A stretch of DNA of 63,108 bases, the filler included, from Pelomyxa schiedti (Eukaryota > Protista > Evosea): NCBI GenBank assembly GCA_020536535.1. It is 7 parts of 7 records of this genome, joined end to end, with 100 filler letters (N's around TTAATTAATTAA, not from the genome) between each part and the next. Parts side by side here need not be neighbours in the genome. Positions count along the whole stretch, not along the records: positions 34,690 to 50,265 come from JAHLWZ010001157.1; 6 more parts are not named here. One strand, given 5' to 3'. The notes below the pieces were generated by a model that had not been told where the DNA came from, made no database searches, and saw nothing but the letters and a program-made list of their open reading frames with translations. Position 1 is the stretch's first letter. Each line of letters begins with the position of its first letter. The position numbers and the translations under genes are program-made. Positions 1 to 63,108 of this stretch are shown piece after piece.

Positions 1-2276
1 AGGCTATTGAACGCGCTGTGAGGGCTTGCATGGCAAAGGATGAGCCGACTATGGTGAAGGGAGTGGAGATTCTCAAGGGCATCTTGTCTGTAGGTAGTGC
101 TTGTGTTGGCTGCCAGCCGCGAGTGTTTTTCTTGTTGCCCATCTATTATTTTTACTGGTCGACCGCATTATTGTAGCTGTGGAGCCCCCAATTGCCGCTG
201 TTATCAGAACTGGAATTGTTATGCGTTTGATACAATTTCTCTATATGGTTCACCTGTAATCCGCTGGATTCCCCAATCTTTATTATATCCAGAAACACAA
301 TCAGGAGCTGCAAATGGGGTCTGCATGGGTTATAACGAACTGTACGTGCACCATCTTTCAGATAAACACTTACAAAACTGTTCAGTATGCAGCGGCACAG
401 ATCCCCGAGAAACCGAGGAAGTTGCTGAGACAGGTGCGGTGACTGCTCTTATTGAGAGGTTGGGAGGATCAGATTACCTACCCTTGTGTAAACAGGTACG
501 ATTCATGCCCTCAACCCTCAAAAGTAATTATTCAGTAGTGTGTTTGGGCACTCGGAAATATAGCTTCTTGCAATGCGGAAATGGCTCAATGGATTTTAGA
601 TGAGGGAGGCGTTGGAGCTATTGTCACGGGCCTCGGAAAATTTGGGGGGCATCCCCCTTTTTTGAAGTTTTCTGTATGTTCACTTGAAGATTTCTGTTAG
701 AAGGATACATTCTCAAAGGCGTGGACCCTTCGGTGCTGCACCCAGACTCAAGATATTCAGAAATATTTTGCACCTCGTATCCATATCCCTCACTCTTGCA
801 CTATTAACTCGAATTTTCAAGGTGCAAAGTCAAATATTTTTCGCTATCTGCCCGATTTTCTCCAGTGCTCTGACCTAGAAACAGTCACAAACACCCTACA
901 GTAATCACTGTATTCCCATAGCTCTTGTAAAACAGCATCTTAGGCTGATTTCTGCTTTGGGAGAATATGAAAACCTGCGAGCCCATATTCCCTCTTCCCT
1001 TATCCCCAGGTTGACAGACTTACTACGGGTAAGAACACGTTTTTATTTTTACAATGGTAATTTCACACAGGAAAAGAATATTGAGGTTCTAGCTTCAGTC
1101 CTGAGCGTCCTAACACTGTCAATTAGAAGGTATTCAGTATCCTTGATTTTCCTTCTCATCTTCAGTAGAGTCACCGAGCTAGATGTACACAACTCAATTT
1201 CTTCCCCCCCTAAAAAAATCTCAAAAAAAGATTGCTGTTCATTCAGGGTTATATTCAGCGTTAGCTTGTTGGTGAGTAACCAATGATCCTCCTTCTTTCT
1301 GATCTGAAAAAAAGTGTTGCCAGTTGGCATCCACAACTGGAGATACCGTTCTGTATCCTTGTATCGGAACTTACCACAGATGCAAGAATTAACAATGATA
1401 GCTGTTTTCTATTTCTCAGGGATTGTCCACTCCAGAGATGCAGAGGACTGGCTTACTTCATAAGTGTATCGACCTGTTCCAAAGCCAGCATGTCGGATTG
1501 TTGGCCATGAAAGTAGTTAATAACCTAACGACAAGTCCCACTGATTGGTACTAATCCTTCAGTTTAACCTTCGGTCACCTTATGGAAAAGGCCCACCCTG
1601 AAGCGTTTATTTGACTGTAACATAGCTGTACTGCACTCTGGGACTAAAGATATGAACCTGATGCGAGAAGCAGTGAAAGTTGCACAGTTTCTTAGACTTT
1701 TCCTTCAAGTCACTTCCTTCCTAGGGGCTGCACCGCACTTCCAGGCACTTGGGGGAATACGGTGCCCCTGTGGACATTAATGCCGCCACTCTTGGGGTAC
1801 TGGCGGTATTCACCAGAGACAAACAGGTAGGCCCTTCTGCACAGTGGATCATTCAGCATGCACGGGACAATTCATCAACCCCAGAGAATAAAGAGCCCAC
1901 GCCGAGAGAAACTGCAAGAGCAGTTTACCCAACATCAACTCGCACAGCCGAAGAAACACCGAAAACAACAGTACCACAAATAGTGAAGGCAGCAGCATCA
2001 ACCCAACCAACACACTCAACAGCAGAACAAACAGCCCCGTCGTTGACTACAGCCACAGCTGCAGCACAACCAGTGGCACCCGGCACCACAACAACAACAA
2101 CAACAACCACAACCACCACCACCAATGTGAGTGGCTCTGCAATGAGTGAACAGCGCGAGATAGCGGAAGATGAAGGAGAAGAGTCAGAGGAAATGGAAGA
2201 GGGGGTGGAAGAGTTCATAGACTCAGATAGTACCAACGATGCAGAGGCTGATGAGGAGACCACACAGAGCGAGTAA
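1..2276 (+). CDS. Armadillo-repeat protein, importin-alpha-like repeats, 5' truncated, with Thr-rich and acidic C-terminal tail (multi-exon)
   Basis: Spliced reading gives PPIAAVIRTGIVMRLIQFL and VWALGNIASCNAEMAQWILDEGGVGAIV, which match importin-alpha ARM consensus (PPIxxVIxxGxVxxLxxFL, AVWALGNIA). The last exon (ORF 1749-2276) ends in poly-Thr and an E/D-rich tail. Confidence 0.6.
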
Positions 2277-2590
2277 CCCACCCACCCATCCTCCCACAAT
2301 CACAAAACACCAACTCCCACGTGGTCCCGCACAGGGCATAGCCCGCCTTGTGTGGGTGTAATTAAAATGCAGTTGCATGAAAGATTGGAATCGCTTCCCC
2401 TAATCTAATCAAATTTGTTATTTTTCCTTGTTCTTGTTCTCTGTAGCACCGGTACGTCGCACCCACAACCGCAAAGCTCCTAGGAAAAACAAACAAAAAG
2501 AAACCCCAAGCGATGTTGCGTTGATTGAAATAAATCGTATTAAAAAAACGCCAGTAAAATTGGCCACATTGTACCCTTACGATAGCACAG

Positions 2591-4456
2591 ATGTCACTCA
2601 TTTCAGCAGTATCGGCGAGGTCCGGGGATGCCAAGTTGGACAAAAACGTGGAGCAGTTCATGATCAAAAAGCTCATCAGGAGCCTCGAAGCTGCAAAGGG
2701 GTGCGCCCCTTCCCTATTTATTTATTGATGGATGACATTCTCTGATAGGAATGGTACGAGTATGATTTCGCTGATACTGCCACCGAGGGATCAAATTTCA
2801 CGTGCCACCAAGATGCTTGCTGAAGAGTACGGCACTGCCTCTAACATCAAGTCCAGAGTCAATAGGCTATCTGTACTTGCCGCCATTACTTCTACGCAGC
2901 AGAGACTTAAGGTTTGTGACTCCTCAAATAGTACTTGGGCAAGAATTTACTGAAAGCAGTTGTACAACCGCGTTCCTACAAATGGATTGGTCATTTACTG
3001 TGGTACTGTTGTCACAGGTAATTTACTGCATTCTTTGTTTTGGTTTACAAACAATTGGCAGATGAAGGGAAAGAAAAGAAGGTTAACATTGACTTCGAGG
3101 TTGGCCCCAAATAATACTTTTACTATGCCAACACCTTTTTATCACAGCCTTTCAAGCCTATCAATACATCCTTGTACCTCTGTGACAACAAGTTCCATAC
3201 TGAGGCATTGAACGAGTTACTGGAGAGCGAGGATAAGTTTGGATTCATTATTGTAGATGGAAGTGGCACTCTTTATGGGTATTGATACTTTGAACTTTAC
3301 AACCTGGCTAACTACACACAGTACACTCAGTGGAAACACACGTGAAATTCTGCAAAAAATCTCTGTTGACTTGCCCAAGAAGCATGGTCGTGGTGGACAG
3401 TCAGCCCTACGTTTTGCCAGGCTCAGGTTGGAAAAGCGACACAATTACTTGAGGAGGGTGGCTGAACTTGCCACTCAATTCTTTATCACAAATGATCGGG
3501 TACCCACTCCTCATTTTCCACCGCCATTTACATTTGCCTAGCCCAATGTTTCAGGGTTGATTCTTGCTGGTCTCGCAGATTTCAAGAACGACCTTTCTGT
3601 ATGAAAGGACTTGCCACTTCCCGGTTTTAATCTTTGAATAGGCTTCTGATTTGTTCGACCCAAGGCTGAAAGAAGTCGTCCTCAAGATTGTTGATATCTC
3701 ATACGGAGGAGAAAATGGTTTCAACCAAGCCATTGAAATGGTTGCTGAAGATTTGCGAAATGTGAAGGTCTCTCATTTAGTTTTCTTCCGATTTCTATTG
3801 ATAGCTAGTAGTTTATTCAGGAGAAAAAACTCATCTCGCAGTTCTTTGATGAAATTTCTCAAGGTTACCAGACAAAACAACAAAGTGAAAAGTGAAACTC
3901 ACTCAATCTTCCAGACACAAACAAGTACGCTTTTGGTGTAGAAGACACTTTGAGGGCCTGCGAGATGGGAGCCGTTCAAAATCTACTGGTAGTTGTCCTT
4001 TTGCACCTTCCTGTTCTCAACAGCGTTCAGGTGTACGAAAACTTGGAGTACAACCGCTATACTCTTAAGAATGGGGCCACAGGAGAACAACGAGTTGTTG
4101 TGTACAACAAAGAGCAGGAAGCGAATCAATCTAACTTCAGGGATGCTGCCACCGGTGCCGACCTTGAAACTATAGAATGTGTTTCATTAGTTGAGTGGCT
4201 TGCTCAGAACTACAAAAGCTTTGGAGCCCACATAGAGTTCATTACCAACAGGGTTTGCCCGCACCCAAAATAACCAACATTTATACTCATTACTACTTAG
4301 TCCCAAGAAGGATCACAATTTGTAAGGGGATTTGGCGGCCTCGGCGCCATTTTGAGGTACCGCGTTGACTTCCTGGCGTTTGCAGACGAAAACGCGGCCC
4401 CGGATGCCGAAGATGAGGAGGAGTACGATCCCGACGATTTAGAGCACCCATATTGA
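2591..4456 (+). CDS. ETF1: Eukaryotic peptide chain release factor 1 (eRF1), multi-exon
   Basis: Spliced motifs include [72 protein letters not shown] and [19 protein letters not shown]. Stop TGA is at 4454-4456. Confidence 0.97.
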
Positions 4457-4894
4457 CAATTGCTACCTGTGTTACCCTCGGGGTGTGTGTCCCTTCATTC
4501 CCCATTTATCTCCGGCAACACAAACAAAACACGAACCACAAAGCAATCAAACGAACAAACACAAACCAACAAACAAACCAAACAGGCCACAGAGCACCGG
4601 CGCTCTTGTGTTGACTCCCACAATGACCGGCCCTGTGTCATTGTTGTTGGTCTGCACGCCGTGCCCTGTGTATGCTATGGCAATGTCCCCACCCCATCCT
4701 TCTACATCAACCCCGTAAATCAAAAAAAACCAAACTCTGCGTTTGAACTTTTGTTTTTTTCTCCTATCTCGGATCTTTCCGTGATATTCAAAAAGGAGCT
4801 GTTTTTCGGCCAAGCACTTTCTACTAACAACACACAATAGCTAAAACAAACTGGTGCATACAGCATAACTATAACGCGCGAATAGAAAAGTAGC

Positions 4895-6170
4895 ATGGGG
4901 AGTAGTCACGTGTCCATTATCAGTTCGGCCATTTCATTGTTCATCACATCGGTATTTTTGGTCATATACTACGGTGTGCTCATTGCCCAAGAAAAAGTGG
5001 TCTGTTTTCCTCTTGTTCCTACTCGTTTTACTTACGTTGGGTGTTTTCTTCACAGTGAGTAGACTTTATTTCGTAAATGACACCCTTTTGTCCTGTTATT
5101 AACTGACGCGATATTTAAACATTTCAGTGATACCTCGAGTATGTTGGAGGCCATGGCTACTGTGACCGACGTGGATTCCAAGCACTGGGGTTTGTCAAAA
5201 AAGTGTGAGGTTCATTTCGACTTCTGGACTTGGGGTATGTTCGGGCTATTTTCTTATTTCATGTTTATGGTTTGGATATAACCTAAAAACACGTTCAGAG
5301 GGGGAGGCATTGAGAGGAAAATGCTGCAACAACAAACCCTGTGGATATTCCATGTCCGATCACGCAGATGAATTCTGTGATCAATACCTCCCAACGCAGG
5401 TTATTACCGTTTGGTAAGCCCCTTGAGTTANNNNNNNNNNNNNNNNNNNNNNNNNNNNNNNNNNNNNNNNNNNNNNNNNNNNNNNNNNNNNNNNNNNNNN
5501 NNNNNNNNNNNNNNNNNNNNNNNNNNNNNNTTGAGAGGAAAATGCTGCAACAACAAACCCTGTGGATATTCCATGTCCGATCACGCAGATGAATTCTGTG
5601 ATCAATACCTCCCAACGCAGGTTATTACCGTTTGGTAAGCCCCTTGAGTTAATTTCCTCATCTCACTTGGCAAAGGTACTTCCCTGATGACACCGGCGAG
5701 GTTACAATTACTTATCGTCATTCCCGTCCTATTATCTCTCATTTCCTATATAGGTTTACTGTGCCCTTGAGGCCGATGTTCCTGGAGACTGGATAGCCGG
5801 ACTCGTTTTCGGCTGTGTCTTTTTTGTTATTTTCATAGGTACTCATTCATACAACCAATTCTTCCAGAAGTCTGTATTTATGGACTTCTCTAACAATATT
5901 TCAGTATTGTCTGTCATTGCATGTATTGTGGTTATAAACTCCTAAAAACAAATCAAAAAAAAAACCAAAAAAACTACAAAATCACAGCGGGGTCTTGTCT
6001 TGGTGTATGGAACAACATTTTTCCTTCGGAATCCGCCGGATTCGGCTTAGATCTCTGCAACGAGAAGGCCACACAGTTTCGGTAGAGCATTCTCAGAACA
6101 CCCCAAAAAACTGTGCACCTACCATTTACATTGGTCGAAAGGAGAAACAATCACAAAAAGAAAATTGAAA
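4895..6170 (+). CDS. Uncharacterised two/three-TM protein with Cys-rich loop, paralog A (3' end approximate, spans a gap)
   Basis: N-terminal TM (ISLFITSVFLVIYYGVLIAQEKV), then loop KCEVHFDF...GKCCNNKPCGYSMSDHADEFCDQYLPTQVITVW-YFPDD, then VYC and a second TM. Same exon layout as three neighbouring paralogs. Confidence 0.55.
5431..5530. other. Scaffold gap with overlapping (duplicated) flanks; also ~19722-19820, 27886-27984, 53069-53168, 56865-56963
   Basis: Sequence just before each ~100-N gap reappears just after it, for example 5309-5430 repeated from 5531. Confidence 0.85.
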
Positions 6171-6195
6171 AACTGAGTGACAACCACAAAAAAAA

Positions 6196-7165
6196 ATGCT
6201 GCTGCGAGAAGACGACGAAGCTCCACCCCCGTGGGGACGCCGTGACCGTGACCGCGATATAAGCGGAGACCTCGGGGAGGGTGTCGCAGGAACATGCGCT
6301 TGTTGTACGCTGTTCGTTCTGGCAATTGCTATGGCTTTGTTGATTGTGTTCTCCAGAAGAGTTGCCCAAGAACACGTGGTATGGTGGCGTGTTTGTTGTG
6401 TTTCCACATTTTAATGGGTTTCACAGTGAGTTGGACTTTCTTTCTCGAGGTCTGATTAGTTCTAGTTCCCACTAACAAAGTTCAAGTGACCCAACGGACT
6501 TGATACAGACTGTGGGGACCGTGGATAGTGCTGTTACCAGTTACAAGTTTTTAGAATCGAAGTGTGAAGTGAAATTTCACTTCCAACCTTTGGGTACTAA
6601 TTCAGCTTGTTTTTGCTGTTACCGAACTTGAAGATAGAAGGAGAAACAAGGCATGGGAAATGCTGTGGCACCAAATCCTGCCAGTACACAAGCGGGACCC
6701 AGGCACAATCCTACTGTGGCTGGTTCTACCGGGATCAGGAGATTCCTGTTTGGTGGGCCAGTCCCCCCCTATAACTCATTAGTCTCACTCGACCATAGGT
6801 ACACACCAAATGATCCTAACGAGGTCCCTCTCCCGCCAATCATCAATTCCCTCATATCTCACTCATGTTCAGGTTTACTGTGACCTTCAGGCGCATGTAC
6901 CAGGGTCCTGGATTTTCGCTCTTATTTGCGGCTCATTCTTTGGTGTTCTGCTTCTTGGTAACTATTTATTCCCATCATCTTGTTCTGATCAGAGGACTCT
7001 TTAGGGCTGATCCCGGCAACTGTTGTTATTATCGTCTACGAGGTGCCACAATGCTGGGGAAATCGACACCGCCATCCTGCACCAATTGGAGCCGTTCCAG
7101 CTCCAATTGAACTTGAACCTGTGGCGCCAATGGATGTGGAAGGATGTGAACCCATGGTCGTGTAA
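6196..7165 (+). CDS. Uncharacterised two-TM protein with Cys-rich loop, paralog B
   Basis: TM CTLFVLAIAMALLIVFSRRVAQEHV, loop KCEVKFHF...GKCCGTKSCQYTSGTQAQSYCGWFYRDQEIPVW-YTPNDPNE-VYC, second TM, and a Pro-rich tail ending at TAA 7163-7165. Confidence 0.6.
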
Positions 7166-7288
7166 AAAAAAAAACCAAGGAATTCCTGTTCTTTTGGGGT
7201 TTGTGTGTACAACAACTAGTAATTCTTTTTTTGGTTTCGTTTTGGTAACAATTTGTTAGGGGGTGTGGTGTTGGGCGTGATTGATCAC

Positions 7289-8682
7289 TTAGGCGTTCTT
7301 GATGATGTTGCGGAGGATAATATCAGTCACGGCATTGAATACAGTTGTGATATTGCCGGTATCAGTGGCACAGGTCACGTTGGGGTAGATAGTCTTGGCG
7401 GAGTTGCTGTTGAGGGACATAAACTTCTCTTGGATAAACTCGGACGCGGCGTCAAAGTTCGGTCCGCCTGGGCGCAGTTAGGTTTGGGGAAAAAAGAAGT
7501 ACGTGAAGTGCGGGTGCCCTCAAAGCCGGAGTATAGGGAAAGTACCTTTGTACTCAGGGAAGCAGACGCTGAGATCCACTTTAGTGATTTTCTGTCTGAA
7601 AATGTCCGATTTGTTGAAGAACAAGATAATTGGCACATTGCTGATGAAGGGATTGCTGCAAATTTCTTTAAATAGTTTCATTGACTGTGCGGTGTAAGAT
7701 TTTAATAAGTTCGAGGGGGAAGGGCGGTACCTCAAACATTCGGTTTGTTGTGTTATCTTCATACCTAGAAACAAATTAATCACATGAGGTAGAAATGTTT
7801 GGAAGACTACAATTTCAAGTCATATTCGCTGAGGGCGACTACGAAAATTATGGCTGTAACATCAGGGAAGCAGTTCATCCATTTCTTTCGCTCACTCCTT
7901 TGTCCTCCAACATCGACTATCCTAGAAGAAATTAGTTTGACTTCCCCAGATATTCACTTACCTGAAGTGGGACTTGGAGAGTGTGAACTCCATTTCCGAC
8001 ACACCCGTTGTCTTGATACGAGACATAAGTACGTCCTTTACTGTTGGTACATAATGTGGATCGGCTAATCTATCTATACTTTCGAGAAAACTGGATAGTG
8101 ATTAGATTTGGTCCGGACAAAGAGATAACATACTACTCCGCACTGTCAAGTAGCTGGAATTCATTTGATCTGGCAAAAGCTCCCTTTATGCCAGGGTCAG
8201 CCCATAGTTTTTTTATTGCACCAGAAAGTTCCGGTGTTATTGGATCATAAAGCATTTCAAATTCGGGGCGAGATACATAGGCTGCGGCTTCCTTATGGGT
8301 CATTGAGAATTGGTATTTTGCTGGAATTTGAGCATACAGAGGCAGCAACAACGAGCCCCATGGTGGTTGCCCCTTTCACGAGCGCCCTCATGGAAGACAC
8401 CAGGTTATTATATATGGCCACCTTAAACGAACACCGTTCTTCGTCTGTGTAGCCGTTGAGATGAATAATCTTCATCTGTTTTGCGAGGGTACTCTTGCCA
8501 GATTCACCGGACCCTAAATAAGACGTTTGGCTGAAGGTTTGCCAACCAGTGAAAGGTGTCTTTAAGGATGCCTTACCTAGCAACAGTAGTTTAATGTCGT
8601 GCTCATACTTAGTACCCTCGGCTGCAAGGAAAGTTGATATTTCTGCATCTCTCTTGGCTTCTGGGCTTTGAATGCACCCCAT
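7289..8682 (-). CDS. Heterotrimeric G-protein alpha subunit, multi-exon
   Basis: MGCIQS start (myristoylation/palmitoylation type), [44 protein letters not shown], and C-terminus [11 protein letters not shown]. Confidence 0.97.
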
Positions 8683-9228
8683 ATTCTTCGCAACAAACAA
8701 ACAACAACGATTTTTACCGGTACAAAAATCCTCCCTCTGCACCACGTATCAAAAAAATAACAGAAATTGACGTACAAGGTGTCGATCGGGAAAAAAAAAA
8801 AACGTTCAAACGAACAACGCGATCGCGGTAAAATCGGTTGTTCGTTGTGCGAGTAACAACAACATGTTTGTTTGTAGCGAACGAGATGGGGGATCTACCT
8901 CTACTTCCTACACAACGACGGCCACAGAGGTTTATTTTTTGTGTTTTTAACGCCGAAAACGGAAGGCACTAGATTTCATTGGCGTTTTCTTTTTTTCAAA
9001 AACATAAGTTCCCAGAAAGCCTTGTTGAATTAGACTTACTTGTTATGTAACTAATAACAAGATTTCCCATCCCTGGTGAATGTTACTTACACAACTTTCA
9101 TTTGGTATTTGTGGGGGGAATAGAGACCATTCCCCTGTGTGTTTGGTGTAGGGACAAAAGATATAGAGCGATGAATGAAAGTGAGAAAAGAATCCCTTTT
9201 TATTTGTTGTGGTTGTTTGGGATTACGT

Positions 9229-10483
9229 TTAGACGCGCTTGACGGGCTTCTTCTCAACAACGGTCTCCTTGTATGTGGCAAGGAAGTCGCTGTGCTCCTG
9301 GAATGGGGCCTTGAAGAACTTGGTGGGTGCCCAGAGGTCTGGGGACAGGAACCCATATGTCTTGGATACGGCAATGAAAGTGGCCTGCGGTTTTGGTTAG
9401 TGCGGTGGCGGGAAGGGTGCAATTGGGGAAGAACATTACCATCACGAAGTTGCCCAGGGTCTTGGTGTTACCGGTAGAGTTGGTGTAGCAGTCCTCAATA
9501 CCGGTCAAGTGCATGAACTTCTTGGGAACACGGGCAGCGACAATACCAGCACCTCGGGGAGCGGGGACGAGCCTTACAAGAACGCTACCGCACTTGCCTG
9601 ACAGCTTGCAAGGGACTGTGTGGGGTGTTCCGATCATGTTACCCCAATAACCACGCCTGAGATAGGTGAATAAAGTGGAAAGCGTTTTGGTTTTGTATGA
9701 GGTACCTGACTGGGATGACAGCAAGCTTGGCCATAATAATGGCGCCACGGATGGCGGTGGCAACCTCCTTAGCGACCTTAAGACCAAGTCCGCAGTGACC
9801 ATTGCTGTCACCAATAGCAATGATTGCCTTGAAGCGAGTGCGCTGTCCGGCAGCGGTCTGCTTCTGAACGGGCATAATCTTCATGACCTCATCCTTGAGG
9901 TTTGGAAGGAACTGCCAACAACGTTAGTAAAACGAACCAAAAAAACAAAAAAACAAAAAACAAAAAGAACAGAAAACGAAAACGAAAACTAGGGGATGAG
10001 GCCACATACAAAGTCGATGATCTGGTACTCCTTGATGGGAACGCTGAACAGGTAGAGCTCCTCGAGCTTCTTGATCTTCTTCTCCTTCACCAATCTTCCG
10101 ATTTTAGTGCAGGGGATCCAGGGCTCCTCGTCCTGCTTGCCCCTGTTTCCTCCCCTTCCGCCCCTTCCTCCACGGCCGCCTCTCCCGCGGTCGCCGCGCC
10201 CACGGTCTCCTCGTCCAAATCCACGCCCGCGATCGCCGCGTCCTCTGAAGAAAGAAGGAATGAAAAATGTGTGTTAGTTGTTGAAAGCGGGCGGAAAACG
10301 AGGCGAGCGAGGAGCGATTTGTTGGTTTTTTGCGGCGTTTGGAGATAAAGGTGTTGGTAGAGATCTGACGGGGAGAAAAAAAAAAAAGGCGAACCTGTCA
10401 CCGCGTTCGCCTCTCGCTCCGCGGCCAACACGACCGGCTGGTGCTGCTGTCTTGGAAGAAGCCGCTCCTTTTTTATCAGCCAT
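9229..10483 (-). CDS. RPS2: 40S ribosomal protein S2 (uS5), multi-exon
   Basis: RG-rich N-terminus, [67 protein letters not shown]. Confidence 0.97.
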
Positions 10484-10699
10484 ATGCTAAACACTCAAGG
10501 TCAGACGAAACGCGCGACAGGAAAAGTAAGCGAAGAAACGTACGTCTTTGTTTAAGAAAATGATCAGAGCCAAACGGAAGGAATTAAAAAAAAAGAGTTT
10601 TGATCTTTCGCAACTGTGCAGTTGCCAGCTTGGAAATCTGCAATCTCCTCGATGGTATCATTACAATTAGGCCCTTAAAAGAGAATTTCTACAACGGGG

Positions 10700-11627
10700 C
10701 TAAACAGATGATGGAGGTGGACCAACATCTGTTGGTGCAGGTGCAGGTACAGGTGGAGTGCCTGTGCTGGGGTGTGACTTCTTGTATTTCCACATTATCA
10801 CCCTCCCCAACGCACACAGTGCTATAACTGAAAGCAATGTGAGGAAACAGGTGTGCAAAAGGGATGCAGGTACTAAGGAACACGCAAACTAGGAAAGCCC
10901 CCATAAACATTAAAGTTCCATAATCACTCAGGTAGTTAAGCTTCTTGTAACAGTACACCTACCAGTGATGATTAGGAGGATGAAGTTTACTGGAAACAGA
11001 GAGCAAGAAACCTCATGAATGTCATCAGGGGAGTACCTATTTGTTGCAATAAGTGCGAGCACCAGTATTCTGTTTGGGGTGCACTTACCATACTGTGATT
11101 TCCTTTGTTGGGTAGTATTTGTCACAGAATTTTTGTGTGTTGTTTGACCTTGACCACGCACAAGATTTTGTGTTGCAGCATTTTCCAGCCTCTTCTTCTC
11201 CCTCTGGAATAACATGGAGCTCTAAGGAAAGGAAAGGAAAGCAGTGTATTACCCAGAGGCCAGTAGTTGAAGTAGACTTCGCACCTCGAGTAAATAGAGT
11301 GGGATTTAATCTCCACACTGGTCACAATAGCCATAGCCAGCACCATATCGGATGTATCACTACACAGTACACGGTCACATTCTTTGACTAAAAAGATTGA
11401 GTTTTATACTCACTGCAAAACACATTGGTTAGTTGGTGAACAAGAAAGCTAAAAGAAGGAGAAAGTGCGGGGCGAGTGCGACAAATACAAACCACATTCT
11501 CTTGGGCCATCCGCACTCCAAACGTAAGCAAACACGCGGCACCCGCGCCCAGAGTTATAACAAGCACCAATGTCCAAGACGTGATCCGAAGTGCGCACAC
11601 TGCGCGTTCATCCTGGTCCTCCGGCAT
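10700..11627 (-). CDS. Uncharacterised two-TM protein with Cys-rich loop, paralog C
   Basis: MPEDQDERAV...TM...MAQENV, then GEEEAGKCCNTKSCAWSRSNNTQKFCDKYYPTKEITVW, then VYCYKKLNYLSDYG with TM and a Pro-rich tail. Confidence 0.65.
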
Positions 11628-11713
11628 TTTCGTTGTGTGTTTGTTGTTTGTTTGTATGTATGTAACAGACACGCCAACCAACTTAAAAAAAAGCACGGGC
11701 GCCTAACTGCCGG

Positions 11714-12271
11714 TTAGACACTGAAGATCACAAGAAGTTTCGCAGCTGATGATGGGTCCAGATTCTCTTCTAGCGATTTCTGGGGCTCGTCGATGAGAGA
11801 GCCCCCAGAACCACCTCTCAAGACGAGAAAGTTGACGTTTGAGGAAACTCCATTTCCACCATATCACACATCCAATCACAACTGAAAGAAATGTGAGAAA
11901 CAGGTGTGCAAAAGGGAGGTGGTATAAGTACCAATGAAAAAGAAAATTAGCAAAACACCAGAAAACATGAGATCTAGCCAGTCACTCAGGTAATTAGTTC
12001 CCTGGTAACAGTACACCTACGGGTGATCAGGGAGAAGGACTGATATTGTAGAGAGGAGAAACCTCATGAATGTCATCAGGAGAGTACCTATTTGTTGCTT
12101 ACAGTAAGGACAAGCAGCAGAAAGAAGTTTGAGGGTGTTCTTACCATACTGTGGTTTCCTGTATTGGGTAGTATTTATCACAGAATGTTTTTGGGTTGCT
12201 TGACCTTGACCACGCACAAGATTTTGTGTTGCAGCATTGTCCCGCCTCTTCTTCTCCCTCTGGAATAACAT
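11714..12271 (-). CDS. Uncharacterised two-TM protein with Cys-rich loop, paralog D (5' truncated by repeat and contig end)
   Basis: GEEEAGQCCNTKSCAWSRSSNPKTFCDKYYPIQETTVW, then VYCYQGTNYLSDWLDLMFSGVLLIFFFI-VVIGCVIWW. Clear DNA similarity to paralog C, including the introns. Confidence 0.65.
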
Positions 12272-12280
12272 GGAGGTATA

Positions 12281-12400
12281 AGGAAAGGAAAGGAAAGGAA
12301 AGGAAAGGAAAGGAAAGGAAAGGAAAGGAAAGGAAAGGAAAGGAAAGGAAAGGAAAGGAAAGGAAAGGAAAGGAAAGGAAAGGAAAGGAAAGGAAAGGAA
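12281..12400. repeat. (GGAAA)n pentanucleotide microsatellite in an intron of paralog D
   Basis: About 24 perfect AGGAA/GGAAA units running into the N spacer. Confidence 0.95.
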
Positions 12401-12500
12401 NNNNNNNNNNNNNNNNNNNNNNNNNNNNNNNNNNNNNNNNNNNNTTAATTAATTAANNNNNNNNNNNNNNNNNNNNNNNNNNNNNNNNNNNNNNNNNNNN
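12401..12500. other. Artificial contig-joining spacer N44-TTAATTAATTAA-N44 (also 21866-21965, 34590-34689, 50266-50365, 54829-54928, 61290-61389)
   Basis: The identical 12-mer, with stops in all six frames, sits centred in 100-nt N blocks six times. Confidence 0.95.
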
Positions 12501-13039
12501 GGGGGATGTGTATTTTCAGAGTTATTTAAGCTCCAAGTGTGAACGAAAAAAAATTCGAAGCCACAAATTACTTAAAAAGGAAAAGTGTCAGGAAGCCGGC
12601 AACTGATTTGAGTTGCCTCTCTAGCTAATGCTTTGGTACCTCCGAAATAAAAACCGCGAAATTTATTTGGTACGTTTTTTTTGCCAAATACTGGCCAAGA
12701 GTTGTTGCTCTTTGTTTGATTGCCAAAGAAGTGGTCTTACATCTCACAATGGTAACATACATTGCAACCAGTTTTGGGCTTTGTTAGCAAGGTTGTGTCC
12801 CGATTGGTTTTTAGAAATGCTGCTGTTTTTTCTGCCACCCTGACTTATGGGAAACTTTCCCACGGACCCAACTTAGTAATTTCCACGGCCTAGCGCCTCC
12901 TGGAAGTCATCAGAAGAGCGAACTTATGTGGGTGTTCCCCCAGAACTTGTTTATGTAATCCTAGAGGAAAGGAGGTTCATTCACATGGAAAACGCTAAGG
13001 CACTTCTCCACTTTTGATGGTAACTCTCAGGATTGATTC

Positions 13040-14400
13040 AGGCTCTACTGTATCCATTATTAGAGAATGGAAAGAACAGAAGAATACTATTTGCCAACGA
13101 GACAAGCCCAGGTTCAATGACTATGGCGATTGCAGTCACTCTGCCAGTTGGATTGCATCCTGGAGAATTATTACTTGTTGTCAAAGTTGATGAATGGGGG
13201 GAGAATATCTGTCCTGGCCAGAGGCTGTGTAACTATAAGGTTCGTAAACTTGAGGAATCATGTTGTACCTGGAGATATGGACAAGAAGCAGGATTTGATA
13301 TGTGGATTGAATATGGAACCACTGGAGGAGTCCCAGCAAAGCATTGTTGATTAAACACCTTCACGCATGTAGTGGTGTTGTCACAGGCCATACTGCAATA
13401 TTGCAACATTCTATTGAGACGGGTTCTGCCGCTCCTATTGCCTATGTATCGTAAGGCCCCCAGCTCAACAAGAGTTGATTGAGAAAGAGGTTACCAAGAT
13501 GCTTTCCCAATCCCTTGGGTGTTCTAGTACACAAGCCGGATGGAAGTATGCGTTTTTGTGTTGATTACAGAGCTTTGAATGAAGTTGCTACAAAGGCGGC
13601 CTAGGTAGGTGGCCTACCTATGACCCGCATAGATGAGATGCTGGACAATTTGGGAGGTTCTAACATATTTACTGGATTAGATTTGAAATCTGGATATTGG
13701 CAAGTTGACCTGACCCTGAAGTAAGGGTTTTGTCCGCATTTCGTACACGGCTGCCCTGACACAAGCCAAAGCCAATGGCGAAGTTGTACCTATTGTATTT
13801 ATCAGTAGAAGAATGGGAGATGCCGAGACGAGATACCATATAACAGAGAAGGAAGCACTTGCTGCCGTATTGGCTGTGGAAAAACTTGAATGCCATTTAT
13901 GGGGTAAACATTTTGCTCTAATCACTGATGCCACAGCTGTAGCCAAGATGCAGACCAACAAAGGAAAATCTCATATGGGTTGATGGGCACTTGTGTCGCA
14001 AGAGTATAACTATAACATTTTCCATCAACCAGCGAAGTCTGACATTTCAGATGGTCTAACTAGAGTGAATCTCAAGGAAGTTCTTGAAGTGAATGACGGA
14101 AAGAGTTACACACCATATGGGCATTGTGGTGGTATTAGAGAGTGATCAGCTCCCCAACCTCTCACAAGCTCAACAAGAAGATGCTCATTACCAGGATGTA
14201 TGGCGAGCTTGTAAAGGAGAGAGTCTGGAAGTGAAGACACCAGAGAAGCAAGCTGAACTCGAAGCACAGAAACAATGGTATACAATTCAAGATGAGAAGC
14301 TGTCAAAAATAAGAAAGCAGCTAAGAGTTTGAAGTTGTGTGCTCCAGAACCTTGGAAGAACACAATCATGGCGCGATATCATAACCAGTCTCAATTACTA
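13040..14400 (+). mobile_element. Decayed Ty3/Gypsy LTR-retrotransposon pol remnant (RT N-part, RNase H, start of integrase region)
   Basis: Fragments QELIEKEVTKML, VHKPDGSMRFCVDYRALNEV, LPMTRIDEMLDNLGGSNIFTGLDLKSGYWQV and PIVFISRRMGDAETRYHITEKEALAAVLAVEKLECHLWGKHFALITD. In-frame stops and deletions are present, and the YxDD core is missing. Confidence 0.9.
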
Positions 14401-16372
14401 ATATTCCAGCTCCAACAGCGGAAACCATTGCTCCATAAGCATGTCAGGTCAGTACTGAAGTATTGCATACAAGTACGGTCTCATCCCAATCATTGTAGAG
14501 CCTAGTTGGGATACTAATACTGTTGAAGTCAATTCTGTTCCATTACCTTTAGTTGTGCCGCTTGCACCTCACCCCATTGTATCGGAAGCACTTCCGCCAA
14601 CATTATCTGTACAAATACCCGCAAGTGCACTACCTAGACGTCAACATATTGTACATAAAATACATGTGCAATACACCCCAAGTGAGTCCTTGGTATTATG
14701 TCGGGGTATACAAGGCTCTGAAGTCAAAATTGTGTATAAACGACCTAGCCATACGAGTATACCCTTGAGAAGGCTACTAGAACCAGGGAAGTCACCCCAA
14801 CTGTTGGGGTGCCACACACCAACAAATGCAGTTCGGAAACACAAGTTGGACACAGTTTGGCCCTTCATGCGCTAGATCATCTTGTCACTCCTGGGGCTGT
14901 ATGTCATACCAATAGTGGAAGCGGTTTTTGTTGCAGCAGGCAAACAACAGGATATTGGGAGGCAGTTTGGTGTCTCTGTTGGGCGGTGTGATAGCTTGGT
15001 TATTGCACGTTTTTTCCTTAATTTTGAGGGAAATTAGGTTTTGCCTCATGCATCACAAAAGCAGTGTATTGAGTTCATATGCATTGCCACAGCAGCATAA
15101 ATCTCTGAGTTGGCCTCTCTTTATTATTATTAATATAATTTTTAAATGGCTAACACATACCCAAAAGACCTTATCACAGCACAAGAGGCCTTCAAAAGCT
15201 AAGCTTTGTTGCTGCATTCACCTGTCTTCTTCAGTACCCTTTGCCGGTTACTATTGACTTGGGCTACTCGGCCCAGTGTCAATGAACCCTTTGTAACTAC
15301 TTAATCACTTCTGCTGTATTCCTAACAGTTTTTGCCAGAACTACCCATGGAAGACCAAGTATGATGCCTTCTATCTTGACTTTGTGTACACATCATCTTA
15401 AAAAATTTTAGGGTAAGCATCAATTATGTGCAGAATGCTCGGTTACCAAAGGTCCAGCATTATCCCACTGAATACTGCATATGTGTGACACTGGTTGCTG
15501 CAACAATTTGCATGTTTCCGTTTTGTGGAGCAACACTTGACTAGAACTGTAAGTCCTTTCCGGTAATGGCATTCCATCATGCACAACAGCATCTTTTGTA
15601 AATAAAGGCAAATTCACGATTGGACTCTGAGTTTTGCAAACATTCTGGAATTGTGTCACATTGTAACTATTCAAAAGACAAATGAGTTGTGTGAAACAAG
15701 GAGTGCCTGATAAAATTTTGCTGGCCAGAGGAATGATCTTCTCTGGAAGTGTCACACCGTTGACCATCACCCCAGGAATACAAACTGGAATTCCTTAGAT
15801 GAACAATACAGTGCAAATTACTTTTGCTTGAGAACTAAGGTATAGCCGCTCCAATAATAGAAGGGTGGTTACAAGAATCAAGTTGTAATTGAATTGGAGC
15901 TAGCTCACTGGGAGACCGACCACTTTTGAAGATAAGCACGTTAGCTTTTTGATATGACTCAGTGAACTAGAAAGTACCTGTGATATACTGCAATGACTGG
16001 AAGACAGAGCACCACCGTATTGCTCGTTGGCACATACACCTAATTCAATGATACAGAACGTCCCACGAGTAGGGAGCCATATTTTGTTTGCACAGTTCAT
16101 TGTTCCGCGTGTATTAAGTTGGTTTGCGTATTGCATCGATCAGAAAAGTGCGTCGATTCAAAACAAAAAAAAAAAAAACCGCGTGTAGTAAGCAAATAAT
16201 TTAAGGGGGAATGCAAGCCGAACGTACGTTCCTCTGTCATAACTGGCCACAACAACGTCAGCGCGACTTACTGAGAGATCTCCCACTTTACCAATATCAT
16301 TAACATTAAACTAATATCATTAACTTAAGTTTATTTGCCTTGGAAAATTCCACAACTAGAAAGAAAATCGAG

Positions 16373-18100
16373 ATGTCGCAGAACATCTTACCGAAGCAGG
16401 ACCTGCCGAACAAAGACAAGAAATCGGATAACCAGGTCCCACAATTAATCACTGTCTCCCTGACTCGGGGACGCCGAACAACAGACCTTGGGAGGCCTTC
16501 CAGGACAGTTGCGCCAAGAAGAAACTATCGAGAAGGGTCAAGTGGTTACTCAAGTTGGGAATCAGGATCCGACTCTGAATGGGCAGGTGAGAACCTTCCT
16601 GTTAAAAGGAGAAAACCCAGCAGAGGCAAGGCCAAAAAACCATCAAAACCAAAAAGGCGTCGTGTGGCGAAGGAGACATCCCACAATACCAAACAGCACC
16701 ACAAGAACAAACACCACCACGCAGAACAAAGTGACAGTGGTTACAGTGGTGGCAGTGAGGAGAAACAAACCACGGCTGATGGGAACAATACGAACGACAG
16801 TCAATCTGACAGTCCTCTTCAAGAACAAGAACAACAACACAACAAACCCACATTGAACACAGAGGAAGAAAAGGAATCTATTTCTGAGTCGGAGGGGAAG
16901 CCTATAGCGCTAAACGGGGCTCATAGAGGTAACTAAATACTACATCTATTTTCAGTTTAGTTAACGAGATGTTCTCTCAAAGATGGCGTGACAGGAACTT
17001 TGGCGCCGTCTGAGACTACAGCTTCTTTATTGCTGCAACAGCAACGGCAACAACACACAATGCCTGCTGAAGAGCACCGCGGTGGCGAACAAAGTGCGTT
17101 CTTGTCAGGTAACCAATGATCCGTTCACCATTTCAGTTTGATTAACGAGATGTTCTCTCAAAGATGGCGTGACAGGAACTTTGGCACCGTTTGGAGGGGT
17201 AGTGGATACTTCTTCTTCCTTAACACCACTGCACGCTGGCACTGGTTGTGTGGACGACAAAGACCGAGACAATTCTGCTGTACCTTGTGGAGAAGCTGTA
17301 CCTTGTGGAGAAAGCACTTTTGCACCAGGTAACCAATTCTGTATTCATTTCAGTTTAGTTAACGAGATATTCTCTCAAAGATTATATGACCGGGACAACT
17401 CCAGCGTTTGGTCCAACAGGAACATCTTCTCCAGGTAACTAAATACTACATCTATTTTCAGTTTAGTTAACGAGATGTTCTCTCAAAGATGGCGTGACAG
17501 GAACTTTGGCGCCGTCTGAGACTACAGCTTCTTTATTGCTGCAACAGCAACGGCAACAACACACAATGCCTGCTGAAGAGCACCGCGGTGGCGAACAAAG
17601 TGCGTTCTTGTCAGGTAACCAATGATCCGTTCACCATTTCAGTTTGATTAACGAGATGTTATTCTTAGGAGAACATTCCAGAACCTCAACTTTAGGTGTG
17701 GTACCTCCTCCTGTTATGCCTGCTGGTATTGGGGATCCCACTCGGCATGAGGAAACAAGAATCTCACCTTTTACTCTCCCTCTGTTGACTACTTTACTGT
17801 TGAACAATCTGTGGCATAATGCTAACCATACTTCCCAAACTGTGCCTGGTGGAGGTACTTGTGTTTTTTGTTATGTCTTCTGAATAATTCACAGGTGGTG
17901 GCACAGCACCAGCTTTGCAAACCATGTCTACTAGTACCACTGCTTCAGTGGCTGGTATTTTTTCCTGTTATTCCATATTCTTTGATTAAAAAAGAATTAT
18001 AGGTCCCCTTTCTGTGTCACCTTCCCCCGCAACGAACATCTTTAGCAATCTGATTTTTATTGGCACTGCAACGTTTACAAATTCACATCAAAATAAGTAG
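16373..18100 (+). CDS. Low-complexity/disordered protein with a basic NLS-like stretch, built from duplicated phase-1 exon-intron modules
   Basis: Removing seven phase-1 GT-AG introns (five of them near-identical) gives one continuous frame from ATG 16373 to TAG 18098-18100. It contains VKRRKPSRGKAKKPSKPKRRRVAK and repeated DGVTGTLAP units. Confidence 0.6.
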
Positions 18101-18659
18101 AGCCTAGTTGCTGTGCTGTTCCTATAATTTTTTCAAAAACACAGTAGATGCAACCGCGTGTTGTTGGTTAGTAGTTGATTAGGAGGTAATAGTAGGGAGC
18201 AAACTGCCCAACTGTCTTTCTCAAGGCTGGTTTTGCTCTTCGACGAAAAGCGAACAGCAAGAGGCCACACACGTTGTCTTCGAGGGTGTCAAGGACAACA
18301 GACGGCAACAAAAGCAGGCAGACCATCACGTCGGTTTCAGTGCAGGAAAGCGTCGCAGTTGCTCACGGTGACGTCACTACATCGTCACCTGGCGCCACTG
18401 TAATTGCAACTGCCAGGGAGTGCATCTACTCACTGACTCCAATCTACTGCAACCGTTGTGGCCGTTGGGTGCAGAAGCGAAAGTGGAGGTGTTTGTGAAT
18501 GCACAGAGCACCGGCACTGTGGCTTTGGCGAAGTTCCTGGGCAGAATAGGTGGGGTGAGGGCCTCAGTTTGTTGCACACGGGAGCAGAGAAAGGAGATGG
18601 GTGTTCCAGTTTGGGTTGGCTGAATGTGCTCGGGATGAAGGGGAAACAGTGGAGGTACT

Positions 18660-19060
18660 CTAGTTAGTCATGCTTAGTATTGGCAGTGGCACAATACACC
18701 GATGCAGATCGCCTCCTCAAGCTTGAAAATCCAGCGGGCAGCGGGATTGGCCTTGCTCCTTGCTCTGTTTATCGGCAACACAGGGTTTCACCAAATAACA
18801 AACCCTAAAAATTCAAATTGCTGTTGAGTACTTGTCATTGGCTGCCAATAGTGGAGATGGCAATGCTCAGCTTCTATTGGCGTATTGCTTTATGGAGGGA
18901 AGGTGTTGGGAAAGATGATACGGAAGCTTTCAGTTTGCTGCAGCAAGCACTTCAAGGTGAAAGCCCTGAAGTTACTGCTTATGCTCATGCACAGCTTGGA
19001 GACATGTACCACTGCTTGTTATCCTATTCTAAGCACTGCCTTACGTATTGGTAATGTGTA
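18660..19060 (+). pseudogene. Sel1-like repeat gene fragment with an apparent frameshift
   Basis: AANSGDGNAQLLLAYCFMEG followed, after a 1-nt shift, by GVGKDDTEAFSLLQQA...AHAQLGDMY. This matches the Sel1 consensus (A..G...A...Lg..y..G.GV.kd...A). Confidence 0.45.
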
Positions 19061-19290
19061 CGAGAGTGGTGGTGTCTCCAATTATGCAGGGAGGTTGTCA
19101 ATTTGTGGAGGGGAGGATAGAGGCACTTGTTCCAATAAAACAAACTTATGTGAAGAGATGCATGTGCACGTGCGTGTGTGGTTGTTATTTATTCATCCCA
19201 GACACAAGTTTCATCGTTAGATCTGACTTTCGGAGAAGAAAGAAAAAAAAAAGAAACAAAACAAAGAAAACAACTTCGGCCTCATCGGCA

Positions 19291-20972
<1,682 letters not shown>

Positions 20973-21034
20973 AATGATTTGGAAAGAATGTGTCTAAAAA
21001 ACCACAAAGTTTAGGTTTTGGTTCGCGTTTCGGC

Positions 21035-21474
21035 CGTCCCTCCGGCGCCCTGCCAGTCAAAGTCAGCGACTCCCAGCCGCCGTGACAGCATTCTCAGAGC
21101 GATTTTTTCGCAGGTGACCGAGTTCTTGCAGATCTGAGGCGCCGGAGGGACACACCCACCGCAGCAGAGGAGAGCCCCCCAACTTCTATTGACGCACCTT
21201 TGTGTGGGATCGTATTTGTCTCTCTGAGACCCACAGCACAGACTACTTTAAAAACGCTCTGAGAATGTGTCACGGCGTAGGTGAATAAGCTCCCCCTAAG
21301 TTGGTATCGTGCATTTTTGGTTTCATCACTTCCTACGAACCCTTTGGCCACGCAGCATCCCTTCTCGATGCCCACCACAGCAGAACCGTGGGCGTCCCTC
21401 CGGCGCCCTGCCAGTCAAAGTCAGCGACTCCCAGCCGCCGTGACAGCATTCTCAGAGCGATTTTTTCGCAGGTG
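21035..21474. repeat. 82-bp perfect direct repeat (21035-21116 and 21393-21474) with an internal inverted copy of its first 14 bp (21138-21151)
   Basis: CGTCCCTCCGGCGCC...TTTTTTCGCAGGTG occurs twice. GGCGCCGGAGGGAC is the reverse complement of GTCCCTCCGGCGCC. Confidence 0.85.
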
Positions 21475-21965
21475 TCCAGCCAAAAAGTACTAAGAATCTT
21501 CCTTTTCTTTGACTGAACTGGAAGCCAAATAATGGCCAAGAGTCATTGGACATTGTTTGAATGCCAAAGATGTGGTCTTACATCAGTGCAATGGCAATGT
21601 TCATTGCAACCATTAGCTGGGCCTTGTTGGCAATTATGAACTTTTTTTGTGGTGTGTTTTGGAAGGTCCGAGGTGCTTGTGTGGAGGAGTTATGGGAAAG
21701 ATGGCAATTTTTCATTTTTGATTTGTTGGAAAAAAACAAAGTGCCGCACCACACCATTTGCTGGCAGTGTGCCACCAACGAGATGAATGAGGCTTGCTCG
21801 GCGTACCTTAACTGGTCTGGGTCACCAACTGGTGGCAAACTGAAGAGGTGGAGGTGAACACGAACNNNNNNNNNNNNNNNNNNNNNNNNNNNNNNNNNNN
21901 NNNNNNNNNTTAATTAATTAANNNNNNNNNNNNNNNNNNNNNNNNNNNNNNNNNNNNNNNNNNNN

Positions 21966-22450
21966 TGCTGAATCACGTTTTTGTTGATGTGATGCAATTG
22001 GGTGCTGAATCACGTTGTGCTATGATGATGGATGCGGAATCACGTTTTGGTTGTGTAATGGCGGTGGGTGCTGAATCACGTTGTGACTGTGAGAACATGC
22101 TGAATCACGTTTTGTGTGTATTATGGTGTGGGCTGTGTGGTGTGAATTGGGTGCTGAATCACGTTGTGTTATGACGGTGGATGCTGAACCACGTTTTTTG
22201 TTGTGTGATGCTTGGTGGGTGCTGAATCACGTTGTGTTGTGAGAGTGGATGCTGAACCACGTTTTGTTTGTGTGATGCTTGTGGGTGCTGAATCACGTTG
22301 TGTTATGACGGTGGGTGCTGAACCACGTTTTGTTTGTGTGATGCCAGTGGGTGCTGAATCACGTTGTGTCATGAGAGTGGATGCTAATCAAGTTTTGTTT
22401 ATGTGATGCTTGGTGGGTGCTGAATCACGTTGTGTTATGATGGTGGATGC
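21966..22450. repeat. Degenerate minisatellite, ~30-bp subunits in ~63-bp pairs, core GCTGAA(T/C)CACGTT
   Basis: More than a dozen copies of the core separated by GT-rich variable spacers. Confidence 0.85.
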
Positions 22451-22740
22451 TGAATCACGTTTTGTGGGTGTCAGTGTGAAAATGGTGATGCTGGTCATGC
22501 TGTTGAGGGCAGGAATTTGATACTGTTTGTTGCTTGCTGCTACTTCCTCCCACCACCACTTTGTTTTTATTTAATAGTGTTTTGTTCCGAGATCTATTTA
22601 TGTGCGCCTTTCCTTCCCAGGAATTCGATTCTTTTCCCGCGTATTTTTTCCAAACGAAAAATTTTCGCCTGACCCTGTGGCCCAATGGCGGAGAGGAAAG
22701 GCGCTGGTCTCTGATTTTTTTTTTGTTCAGCAATGTGGGT

Positions 22741-25302
22741 TTATGATTTGTTGGTTGCTGTTGTTGAGGGTGTAACAGATTCGTGGGTGGTGTACGGTGT
22801 CCCAGGGGGATTGGAAAGTAATCTGCCTTCGCTGTATTCCTGTGCGCGGTGTAGTGAGAAATAGCGAGGAAAGGGAACCGGAAAAAGTGAGGAATTGGTG
22901 GGGGAATTAAGTACCACGGGCGTGGACTTTCCTACTTCGGCGATTTTCAGTGGTTGGAGGCAGAACACTGAAAGGACAAAGGAACATTCTTGCTTTGGAT
23001 CAAATGTGGCTGGCAGAGCAATGTATTTGCCATTAGGAATCAGTACTACTTCCTTTCCAACTAGCGTTTCAAGTTAGGGTTAGGGCTTATTTAGTTCAAT
23101 CCGGACAAACCTTCTCTTGCGTTGATGTAATTGGCAGTTCGGGCGTGAAGTGCAGCCCTGCTGCCGGCTCTCAGCCTCACATTTGGGTCTGTAGTAATGT
23201 CATTTCTTGGGAAATGGGCTGGTTTTCAAACCGGCAACCCTGAATATCAGCAGACCAATACTGAATAGATCGGATTCGTTCCCGGAACGCTCTGGGGTTC
23301 TCAGCCACCTTCTATCTTCTTGGGATACAGATACCTATGAAGGCTGAGTGTGGTCAGAGCGGGAAGCTATTCATACAAAAACTGTGACATCAGTGGCATT
23401 GGGGTTCACTATGGAGAATCTTGTAGCGCTAAGATTTGAAAAAAAAGAAATAGAAAGTGCCGTACTGCGGGTTATTTGTCCAAGATGGAAAGTTCTGGCA
23501 CCCGCCGGCGGTCGGCCCTTGCCACCCACCTGGGATACGCCATACATTCCAAACATCCCCAACCTTGCAGAGGTAAAAACAGGGCTTCTTAGTGAAAGAG
23601 AAAGAATACCACGTCCTGGTACAGATGACAGACAATCAACTACAATGATAATTAGAAAAAAGCTGGGAAAAAGGATGCAATACTTTCGTGTAATGTTTCT
23701 TATAATCGGCCCAGTTCATCCTTGGGAAGCGTCATTCATAAAGGGAGAGAAAATTCAAACCAGAATGTTCCGTCATTAATAAAAGTCACAGTGGTATTTA
23801 ATTGTCTAATAATGTCCCTGCTCCACTTGGTGCTGCTGTCACTCCAGTCTCCTACACGAGGTTACACGGAGCGAAAAAACATATGACCTAAACCTTTCCA
23901 TTCCCTTTCCCCCCATGGATTACGGAGTTTAATTAATCTGCACAGGATTAGACCCATCGAGGAAAAAGAGGAAATACCGTTCCTTTGGGGTTGAAATCTC
24001 TTGGGCATGGATAATGGAATAGGCGTGATTTGCCAAAAGCTGATCGTGGGTTATGGTAAAAAATGTGCAATGGAAAAGCATACCCCTGTGGCAGCGATTT
24101 CGGACTCGGGCCTCGCAGCAGAAGACACAGCTGAAGTTCCAAGAAGCCAGGCTGCAGTGATGTGAGGGGAATGAGAGGAATAACTGTCTAACATTCGGTC
24201 AGAGCTTTTTGGATAAGACCCCACTCATCTTCCTTTGGATTGAGATCAACAGTTTCACAGACCCCTCCAGAGAGATCCGCGAAGGCAACTGAAGGAATGA
24301 GAATCATATATAATAGGTAGTACATGTTATACAGGCAATTGATCCTGCTGATATGCCATTGTAGCTGCCGTGGAGTTTGGCATAGGCTGGACTTTGTAAA
24401 AAAACTTCAAGAAGTTGTATGGGCAAAACCTTTTTCAATCATGGGAACCCACAGTTCGTTGAGATCTGCACAAGTAGCGAATAATGGACGGTTGTTGTAT
24501 GTTGGAAGACGGTCATCAATATACACAAGCCTGTAAAATCCGTTAAGAAGAAGTGCAGCTCATAACGGATACCGCCAAGCGCCTTCTTTAAAAAATCGGA
24601 AAATGTAGAACCCCATTTCAGGGTGTTCGCAAACAATCAATTGTTTGATTCTGTAACCACATTAACTGGAGTAGTGAGGGGTCATTGCACATACAAGTCA
24701 GGCCTATTGGCAATTGTGGCAAGGGCACCCAAAAACCAACAATCACCTGCCAGAGTTAGATTCCGCAGGATGAGTACATATGGTACCTAGGTCTCCTTGA
24801 ATTACATCATCAGCGCAAGTCCCACTCAGAAATAGAGATGGCTTTGAAGTGTACTGGCAAGGTCTTTTCCACACAACTCCTATGGTTAGAAATTTATTAT
24901 TGTGAGGTCATCAAAAAGTAGGAGTAAGTCATTATATTAAACAATGGGGAAAAAAAACCAGCAGTCCTGGTGTGGTTGAGAGCCTGTAGAGCTTCGTTTC
25001 CTATAATTGACTTCTCCACAGGAGGGAAAGTTTTATCCACCAGTATGTGGTCACTCTAATACGAATTATGTGAATTAACTGAATACATTATTTCAAACCA
25101 GAGCGGAAAAGAAACCAACATACAAACACAAAGGTGATAAACCAAAAAAAGAAAGGGAAAAAAAAAACCCAACAACATGTAGTCTAGTGTATTCTATTTG
25201 TGTATCCCCTAACACAGAGGAAGGAAGGAAGGGTACTTCAGCACTAGCCAATGCGCACAACTCCGCCTCCAGTTCCGCCAATGTACCCGCTGGTCTCCAC
25301 AT
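22741..25302 (-). CDS. Calpain-family cysteine protease (CysPc catalytic domain plus domain III/CBSW), multi-exon; termini approximate
   Basis: Minus-strand spliced motifs DDVIQGDL-GDCWFLGALA (Cys near 24740), VYIDDRLP, ELWVPMIEK-AYAKLHGSY, LLANHAYSI (His near 24026), KLRNPWGEREW (Asn near 23920) and GGWQGPTAGGCQNFPSWTNNPQY. Confidence 0.92.
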
Positions 25303-25589
25303 TGTTTATATGTTTAAAATATGTTATTTGACACGGGTGTGTGCCCCCTTGTTGCTTGCTGTTTTCGAGTTTTGATTGGTTATTTTTTGTTCTTCCAAGA
25401 ATCGTGGTTTGAAAACAGTTCCCCTAATGCCGTCTTCTTTTGGCCCCCGAAATTGGCTATCCCATTTCACTTCGCCCGTAACTTCTCTCGAGCGACTTGT
25501 GGGTACGTAACTGCGCTCATAGTGGCTGCTGGGCCAACAAACCCCCAACACCTTGTAACTCCTTCAATTGCTGTGGCTTTGTGATTACG

Positions 25590-26462
25590 ATGAGGCGTGC
25601 ATCGTCAGCCGAGCGCCGCGATGTCGTCATCCCCTCCTCCACGTCCATCGTTTACGATGACGTCATAAGCAACTGCGCCTCCCCGAGCAACTCAACGCCG
25701 TTTCCCTCAAGTGGAGATGATGTGACGATGGCCCACCTGGACCGTGGTGTAATGGACATCGTTGTTTGCTTTCTGTTGTGCCCCCCTTTCGCCTTGGGCC
25801 CCAACGAGAACACCACCACCAACACCCACAGCAACGGCAGGAACTTTCTCAACTTCGCTGTGTGCTCGAGAACGTGCCTTGCTGCGTGCGAGAGGGCCAG
25901 CCTGCAGTTGCAGGCCAGGTCGTTCCTGAGGCCGCACAACACGATCCGCTGCGGCGGCGGTGGCAGTGCAGAGGACGACTTGGCTCTGGTTGTGACTCCC
26001 CAATCACTGGCAGCCGAGAAGCTCCAAGAGAAGAACCTCAAGGTTCTGAAATCGTATGTGAGGAAGGTGGCGCGCCAAAAGGCATGGCAAGTGAAGGTGT
26101 ACGAGGCAATACTCGTTGGAACAGAATATCCCCCGCAGGAGCATACCAGTGAGGGTGGTGGTGCTGTGCCAGAGGAAGACAGGTTTGGGCCCACGCATAT
26201 GCATTCGGCGGGAAGATTAAGCATTCAGTGCACTTCACAATGCATTCCAGACATTGGACACACCTATCAGAAGGGAATCCAGCCAGCCGGCATAGGTTCA
26301 GGAGATCAGGGCCTGGTGAAGTTGCACAGGCGCCAGCTTCACCCTCCAGCAAGCGCCCATCACGGTACGGCCACCAGGGTATGTATGTGTTTTTCCTGGC
26401 TACCTGAATCCACACTTGGGGGTCTGTTTCTGGTGTTCCACGTGGGATACATCCACTTTTGA
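25590..26462 (+). CDS. Intronless hypothetical protein, tandem copy 1, 3' part disrupted by an inversion (possible pseudogene)
   Basis: Nearly identical to copy 2 up to ~26222. Segment 26222-26554 is the reverse complement of copy-2 sequence ~27505-27835. Confidence 0.6.
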   Translation: MRRASSAERRDVVIPSSTSIVYDDVISNCASPSNSTPFPSSGDDVTMAHLDRGVMDIVVCFLLCPPFALGPNENTTTNTHSNGRNFLNFAVCSRTCLAACERASLQLQARSFLRPHNTIRCGGGGSAEDDLALVVTPQSLAAEKLQEKNLKVLKSYVRKVARQKAWQVKVYEAILVGTEYPPQEHTSEGGGAVPEEDRFGPTHMHSAGRLSIQCTSQCIPDIGHTYQKGIQPAGIGSGDQGLVKLHRRQLHPPASAHHGTATRVCMCFSWLPESTLGGLFLVFHVGYIHF

Positions 26463-26798
26463 CAACACAGTACCACACATCAGCCGACCCAGACTTGAAG
26501 GTATTAGGAGTGTAAGTTTCAGTGACACTCCCACTGCAGAACACGAAAACCCTCGGAATGTGACCAACTCACAACCCCATGAAACAAGGGTTGTTTCAAA
26601 GATTTTTTTCTTTTCCTCATGTATGTCTGTCTTAGGAGCGCCAAACCTCCACTTGGCCCTTTGTGTTCATTGTCCTCGCAGGCTCCACCAGTTTTGATTC
26701 TGTCCGTATGTTTTACTTTTATCTTCAATCGCTTTCGGCATTACGGGAACTGTTTTCAAACCACGATTCTAAAATCCAATTCGTCACTTGTGATTACG

Positions 26799-27857
26799 AT
26801 GAGGCGTGCATCGTCAGACGAGCGCGATGTCGTCATCCCCTCCACCACGACCATCGTTTACGATGACGCCATAACCAACTGCTCAACGTCGTTTCCCTCA
26901 AGTGGAGACCATGTGACGATCCAGGCCCACCTGGACCGTGTGCTGCCCCCTGGTGTACTGGACATCGTTGTTTGCTTTCTGCTGTGCCCCCCTTTCGCCT
27001 TGGGCCCCAACGAGAACACCACCACCAACACCCACAGCAACGGCAGGAACTTTCTCAACTTCGCTGTGTGCTCGAGAACGTGCCTTGCTGCGTGCGAGAG
27101 GGCCAGCCTGCAGTTGCAGGCCAGGTCGTTCCTGAGGCCGCACAACACGATCCGCTGCGGCGGCGGTGGCAGTGCAGAGGACGACTTGGCTCTGGTTGTG
27201 ACTCCCCAATCACTGGCAGCCGAGAAGCTCCAAGAGAAGAACCTCAAGGTTCTGAAATCGTATGTGAGGAAGGTGGCGCGCCAAAAGGCATGGCAAGTGA
27301 AGGTGTACGAGGCAATACTCGTTGGCACAGAATATCCCCCGCAGGAGCATATCAGTGAGGGTGGTGTTGTGGTGTCAGAGGAATGCAGGTTCGAGGCCCA
27401 CGCATATGCATTCGGCTGGAAGATTAAGCATACTGGCGTGGGTGAATATGAGTTGAAAGGGGTCCTTTGGTTCTACCCTCTTTGCTCCCTCTCCAGGAGG
27501 GAGAGGGTTTTCGTGTTCTGCAGTGGGAGTGTAACCGAAACCTACACTCCTTATACCTTCAAGTCTGGGTTGGTTGATGTGTGGTACTGTGTTGTCAACA
27601 GTGGATGTATCCCACGTGGAACACCAGAAACAGACCCCCAAGTGTGGATTCAGGTAGCCAGGAAAAACACATACATACCCTGGCGGCCGTACCGTGATGG
27701 AGACTTGCTGAAGGATGAAGCTGGCACCTGTGCAACTTCACCAGGCCCTGATCTCCTGAACCTATGCCGGCTGGCTGGATTCCCTTCTGATAGGTGTGTC
27801 CAATGTCTGGAATGCATTGTGAAGTGCACCGAATGTGAACAACTCACAACCCCATGA
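26799..27857 (+). CDS. Intronless hypothetical protein (~352 aa), tandem copy 2, with a weak F-box-like N-terminal motif and a Cys-rich C-terminus
   Basis: Open frame MRRASSDERD...CEQLTTP*. Contains LDRVLPPGVLDIVVCFL...FLNFAVCSRTC and CVQCLECIVKCTEC. Confidence 0.65.
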   Translation: MRRASSDERDVVIPSTTTIVYDDAITNCSTSFPSSGDHVTIQAHLDRVLPPGVLDIVVCFLLCPPFALGPNENTTTNTHSNGRNFLNFAVCSRTCLAACERASLQLQARSFLRPHNTIRCGGGGSAEDDLALVVTPQSLAAEKLQEKNLKVLKSYVRKVARQKAWQVKVYEAILVGTEYPPQEHISEGGVVVSEECRFEAHAYAFGWKIKHTGVGEYELKGVLWFYPLCSLSRRERVFVFCSGSVTETYTPYTFKSGLVDVWYCVVNSGCIPRGTPETDPQVWIQVARKNTYIPWRPYRDGDLLKDEAGTCATSPGPDLLNLCRLAGFPSDRCVQCLECIVKCTECEQLTTP

Positions 27858-28310
27858 AACAAGGGTTGTTTCAAAGATTTTTTTTNNNNNNNNNNNNNNN
27901 NNNNNNNNNNNNNNNNNNNNNNNNNNNNNNNNNNNNNNNNNNNNNNNNNNNNNNNNNNNNNNNNNNNNNNNNNNNNNNNNNNNNNTGCCGGCTGGCTGGA
28001 TTCCCTTCTGATAGGTGTGTCCAATGTCTGGAATGCATTGTGAAGTGCACCGAATGTGAACAACTCACAACCCCATGAAACAAGGGTTGTTTCAAAGATT
28101 TTTTTTCTTTTCCTCATGTATGTCCGTCTTAGGAGCGCCAAAGCGCCCACTTGGCGCTTTCTGTTCATCATCTCTCAGGCACCACCAGTTATGATTCTGT
28201 CCATATGTTTTTGCCTGTCACCACCTGTATTAGGAATCCCCTACACAGCAATTGTGATTGGTTGAGAGCAAACTCTGTTGATTTCTTCGTTTTTCGCAAA
28301 CCAGCTGGTT

Positions 28311-30639
28311 ATGGGACAGGCGTTGGGTTCGAACGATGAACGGCAGACTGCCGCGCCTCCCAAGTCACCAACAACCACTGCGCCCCCGACACTAATGCCT
28401 GCTCCCGATACCCATAATGGTAGTGATGCCCCGCCAACAGCCACGACCACGACGGTTGCAGCGACGAATGGCGACGGCAACGGCAGCAGTAGCAGCAGCA
28501 CTGGGCTTTTGGTTATGGATGGTGATGGGACGCTGCAGGTGATGGGATCGCCAAATCTGGATGCTTCGGTGTGACGAAATGCCGGCCACCTTGGCATTGA
28601 CTGCTCATTTAGATTGAAAACATTAAACCTGCTGTTATTGCATTTCTTGGGGAGACTCAGGTCGGCAAGTCGTTTCTAACGGATAGAATTTTGACTTTTC
28701 TGCATTATAACGAAGCACTGCCCAGGTAAATAACAAAGAAACTCCCAATCATTGTAACAATCAAAGGCCAATCATAGGGACTGAATCAGTCTCAGTAACC
28801 AAGGGTGTTCACTACTACATCGCTGGGGACACTTTTTTCCTGGACTTGGAAGGTTCGTATGCAGATTTGACACCGAATGAAGTATGGGATGTTGATATTC
28901 AGTTGTCTTGTTTCCTGACTGAAGAAATTGGAATTCACAGGAAGAAATTGTAAACAGAATATATCCCAGAATTGCTTATTCTGTAAGTTCCACAATCGTG
29001 TACATCACTAAAAGTGCTCCGGCAAGTGGGAGACCCCTTCAGAACCTGTTGGAACCTTTAAGGAATGCGGCACTGATTGAATCAAATGTATTCCCCCTTT
29101 AATGTATTTTGTTTTATTTCTATTATTTCTAATATTTCTCCCCAAACATTTTTGCAGGAAGCATACAATAAACCAGATCTTGTGATTGTATACACCTGCA
29201 GTCATTGCCCCAATTTTGATGGAAGACGGTGGAGAGATGATCCAAATTATAAAGAATTACAATCTATGTTCTCTCACGTGCACGGCTTCTGCCTGTGCAA
29301 TGAATTCGAAAACCGGAACACTTTCCAAGAGCAACTACCAACTCTAGTGGTACTTCCTTTCATTACGATTCTAACATAGTATAGTTCTTAATATATTTCG
29401 TGAGCAGGATAGTTTGCGGCACCTCCGGCTCCCATTAGAATCGCACAAGTGGATATACTTATTTCGCGCTGTTGTTGACCATGTTTGTGCTCTTAATAAT
29501 TTCTCCCCGACTCACAAGACACACAGTTCAATATCCAAAGATCAGCACCAATCCCATTGTGCAACATTTATGCCTCACTTCTTGACAACTTGGAACCACC
29601 ACTTCACCGGGTGCAACAATTATTCTTGTCTTGCATTCCAAACCGAGTGTGCACCTATCAGGAGTTTATACAGTGCTGTGATTGGGCCAACCGTGCGCTG
29701 CCAGTGGTCGTTGCGGCCCATTTCCATGGAAGCTTACAAGTATAAGCTGTCCTTCACACTAAAAAAAGGAATTCACTGATAACACCCCCAGGTCACACCA
29801 GATACTGATGATGCCTACTACCGGAAACAATTTAACATCTTGGCTGCCCATCTGAGGCGTTTTACTCCCTGTGCCGCATGCGTTGAACGTGATGGAATTG
29901 TCTACAAGTGTAGTGTCCAGCACCGCTTTCACTCAAATCACAGGCACGAGGCACACAATGGTGTACGAACAGGAAAGAAATGGAAAGGAGAGTTTGTCCC
30001 AGTGGACTTCATTGAAGACAATGCGGAAAGTGAACGCCAAGTGCCAACAACTGCCAAATTAAGAGAGATTCTGGCTAACTCGGTATCCCATTATCTATCT
30101 TTCTTTGTGATGATTGCTGACCCCTCACAACTCACAGGACAATCACAGCCATTGCACGTGGGACAGGGGATCAAATGAGTGGTGTGAACATCAACCGCTA
30201 CCATCTGGTGCTGCAGAGGTGCTGAAACAACTCACAGACATTCGCAAAATGAACATATGGAGAACAATCAAAAATGCTGGAAGAGGAGTGGTGGTAGGAA
30301 CCGCATTAGGGGTGGCCTGTGCTGCACCCATTGCAATCGGGGTTGGCGTTGTGACTATGGGTCTTGGAATTCCTATATCTGTGATCATCTTAGGCAAGAT
30401 TAGTCCACACATGCTCAATTTATCTTTCCTAACAGACACAAATAACAGGTGTTGGTGGCTCACTTGGTGGGACTGTTGGTGGAACTGTAGGGGCTGCTAA
30501 AGCAGATAGAAAACCTGAGGATGTTCAAAAGGCTTTGATGGAGAATGTGTGCCTGTTGGCTTATGTAAAGGGATGGAATGTTGTTACACTAGTTGAGACC
30601 CTGGACCATATAATCTTTGTAAAGATTGAAAATATTTAA
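28311..30639 (+). CDS. GBP/atlastin-like (GB1/RHD3-type) P-loop GTPase with C-terminal glycine-rich hydrophobic segment, multi-exon
   Basis: VIAFLGETQVGKS (G1), SVTKG (G2) and FLDLEG (G3). The late exons give GVVVGTALGVACAAPIAIGVGVVTMGLG...GGSLGGTVGGTVGAA, with an open frame to TAA 30637-30639. Confidence 0.6.
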
Positions 30640-30838
30640 TGCGTGGTTGTTGTCTTGCATTTCGCTCTAATTTTTGTGCGACGCCCTCATTGATGTTGGT
30701 ACCGAGGTGATCAACTTTTGTTGACCATCTAAAGTTCTATTTCTATCGAACAAGGAAGAGATTTTGGATTTTTTTGCTTCGGTCTGTGTCTCACAAAACC
30801 AGTTGAACAGGGGTGTACTTTTAATTTGTATGTGGATG

Positions 30839-33536
30839 CTAGGTTGTGGCCAGTTTATGGAGTTGTAAAACGTGAGTCCATGTTTGCTCTGAGAGGTGCT
30901 CTTCAGCAAAGGACTGTGAGATAAGCCTGATGAAAGAGTGATAATGAATCAACTGAGGGGGGCAACAAGGTACCGGGCCAGTGTGAGGAGTGTGTGCAGG
31001 CTGCTTTCGTTGATTGTGGTCTCTTTCTCACTTCTCACTTGAACAAAGTAATCCTGGATGTAATTGAATGAGTGGGGGTGCGGTTGGGCTTGTTTGTTGT
31101 TTGTGTGGGTTACTTGTATCAGTTTGGAGATTGGTTCCGGTATTGTGAATTCAAGTTCCCGGCACACGGAAATATACACCCGGCATTGCTGAAGAAACTC
31201 TGGTTCTACAAAAAAAAGGTGAGATTTTATCGGCGTTGTGAAACACATACCTTGCAACGGGGGAAGAACCTCCGGGTTGTGCGGAGCCGAGGTTGGCTTC
31301 CAATGAATCTTGAAATCAACCTGAGTTGTGTGACTGAGTCAGACTGGTATGTAGAACAAGAGCAAAAAGAAAAAAATTACTGCTTTGGATAGAATCGAAG
31401 GACCACGTGACACAATGACAACTGGTATGTCCGTCTCAAACTGCAGTGAGTGAAAGCCGAAGGAGTACTCCACGCTCTGTTGGTCCATCAAAGACTGAAG
31501 AGCCTTGACATTTGATATTCCTTTTCGGGAATTTTAATTAATCCTTGACTGCAAATACACTCAAACCTGTTTCATTCAGCTTCCCTGGTTGCAAGCCGGT
31601 CTCATTGAGCAACAGATGGGTGCCATGGGGAAGTTGAAGGGCACCTGTTGCAAGGCGGTTCTCTGTGTAGTCCTTGTGCGGTTGAATGGTAACAGAGTTC
31701 ATGCTTTCTAAAAGAAGGCATGAATTTGATGAACCTCTAAATATGTTATAATACCAACTGTGAGGTCGAAATCACAACATTTTGTCACCAGTGACTTGTA
31801 CAACAGAAGAATGGACTTGATGAGTGAAACCTGCAGCACATCTGGTGGTGAGGGTGTTCCGCAGTTGGCAGTGGTGGGGGAACTTCCCGTCACCTGGAGA
31901 GGAAGTTGGATGTTCAAGGAGCACTTCCCCACAGGGATACCCCTGCTACGTGATTGCCTGTTTGATTTGTTGTTAGTCCAAGAGAGATAGGAAAGAAAGG
32001 GTTACATACACTCTGGCGATCATATTGGCAAGGATATATTCCGCAAGTAACAGATCCCCACCAATAGCATGGGAAATGTAAACAATGAGATTATTTCTGA
32101 TGAACTCGATATTGCTGCGAATGGCACTGACCTGCTCGCCTAATATCACTGTTCAGTAGGGAGCAAAGGAGCGAGCTGAACAGCCAAACCAAAGGAATAA
32201 ATGGAACAAGGTGAAGCCGCCGATGTTGGACTGTGTGGTAATTGCTGGGAAGTAAACAATGGGTGCCCATTTCCAGTGGAAGCGGTCCTTACAGCGATAC
32301 AATGCTGCGTGAGTGAAGTGAGAAAGTTCTTGTAAAGATATTGGAAACTCACAAGCCGTGGAACGAGACTGGTTGGTGGATTATGGGCACGGTGTTCTTC
32401 AGGGAAAAAATCAGCAGAGTCACTATGAGGTGGGTGAAAAAACACTCCACTGAGAAGTGGGAAGGAAAGGAGGAGGAATACTTTTTTGAAATGAGGGGGT
32501 CCATTTCAAGAACCCCAAAGAATTCAAAAACGGAATTGACCTTGAAGTGGTCGTCAGAGCCTTGATATACCTGCAGCACACAAATGTGAAAAGGAAAAAT
32601 TGAAGGCGGGTTATTACACACGTAGACAATGCAGGGTGTCCCTCGGCTGCATGAAGTGTGCGGAAAGTTGCTGAAATACTTGGACACAGGTGGCATGCTC
32701 ACGTCTTGAGTGGCGTACTCCTCACTGCCTATCGCAGCTTCTTCTTCTTCAATCACTGGAGTGTCGTGCTTACCATCACTGCCTGAATTTGCAGTCTCGG
32801 CTGGTGTATGGTGGTATCTGAGCGGCAATTTCAATTTCCGATGATGTTGGTGCGTTGGATCATCTGACGGTTCGGGAGCAGTACGTTTTGCACTGTCTTC
32901 CAAATTTTGGACTCGGCTTGGCATGCCTTCTGAGGGAGGAGGTTCGCGGTGGCGGCTGTGTCCCTACTCAATGAGTTTTTCAAGAATAAACCCCAATGTT
33001 AAAAAAAAAAGTGAATTACCAGTTGAGCTGTGACCCATTCACTTTCACCAGGAATAGGAATGCAATATCTACAGGGGAGGAGTACCTGAGTCAATTCCAA
33101 AGAAAAATCGAAATGATTGAGTACAAAGCTAATCGTTCTTTGAATTGACTGGCTTCGAAATCCTGCAATGCATGTCAGTGAACGGGATGATTAAACTGAG
33201 GCAGCGTGCGAACACACACACCACTTGAGGGTCCGCACTGCTCCCCTCCACCACCGATTCGGGTGCTCTTCCGCCGGTCAACTCTGCATCCAACGCGTTG
33301 GGACTGTAAACTTGCACACCCATAACATCCTGTATCATCCCCCTGAACCTCACAACATCACACCTCTGCGGAACATTACTATCACCTCCAGTGTTCCTAT
33401 AGCTATAGCCAAGTGAAAAAAGGAGGACACAAACAATACAATTTATGGGACAAAATAAGTAGTGGTACTTATAGTAAACTACTCCATATAACCATTCAAA
33501 GAAAGGGCAAAGAAAGAGCGTCGAGGTGGGTGCCAT
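30839..33536 (-). CDS. MCMBP: Mini-chromosome maintenance complex-binding protein, multi-exon; 5' end uncertain (may extend to ~34200)
   Basis: VVRFRGMIQDV, PCIVYV, VNSVFEFFGVL, LQLPHGTHLLLNET and NVKALQSLMDQQSVEYSFGFHSLQFETDIPVVIVSRG match the MCMBP/ETG1 family pattern. Confidence 0.8.
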
Positions 33537-35224
33537 TGTAACTAGTATAGAACAGTAATAGAAATAGAAGACACACGCACGCACGCACGTATACACACGT
33601 ATACATATTCCACCCACCTCGGTGCGTGGCCACCACCACTCGTCGTCGAACAGCAACAGCAGCAGCAGCGGCAGCGGGGCGGGCACCGCGCACCAGAAGC
33701 AGCAACCTCCGCCGCCGCGTCGGACCACCACCACCGCCACCGCCACCAGGGCCTCGTGCAGGTGGGCGCCGCACCCCGCCGCAGCACGTCGTCCACCCAC
33801 GCAACAGACTCCACCCGCTCTCGCTGCTGCTGCTTCTGCCGGCGCACCCCCTCCGCCGCCTCCGCCTCCTCCTCCTGCTGCTCCTCGGGCATCGCCGTCG
33901 TGGCCCTCGCTGCCGCCGCGTAGCGGCTGCTGCTGGTGGCGGTGCCCTTGTTGCTGCTGCTGCTAGCACTCGCGGTCGCAGTCGTAGTAGTAGTAGTAGT
34001 AGTACTCGTAGCGGGGGTGGTTGGTGTTGGCGGTGGTGGTGTTGTTGCGGCGGGGGTGGGGGGCGGAGGTGGTGGTGGGGGTGGGGCGGAGAAGAGTGCG
34101 AGGGAGACGGCGGTGAGGCACCGTGGCACGCTGCCCGCAGCAGCGGCGTACTCCGTGTTGTGGTCGTACTTGTCTTTGCGGGGAAGTGTCCCCAGGGACA
34201 GCATGGCTCGGGGCGGAAACCTGAACCTTATTTTGCTCGATCTGGCAGAGCCCAGTCGAAATTTGACGAACAATGACAAGGTGATGGTTACTTGTGCCGC
34301 AAGGTGTGGAATGAATTACTCTATAAAACCCCTCCCCCTCGCTCCCCCCCCTCCCCCCCGAATAGAAATTAGAAGGAGATGCAAGTTGTTTTCTTTTTTT
34401 GGAGTGTAGGAGGATGAGGTGGAGATGTGAGTTCCGAGTTCCAGGGCACCAGTTCCAACAGTTGAATGTTTCAAGCAACACCACAAGACTTGACTGAGTT
34501 GGCAAGTTCGTACAGTGTGCCGAGGTAGATTGGGTTTGGATAGTGACCACCACACTGTGAGGTGTGCTGGGGTGTTGATGGTTGTTGTTNNNNNNNNNNN
34601 NNNNNNNNNNNNNNNNNNNNNNNNNNNNNNNNNTTAATTAATTAANNNNNNNNNNNNNNNNNNNNNNNNNNNNNNNNNNNNNNNNNNNNTCCCACGTACA
34701 ACAACAAAAGAACCGAATACCAAATAGTAACAGGCATTCGACATTCGACGAATAGTCAAAAAAAATCGAATTTATTCGAAGTACGAATATTCGTCCGCAC
34801 CTTTGGTCTTTACCTGAGGGGACACGTTTTAATATTATGGAAGTTGGAGATGACTCTGATTCTCACGCAATTAACAGGATTTGGTACCTATCATGTGACT
34901 CTTTTCTCCAAAGGGAGTTGAGTGCCCTTCTTTCTGCTCACAAGAGAGGTACCGGGTAGGTTTGTTTTTGTTTGAAGGGCTTGAGAGAGGCAACTTGAAA
35001 TGTAAATCAAGACAATCTTTTTCTTGTGCACTTATTATGGGTGAGTGGGTTGACCTACGGAATACTGGGCATTGTGGGACATTGAGGCTCCGCTGCGCAA
35101 GACAGGGTGGCCTCTCGTGCAGGGTCAGTGTCCCAATTTGGAGCAATCTCCTTAATCCTTAATCGATCAAGAACGAAAGGGTTTTCCGCTGCGTACAACG
35201 CAACTTGTTGCCGGTCGGTTTCAG

Positions 35225-37411
35225 ATGGCGTCGTGTGCGGTAGTGGAGCCACAAATAGCAGTTACAGTAGTTGTGGGAGCTGTGGTCCTGCCGCCTAACC
35301 GTCCGTTTCTTTTTTTTTTCTCCCCTGCGCCCTTGCCGACAGGCAACACACCAATTTTTTGACGTTCCAGTTTAGGCATAATTCTTACCGGAACTCTGCC
35401 GATGATGGGGGCATGGCACGTGGAACAGGGCGTTGTGCTCGGAACGCATCACGGCGGCAATATGTGGTCCTGCAGGGTGATGCTGTCAAAGTCAGACTTG
35501 GGGAGGGCTTTGGTCTTCAAGTTTGTGATGGAGGGCGGCCCGTGTCTTGTGTGGGAGACGTGTGAGAATAGGTGCACGGTCCTGGGCTCGTTGTTTGCTA
35601 CCCTCAGGCCTGCTGAGGTCAGGAAGATTTCGCTTGTGTGCCAGTGGAATAACCCCCACGTCTCCATTGTTGGATTTGACGTGGCAGACGTTGCCGAAAT
35701 TGTGGGAGGAGGAAATTTTGCAACTGTTGCTTCTGCGATGTGTGAGATGATTGAAGTTTTGAACAATGGCAGATCGGTTATTGACTCGACTTTCGGGCAA
35801 ATTTCGAATGCTTTTGTGCAACTTGTATGGAGCCGGATACCCAATTTGCTTTCTTAATTGTTCTTTGAACTTTGCCATTTTCTTTTCTGATATGTTGAAG
35901 ATTGCCAGTGAACCAAATGCTGAAAAGCTGACTCTTGGGCAGTGTACCATTCTTGTGCAGTACTGCAATAAAGAATGGGAAAAGCATAGACCACTCCTCC
36001 CTGACGGAGATTTCGATAAGGCATGCTAGAAAGACCAAATTATGTTATTTTTACTCTTGTAGATAGTCAACAGAATGAACTCTCTTTCATCAATCCACAT
36101 TCCAGCCTTGTCAAATGCGTTTTTAAACGAGGTTCTTACTCTTGATCCTGATTCTATTGTTGCTTTGTGGAGGCAAGCGCAAATTTTGTACTCACAATCC
36201 CGCTTCTCTATTGACAATGGTGATTGGAATGTTTTTGATGAAATGGCGAAGTTATATGTATGTAAATAAGCTCTTCTACAATTTTACAAAAAAAAAAAAA
36301 AAGGAGTCAAAATTCCAAGGAGAGTGGTACCTGTTAAGAACAAATCCTTTGGAAACCATATTATCCCTTTCCGATTTCGGTCTGAAAGAGCTATATGATC
36401 ACCTCTCTCAGCTTTGGAAAGCACATACCCCTGCTGTTCCTGATTTGGTATTGTTCAAGACCTACTATTTCAGATAACTAACTTTGTTGAAAATTTATCA
36501 TGAAGATTTTTGATTTATTCGAAAAGGAGATAGCAGACCGAAACGAACCTATCCAAGTGTACAAACTGTACCATTTTTGAATTTATTTCACATTTGCCAG
36601 CTATCCCTTCCCCACTTACTGGAGTGCTCGCCATGAGAGACTAAGTAATGGGTCCTTGAGCCCCATTGACTTTGTTCCAGTAACTGATGATGCGGAGCGA
36701 GCTTCGATATTAGGAAAGTTCACCTCAACCCTCGGGACAACTGCAATAATTATATCTGTACGTGACCTACAACGAGTTATAACTCATAGTAGCAGGTGCA
36801 TAGGATTCAAAATTATGGTTACTGGCAAGAATATTACAGGCGAGTTCAACGACTTTCCGCGAGATGGGGCTCTTCCAATGAGTTGATACTTTTCCATGGC
36901 TCATTTGCTAGAGTAAGGAATGTGTTGATTTGTACTATGGTTAATTTTACGCAGGAGATGCAAGTTGTAGCTGCTCGTTATGGACACAGTAAAAGGTAGA
37001 ATTCGATACACCCATGGGCACTAATCTGACAGAGGTGTTCAGCATTTGTCCTTGTGGGTCAATAGGGGATGGCATTTACTTTGCGATAAACTCGAACTAC
37101 TCACACAATGGGTATGTGACAAAGAACAGTGATGGATCCAAAGAAATGTTTGTCTGCCGCGTGTCTGTTGGCCATACAACGAAAGGTTTGTCGACTCTTC
37201 CGAGCTGTTTTTCTCCATTCCTCACCGAAGCACAGGTCGGCTTGGACTGAAGTCCCCACCACCCACATGTAACGATTCCCCATCCCCATTCCCTTTTTCC
37301 CACTAATGAAACAAACCATAATTAGTCGATTCTGTTACCAACTACCCCGTCATGTACTGCATATTTGACCAGTTCCAGGCCTACGCCGAGTACGTAATAA
37401 GATACCGATAA
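35225..37411 (+). CDS. CBM20 starch/glycogen-binding domain fused to a C-terminal PARP-type (mono-)ADP-ribosyltransferase domain, multi-exon
   Basis: CBM20 signature ILTGTLPMMGAWHVEQG...WSCRV...FKFVM...VWETCENR. ART signature RIQNYGYWQEY, ELILFHGS, GDGIYFAINSNYSHNGY, MFVCRVSVG and VDSVTNYPVMYCIFDQFQAYAEYVIRY*. Confidence 0.75.
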
Positions 37412-37553
37412 ACAACACGGAAAACAGAACAACAAACTTTTGCTCTGGTTCGTTCAAGCATCCCTTCTTTTTTGCCCACCGCGTAACTCTTCAAGAGAAG
37501 AAGCATCACCGATTCGCGAATATTGTTTGCGTTGGGGCACAGGGCACCGAGGG

Positions 37554-38517
37554 ATGGGGTGGTGGGGAGCATACGCGGGGCTGTACGGGGCGCAGGTGGC
37601 GGGCATGGGGTGCGCGGCGGCGGCGGGGCTGCGGTGGGGCCGGGGGCGCGGGTGGGCGGAGGACGCGGTGGAGTGGTGCACGGCCGCCGCGTGCTTCGTG
37701 GCCTTGGCCTCCGGGGGCTCGCTGCGGGCGCTGTTCGGGTCGGCCAGGTTCGTGGTGGACGGGGGGCCCGCCGAGGGGACGCTGCTGCACACGGGGCCGC
37801 TCCAGGCTATTGCCTTGTTGTCTGTTATGATGGAATTCGGTTTTGAGGTTGGCGGGCTGGGGCACTATCTATCATTTTTGTTTTCTTTCTTTTTTTTTTT
37901 TTTACTTTTGTACTTTGGTTGAATATCCACAATTTACATTCATTGCCTATGCAGGGGCATTGGATAAGAAAATTTGACATGTAGCCAATTTAAATTATTA
38001 GGAGTTAAGAGTTTGAAGAAGTAGTGAAGGATACCAAATTGACATATACCATTTTTCAATTCCACTTATTGTTCTTTGTCAGCTTGGATGCACAAAGCCG
38101 AAACACATGTCTTGGAGTTTCTTGGGACATCACATCATTGGAGCAATGGGATTGATGTTTGTGGTCTCACACCGCATTGGTGGAACACTTATTTTGGGCC
38201 TTTTGCTCGACTGGTCACCGGCTGTAATAGACACTATTGCCTACAGATTTTCAAAACGCTCACATGCCAATAGCCGAGTTGTGTGGGTCATCTACTTCAC
38301 AGTTATGCTCGCAATGAGAGTTTTTGTTTACATCTGGCTTCTGGTGCGTGGAACAGTGCAAGCCTTCACTAGAGCCACATCCTCTCATAACCTTGCTTCT
38401 GGAATCTTCAGCATATTGTTATGTGGCTGGGCCCTCCCTGCTGCAGCATTTTCTTGGTCAGTTGTTAGAGCCACTCTGACTGATGAGTGTCCATTCCGTA
38501 CAAAAAAATCCGACTGA
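37554..38517 (+). CDS. Multi-pass membrane protein, probable TLC (TRAM/LAG1/CLN8) domain
   Basis: Several hydrophobic segments and the TLC-like SFLGHHII motif followed by a late ...MLAMRVFVY helix. Start codon inferred. Confidence 0.5.
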
Positions 38518-38802
38518 TTTGGCATTCAGCTAGGAGTGGCAAAACAAGTGAACCGCACATGCACTCGTAGGCCTTCCTACCAGTGTTCACAGTGTATGTA
38601 GCACAACTACCAAAAAGAAACCTTTGTTTCAAAAGTATAAAAAGATAAAATAGAACTGTTGCAGAAAGTGCTTCCAACGCTCTAATCTTACTTGGCATTT
38701 GACAACAATTGCCTGCTCATGCACCCTTCTTGTGTCCCACTCAATCTGCATCAATCGAAAAAAAAATACCCGAAGGATTGAGAGATCTGGGTTCAGAAAA
38801 AG

Positions 38803-41800
38803 ATGAACACGGGACAACGAAAAACACCCTCAAACGGCGAAGATGAAGCACCCGTAGATACACCCGCGCCATTAGTCTCTACTTCAAACACGACAACACC
38901 CACAGTCGCCACTTCAACTTCGAACACCGGGATCAGCAGGGGCATGACTACGAGTCACAGCGTAAACAGCAGAGACAAGCGCAAAGCGTGCTGCTGGCCC
39001 GCTCTCAGGCCCCCCGGCGTCCCCACCCCTCCTGCTTTCTCGTCCTCTTCGTCGTCATTTTCATCGTCATTGTCTTCGTCCTCGTCGTTCTTGAACACGG
39101 CGCCGTTGGACTTGGGCAGTGGTGGCATTGTGGGACCCAATGGAGGCGGGGGCGGAGCGGGGAATGGGGTGCGTGACGACCGGCGGAGGTCCAATTCTAT
39201 GCCGCTGGTTGTGAAATTTCCTCCAAACGACGTGGGGGTGGGAAACCAGGGGGCGGTGTGTGAGCTATCGTGCTCTCCGCCGATTCGCGGTGGCCTTGCG
39301 GCTGCTCCTTCGGCGCCCTCTTCGTGCGGCTCTGCCTTGGCCACAGTGCCCCTATGCACACCGAAGCAGGAGGTGGTGCAGACTGGTGGGGGACATTCCA
39401 TCGAGGGGATCAAAACTCCTAGAGCCCACCTCACCTTGGAACAGCTGTTGGGCATGTACTTTGCGCCACTTGTTACTTACAGAGAGCAGCAGTGCGGTAT
39501 TACTCATCAACCGCTATGGTGGTACCGCAGGAAAGCAATGGAAGCAGCACAATTCGAGAAAAACCTGACTTCAACACTAAACTCTGGTTTGTACGTTGCT
39601 GTTGACGAATCTTATATATTTTTGGCAACGTTGATTTCTGCAATTCTACAATCACCCCGAAGTGTAAATCTGGCTTCATTCTCAACTTTACCACTGGCGG
39701 AGCAGAAGAAGCTGGTAAACATGTCCACTTCCAGCCAAGAAGCACTCAGTGTATTGTTTACACTAATTTTACGTGACAACTCAGAATTTCTCCTCCATGT
39801 GGGTCATCAATTAGTGAAAACAGGCAGGTACACTGGGCCCCTATGTGGAGAAAGCCTGGTTACTCTGCAATTAAATGGCTTCCCTGCATTTCGCGAGACA
39901 ATTTTCGTTGAATTTTCCTATACAAACTTTTCTGGGGTGGAATTACGAGGCTTGAACTTCACGTCACTTTCTCTGTGCTGGTGTGATTTTACCAATTCTA
40001 AACTGGATGGCTGCCAATTTCAATGTTCGTGCTTAGATGGCGCATGTCTATCTCAATCGGTCGTGCATTTGGCAGACTTCACAGGAGCATCTCTTATTAG
40101 AACAAACTTCACTCGTTCACAGGCGGACAGTGCCATTTTTGACTGGACAAATATGTTTGAAGCGGATTTATCCCAGATGTGCAGTGAGAGGGCCCAATTC
40201 AAATGCTCGTATTTAGGGGGTGCTTTACTTCATCATGCGATCCTTAAAAGGGCGAATTTCAGTGAAGCCTCGATGGGGACTGCTAGTCTTCTGCACTGCA
40301 ACCTGAAGAATGCAATTTTAACGGGCACACAGGGTTTAACTGTCTCCCAACTCCGGGAGGCGGCAACTGTTTTTCAAGCCCACATCCCTGCTGGTGGAAT
40401 TTCAGTCGTGCCCCCTGAAACACTGGAGCACCTAAAACAAGAATTGAAGTTCGACATTGATCCAGCTGTACCTCTATCTGAAGAGCAACAATACAGCTGG
40501 ATTTCTGACTTCCTGAGTTCTGAGTCCCAAGCAAGTAATGATGGACAACCTCCAAGTTGGGTTGGATTAAAGAAAAAACCATGGAACCATGAACCCCAAT
40601 GGAATGGCACTCCAACAGATACAATTTACAATATGGAACCAGACGAAGAATTGTGGCGTGTTGTGGAGACTCTGGTACACTGTACGAGCGATACTTTGAG
40701 TTATAGATCCAAGCCCTTTGAATTTGCCAGAATGAAAAAAGCAGCCGATACGGGAAGATTGCTTGCGTTCTTGCAGCAGGAGGCAAAGCACCCTCCAATT
40801 CACACGGGAGAAGTGGAGAGTATCAGTATTAAAGAAATAAAGGTGGTCAAAAATTTACAGCTATGGAAGCAGTATCAAGGGGCAAAGAAAGCTATCGCAG
40901 AAGATTTAACTTCACGTGGAATTCAAGTTCCATTGAACGGTGTTGGCTGGCATTCTTCACTCTGTGGTTTGCCTGTTCTGAATTCCCATGTTGGTGAATG
41001 CTGGCTCTTTCATGGTGCAAGCCAATATATAGTTCAGTTGATCACAAAGGGTGGCTTCAGCACCAAATTTTCAACACGAAAAATGTTCACTGGCTATGGT
41101 GCCCTTGGCAAAGGTATATACCTCTCGGACTCCTTTGGGAAGGTCTCCACATATGTCACCTGTCCCAAATGTGGAAATAACTGCTGTTTGTGCACTGACA
41201 AAACCCAGAGTTTAAAAGTAATGTTACTCTGCAGAGTTTTACTGGGCCATGTATTTGTAGATAAGCACAAAGAACATAAATTTGAAGAACTTGTTCCAGA
41301 GGGCTATCATTCCTCATGGGGGCCGTATGCACAGCTTATGCCGGACAGCGCCTTCCAATCTAATGAATTTAGGCTGGATTCTTCCCAGGTTTACCCGGAG
41401 ATGTGCATATTCTATCAAGACAATTCACCTGTGTTTAGATTTGATGTACAAATTCCTGAGACCAAAATCCCCGCTCCAGATTTATGGGCAGCATCACTTG
41501 GCCCCATTGTAGTTCCAGTTACTGATGCACTGAAAGATTTTTATCGCTTAATGCTCCGATCCAAAGATATTGTTCGACGAGAAGCACTTTTAACCTCGAT
41601 TGAGCAAGCATGTTCAAAAGTGCTTCTCAACGCCGATCAAAGAGTCCAACTTGCAATCAGTGAGTTACAACAGAGAGTGATGGCTGAGCGCAATGAATGT
41701 AGAACAAGCCTATTAGGACCAAGTATTCCTGAGAGTGAAAGAATATTTTGTTATGTTACTCAACGTGGGGCCAGTTTTTCTGCCCTTCAACAATGGGGAA

Positions 41801-44800
41801 AAGCAATTGAGCAATACAAAACGGCTTTACAAATACACAGTCACGATGCGAACTTATGCCTCAGCTACGCTGTTGCTAGTTACAAGTTTCAGGAAGACAA
41901 AAAAGAAACTATTACATACCTCAACAGGGCATTTCACATAGAACCGAAGCTCGCTCTTCACATATATGAGAATGAACACTTTTGTTCTCAACTAGCTGTC
42001 ACAAACTGGAGCTTGGATTTAATATCACAAGGCCACACAGACCCGTTGTACCATGAGGAGTGGCTAAGACGAACCTTCTGCGATATGCACCATTACTGTC
42101 TCACAGGAGAGATTTCTTTGATTCAATGTGAGGACTTTTACTGGCAATTTGACTGGGATACACGGCAGAAAATGCTTTCCACATTTTCTTTGCTGACATT
42201 TGGTCAAGACAATTCAGCCACACATCAATCATTGTCTGCTTGGATTTTGGATATCCTTGAAGACCGTTCTGGAAATCACATGCGCGTGAATCATTTATGC
42301 TCATCATGGTCTCTTCAATTTAGTGAACTTTTTTCTCCACCTCCAATTAGCAATGAGAAGGTAGTTGTTTCTTGGGTTGATCGCTTAACTGGACAGACAC
42401 TTACTAGGAATCTTAAACCTAACTTCGTGTCTTCACTTTTCAATAACCAGGGCTACCCAAACTGTTGTGAAAACAACATATCTACTGATCAATGCTTGGT
42501 TGTGTCATTAGAAGAAGAAAATCGATTGATTGCACAGTGTAAATTCTACCCAAGATACCCCTTTAGGCAATACGCTGCTGACGAACTAACATATTCACTC
42601 AGCGGCTATGGCCCAATAACCACTTTGGCAAAAATTATTCATCCAATGAGAAGCGGGCAACCTTATCCAGTTTTATTCTACATGCCATTAGGTGAAGCTT
42701 TACATCAAAAGCACACGAACATGACCAAAACTCCGGTTCTGCACAAAAAGGCTTTCTCCTGGAAATTGTTTGAGACTCTTCTTCTGCAGCCGGAAGGAGA
42801 TCGAGTTGAGAACCTCTCCCTCTATGATGGCTGGATTCTGGGGCTAAACAACGAATCTATTTTACCAAAAGTCTCTGTCCAAGACAACGTCACAAAAGTG
42901 TCCAGCATTATATTCTTTTTCCCTGAAATGAGCATGCCCATCAATCAACATGTGTCTCGTGCCTTTGAGCAGCTAGACCCATGTGCCCTTCTTACAGAGT
43001 GGGGGATGAAACTCGAGAGGTACAACACAAACCTCAACAAGCTCTTCTCTGAAAATCAGATTTCTCTCTACCGAGGTACTCAACAAGGCAGTGCGGATCG
43101 AAATTATAACTGCTATTGCAATTTATCTGCTCTTTTTCGATCGCAGGATATCACCAAGTTGGCTTGCCGGATGGTACACATGCAAGAATTATTAAAGTCG
43201 CCTGCCTCTACAAGCTGGACTCACCAACAGTTCCTTTCCTTTGTGGAACCCCAACTCGCTGCATGCTTTGAGGCAATAAGGACAGACCTTCTTTGTCCCT
43301 CTCCAAAGGTTTCTGTTTTGGTCAGTTGCCTATGGTTCATGCGCTTCGATAAATGTGAGGATGAATACCTTCCAGTTGTGGAGTTGAAGGATACAAACAT
43401 AGCAAAAACTGTGGACACATACCGGCAAATCTTTTGCGTGTACCATTTGGTGCAGGAGAATCAAGATATAACCCCTTTCAAGACAACAAGTGATGATGTG
43501 AGAGAAGCTGTGTTCAACAGTCTAGACTGGATTGCATTAGGTCCCAAATATAGCCAAGTAGTACTGCAGACCTGCGCCGACCTGAGAATTCCTTTTACCA
43601 AGCTTTCGATTTCCTTTAACCAGCAGCTTTCTGCGCCCTCTCTATGTAGTTTACTCTCTGCCTCAATCCAAGTGATCAAGTTGACATCCTGCCCTTTTGA
43701 ATCCTCCCTGCTGGGGAGAATATGTGAATTGTGCTCTAGTTTAACCACGCTCCAGCTGGAAGAACTGGATCAGCTTTCGCAAATATGCGAGTCAACGGCA
43801 TGTACAACATTTTCTCCTACCACCCAGTGGCAAACTCTACAAACCCTTGTCGTCCTGAACTGTAAGAATCTTGTACAAGTGACTCTCACTCAGATCCCTA
43901 AACTGAGCTCCTTTGAAGTCCGAAACTGCTTTAAGTTACAAAATATTAATTTGGTAATTAGCAGTGGTTCACTAGAGTTCGTTCACCTGGAGAATTGCCA
44001 TGCACTCCAGAATGTTTCTATTACCTCTCCAGAGGCCTTCGTCAACATGAAATCTCTTCAAGTTCTCTCTTGCCCACAATTGGAGGTTGATGGGTTTACT
44101 CTCCCTGTTCCGGTTCTACAGCTTCGAACATACAACTTCAAGGATCAATCTTATTATGTCAACCGGTATAAAGTAATGATATCAACGCTCTTTTCTGACT
44201 TCAGATGTCCATTGTATTGCCAAGACCTTATTGCGACCTTGTTCAGCTATCTGCGGGGCTATAAGATATGCCTTCATCATGAATCAAGGAAAGTTGTTGA
44301 TACAGCAATACAAAACCTTCTGCTACTTCGTAAAAATCTTGTATCTGCAACGATTCCAACTCTGTTTAAGGGACTCAATGACAAAGACAACTCTGTGCAG
44401 TCAAAGGTGATGACAGTGTGGCACAGTGCTCTCAAATCCAGTGCCCATCTGATTTCACCCCAAATTATTTCGTTCTTCTTTAAGGGTTCTAGAGTACAAC
44501 AACTCCACAACGACCTTTTGGTAGAGGCTCTGGGGTCAGCTCTCGCTTATAACGTATACCTCAATGTGGATATCTGCACTGCATTGCTGCAATTACTAGG
44601 TGATAGTAACTCCGGCATAAGATGCAGATCTATAAAAGTTATCGCCAAAGCAAATATATCCCTGGATGCCGAGTGGGCCCAGCGTCTGCAACTGGCAATT
44701 TTGAATGCTTTAGAAGATGAATCAAGTGACGTTAGAGGCGAATCTATCCATGCGTGGGCATGCCTTATCACCTCTTTCAAAGAGCCATCCGACTTCAAGA

Positions 44801-46464
44801 GGGTGAACAACTTCTCCCATTTCTTCAGGGCCCTGTCAGACAGTAACAAGCGGGTCTGTTCCAGGGCTATTAGAGCTTTTACCAAAGTTATGAAGTACCA
44901 TCCATCGAGGATGAGCGAGACACTCCTTTTTAGGTTTTCTCAGTTGCTTATAGCAGAAATTACAAATGAGTCATGGGAAGACAGTGCTATACGAGTCAGT
45001 CCAGGTCGCCGTGCCCTTGCAGTTCTTTCCAGGTTATGCTCTGAGCAATTATTTCAGTCTATGAGAACAGTATTGACAGAACTACTGAATAGTGAAAACC
45101 TTACTATTAAGAGAAGAGCTGCTTTGGGGATAACGGATATCCTCAAGGAACGAGCAGCGCTATTTTCTCCCGATAGTGTTTCTGTCCTCGCCCCTCTGTT
45201 ACTCAAAAGCTTCGATTCCACTGAACCCGTGAAAGCCCTAGGAGAGTTGGTTCGTTCTTGTTCTCAGTCGTTTTCTGTGGAACTGCTCCGGGATATTCTT
45301 GTCACTCTCCTAAAGTTGGTAGCCAATCCAAAAGCTACAATATTCGATGACTGGAGAAAATCTCATGTCTTGGGGGTTCTTCTCTCTTTGTTTCCACTTT
45401 TGGACAGAAATGGCATTGACTGGTACACTCCTGACCTGCAAACTAATATATGTTCTCTGTGTTTTGAAGGCGGAATTTTCACTAAAGCAAAGGCAGCGGA
45501 AGTCATGGAGTATATTCTAAGCACAGATGATAGATTATCACAGATCATGCCCCCTTTACTGAATGCTCTTGGAGGCAATATCAGCTCGTCACGCTGTGGT
45601 GCCGCCTTATTACTGGAAAAAGTTACTCAGCAATTTCCAAAAATTGTGAATTCGGTCATTCTTGCAAAGATGTCATCTGCACTCCAGACTGCACTTCAGG
45701 AGCGAGACGAGAACCTTGGACAGCTTGTCAAATCCATTGGAGAAGTTTTGCGACTAGCCTCCAATTTCATCACAACTGAAACGCTTCTGCAAATGTCTCT
45801 AATGTTATTTCAAGCAACATTTCACACCAAGCTAGCCAAGCCAATTCCAGTGGCTTCCTGGGGTGAACTGGTGAAATCTCTCAGTGAAGACAACTCTTCC
45901 TTTGCATCTCAGATATGTAGAGTACTCTGTGATTCCCTTCGGGAGAGAAATCAACCACTAGTCTACGCTGCAGCCGGGGCCCTCAAGCACATAGTCACCC
46001 TAAGCAACATTTCACCAACCATCGCCACTCAAATTCTGCAATCCCTTATTGCTTCCCTATTGGCTTTCTCCAACCCAACCTTTCAAGAAGAAGCCGCTGC
46101 CGCACTTGTAATGCTGGTCAGCACCAGAATGGAATTAGTCACACCGGAAATACTCACACAGGTTTTCCGGGTGGTGCCCTCGTTCAAAGCGAACCACAAA
46201 TCCAACCTCCACCTGTGTTCACTCTCCTGCCTAAGCTTTCCCAGTCTTCTTGCGCCCTCTCTTGTCCTCCTGCTCCCCCCGCAGCAGCAAACAATGAAAT
46301 TGCTTGGCCCGCAGTCCCCCGCTCTTCCCAGAATTGTAGTTGAGAGGGTTGTGTACTTCGTAGCAACTAGTCCCTCTGCCTCCCTCAATGCCGCCAGAGT
46401 TTGTAAGGCTTGGAAGAGGCTTTTTCTTCGTTACTGCATAAAACCCACTAAAACACATCCCTAA
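38803..46464 (+). CDS. 2553-aa intronless multidomain protein: pentapeptide repeats, PARP/tankyrase-like ART, TPR, atypical kinase-like, LRR, HEAT repeats, C-terminal F-box-like
   Basis: One uninterrupted 7.66-kb ORF. Domains read from the sequence lie at about 39910-40340 (pentapeptide), 40620-41420 (ART), 41760-41950 (TPR), 42500-43050 (kinase-like), 43560-44130 (LRR), 44280-46150 (HEAT) and 46310-46430 (F-box-like). Confidence 0.9.
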   Translation: MNTGQRKTPSNGEDEAPVDTPAPLVSTSNTTTPTVATSTSNTGISRGMTTSHSVNSRDKRKACCWPALRPPGVPTPPAFSSSSSSFSSSLSSSSSFLNTAPLDLGSGGIVGPNGGGGGAGNGVRDDRRRSNSMPLVVKFPPNDVGVGNQGAVCELSCSPPIRGGLAAAPSAPSSCGSALATVPLCTPKQEVVQTGGGHSIEGIKTPRAHLTLEQLLGMYFAPLVTYREQQCGITHQPLWWYRRKAMEAAQFEKNLTSTLNSGLYVAVDESYIFLATLISAILQSPRSVNLASFSTLPLAEQKKLVNMSTSSQEALSVLFTLILRDNSEFLLHVGHQLVKTGRYTGPLCGESLVTLQLNGFPAFRETIFVEFSYTNFSGVELRGLNFTSLSLCWCDFTNSKLDGCQFQCSCLDGACLSQSVVHLADFTGASLIRTNFTRSQADSAIFDWTNMFEADLSQMCSERAQFKCSYLGGALLHHAILKRANFSEASMGTASLLHCNLKNAILTGTQGLTVSQLREAATVFQAHIPAGGISVVPPETLEHLKQELKFDIDPAVPLSEEQQYSWISDFLSSESQASNDGQPPSWVGLKKKPWNHEPQWNGTPTDTIYNMEPDEELWRVVETLVHCTSDTLSYRSKPFEFARMKKAADTGRLLAFLQQEAKHPPIHTGEVESISIKEIKVVKNLQLWKQYQGAKKAIAEDLTSRGIQVPLNGVGWHSSLCGLPVLNSHVGECWLFHGASQYIVQLITKGGFSTKFSTRKMFTGYGALGKGIYLSDSFGKVSTYVTCPKCGNNCCLCTDKTQSLKVMLLCRVLLGHVFVDKHKEHKFEELVPEGYHSSWGPYAQLMPDSAFQSNEFRLDSSQVYPEMCIFYQDNSPVFRFDVQIPETKIPAPDLWAASLGPIVVPVTDALKDFYRLMLRSKDIVRREALLTSIEQACSKVLLNADQRVQLAISELQQRVMAERNECRTSLLGPSIPESERIFCYVTQRGASFSALQQWGKAIEQYKTALQIHSHDANLCLSYAVASYKFQEDKKETITYLNRAFHIEPKLALHIYENEHFCSQLAVTNWSLDLISQGHTDPLYHEEWLRRTFCDMHHYCLTGEISLIQCEDFYWQFDWDTRQKMLSTFSLLTFGQDNSATHQSLSAWILDILEDRSGNHMRVNHLCSSWSLQFSELFSPPPISNEKVVVSWVDRLTGQTLTRNLKPNFVSSLFNNQGYPNCCENNISTDQCLVVSLEEENRLIAQCKFYPRYPFRQYAADELTYSLSGYGPITTLAKIIHPMRSGQPYPVLFYMPLGEALHQKHTNMTKTPVLHKKAFSWKLFETLLLQPEGDRVENLSLYDGWILGLNNESILPKVSVQDNVTKVSSIIFFFPEMSMPINQHVSRAFEQLDPCALLTEWGMKLERYNTNLNKLFSENQISLYRGTQQGSADRNYNCYCNLSALFRSQDITKLACRMVHMQELLKSPASTSWTHQQFLSFVEPQLAACFEAIRTDLLCPSPKVSVLVSCLWFMRFDKCEDEYLPVVELKDTNIAKTVDTYRQIFCVYHLVQENQDITPFKTTSDDVREAVFNSLDWIALGPKYSQVVLQTCADLRIPFTKLSISFNQQLSAPSLCSLLSASIQVIKLTSCPFESSLLGRICELCSSLTTLQLEELDQLSQICESTACTTFSPTTQWQTLQTLVVLNCKNLVQVTLTQIPKLSSFEVRNCFKLQNINLVISSGSLEFVHLENCHALQNVSITSPEAFVNMKSLQVLSCPQLEVDGFTLPVPVLQLRTYNFKDQSYYVNRYKVMISTLFSDFRCPLYCQDLIATLFSYLRGYKICLHHESRKVVDTAIQNLLLLRKNLVSATIPTLFKGLNDKDNSVQSKVMTVWHSALKSSAHLISPQIISFFFKGSRVQQLHNDLLVEALGSALAYNVYLNVDICTALLQLLGDSNSGIRCRSIKVIAKANISLDAEWAQRLQLAILNALEDESSDVRGESIHAWACLITSFKEPSDFKRVNNFSHFFRALSDSNKRVCSRAIRAFTKVMKYHPSRMSETLLFRFSQLLIAEITNESWEDSAIRVSPGRRALAVLSRLCSEQLFQSMRTVLTELLNSENLTIKRRAALGITDILKERAALFSPDSVSVLAPLLLKSFDSTEPVKALGELVRSCSQSFSVELLRDILVTLLKLVANPKATIFDDWRKSHVLGVLLSLFPLLDRNGIDWYTPDLQTNICSLCFEGGIFTKAKAAEVMEYILSTDDRLSQIMPPLLNALGGNISSSRCGAALLLEKVTQQFPKIVNSVILAKMSSALQTALQERDENLGQLVKSIGEVLRLASNFITTETLLQMSLMLFQATFHTKLAKPIPVASWGELVKSLSEDNSSFASQICRVLCDSLRERNQPLVYAAAGALKHIVTLSNISPTIATQILQSLIASLLAFSNPTFQEEAAAALVMLVSTRMELVTPEILTQVFRVVPSFKANHKSNLHLCSLSCLSFPSLLAPSLVLLLPPQQQTMKLLGPQSPALPRIVVERVVYFVATSPSASLNAARVCKAWKRLFLRYCIKPTKTHP

Positions 46465-46766
46465 GTACCATGTGAAAATCTTCTCTAAAATAAAATGTAG
46501 TTGTATCCCTTTTTGTGCCTCTTCCAATACCTATTAGCCCCATTGAATCCAACAAAAAGGGCGGGGAATCCAAGTTGGGGGAAAAAAAAAGAAAAAAGGA
46601 TAACGAGACGACGCTCTAACCGTAAGTCTTTCTGCTCTAAATAGCACTGATGCAGTATCTGGATTTATCCATCTTGTAGATAAAATTGCTGTGTTCACAA
46701 GGCAAGATGGACTTTTGTTACAATGTGTTCCGCCACACATAGGTTTCCCTTTTTCCCCCTTCCTTT

Positions 46767-47769
46767 ATGTCTGAAAGCGTCCAGTATTCGTCATTCTCAA
46801 ATGCTGTCATCCAGAAAAACACTACTAGCTGCAAATCGTACATCGTCGGAATTGGAGCTACCTCACCTCTATTGGACTATTACGGCCAAGTGCCCAATTT
46901 ACTTTCTTGGTTTCATATTCAGTTGAAGGTCTTTTGCACTTAAACATCTATCAGTGAATCTGCAGCACTCTTTATGCTTGATGCACGTTCCATATTATTT
47001 CTTACTCCTTCTAGAAGAGATAGTGACTTAACTACGGTAACTAAAGGGGGCAATATTGCTTGGAATGTCTGTGCAACTGGTTTGCCTTGCACTCACAGCA
47101 CCTCTTTTTCCCAAAATACTTTTAGGCGAATTCATTCACCTACTGGATGCACAGGCATCAACACTACTTGCTCCTCTGGTTGCCAAACCAAAATCCGTGG
47201 AAGCCGTAGTAAATGGTTGCACCAATTGTCAACTCCAAGTCAACGATAGGTCTTCCTTGTGACCCTTACTTAATCCACTGAGTTTCTCCCTAGGAGTCAT
47301 TCAAGTAGTTAATAAAATGGGATATCTCACAGATGAAGATGTATTCCTCCTGCAATTGTTTGCATCTCTCAGGTATGAAAAGTGTTTTATCATGTACCAA
47401 CTGCAAGGGATTCTAGATCTCTGATGCTGGTGGCAATGCTACAACGTTTATTGCTACTTTGAGAAGATTTCAGGCAGCCATGTCGACTCAGCACAAGTTC
47501 CAAGTACCTTGATGGAGAAAATCTAATTAAATGATCCCTCAAACGAACTCTTGTTGATGCTGAAAGGATCTCCCTTTTCCTTATTGATTCAATTGCTGAG
47601 CTGGAGGCAATTCACTGCGTGTGCCTTTATTATTCTTATTGCAAAGGAACAGGTTTTATTCCTACGGCAGATGGGATACTACGACTTTGTTTACCCTTTA
47701 TGTCTTAACTATTCTGTGAGAACACCCTTATATATAAAAAAACTTACACACTACTCAGGGGATTTGTGA
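46767..47769 (+). CDS. GAF-domain-containing gene or gene fragment (exon structure uncertain, possibly degenerate)
   Basis: GNIAWNVCATG, STLLAPLV and GVIQVVNKMGYLTDEDVFLLQLFA resemble the GAF consensus (GIAG.V..tG, GViqv.NK...Ft.eD..ll..fa). Confidence 0.45.
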
Positions 47770-47799
47770 AAAGGAATATTAGGAGGGTATGTGTGACCT

Positions 47800-48960
47800 G
47801 TTGCCATCACCACTTTTCTTTATGCTCTTGTATGGCAACTCTTCTTTTCTTTGGATACCAGTCACAGCTGGAATCGCTGGTTCAAGTGGTGTGCTCCTCT
47901 GGTTTTTTACCAATACAAAGCCATTAAAAGGAAACCATATAATTGTTTTTGTTGGACTGGTGCGATGACCCAAATATTCTTCTTCACTTGACAGCCAATA
48001 CAGATCACAAGTTTACTTTGCCTGACGTTAATGTATCGTCTTCTTGCTTGATCTTCAAACGACTCAAGGCATCATTTACAGGATTCAACTTTCGCTGATC
48101 CATGCACCACCCTGCAGGCACATTCCCGCAATGCTAATAATGGCCAACTCAATTTTCCTTGAACTTCTCTCAATTGCAGTTGCATCGGCAATCAGAGTAA
48201 AGTGCCTGCCCAAAAGCCTCAAAATGACATGCCGGGTAGTGGAGCGTGTTTCTGCACCTTTATCATTGCGTCTCCTGCTTATTAAAGCTCAGTTGCAAAC
48301 ACCTTGTTCCAGTCTGGATGATTCGTAACAGGCGAATTCATCTGTTCTGCAAATGCGTGCTCTTGTGCAAGCCCCCTTATCCAAGGTTGATGTTTGGAGC
48401 CCATATCAAATACTCAAGCACAATCTCAGCAAATCCTGTGGCATGAAGCGCCCCTGATAAGCCACCAGTAAAAGCTTAGAACACCTCACTTCTGTTACAG
48501 TTAATGCTTTCAACTTTCACGTTATCTGGCTGAATGCCTAGGTACTTCCATTTGGTTGTTGCCATCTGACGTTCCATAAGGTTCACTTGGCTGCCCAGCT
48601 TTGTGCAAGTATGTCCCATCAAGCACTTTCTTGGTGAAAAATGATAACAACACGGCTTGGCTCAAGTTGAATTCCTTGCAACACACCATCGATCAGACTT
48701 GAAAATGTGGCTGGCGAATTTACAAGCCCAACAGGCATCATGCACCTTGAACTGATGGATCCCCTTGTTGTACGAAATGCCCGTTTTGACTTGGAATCTT
48801 TCTTACCAAAACAACAGGGGCATCCGGCTCCGGGATATTCCACGGTTCAATGATGATGTATTTTTCAAGCATGTTCAGAACCTCCTTGTCAGTTATCTCA
48901 TATTCCGATGTGCGCGGCATTTGCGCCCTTAACGAACCGAACTGCACACTGCCTGCCACA
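47800..48960 (-). mobile_element. Second decayed Ty3/Gypsy pol remnant
   Basis: PRTSEYEITDKEVLNMLEKYIIIEP...APVVLVRK and MMPVGLVNSPATFSSLIDGVLQG match Gypsy RT motifs. Many stops and frameshifts are present. Confidence 0.8.
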
Positions 48961-50365
48961 CCAGTGTTGATTTCATTTCATGTTTCGGTATGCTAGTTCT
49001 TCGTGTTGTTTTGCCCATCGCTAATAACTTGCCAGATGTTGTTGCAGATACTCCCCGAACCCGTTGCTGGCTCCTGTTCAGAGAGCGGGGTTCTAGTGTA
49101 GAGCCTTGTCACTGGCTCTGCTTCCTTGTGCACTTCCAGTCGGCGCACACGATTGGCCGTGCCATGGATTTGCGGCTGGCTTGCCGATCATCTCCTCGTG
49201 AGGCCAAAGGTCTCTGATTCTCTAGGTACGGCCCGCGCTACAAACAGTTGCATTCACCATTTGCAGTTGCATTCGACGCCGGCAATCATCGGTGCTGCAC
49301 TCGTTTTTTTTTTGACACACATGGCCAGAATTTTCTGTTCCAAAAATACAACTGCTCGACTAGCCGTTCCGCCTCGGAACGTATTTTTGCAAGTATTAAA
49401 ACCTCAAAAATACAAACAAACCACAAAGCCGGAGGTGCCGGTTTCGCAACACCTACAGTCAACAACAAACGGTGCGGCATGCGAGCGATTTCGGCGTGAG
49501 GCGCGTAGGACGAGCGAGGCGGCGGTGCGGTGCGGGCGGGGGCGTAGTGCGTCGCGGCTGTGGGGTTCACTAGGCAGCGGCGGGCGTCGTCGGTGCGGCC
49601 GGTGCGGCGCGGCGTGGTTGTTTCGCGAGGCTGCGGCGTATTTCGTGTGTATCTTTATTCTGTAAATACAAGTAGAGTGGAGTTTTGCAACCTAGTAAAT
49701 TACAAATAAATACAACACAAATGATAAATCGAGTGCACGCAACGCCGTGCTCACATTACACAGAAGCGATACGGCACACTTATTTACACTGAAGTCGGCA
49801 TAGTACACTGATTTTGAGAATGCCTACACTGTGAGTGATATACAGAAGAGACCCTATGTTGTACAGAATACAGTAGGCAGCACAACTAACTCCCCTTTGT
49901 ATGTTCTCTTTCTCTTCTTTCTCTTCTCACACCACCACACCAGCACAAAGAGGTGTGTTGGCACACATCACCTTGCAGACAAACTGCAAGTTCTCCACAC
50001 GTCAATCACCTTCCTGCCTTGCACCTTGTTGACTTGCTTGGGTCTCTCGAGGAGAGGGATGCATAAGTGGGCAACCACCCATAATTGGGCCAGGCCCAAT
50101 TATGGGTGACCTGCATTAAACGTACCATGTTTACACTGTACACTGGGGGGCAAGTCAAGTGAGAAAAACCGAATTTTTTAGTGAGCAAGGCAGGGTGAAG
50201 CGGCCCGATTTTGCCGGGATTTGTTGATGTTTTGTGCCGTGGGGCGGTTGGCGCGGCGCCGCGGCNNNNNNNNNNNNNNNNNNNNNNNNNNNNNNNNNNN
50301 NNNNNNNNNTTAATTAATTAANNNNNNNNNNNNNNNNNNNNNNNNNNNNNNNNNNNNNNNNNNNN

Positions 50366-53300
50366 ATGGCCTTTCCGAGTTGTCATCGTTACTACGGGGC
50401 AGTCCTGAACTTACCTCTGCGTAAAGGCCTTTCTTTGCATGCACTTATGGTGACTTGTTGTTCACTAGATTTTTGGGGAGATCTGGCATCAACTCTCTCG
50501 TACACTTTCTGAATAACCATTTTGTTCCCAACATTGGTGGGTGTGTTCCATCCAACAATTTTCGTCTACTCACTTTCTCTCTTCCAACTCGAAGGAAGCC
50601 TCGCGACGCTGTGCTGTCTGCACTTTCGGTATTAGGAGTCATTAAGTCCATTATGCAACATCCCGTGGGTTCTGAAGATACAGGCTGTGTCTGTGACCTT
50701 CTTTCGAATTACCTTCCATGGTTTGGACTTGTATCCTTTCCTGAAGGAACCGACTTTGAGAATTTGCATTCAGTTCTCTTATCTCTTCTTATTACTGTGT
50801 GTGTCACAGTGCCAAATTTCCCAGAGTTAATAGACAAGATTTCTTTTGCTTTCTCTCAGTCTCACACAGAAAGCTGATATCGACTCTTGCTACTTCTGGG
50901 AAGTATCTTGGTCCTCTTACTGCTTTATTCAGGAATACCAGATCTTCACGTACACAGACCAAAATTCTAGCTCTCCTCAGTCACATACTCGATTCAGTCG
51001 GTTTACAAACCAGTAAACTTTTACTTAATGAGTTCGATATCGACTTGAGAGTAGCCTTCAGTATGGTTAGTTTAACAAAGCTCTGTCCCTCCGCACAACT
51101 GGCAGGGAAGAAATTCCGTCGATCACGGATTCCTGATTGAGCAAGTCAATAAAATTATTCGGGTCAGAGAAGAATGTTTTCCCCACAAACCAGACAGCTC
51201 AAAGTTATCTGTCCCAATGACCATGCTTCCGTGGACGAAAATGAACCCTGCAGGAACTGTAATAATTCCTCTTTGTCAGTCCTCTCTTAGTGTATTGATA
51301 GATATTCGCCGATATTTCTAGTCTTGATTCGTCCATTGTATTGCCTTATGACGATATCCAGCATCACTTTACTGGCAAATCTGCACCAATACATTTTACT
51401 CTGAAGAAAGCTCCAAGTATCATAGACCCCAAGTTACATCAGGAATTGTGTAAGCACTTTTTTTTTTCTTTTTGGCTAAATGTTTCCTGCAGGTATCCAG
51501 CTGCGAACAATAAAATTGACTCCAGAGATAATAGTAGAATCAGTGTGCAATCTCAATTTAGCTACTTTCCAGGAGAATACTATTCTTGAGACCCTTATTC
51601 GTCACACTGGGGATATCCCGGCAGATGTTACTTTCAAATTAATGACAACTTGCTGATGCAATTTTGAAGGTTACAGAAGTGCCACTGGACACAGCCTCAA
51701 GACTCGTGATTGACGTGAAACTCTGCGTTAAATTGATGTATCCCTCATTCCTCTTAGATTTTTTCCGCTCCTCAATGCAAAAGCAACTTGGAAGTTTTAT
51801 TGTTTTTGAAGCAAGTCAAGCTTTTTTCCTGCGCTTCTTCAGTATTATCGAATCAAAATCAATGCGTGTTAAACAAAACCAAAAAGAGTCTGGATGTTTT
51901 ACACAATGCATGCCAGCTACTGAGAGAACACGCACCCCTCCATAAATTCATTGCTTTACTGCTGATTCTTTTCAACTTTGTCAACAAAACCAAAAGTTCA
52001 AAACCAATTCTATCTTTTGAGGTTGCTTCTGCTTTACACGAGGTACTCTTTCGTTTTCAACGCATCACCTTACTCAGATGTAGATAATTGCACCTCACTT
52101 TTTTAAAATGCTTAGGCACTTGATTAATTCAAGTGAATCCCTACATGACTTAAAGCAAATATCCACTTTGGCTGTCCAATTAGAGCCTATTTTTGCAGGT
52201 TAAATAAAGAGCATTTTATTGGGTTTTTAAACCTACTATAGATTTTATTCCTCCTCAGGAACTAGCAACACAAATTTCATCCCTAAAATCTAGACACTCC
52301 TGCTTGCTCGGAACTCTTTCTCAAGTTTTTTTGTGCCCTATTATACACCTTATCCGATCCTCATCAGGAGGTGGCTTCTACTATTGAAGAAAAACTCAGA
52401 CTCTCGTTGGAAAAATGCACAGCCACTTATAAGTTCTTTTGTGAGACTGTGAAGTTCTTTGGATGCAACACTGAATGTGACATTGCTTCCTTTTTTTATC
52501 CTTTCAAGCACTTTTCAGAGATACTTGAGGTCTCTTTGAACGCATGATAAAGCCTTTTTTTATATCTTTTCTCTAGGAAGTAATGAAAAAGGGAACCAAG
52601 TCGGTCCTGTCTATCATTGTATCTTGCCAGGAATCCTTTGGGTAATGACACAGGTAAATCAATATACTCTTACACCTTCTCAGGCGTTCTTCTGGTGTGC
52701 CACCTCCTTCAACTTCTGACGTACCACAACCCCCAGCACTTTTCCCTGGAGGTCCTCCGCCTCCACCTCCCACAACTGGATCTTGGCGTCGCCCACGGGT
52801 TCAGATTCCACCAGCCATACAATCCATTCCACAACCGTCACGTACTCTCAAAAAAGTTCAACTTAAAACATCCGATCCTTGTGTGTCATCTGTACGCCAC
52901 TTCAATACCCTCTCGTGTTTAGTAAGTTTAATGCTTTGCAGATATTCTCTACTTTAAATATCGACGGACTCGAAGTTCCTTGGCAATTAATTGAAGATGT
53001 CTATGCCACAGAACACGTTTTGGCTGAACAAAGTGCCGTTTTTACCTCCCAAACACCACTGGAGGTACNNNNNNNNNNNNNNNNNNNNNNNNNNNNNNNN
53101 NNNNNNNNNNNNNNNNNNNNNNNNNNNNNNNNNNNNNNNNNNNNNNNNNNNNNNNNNNNNNNNNNNNNTCTACTTTAAATATCGACGGACTCGAAGTTCC
53201 TTGGCAATTAATTGAAGATGTCTATGCCACAGAACACGTTTTGGCTGAACAAAGTGCCGTTTTTACCTCCCAAACACCACTGGAGGTACCCTCTAAGCAC

Positions 53301-54772
53301 CCAAGTGTTTACGCCAAGATGGACGAAGTTCAGAGTACAACTTCCTCTACTGTAGGAGATGCACACTTGTTATCTAAAGCAGGTGTTTTACATCTTCCCT
53401 GCTACGTTGTGCCTAATCCCTTCTAATTAAGAGATGCTTTTGATTAGTTCTGATCACCCATGGGAGCATATTGTAGAAGCACTTAAACAATTCGACGAAG
53501 AGTTCTTCCCTAACAAGGGGTTTTGTGAAGCACTCCTGACTTTTCCCCTCCAGGAGATTTCTGTGGTACCAAGCTGTTTTTGAATTTTAATCACGATTAT
53601 GCAGGGGAAACCAATTCCAAAGGGTCAAGCGGACATCCCAACAGAGTTCCTTTTGGCTGTATGTACGAGAGTTCAGTAGGAATGCCACTGAAATACTGCA
53701 GCTTTCACGTGTGGAAAGAATATCTGAACGCTTGCAGGTGATGGTTTTGAGAAAGGAATATCCTTTGTTTGCTTCAGATGTGGAAAAAGTATGCCGCTAA
53801 GTTTCAGTAAATCTAGGTCATTCCTTGAAATATAGGTTCTACAAAAAACCAAGCGGGGATGTGAAGTAATACTGGAAAGCGGCATCTTGAAACGACTGCT
53901 TCTTATCATCCTCAAAATGGGCAATTTCTTGAATGAGCACTCCTCACAGCGACGAGGTGCTACAGCATTCAGGCTGCCTCTCCTGGCAGATGTAGGGCTA
54001 CTGATCTCTTATTTTATTAACCCCTATTCCCAGTTGTTTGCAACAAAGCAACAAAATGGGAAAAACATCCTTCACTCTATCTGTAATATGATCGAATCTA
54101 ATGATTGCTTTAATGACCTGAAATTGATACCTGAAGAACTGGAAAAGATAGACGTCACAAAATGTCACGAAAAACTGTCCTAGATTCCTTGTTTACCCAA
54201 ATTAGTACCCTTTTCTTTCGAGCAGCCAGATTTGCTGAAAGGGCACCTTCAAAAGATGAAAGCTTCATTCCTTGCTCTCAGTGAAGTGTAGATTCATCCA
54301 GCAAGTTCTACACAACATCGTCTGTGTGTAAATCTCTTTTCCCTTCTAAAATAACCTACCCTCAGACGTTTATCCAAAAAGCATTAGAGGAAATCGACGG
54401 CTACATGACCCGGAACACCGAAGTTGTTGGTCCATTAAACAAAGTTTCCAGGTTTCTTGCAGTAGAGCACCCGCTTATAGCGTCTGGTTCCTGGCGTTAC
54501 CATTTGTTGCAGTTGTCGCTCTGGCTGCACCCTATTGGTGGAGGTAACGGACAAGTACTGATTTCTTCATCTTAACCTTCTTTTACAGGTACAAGGTTGT
54601 TCAAGGACTCCACTATACCTTCCCCTACGTTGCAATCTGTGGCATGGTTACCCTTCTGTGGCCTCACTATGCGCACAAATTCTTCGAGGTTATACACACC
54701 AAAATTACAACCAAAACAAAACAAAAGGTGTGCATGGTTCTTGGATTCTTTGTCGAACCAACTGCGAGGGTG
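50366..54772 (+). CDS. Formin (helical N-terminal region, FH1 polyproline, FH2), multi-exon, 5' truncated, 3' end approximate
   Basis: FH1 PGGPPPPPP at ~52740-52775. FH2 start LKKVQLK and later LLLIILKMGNFLNEHSSQRRGATAFRLPLL...KNILHSIC match FH2 consensus. Confidence 0.8.
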
Positions 54773-54928
54773 AAGCCGCTTCGGTACCTAACAACCCAAG
54801 AAGCCGTGGAGCTTCTCGAGGCCGAGCANNNNNNNNNNNNNNNNNNNNNNNNNNNNNNNNNNNNNNNNNNNNTTAATTAATTAANNNNNNNNNNNNNNNN
54901 NNNNNNNNNNNNNNNNNNNNNNNNNNNN

Positions 54929-55766
54929 TGAGAGTATCCTGCAACTCCCTCACTAAGCACAGCTCATTTCCATTCCCAATCCCACCAGACCTCCTCTGTG
55001 TGACTGTGAACTTCATCCTCAAGTTGTTACCATGATGAAATCTTATCTGCCGGGAACAATGCACCAATCATCCTCCACACACTCAGCACATCCAATCCCG
55101 GAAAATGGACCACAACCCACCTGTCATTGCAGCAGAACCAGTGCAGCAACAAATCAGAACACAATGACAGAGACCTCCTTTGTTCTCCAGAAACAACAAG
55201 CTTGGTCCCCCGTGTACCAAAAGAATTAACAGCAGTAGCCATCACACGCAAGCTGGGATACCACCCTGGATTGCATACAAGAACAGAGCGGCCATGAGCC
55301 ATGAACCCACAGACGAGGGCGCCCTGGCCAACAGAATCCACAGGCCTGGGCCCCTCTGTGACCCCGAGGGTGTGCGACACCCCCACGACCACCCACACCA
55401 TGTGGTACCGCGACGCCGTGTCGTCGTCGCAAGCATTTTCAGGGCCACCCTCCTCGCCGTCGCGGTGACCCACTCCCGGCCAATGCGGGCCATCACCGAC
55501 CACGGCAGTATCCTGGCCGGTGGTGGTTGTAGCTGTGGCTGTGGTTGTGGTTGTGGTTGGGGCACTGCTGCTGCTACTACACCATAACTCGATACTTGGA
55601 CGCACCCACCGCCACCTTCGAGGCCGCGCACGGCGGTGGGACCCGGCGATGATGAAGCCAGGACCACAGCCAACGCAACGAATTGGTCGCGAGCGGAAAC
55701 GCACCCCGTCACCCGAAACGACATCAACAACGAAGATCCAAGTGTTGATTTCCGAGAGGAAATCAA
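54929..55766 (-). CDS. Lineage-specific hypothetical protein (ARDQFVAL...VMARIGREWV N-terminus), partial
   Basis: ORF 55242-55766 with a compact N-terminal motif followed by low-complexity and aromatic-rich segments. Truncated at the spacer. Confidence 0.4.
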
Positions 55767-56333
55767 TCAGATTGATTGAAAGCAATCATCAGTTACTCGG
55801 CAACGGAGGGCCATTGCGATCAGCTGCTACCGGCGTTGTCTGTCACTTGTTGTTTACAAGCACGAGGTTCAGCAGGGTACCACCTGCAGATGGTCTCCTC
55901 AAATTTCACAAAAATCAGCCCGATTCACACTGGTGTCAAGTGCTAGGAATTGGTCAATGAGCTTGTATCTCCCTTGCAGCACCACGTTGCTGCCTCAAAA
56001 AGACCACCACTGCGTGTCTGCCCCTCCCTGTCCATCACCTTGTCCTCCTTGCGCCGGAAGCAAAAATGACTACTCAAAGAAGTGCTTGATGATGATTGTA
56101 TGCGAAGAATACCGTCCAATCATCCCGGACCTTATGCCGCACAAGTGGGATCCCACAGGCCGAGCAAGTGGCCTCCCCCAGCCTGCTGACCCAATCAAGG
56201 TATGTTCTTCAGTATAATAATTTAAAGCCGCTATTTCATTTCAATCCCCATCAAAACAGAGGCTCTCCATACAAAGAAATTTGGTTTTTGTTTAGAACTA
56301 AGACTAAGAAATTGGTACTGGTACAGATGGAAG

Positions 56334-57663
56334 TCAGGCCAACATACAGCCAGTTTCCTTCTTTTTATTTGCACGTCCAAGTGGGTACGTTCTGTCCTTA
56401 GCTGGAGGAGAACCTTCGAGTGCCAGCAACCCAAAGGCAGCAAGAAGTTCAGGCATGTTCTTCATGGTCTTTGCTGACACCTCAACAAATCCGTCACAGT
56501 GGTTGGCTCTTGCAAACGCAAGACCTTGCGCATATGTGACAGCACCTTCTGCAGCTTCTGTGTCAGAAGACATGTGTCCCGTGCAGTGTGTCACAGAGCT
56601 CGCCTGGTCAACAATGTCTGCCTTGTTTCCACACAGAAGCAACTGTTGGTGAGTTGTGTGAGTTTTCATGCAGAATCTCCCAGCGCACAACCACCTTTCC
56701 AAAATGATTAATGTCACGAATTTCAGTGATGAATCCAGCAAGTGAATTGAGAGAAGCAAGGCATGTGATATCAAAGACAAGTAGAATGGCTGCTTTTTGT
56801 CGGCAAAACAGCTTCAGCTGAGAGTGGTTAATTACCACACTGCTTTGGGTATGTGTTGGGGGGCNNNNNNNNNNNNNNNNNNNNNNNNNNNNNNNNNNNN
56901 NNNNNNNNNNNNNNNNNNNNNNNNNNNNNNNNNNNNNNNNNNNNNNNNNNNNNNNNNNNNNNNNGAATTGAGAGAAGCAAGGCATGTGATATCAAAGACA
57001 AGTAGAATGGCTGCTTTTTGTCGGCAAAACAGCTTCAGCTGAGAGTGGTTAATTACCACACTGCTTTGGGTATGTGTTGGGGGGCCAACGTGGTGGGGTG
57101 GAGAAAACAAGAAAGACACACACCATTGTGCGGTACCGTGGAACTCCACTTGTATCTGTTTTGGTTTTTCTCAACAAAAGGCACAACAATAGCTCATACA
57201 TACCCCAAATACCCATCTTGACCTCTCTGCCCCTGACAGGCGCCATTCCAATCAAGAAATTAGCACCAATCGTGGGATCCTGATTTTCAAGGAAGTCCTT
57301 GCCAACGAGCCTTTGTGCAATGCATGTTTTTCCAGTTCCACTGGCACCAACCACACACACGTGGATTCCCTGCTGTGCAACGATCCAGTCACACCCATCC
57401 ACAGACTCCAAACGTTCAGTCAGCCACTTCACACCAAATCCACGGAGCCACAATTGGAGTGTCTTCAGTTTGCTTGAAAACAGTTAGTTGTGTTGTTGGC
57501 ACAAACAAGCAATAATGAACAGAAACAACAATAACATAGTCGAACCAATACACCTTGAAACAAATGAGTGGAACAGTTTGTTCACGCGGTCGAGTGCAAC
57601 CAACGTCCCCAAGTCGTTGGTGTTACGCACGATGCCCTCAGCGATGCACTCGTCGATATTCAT
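56334..57663 (-). CDS. Rab-like small GTPase with N-terminal extension and C-terminal CaaX, multi-exon, spans a gap
   Basis: G1 GASGTGKT, G2 PTIGANF, G3 W-DTSGV (spliced), LLVFDIT, G4 GNKAD, G5 EVSAK and C-terminus KKKETGCMLA*. Confidence 0.85.
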
Positions 57664-57719
57664 TCAATTTTTCGACACTTTGTTGTTGGTTCCACCAAGT
57701 TTGTTGCGAGGTGTTTGGA

Positions 57720-59835
57720 ATGATCTCCAACAAGTCTCATGCATTTTTCTATGGTGTAGATGTACCTATTGTGTTGTTTGTTTTATTATGTTGCTCCTGT
57801 TGTCTGTTTACAAATTGTGATTACCTGGAGTTATTGTAAATTTTCATGAAAGGTGCTGTTTAAGGCTGTGGACAACGGCGACACCGAGTCCACCATGGAA
57901 ATTCTCACCCACAACCCCCACATCAACCTCAACAGCCTGTATGGTAAAGACGAGGGTGCCAAGACACTCATGCACGTGGCCGGCAGCGCCTCCGTGGTGC
58001 GAGCGCTACTCCACCCGCCGCCCCCACACGCTCCCTTCTCCGACGTGAATGCGCTGGATGGGGCACGCAACACCCCGCTGATCACCCGGTGCATCAGCGG
58101 AAGGGAGGACGTGGTGAGGGAGCTGCTGCGGGTAGTGGGGATCGACCCAAACAAGGTGGGGAACGGCGGGTGGTCGCCGCTGTTCTGGGCAATCACTGGT
58201 GACAGTGCCGGAATCGTGAGGCTGCTTCTGGGGCACCCTGCCACCGACGTGAACATGGTGCAGGATGTGTACACTCCTTTGGGGATGGCTCTGTGCTGGA
58301 GGAACGCTGAGATTGCGCGAATGCTGGAGAGGCACGGTGGTACAGTAAACGAGGAGATGCGTGAGGAGTACTTGGAGTTGTGCCAGACACTTCACAGTGA
58401 AGTATCTTCAGCTTCTGTGGAGCTGTTGAATGAAGAAAATATCCTTTTAACAGCTCAGAATAAGAGTTTGAGAGGACAGGTCGAACACTGTAAATCCCTC
58501 ACTCGATCCCTTTTCCTCTATTAATTATTCTGGGGGGAAAATCAGGGCACCAGGAAAATGTGAACCTCAGAGCCACACTTGCCTCACTGGTACCTGAAAT
58601 CCAGAAAGAGAAGGTATCAACAAGTTTCTTCCCCGTCAATTCAGCAACAAACAAACAGGAACGAGTTGAACAGATGATTTCATTGATTCCAGCAGAGATA
58701 TCACACTTCAGAGTGGAGAAACTCCTTGGAACCGGTGCTGGGGCAGCAGCATTCAAAGTGTGGTATTCAACTTGGCTCCCCAGCAACAGTGGTGACACAA
58801 AACCACAGTCAATGGTGATGAAAGTGCTCTTCAACTGGGAGAACACACCAACTTTCTCACCGCTGAAGAGGAAATACATGACTGAATGCGTGGTTCTCTC
58901 TTCAGTGCCACTTCACCCAAATGTGATCCATCCACTTGGGGCACTTCCCATTCCAAGGTGTGGTAATTATTTATTTCACAGGAGCTTAAACTCATCAGCA
59001 AATAAAAAACCAGATTGCCTGAAGAGTTTATTGAACAAATTCCAGCTAGCCACCCTGTATTTCACGAGTTGGCACTGAACAAGTCAATTGCAATCATTAT
59101 GCCATTTGGTGGAATCCCTCTATCCTCGTTTCTTCAGTCCCTTCACACCTCCCAAGTTCCTCTTCATCAATGGGAGATCACAGTGAAAACACTCCTGCAG
59201 GCACTCAAAGCAGTGAATCACATTGAAATCAACAAGATTGTACACAGGTTTGATGCTCTCACTGCAGTTTTCTTGAAGTTTACCAACAGTTCACAAAAAG
59301 GGACATCAAGGATGACAACCTGGTGGTGGATCCAGTTACAGGCACTCTGTCTCTCATTGATTTTGGTGAGGCAATGATATGCTCTGACACAGACCTGGAG
59401 GTCCTGAGCAAACACTGTGGGGGAGCCCAGGCACCGTGCCACCAGAGCTGAGCACACTCATTATGACAATAAGGGCAACTGGAACACCAAAGTTCTCATA
59501 TTCGAAGTGTGACTCCTTTGCGCTGGCTGTTACGTTCTAGAACGTTGCCAACAGACTACAAGTTCATTGGTAGCCCACTGAACTACAACATGAACAAATT
59601 CACACCTTCCAAGCTTGTGGCCTCTTTCCCTGACCCCCTCTCATTCTTCCCTCCTCCTCTTCCTCATCCAGCTCACACCAGCAGTTGCCCAACAAGCACA
59701 ACAACAGGAAGCAACCAGATCAGCACTGTTCAAACCAAGATGAAAGAGGTTCTAGTAGGTATGATGGATGCAGACAGGAGCACCAGAATGTCATCCTCTG
59801 AGGCCATTCGTTCTCTCGCTGAACACTCAGACTAG
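57720..59835 (+). pseudogene. Ankyrin repeats, coiled coil and PINK1-like Ser/Thr kinase, with a frameshift and an in-frame stop after DFG (start approximate)
   Basis: ANK repeats (NTPLITRCISGREDVVRELL, WSPLFWAITGDSAGIVRLLL). Kinase motifs LGTGAGAAAF, VMKVLFNW, HPNVI, HR-DIKDDN and DFGE. The WGSPGTVPPE segment is in another frame and is followed by TAG. Confidence 0.7.
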
Positions 59836-60279
59836 GAAAAAAAAACTAAAATGAGTACCATGGATGATTTCTCGTCTCACATTGTGCCGGGAAAGCTTCC
59901 ACAGAATTGACAGCAGCAACAGGAATGGGCGATTGAGGGCTCCACGAAAGAAAGCGAATCGGATTCGTTTGAGCTGTAGTTATCATCAAAACCATACGCA
60001 GCAAACGAGTGGAATAGTTGTTGACGAGGTCGAGTGCAGCCAAGGTTGGCAAATCGGACTACTTCTGGGAATTCAAGGGCACATGGCTGAATAAAAAAAA
60101 CACCAGACCGCCGATCCTGAGCGACGAGAACGAAAATTACAGCGTTCCGGTCTGTTGATTATTTTATTCAGCCACATGGTGCTGCGCTGTGCGTCCAGTG
60201 TCAAAATTGGTTCATCCTGTGGCCCGTCTTACAGCGTTCCGGTCTGTTGATTCTATTCAGACAAGTACCGAGTGCAACC

Positions 60280-60665
60280 ACTGCATGGATCGGCAACTTG
60301 TTTCGCACGTGCTTGTGGTATCCCAGATGGTGTGGTACCGTGTCATAGTCCCGTTCTTCGGCTTCGACCTCGGCCTCGGCGGCCGCTGGCCAGCGGTGTC
60401 CTCCCATAACCCAGCTGGCGTGGCTTCTCGGCGTCGCCGACGCCCTGTTCCCCCTGGTCCCCGCGCCTGCTGCGCCGCGCTCAGCCCCGACGCGGTCTAC
60501 GGCGACAACGACGGCGCGGGGCGGTATTGCCGCGCGTCGCGGAGCTTGGCGCTCAAGTGCGCGGGGCGGGCAGGGAGCGTGAGGTGCCTCAGGTGGATTC
60601 TGAAAACCAAAGGGACGAGGACCAGGGACTGTGCTATGGTGTGTGTGTGTTGTATCCGCTGTTAA
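60280..60665 (+). CDS. Fragment of a lineage-specific repeat-protein family (SQMVWYRVIVPFF motif)
   Basis: Resembles the N-terminus of the 61854 gene (SRVVWEQVVVPWV), and SVRCLRWIL resembles CVAWMI. Confidence 0.35.
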
Positions 60666-61853
60666 AATTATTTATTATATTATTAATAAATTATATTATA
60701 TAATTATAATATTATTAATTATTAATATATTTATCATAATATTATATGAGATAATTATATCAATAAAATAAACATATATATTAACATAACACATGTATTG
60801 TTATATATAATAAATAATGTTTCTATTATATTAATAGCGACAGTTTAACAACAAATTTTAATTAATTTGAAATTGGATCAACTGCTCTTTTTTCAAGGAG
60901 GTCACCTTGTGAAGGCACAAGAGTTGTTTGGAGTGCCAACAACACTGATGCCACTACATGTTGGAGTGGAGTTCGACTGTTGTGGCCCACTGAGGACCCA
61001 GACGTGATGGATGAAATCAAGAACGTAACTGGGATGGGAAGCCAAAGCCTGCTGTGGGATGCGTGAGGTGGCAATGTTGAAACCGTGAAGTGGGTGGTGT
61101 CTATGTTTGCTGTTCATGTGTTGATGGGAGGGGCTGCCATGGGAGCTTGTCAAGCCGTTCCACAGTGCTGTGAGAGGAGGCCATGCCAATGTTTTGAAGT
61201 GGTTGGAATCCAATACTGATGCAGTGGGTGCCTGCAGAACTGCAATAGAGGATGGTGATCAACCTCGTCTCGGAATGACCAAACATGCANNNNNNNNNNN
61301 NNNNNNNNNNNNNNNNNNNNNNNNNNNNNNNNNTTAATTAATTAANNNNNNNNNNNNNNNNNNNNNNNNNNNNNNNNNNNNNNNNNNNNAATAAAATTAT
61401 AAACAAACAAAGAAAACATCGGGAAAAAAAAACCGATACCAAACAACAGAACGTTCTGACCTGGGACCAAAATGCGACGGTCTGTCACACCAGTCACCCA
61501 CCCGTGACACACACCACACCGGCCCCCAGCAACCAAACGGCATTAAATTTTATTTGTTCTTCTTCTTTGCAACTGGAAACGGAAGAGACCGAAACAACAT
61601 GTTCCCCGAAAATCCACACTCTCAGCACTCGATCTCTCGTCTTGCTGCAGTCGAGTGTCACTCGTGCCGTTGGTCTTGTAAGTGTTTCCTCCTTGCTTGG
61701 CGTTCCTCCCATAGTTTTTCCGAGAAGGTGTGTGACAGGAGTTTTCTTCAACACCAATGGTTCATCGGCGATGGTTTCTTCTTCGCGTAAGTGGACCTTA
61801 GTCACTGTGATAATCAAAAGCAGGTTTTGTGGGAACAATCCTTTTTCTTTTCG

Positions 61854-63108
61854 ATGGCGAACCAAAAAGACGGAGCAACCCACTCGGCGGAGAACAAACA
61901 ACAGATCTTGGGGATCTCACGAGTCGTCTGGGAGCAAGTTGTGGTGCCGTGGGTGCTGCGGCCCGCGGTGGCTCGCCGCGAGTTGGGCAGCGAGCTCCAG
62001 CCCACGATTACGTCGTGCGTGCTGGCCACAGCGGAGGCCATGTTCCCCCTCGTGGCCCTGGCCTCCCGCGCCGTCGCCCTCTCGTCGACCTGCCGCGGGT
62101 CCCGGCACTACTCTGCCATCGAGGCTGCAGCAGCGTCGCTGAGCCCCAAGTGCGTGGCTTGGATGATCTCCCACAGGGCCGGTTGGGGCGAGAGGGAGGG
62201 AGCACCTGCAGGACGAGGAGACGGAGAAAAGAGGGGCAAGGAGGGGGGCAGGCGAAAGGCCAGGGAGCAGGTGGCTGTGCTGGCCGGCCTGTGTGGGGCT
62301 GGACACTTGCAGATGGCGCAGAGGTTTGTGGAAAGTGGGTTTGAGAGTTATGGGGAGGATACAAGCAAAATCCCACTGTGGTCAAGACCATGACCCAGAG
62401 ACAGAGAAAGTTTGCTTTGTCCTTATTTCTTCCTTTTTAGAATTCGGTTCAACGCTCCTCCGCATCTAAAACCAACTTTTCCTGAGGAAAGACTGAGAAA
62501 AAGTTGGTTTTGATCACGGAGGAGGGTTGTTTGTAGATAATTTAAACAAACAGTACCGATTATTTAGGTGAATATTCAACTCACGTTTTTTTTTCACTTC
62601 TCTTTATTAATTGCACTATTGTCTGACTGGAGAAAAAGAGCACAATGCAGTTGTGTCCTCACACAGGCCTGGAGGAGGGAACTGATCTTGCTGATGAATT
62701 TTTGAGTAACAGGGAATATTCCACATCATGGAACAAGTCTGCAAAAACGGGCACTTGGGTGTGTTGAAGTGGGTTGTGTCTGCATTATTCCAAATCCACT
62801 ACAGTGACAAGATGATGCCGGGATCGTGCCTCTGTACAGTAACAAGAAACGGGCACCTCCACATCATAAAGTGGTTGCTGGACACGTTTGGGTTTGAGTT
62901 TGGTGCCATTGATGCCAAACTCCAGCTTAAGAATGGTGTGTCTGATGTGAAATCCTTTGTGGAGGGCTTCCCACACTGGAAGTATCCTGAGGAGATGGCA
63001 AAATGTGTTGCTCTGGCTGAGGGTGCTTCTACTGATGAGATCATCGAAGTCTGCAAGTGGCTGAGCAATCGCTTTTCCATCCCTGAAGTGGATTTCCTTT
63101 CCTGGGAA
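61854..63108 (+). CDS. Lineage-specific divergent ankyrin-like repeat protein, 3' truncated, possibly disrupted
   Basis: SRVVWEQVVVPWVL N-terminus, then LAGLCGAGHLQMAQRF, VCKNGHLGVLKWVV and NGHLHIIKWLL (GHLxxxKWL-type repeats). Confidence 0.55.

Follow-up and report, generated by a model that had tools for sequence, protein, structure and literature searches.

The genome of the anaerobic amoeba Pelomyxa schiedti has a mean of 7.43 introns per gene (PMC8887013), and one locus in the 63,108-nucleotide stretch of its DNA analysed here (the window) raises the question of how a giant, multi-domain gene with hardly an intron came to be there. We asked whether the gene belongs to the amoeba, what its parts are, where it came from and what it might do.

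Gene Model and Domain Architecture

Positions 38803–46464 on the plus strand form a single ORF of 2553 aa, and the runner-up in the same 15.6-kb piece encodes 179 aa. This length is far above chance expectation, and a TRF search found no tandem-repeat artefact. At 100% identity, its translation matches P0001, which NCBI lists for Pelomyxa schiedti as "hypothetical protein Pelo_16630"; the contig is JAHLWZ010001157.1. This confirms the ORF that a first-pass annotation of this DNA had described. The gene had also been called intronless. The frame is indeed uninterrupted, but the public model, which is 2492 aa long and starts at M48 (38944), excises one in-frame 42-nt GT..AG stretch (39208–39249) that contains no stop codon and represents a putative, unproven intron. 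On this count, Pelo_16630 has 0–1 introns, versus the genome's mean of 7.43 per gene.

The pentapeptide, ART, TPR, kinase-like, Cys-containing LRR and HEAT modules read earlier from the sequence were each matched by Pfam, a profile or an AF2 fold (all coordinates below are on the plus strand). The protein opens with a low-complexity extension rich in Ser, Thr, Pro and Gly (aa 1–~200, 38803–39402), which is missing in the bacterial relatives; in a six-protein alignment, the relatives have just 33–149 residues before the pentapeptide region. A family-conserved N-terminal region follows (aa ~200–366, 39415–39897), with S316, L321, L323, R324 and D325 invariant in the same alignment, for which a PDB sequence search gave no relative. 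The pentapeptide-repeat beta-helix (aa ~366–520, 39898–40362) is matched by PF00805 in four stretches over aa ~370–510 (E 2.3e-16, 59.4 bits, cutoff 20.2), and the HetL, PipB2 and Qnr models also match this region, all under their own cutoffs.

The PARP-type ADP-ribosyltransferase and the kinase fold are described below. Between them lie TPR-like helical repeats (aa ~975–1045, 41725–41937), weak for Pelo_16630 alone (E 0.002–0.02) and strong for the family profile against designed TPRs (E 3e-33). After the kinase fold come Cys-containing LRRs of the FBXL/SKP2/TIR1 type (aa ~1531–1800, 43393–44202), identified by Pfam, by a family profile that matched FBXL2 (E 2.6e-36), FBXL17 (E 6e-23), TIR1 and SKP2, and by fold comparison with FBXL-type proteins (Z 6.5–7.6). 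A HEAT/ARM solenoid (aa ~1900–2460, 44500–46182) follows, with Pfam matches to Adaptin_N (E 1e-11), HEAT, Cnd1 and HEAT_2. A candidate F-box-like motif, also noted earlier, lies at the C-terminus (aa ~2508–2544, 46324–46434), although its scores are sub-threshold (Pfam F-box-like E 0.028; FBXO42 F-box, the best PDB match of a three-sequence C-terminal profile, E 0.017). The motif is also found, again sub-threshold, in bacterial P0003 (E 0.0045), and it is absent from two Pelomyxa paralogs.

Genomic Context

The assembly was made from seven micromanipulated, symbiont-laden cells (PMC8887013) and the contig is only 15.6 kb long, as would fit a bacterial gene of a single-cell amplified sample wrongly joined to amoeba DNA. 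Composition contradicts this: Pelo_16630 has a GC content of 45.3% and a GC3 of 44.9%, matching its flanks (45.7%) and unlike its bacterial relatives (GC 37–40%, GC3 28–36%). The gene content of the contig points in the same direction, with spliced genes on either side of Pelo_16630. Two paralogs, Pelo_4303 and Pelo_10683, lie among spliced eukaryotic genes on contigs of 81.9 kb and 144.7 kb, and Pelo_4303 has a 45-nt GT..AG intron holding an in-frame stop. The Pelomyxa copies have diverged to ~33–50% identity (33–40% for the two paralogs), and the nearest bacterial protein is just ~34–38% identical. As symbionts, P. schiedti is known to harbour Syntrophus, a methanogen and a clostridial bacterium, none of which is gammaproteobacterial (PMC10579272). 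With contamination or misassembly close to refuted, Pelo_16630 is a genuine nuclear gene of P. schiedti.

PARP Domain and Kinase-like Fold

The PARP domain (aa ~605–874, 40615–41424), in agreement with the ART domain originally placed at 40620–41420, matches PF00644 with 41.2 bits (cutoff 26.7) over aa 661–844. The AF2 model of the region (pLDDT 83.9) has tankyrase-2 as its best match (Z 21.6, rmsd 2.1 Å, 199 residues, 27% identity); ten human PARP structures gave Z 17–21.6, and diphtheria-toxin-type ARTs gave Z 5–6 at most. The H-Y-E triad (H737, Y773, E855) is invariant in the six-protein alignment and retained in all three Pelomyxa paralogs, with E855 falling one column off the tankyrase catalytic Glu in the HMMER alignment. 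Also invariant in the six proteins is a Cys cluster (C787/C790/C795/C797, 41161–41193) located in the loop of the tankyrase zinc-binding motif; most of this loop is conserved across the three Pelomyxa paralogs, and zinc may be bound by the cluster. Pelo_16630 showed no sign of a helical regulatory domain of the PARP1 type, nor did Pfam return an Ank or SAM match, and the likeness to tankyrase is confined to the catalytic domain.

Two further candidates were rejected. A WWE domain before the PARP, suspected from W-rich motifs, had no Pfam match, and the AF2 model of aa 520–605 consists of a low-confidence helix alone. A spliced PARP gene upstream was considered as a tandem duplicate; tblastn reached E 0.06 at best, in the GxGxY region, and that gene lacks the Cys loop and is of another PARP type.

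The kinase-like domain (aa ~1163–1483, 42289–43251) has no sequence relatives in Pfam or the PDB and was identified through fold comparison alone. In fold, its AF2 model (pLDDT 86.8) most resembles PI4KII-alpha (Z 14.2, 248 residues), and the top Foldseek matches were all kinases. Three family motifs (the Lys in AYxK, DDKxDN and SxDxDHAF) occupy the positions expected for kinase catalytic motifs. Pelo_16630 keeps K1247 and N1337, but G1332, N1349 and E1351 replace Asp residues conserved in the family and kept by bacterial P0003, P0158 and P0004-6. The full set of Lys and Asp motifs is intact in most bacterial relatives and lost in all three Pelomyxa copies. Because the conserved catalytic Asp positions are replaced, the Pelo_16630 fold is probably a pseudokinase.

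Loss of the kinase catalytic residues in every amoeba copy, together with the missing F-box-like tail of two paralogs, would suit a decaying relic of a transferred gene without function in the amoeba. However, the frame is open over 7.6 kb, and the H-Y-E triad and most of the Cys loop have been kept despite the ~33–50% identity of the three paralogs, which implies that purifying selection has long acted on the PARP part. We regard a functionless relic as improbable.

Bacterial Relatives

At least 10 further proteins (P0002–P0006, P0011, P0012, P0014, P0158 and P0043) share the architecture of Pelo_16630 end to end: pentapeptide beta-helix, tankyrase-like PARP, TPR, PI4KII-like kinase fold, FBXL-type LRR and HEAT, plus, in some cases, the C-terminal F-box-like motif. 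Two of these are the Pelomyxa paralogs and eight come from outside Pelomyxa. Our literature searches on this architecture, on pentapeptide-PARP effectors and on tankyrase-like bacterial PARPs found nothing specific; the earlier statement that no protein of this architecture had been described thus holds for the literature, whereas in the databases the protein itself was already deposited and at least ten others share its layout.

The contigs of two of the eight proteins from outside Pelomyxa are clearly gammaproteobacterial (37–39% GC), with U-box or ankyrin proteins as neighbours. P0003 is surrounded by MlaA, pseudouridine synthase, BamD, CsrA, HemW and SurE, the HemW being ~54% identical to HemW of Gammaproteobacteria MAGs. 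P0158 comes from a MAG named "uncultured Gammaproteobacteria MFD02248.bin.1.53", in which CydAB and transposases are present too. The other six (P0004-6, P0012, P0014 and P0043) are on metagenome or Logan contigs, and a bacterial origin is suggested for them by dense packing, low GC and effector-like neighbours rather than by housekeeping genes. U-box genes are found immediately downstream of P0003 and P0014, and U-box, Ank, WD40 and OTU genes occur within 16–23 kb around the bacterial members. This context is suggestive, though only that, of translocated effectors, and the eukaryote-like gene content hints that the bacterial donors live inside cells.

The kinase-LRR module is more widespread: over 100 large proteins combine it with different heads, for example SidM_N/DUF294, Ras/Roc, ankyrin and OTU, and one of these proteins is from a Gammaproteobacteria MAG. 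Among the members with a checked source from 1.84 billion representatives searched exhaustively, there was no named eukaryote besides the three Pelomyxa proteins. A giant virus was also considered as a vector, and a PARP-region profile run against viral contigs found no relative.

Phylogeny and Direction of Transfer

Other proteins with the kinase-LRR module served as outgroup to root the trees. All three Pelomyxa copies fall into a single clade (support 100/98), which is sister to P0003 (100/98-99) and lies inside the PARP family (100/100), nested among the remaining members; the base of the family is poorly supported. An AU test on 1069 columns rejected monophyly of the non-Pelomyxa members (p = 0.017), with the tested group chosen after the first tree was seen, and the same test on the shorter kinase and LRR alignment was not significant (p = 0.10).

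These trees bear on the direction of transfer. A gene native to the Pelomyxa or wider amoebozoan lineage could have been acquired by host-associated Gammaproteobacteria, as happened with many eukaryote-like effector genes. The tankyrase-like PARP, FBXL-type LRR, F-box, HEAT and PI4KII-like fold are all typical of eukaryotes, and both the weak base of the PARP family and the non-significant AU test leave room for such a course. Opposed to it are the position of a single Pelomyxa clade beside P0003 within non-Pelomyxa members, with the significant result for the longer alignment, and an outgroup with the same kinase-LRR module that includes Gammaproteobacteria MAG proteins and SidM_N-type heads. 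The near absence of introns speaks against it as well, as does the lack of other named eukaryotes among the members with a checked source. Most bacterial copies have intact catalytic kinase residues whereas those of the amoeba have decayed, which fits a derived amoeba state. We consider transfer from amoeba to bacteria unlikely. Acquisition of an effector-derived gene from a bacterium, one of two origins first put forward for this locus, gains support from the full-length relatives on gammaproteobacterial contigs and the nesting of Pelomyxa in the rooted trees.

Proposed History and Function

We favour, with fair confidence, a domesticated gene: Pelo_16630 would descend from a giant effector-type protein of uncultured low-GC Gammaproteobacteria, captured once and now present in three copies. 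After a single transfer into the Pelomyxa lineage, the gene would have ameliorated to host GC, acquired the low-complexity N-terminus and a few tiny introns, and been duplicated into Pelo_16630, Pelo_4303 and Pelo_10683. In the present protein, the PARP would be the active part, transferring ADP-ribose from NAD+ onto itself or bound proteins, with partners presumably chosen by the pentapeptide helix, TPR, LRR and HEAT solenoids, and the kinase fold, deprived of conserved catalytic residues, would serve as scaffold only. The F-box-like tail may dock to Skp1/SCF; such docking would couple ADP-ribosylation to ubiquitination, as is seen for tankyrase with RNF146. The U-box genes beside two bacterial members, together with the F-box and OTU parts, likewise suggest a link between ADP-ribosylation and ubiquitin signalling.

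The other origin proposed at first was a host NLR-like immune sensor, in which LRR and HEAT would sense a ligand and ADP-ribosylation would be the output. LRR and solenoid repeats are indeed joined to an enzymatic head, and a bacterial origin is compatible with a later immune role. However, Pfam shows no NACHT, NB-ARC or other STAND NTPase, even at E<=1, and the central domain is a kinase fold; moreover, the LRRs belong to the type seen in FBXL substrate receptors and not to that of NLRs, and the entire architecture is inherited from bacterial relatives. This makes a sensor of that kind very unlikely.

Since every domain type is typical of eukaryotes, the parts themselves probably trace back to eukaryotes. 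A bolder extension, which we hold to be rather doubtful, is that of a "round-trip" gene: bacteria would have put together a giant, host-manipulating effector from eukaryote-derived modules (PARP, kinase, LRR, HEAT and F-box), and Pelomyxa would have recaptured it whole, silenced the kinase and kept the PARP. The three copies would now work as ADP-ribosylating regulators or decoys linked to SCF, with which the amoeba controls or polices the prokaryotes of its obligate consortium.

Returning to the domesticated-gene reading, a giant effector-type gene would have passed entire from bacteria into the genome of an amoeba, where it was kept, triplicated and remodelled, with one enzymatic head retained and the other decayed. 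The locus also reveals a PARP family not previously described, with a tankyrase-like catalytic domain in a non-tankyrase architecture, in Gammaproteobacteria and one archamoeba. This family belongs to the group of over 100 large proteins noted above, which combine a chassis of PI4KII-like kinase fold and FBXL-type LRRs with interchangeable heads (PARP, SidM-like nucleotidyltransferase, Ras/Roc, OTU), and whose kinase-like domain is covered by no Pfam model.

Comparison with Known Systems

Among known proteins, tankyrase-1/2 (PARP5a/b) is the best match of the PARP in both sequence and structure, sharing the H-Y-E triad and a Cys-rich insertion in the same loop. The Cys pattern is CxxC..CxC in Pelo_16630, in contrast to the Cys/His pattern of tankyrase. 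Tankyrase has ankyrin clusters and SAM N-terminal of its PARP, neither of which is found in Pelo_16630, where the PARP instead forms one part of a 2553-aa protein, together with pentapeptide, kinase-fold, LRR and HEAT modules. Tankyrases in the strict sense are metazoan, and the bacterial PARPs surveyed so far are WGR+PARP, Clade-1-like proteins with H-Y-E domains, thought to be horizontally acquired (PMC4245714). They resemble the present family in having an H-Y-E PARP domain in bacteria, but they are short and PARP1-like, whereas the bacterial relatives reported here have 1.7–3.4 thousand residues, a tankyrase-like PARP and effector-style modules.

The kinase-like domain shares its fold with PI4KII-alpha, from which Pelo_16630 differs in having G, N and E in place of conserved Asp residues; MavQ, CtkA, CotH and actin-fragmin kinase share the atypical kinase fold at Z 8.6–10.9. 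Cys-containing LRRs and an F-box-like motif are common to Pelo_16630 and FBXL2, FBXL17, SKP2 and TIR1, although the FBXL type has its F-box before the LRRs and Pelo_16630 has its motif at the extreme C-terminus, ~700 residues past them. For the proposed history as a whole, a precedent is offered by the tick Dae amidases, domesticated bacterial effectors that derive from type VI Tae effectors. In both cases, a bacterial weapon used between organisms would have entered a eukaryote and been retained there by selection; unlike Dae, Pelo_16630 is giant and multi-domain, is built of eukaryote-like modules, and has one of its two enzymatic folds decayed.

Gene Model and Genomic Context

Positions 38803..46464 (+) form a single ORF of 2553 codons, the second-longest ORF within the same 15.6-kb piece having 179 codons; a tandem-repeat scan found no tandem repeats inflating it. 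The product is 100% identical to the NCBI entry "hypothetical protein Pelo_16630 [Pelomyxa schiedti]" (contig JAHLWZ010001157.1, assembly GCA_020536535.1), whose public model of 2492 aa has M48 (38944) as its first residue and treats a single in-frame 42-nt GT..AG segment (39208-39249), which contains no stop codon, as an intron. The first-pass annotation had described the gene as intronless, which holds for the uninterrupted ORF but not for the public model with its single candidate intron. Against a mean of 7.43 introns per gene in P. schiedti (PMC8887013), the giant gene clearly stands out as intron-poor.

Contamination or chimerism is very unlikely as the origin of the gene, since its composition (GC 45.3%, GC3 44.9%, against 45.7% in the flanks) is host-like and unlike that of its bacterial relatives (GC3 28-36%), and spliced genes flank it on both sides of the contig. 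Moreover, its two paralogs are flanked by spliced genes (BRCT, FBPase_2, F-box, peptidase M3, TruD) within contigs of 81.9 kb and 144.7 kb and possess introns, namely a 45-nt GT..AG intron with an in-frame stop in Pelo_4303 and a 52-nt intron following codon 10 in Pelo_10683. No gammaproteobacterium is among the symbionts known from P. schiedti, which are a Syntrophus, a clostridial bacterium and a methanogen (PMC10579272).

Next upstream (35225-37411, +) lies a spliced gene of 537 aa; its PARP catalytic domain is of another type, without the Cys loop, and it also shows a faint CBM20 match. A duplication of the giant gene's PARP domain was ruled out by tblastn, so that two unrelated PARP-type genes adjoin here. 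Downstream, short ORFs at 48619-48959 (-) resemble a reverse-transcriptase fragment (RVT_1, E 4e-4) and overlap annotated genes; this element is probably a decayed retroelement.

Domain Architecture

The pentapeptide-ART-TPR-kinase-like-LRR-HEAT-F-box order proposed in the first-pass annotation proved essentially correct by Pfam, profiles and AF2 folds, with the F-box motif remaining sub-threshold. The N-terminus (aa 1-~200) is Ser/Thr/Pro/Gly-rich low-complexity sequence, which the bacterial relatives lack. A region conserved in the family alignment and without a PDB sequence relative (aa ~205-365) comes next, followed by pentapeptide repeats (aa ~366-520; PF00805, E 2.3e-16).

The PARP domain follows at aa ~605-874 (PF00644, 41.2 bits; cutoff 26.7), and its top PDB sequence matches are tankyrase-1/2 only. 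The AF2 model (pLDDT 83.9) superimposes on tankyrase-2 with Z 21.6 and an rmsd of 2.1 A over 199 residues at 27% identity, compared with Z 17-19 for other PARPs and just 5-6 for diphtheria-toxin-type ARTs. H737, Y773 and E855 are invariant across the six-protein family alignment, as are C787, C790, C795 and C797, positioned at the loop of tankyrase zinc binding.

TPR-like repeats (aa ~975-1045) are strong in the family profile and weak in the window protein alone. The next domain (aa ~1163-1483), for which no sequence match was found in Pfam or PDB, adopts a kinase fold in its AF2 model (pLDDT 86.8). The closest structure is PI4KII-alpha (Z 14.2, 248 residues, rmsd 3.9), followed by actin-fragmin kinase (10.9), CotH (10.6), Fam20, PI4KIII-beta, MavQ (8.7), HipA and CtkA; Foldseek returned kinases exclusively. 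FBXL-type Cys-LRRs begin at aa ~1531 (family profile: FBXL2 E 2.6e-36, then FBXL17, TIR1 and SKP2), and a HEAT/ARM solenoid recognized by Pfam spans aa ~1900-2460. The F-box-like motif (aa ~2508-2544) can be aligned with the tail of the bacterial relative P0003, all scores being sub-threshold (tail of the window protein E 0.028, P0003 E 0.0045, PDB match of the profile E 0.017).

Relatives and Their Bacterial Setting

A word-based search recovered five proteins with identical domain order, and an exhaustive profile search of 1.84 billion representatives brought the proteins with both PARP and kinase-fold parts to eleven, three of them from Pelomyxa (the window gene, Pelo_4303 and Pelo_10683). 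A PARP-region profile scan of the viral collection gave no relative. P0003, a 3420-aa protein with an additional OTU domain, is encoded on a metagenome contig of 21.9 kb beside MlaA, pseudouridine synthase, BamD, CsrA, HemW and SurE; HemW proteins of Gammaproteobacteria MAGs, 'Coxiella sp. DG_40' among them, share ~54% identity with this HemW. P0158 (2526 aa) comes from an 'uncultured Gammaproteobacteria' MAG, where its 166-kb contig also encodes CydAB, polyprenyl synthase, transposases and ankyrin/WD40/FG-GAP proteins, as well as a second family copy split into several shorter ORFs. The latter occupies four consecutive ORFs of 995, 292, 417 and 453 aa (L008 1814-8920); either pseudogenization or frameshifts from sequencing could account for the breaks. 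Contigs of the bacterial relatives have a GC of 37-39% and densely packed genes.

U-box genes lie directly downstream of P0003 (L001 14131-15237) and of another non-Pelomyxa member, P0014 (L011 6694-9234), and an F-box protein follows Pelo_4303 (L003 16556-17752). These neighbours may represent a conserved PARP-E3 ligase link. An ankyrin/LRR protein comes after P0004, a further non-Pelomyxa relative.

The kinase-fold and LRR module also occurs without PARP in more than 100 further large proteins, one of them annotated from a Gammaproteobacteria MAG, under SidM_N/DUF294 nucleotidyltransferase, Ras/Roc, ankyrin or OTU heads. These proteins (P0017-P0154; 1.5-4.2 thousand aa) share a chassis of PI4KII-like kinase fold and FBXL-LRR with interchangeable N-terminal heads, and Pfam has no model for their kinase-like domain. 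A protein related to the PARP region alone (28% identity, query residues 51-311) is encoded on Azospirillum oleiclasticum contig 46 (L009 6546-7478).

Direction of Transfer

Two IQ-TREE (LG+C20) trees, covering the kinase-fold and LRR region (45 rows) and the PARP-to-LRR region (23 rows, 1069 columns), were rooted on PARP-less kinase-LRR proteins. The PARP family formed one clade (support 100/100), as did the three Pelomyxa proteins (100/98), whose sister was bacterial P0003 (100/98-99) and which fell among the remaining non-Pelomyxa members; some branches are long and the family base lacks resolution. Forcing the non-Pelomyxa members to be monophyletic cost ~18-19 log-likelihood units (AU test p=0.10 for the short and p=0.017 for the long alignment, the tested group having been chosen after the first tree). 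Together with the low intron number and the lack of any other named member from eukaryotes, the trees favour a single transfer from a bacterium to Pelomyxa and two later duplications. Since the individual domains are typical of eukaryotes, the bacterial family itself was probably put together from eukaryote-derived parts.

Changes after the Probable Transfer and Proposed Function

The H-Y-E triad is kept in all three Pelomyxa copies, and H or E is gone in two more distant non-Pelomyxa members. In the kinase fold, most bacterial members retain the conserved Lys ('AYxK'), the 'DDKxDN' loop and the 'SxDxD' motif. The Asp positions are now G1332, N1349 and E1351 in the window protein, and Pelo_4303 and Pelo_10683 have additionally lost the Lys. 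Among the Pelomyxa paralogs, the F-box-like tail is found in the window protein only. We read this sequence pattern as retention of a putative ADP-ribosyltransferase function, with the kinase domain apparently turned into a scaffold.

The active part would be the PARP domain, consuming NAD+; either poly- or mono-ADP-ribosylation would fit its intact triad. Surfaces of the pentapeptide helix, TPR, LRR and HEAT would select the targets. The FBXL-type LRR, the possible F-box, P0003's OTU domain and the U-box genes adjoining two bacterial members point to a possible link of the family with the ubiquitin system. By analogy, the nearest functional counterpart may be tankyrase-RNF146, where ADP-ribosylation tags proteins for ubiquitination.

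Comparison with Known Systems

The window protein belongs to the PARP family. It is not a tankyrase, because it lacks ankyrin and SAM domains; nor is it an NLR, because Pfam gave no NTPase domain, and the host NLR-like sensor previously suggested as an alternative is not supported. The bacterial PARPs covered by an earlier survey are short, PARP1-type WGR-PARP proteins (PMC4245714). PARP goes unmentioned in the L. pneumophila effector atlas, whose tabulated effector-ART catalytic residues are of the Arg-Ser-Glu type (PMC11696984). Our literature search found no paper on this pentapeptide-PARP-TPR-kinase-LRR-HEAT architecture. Bacterial genes passing into amoebae are a familiar kind of event; the novelty lies in the family, its chassis and the selective decay pattern following capture.
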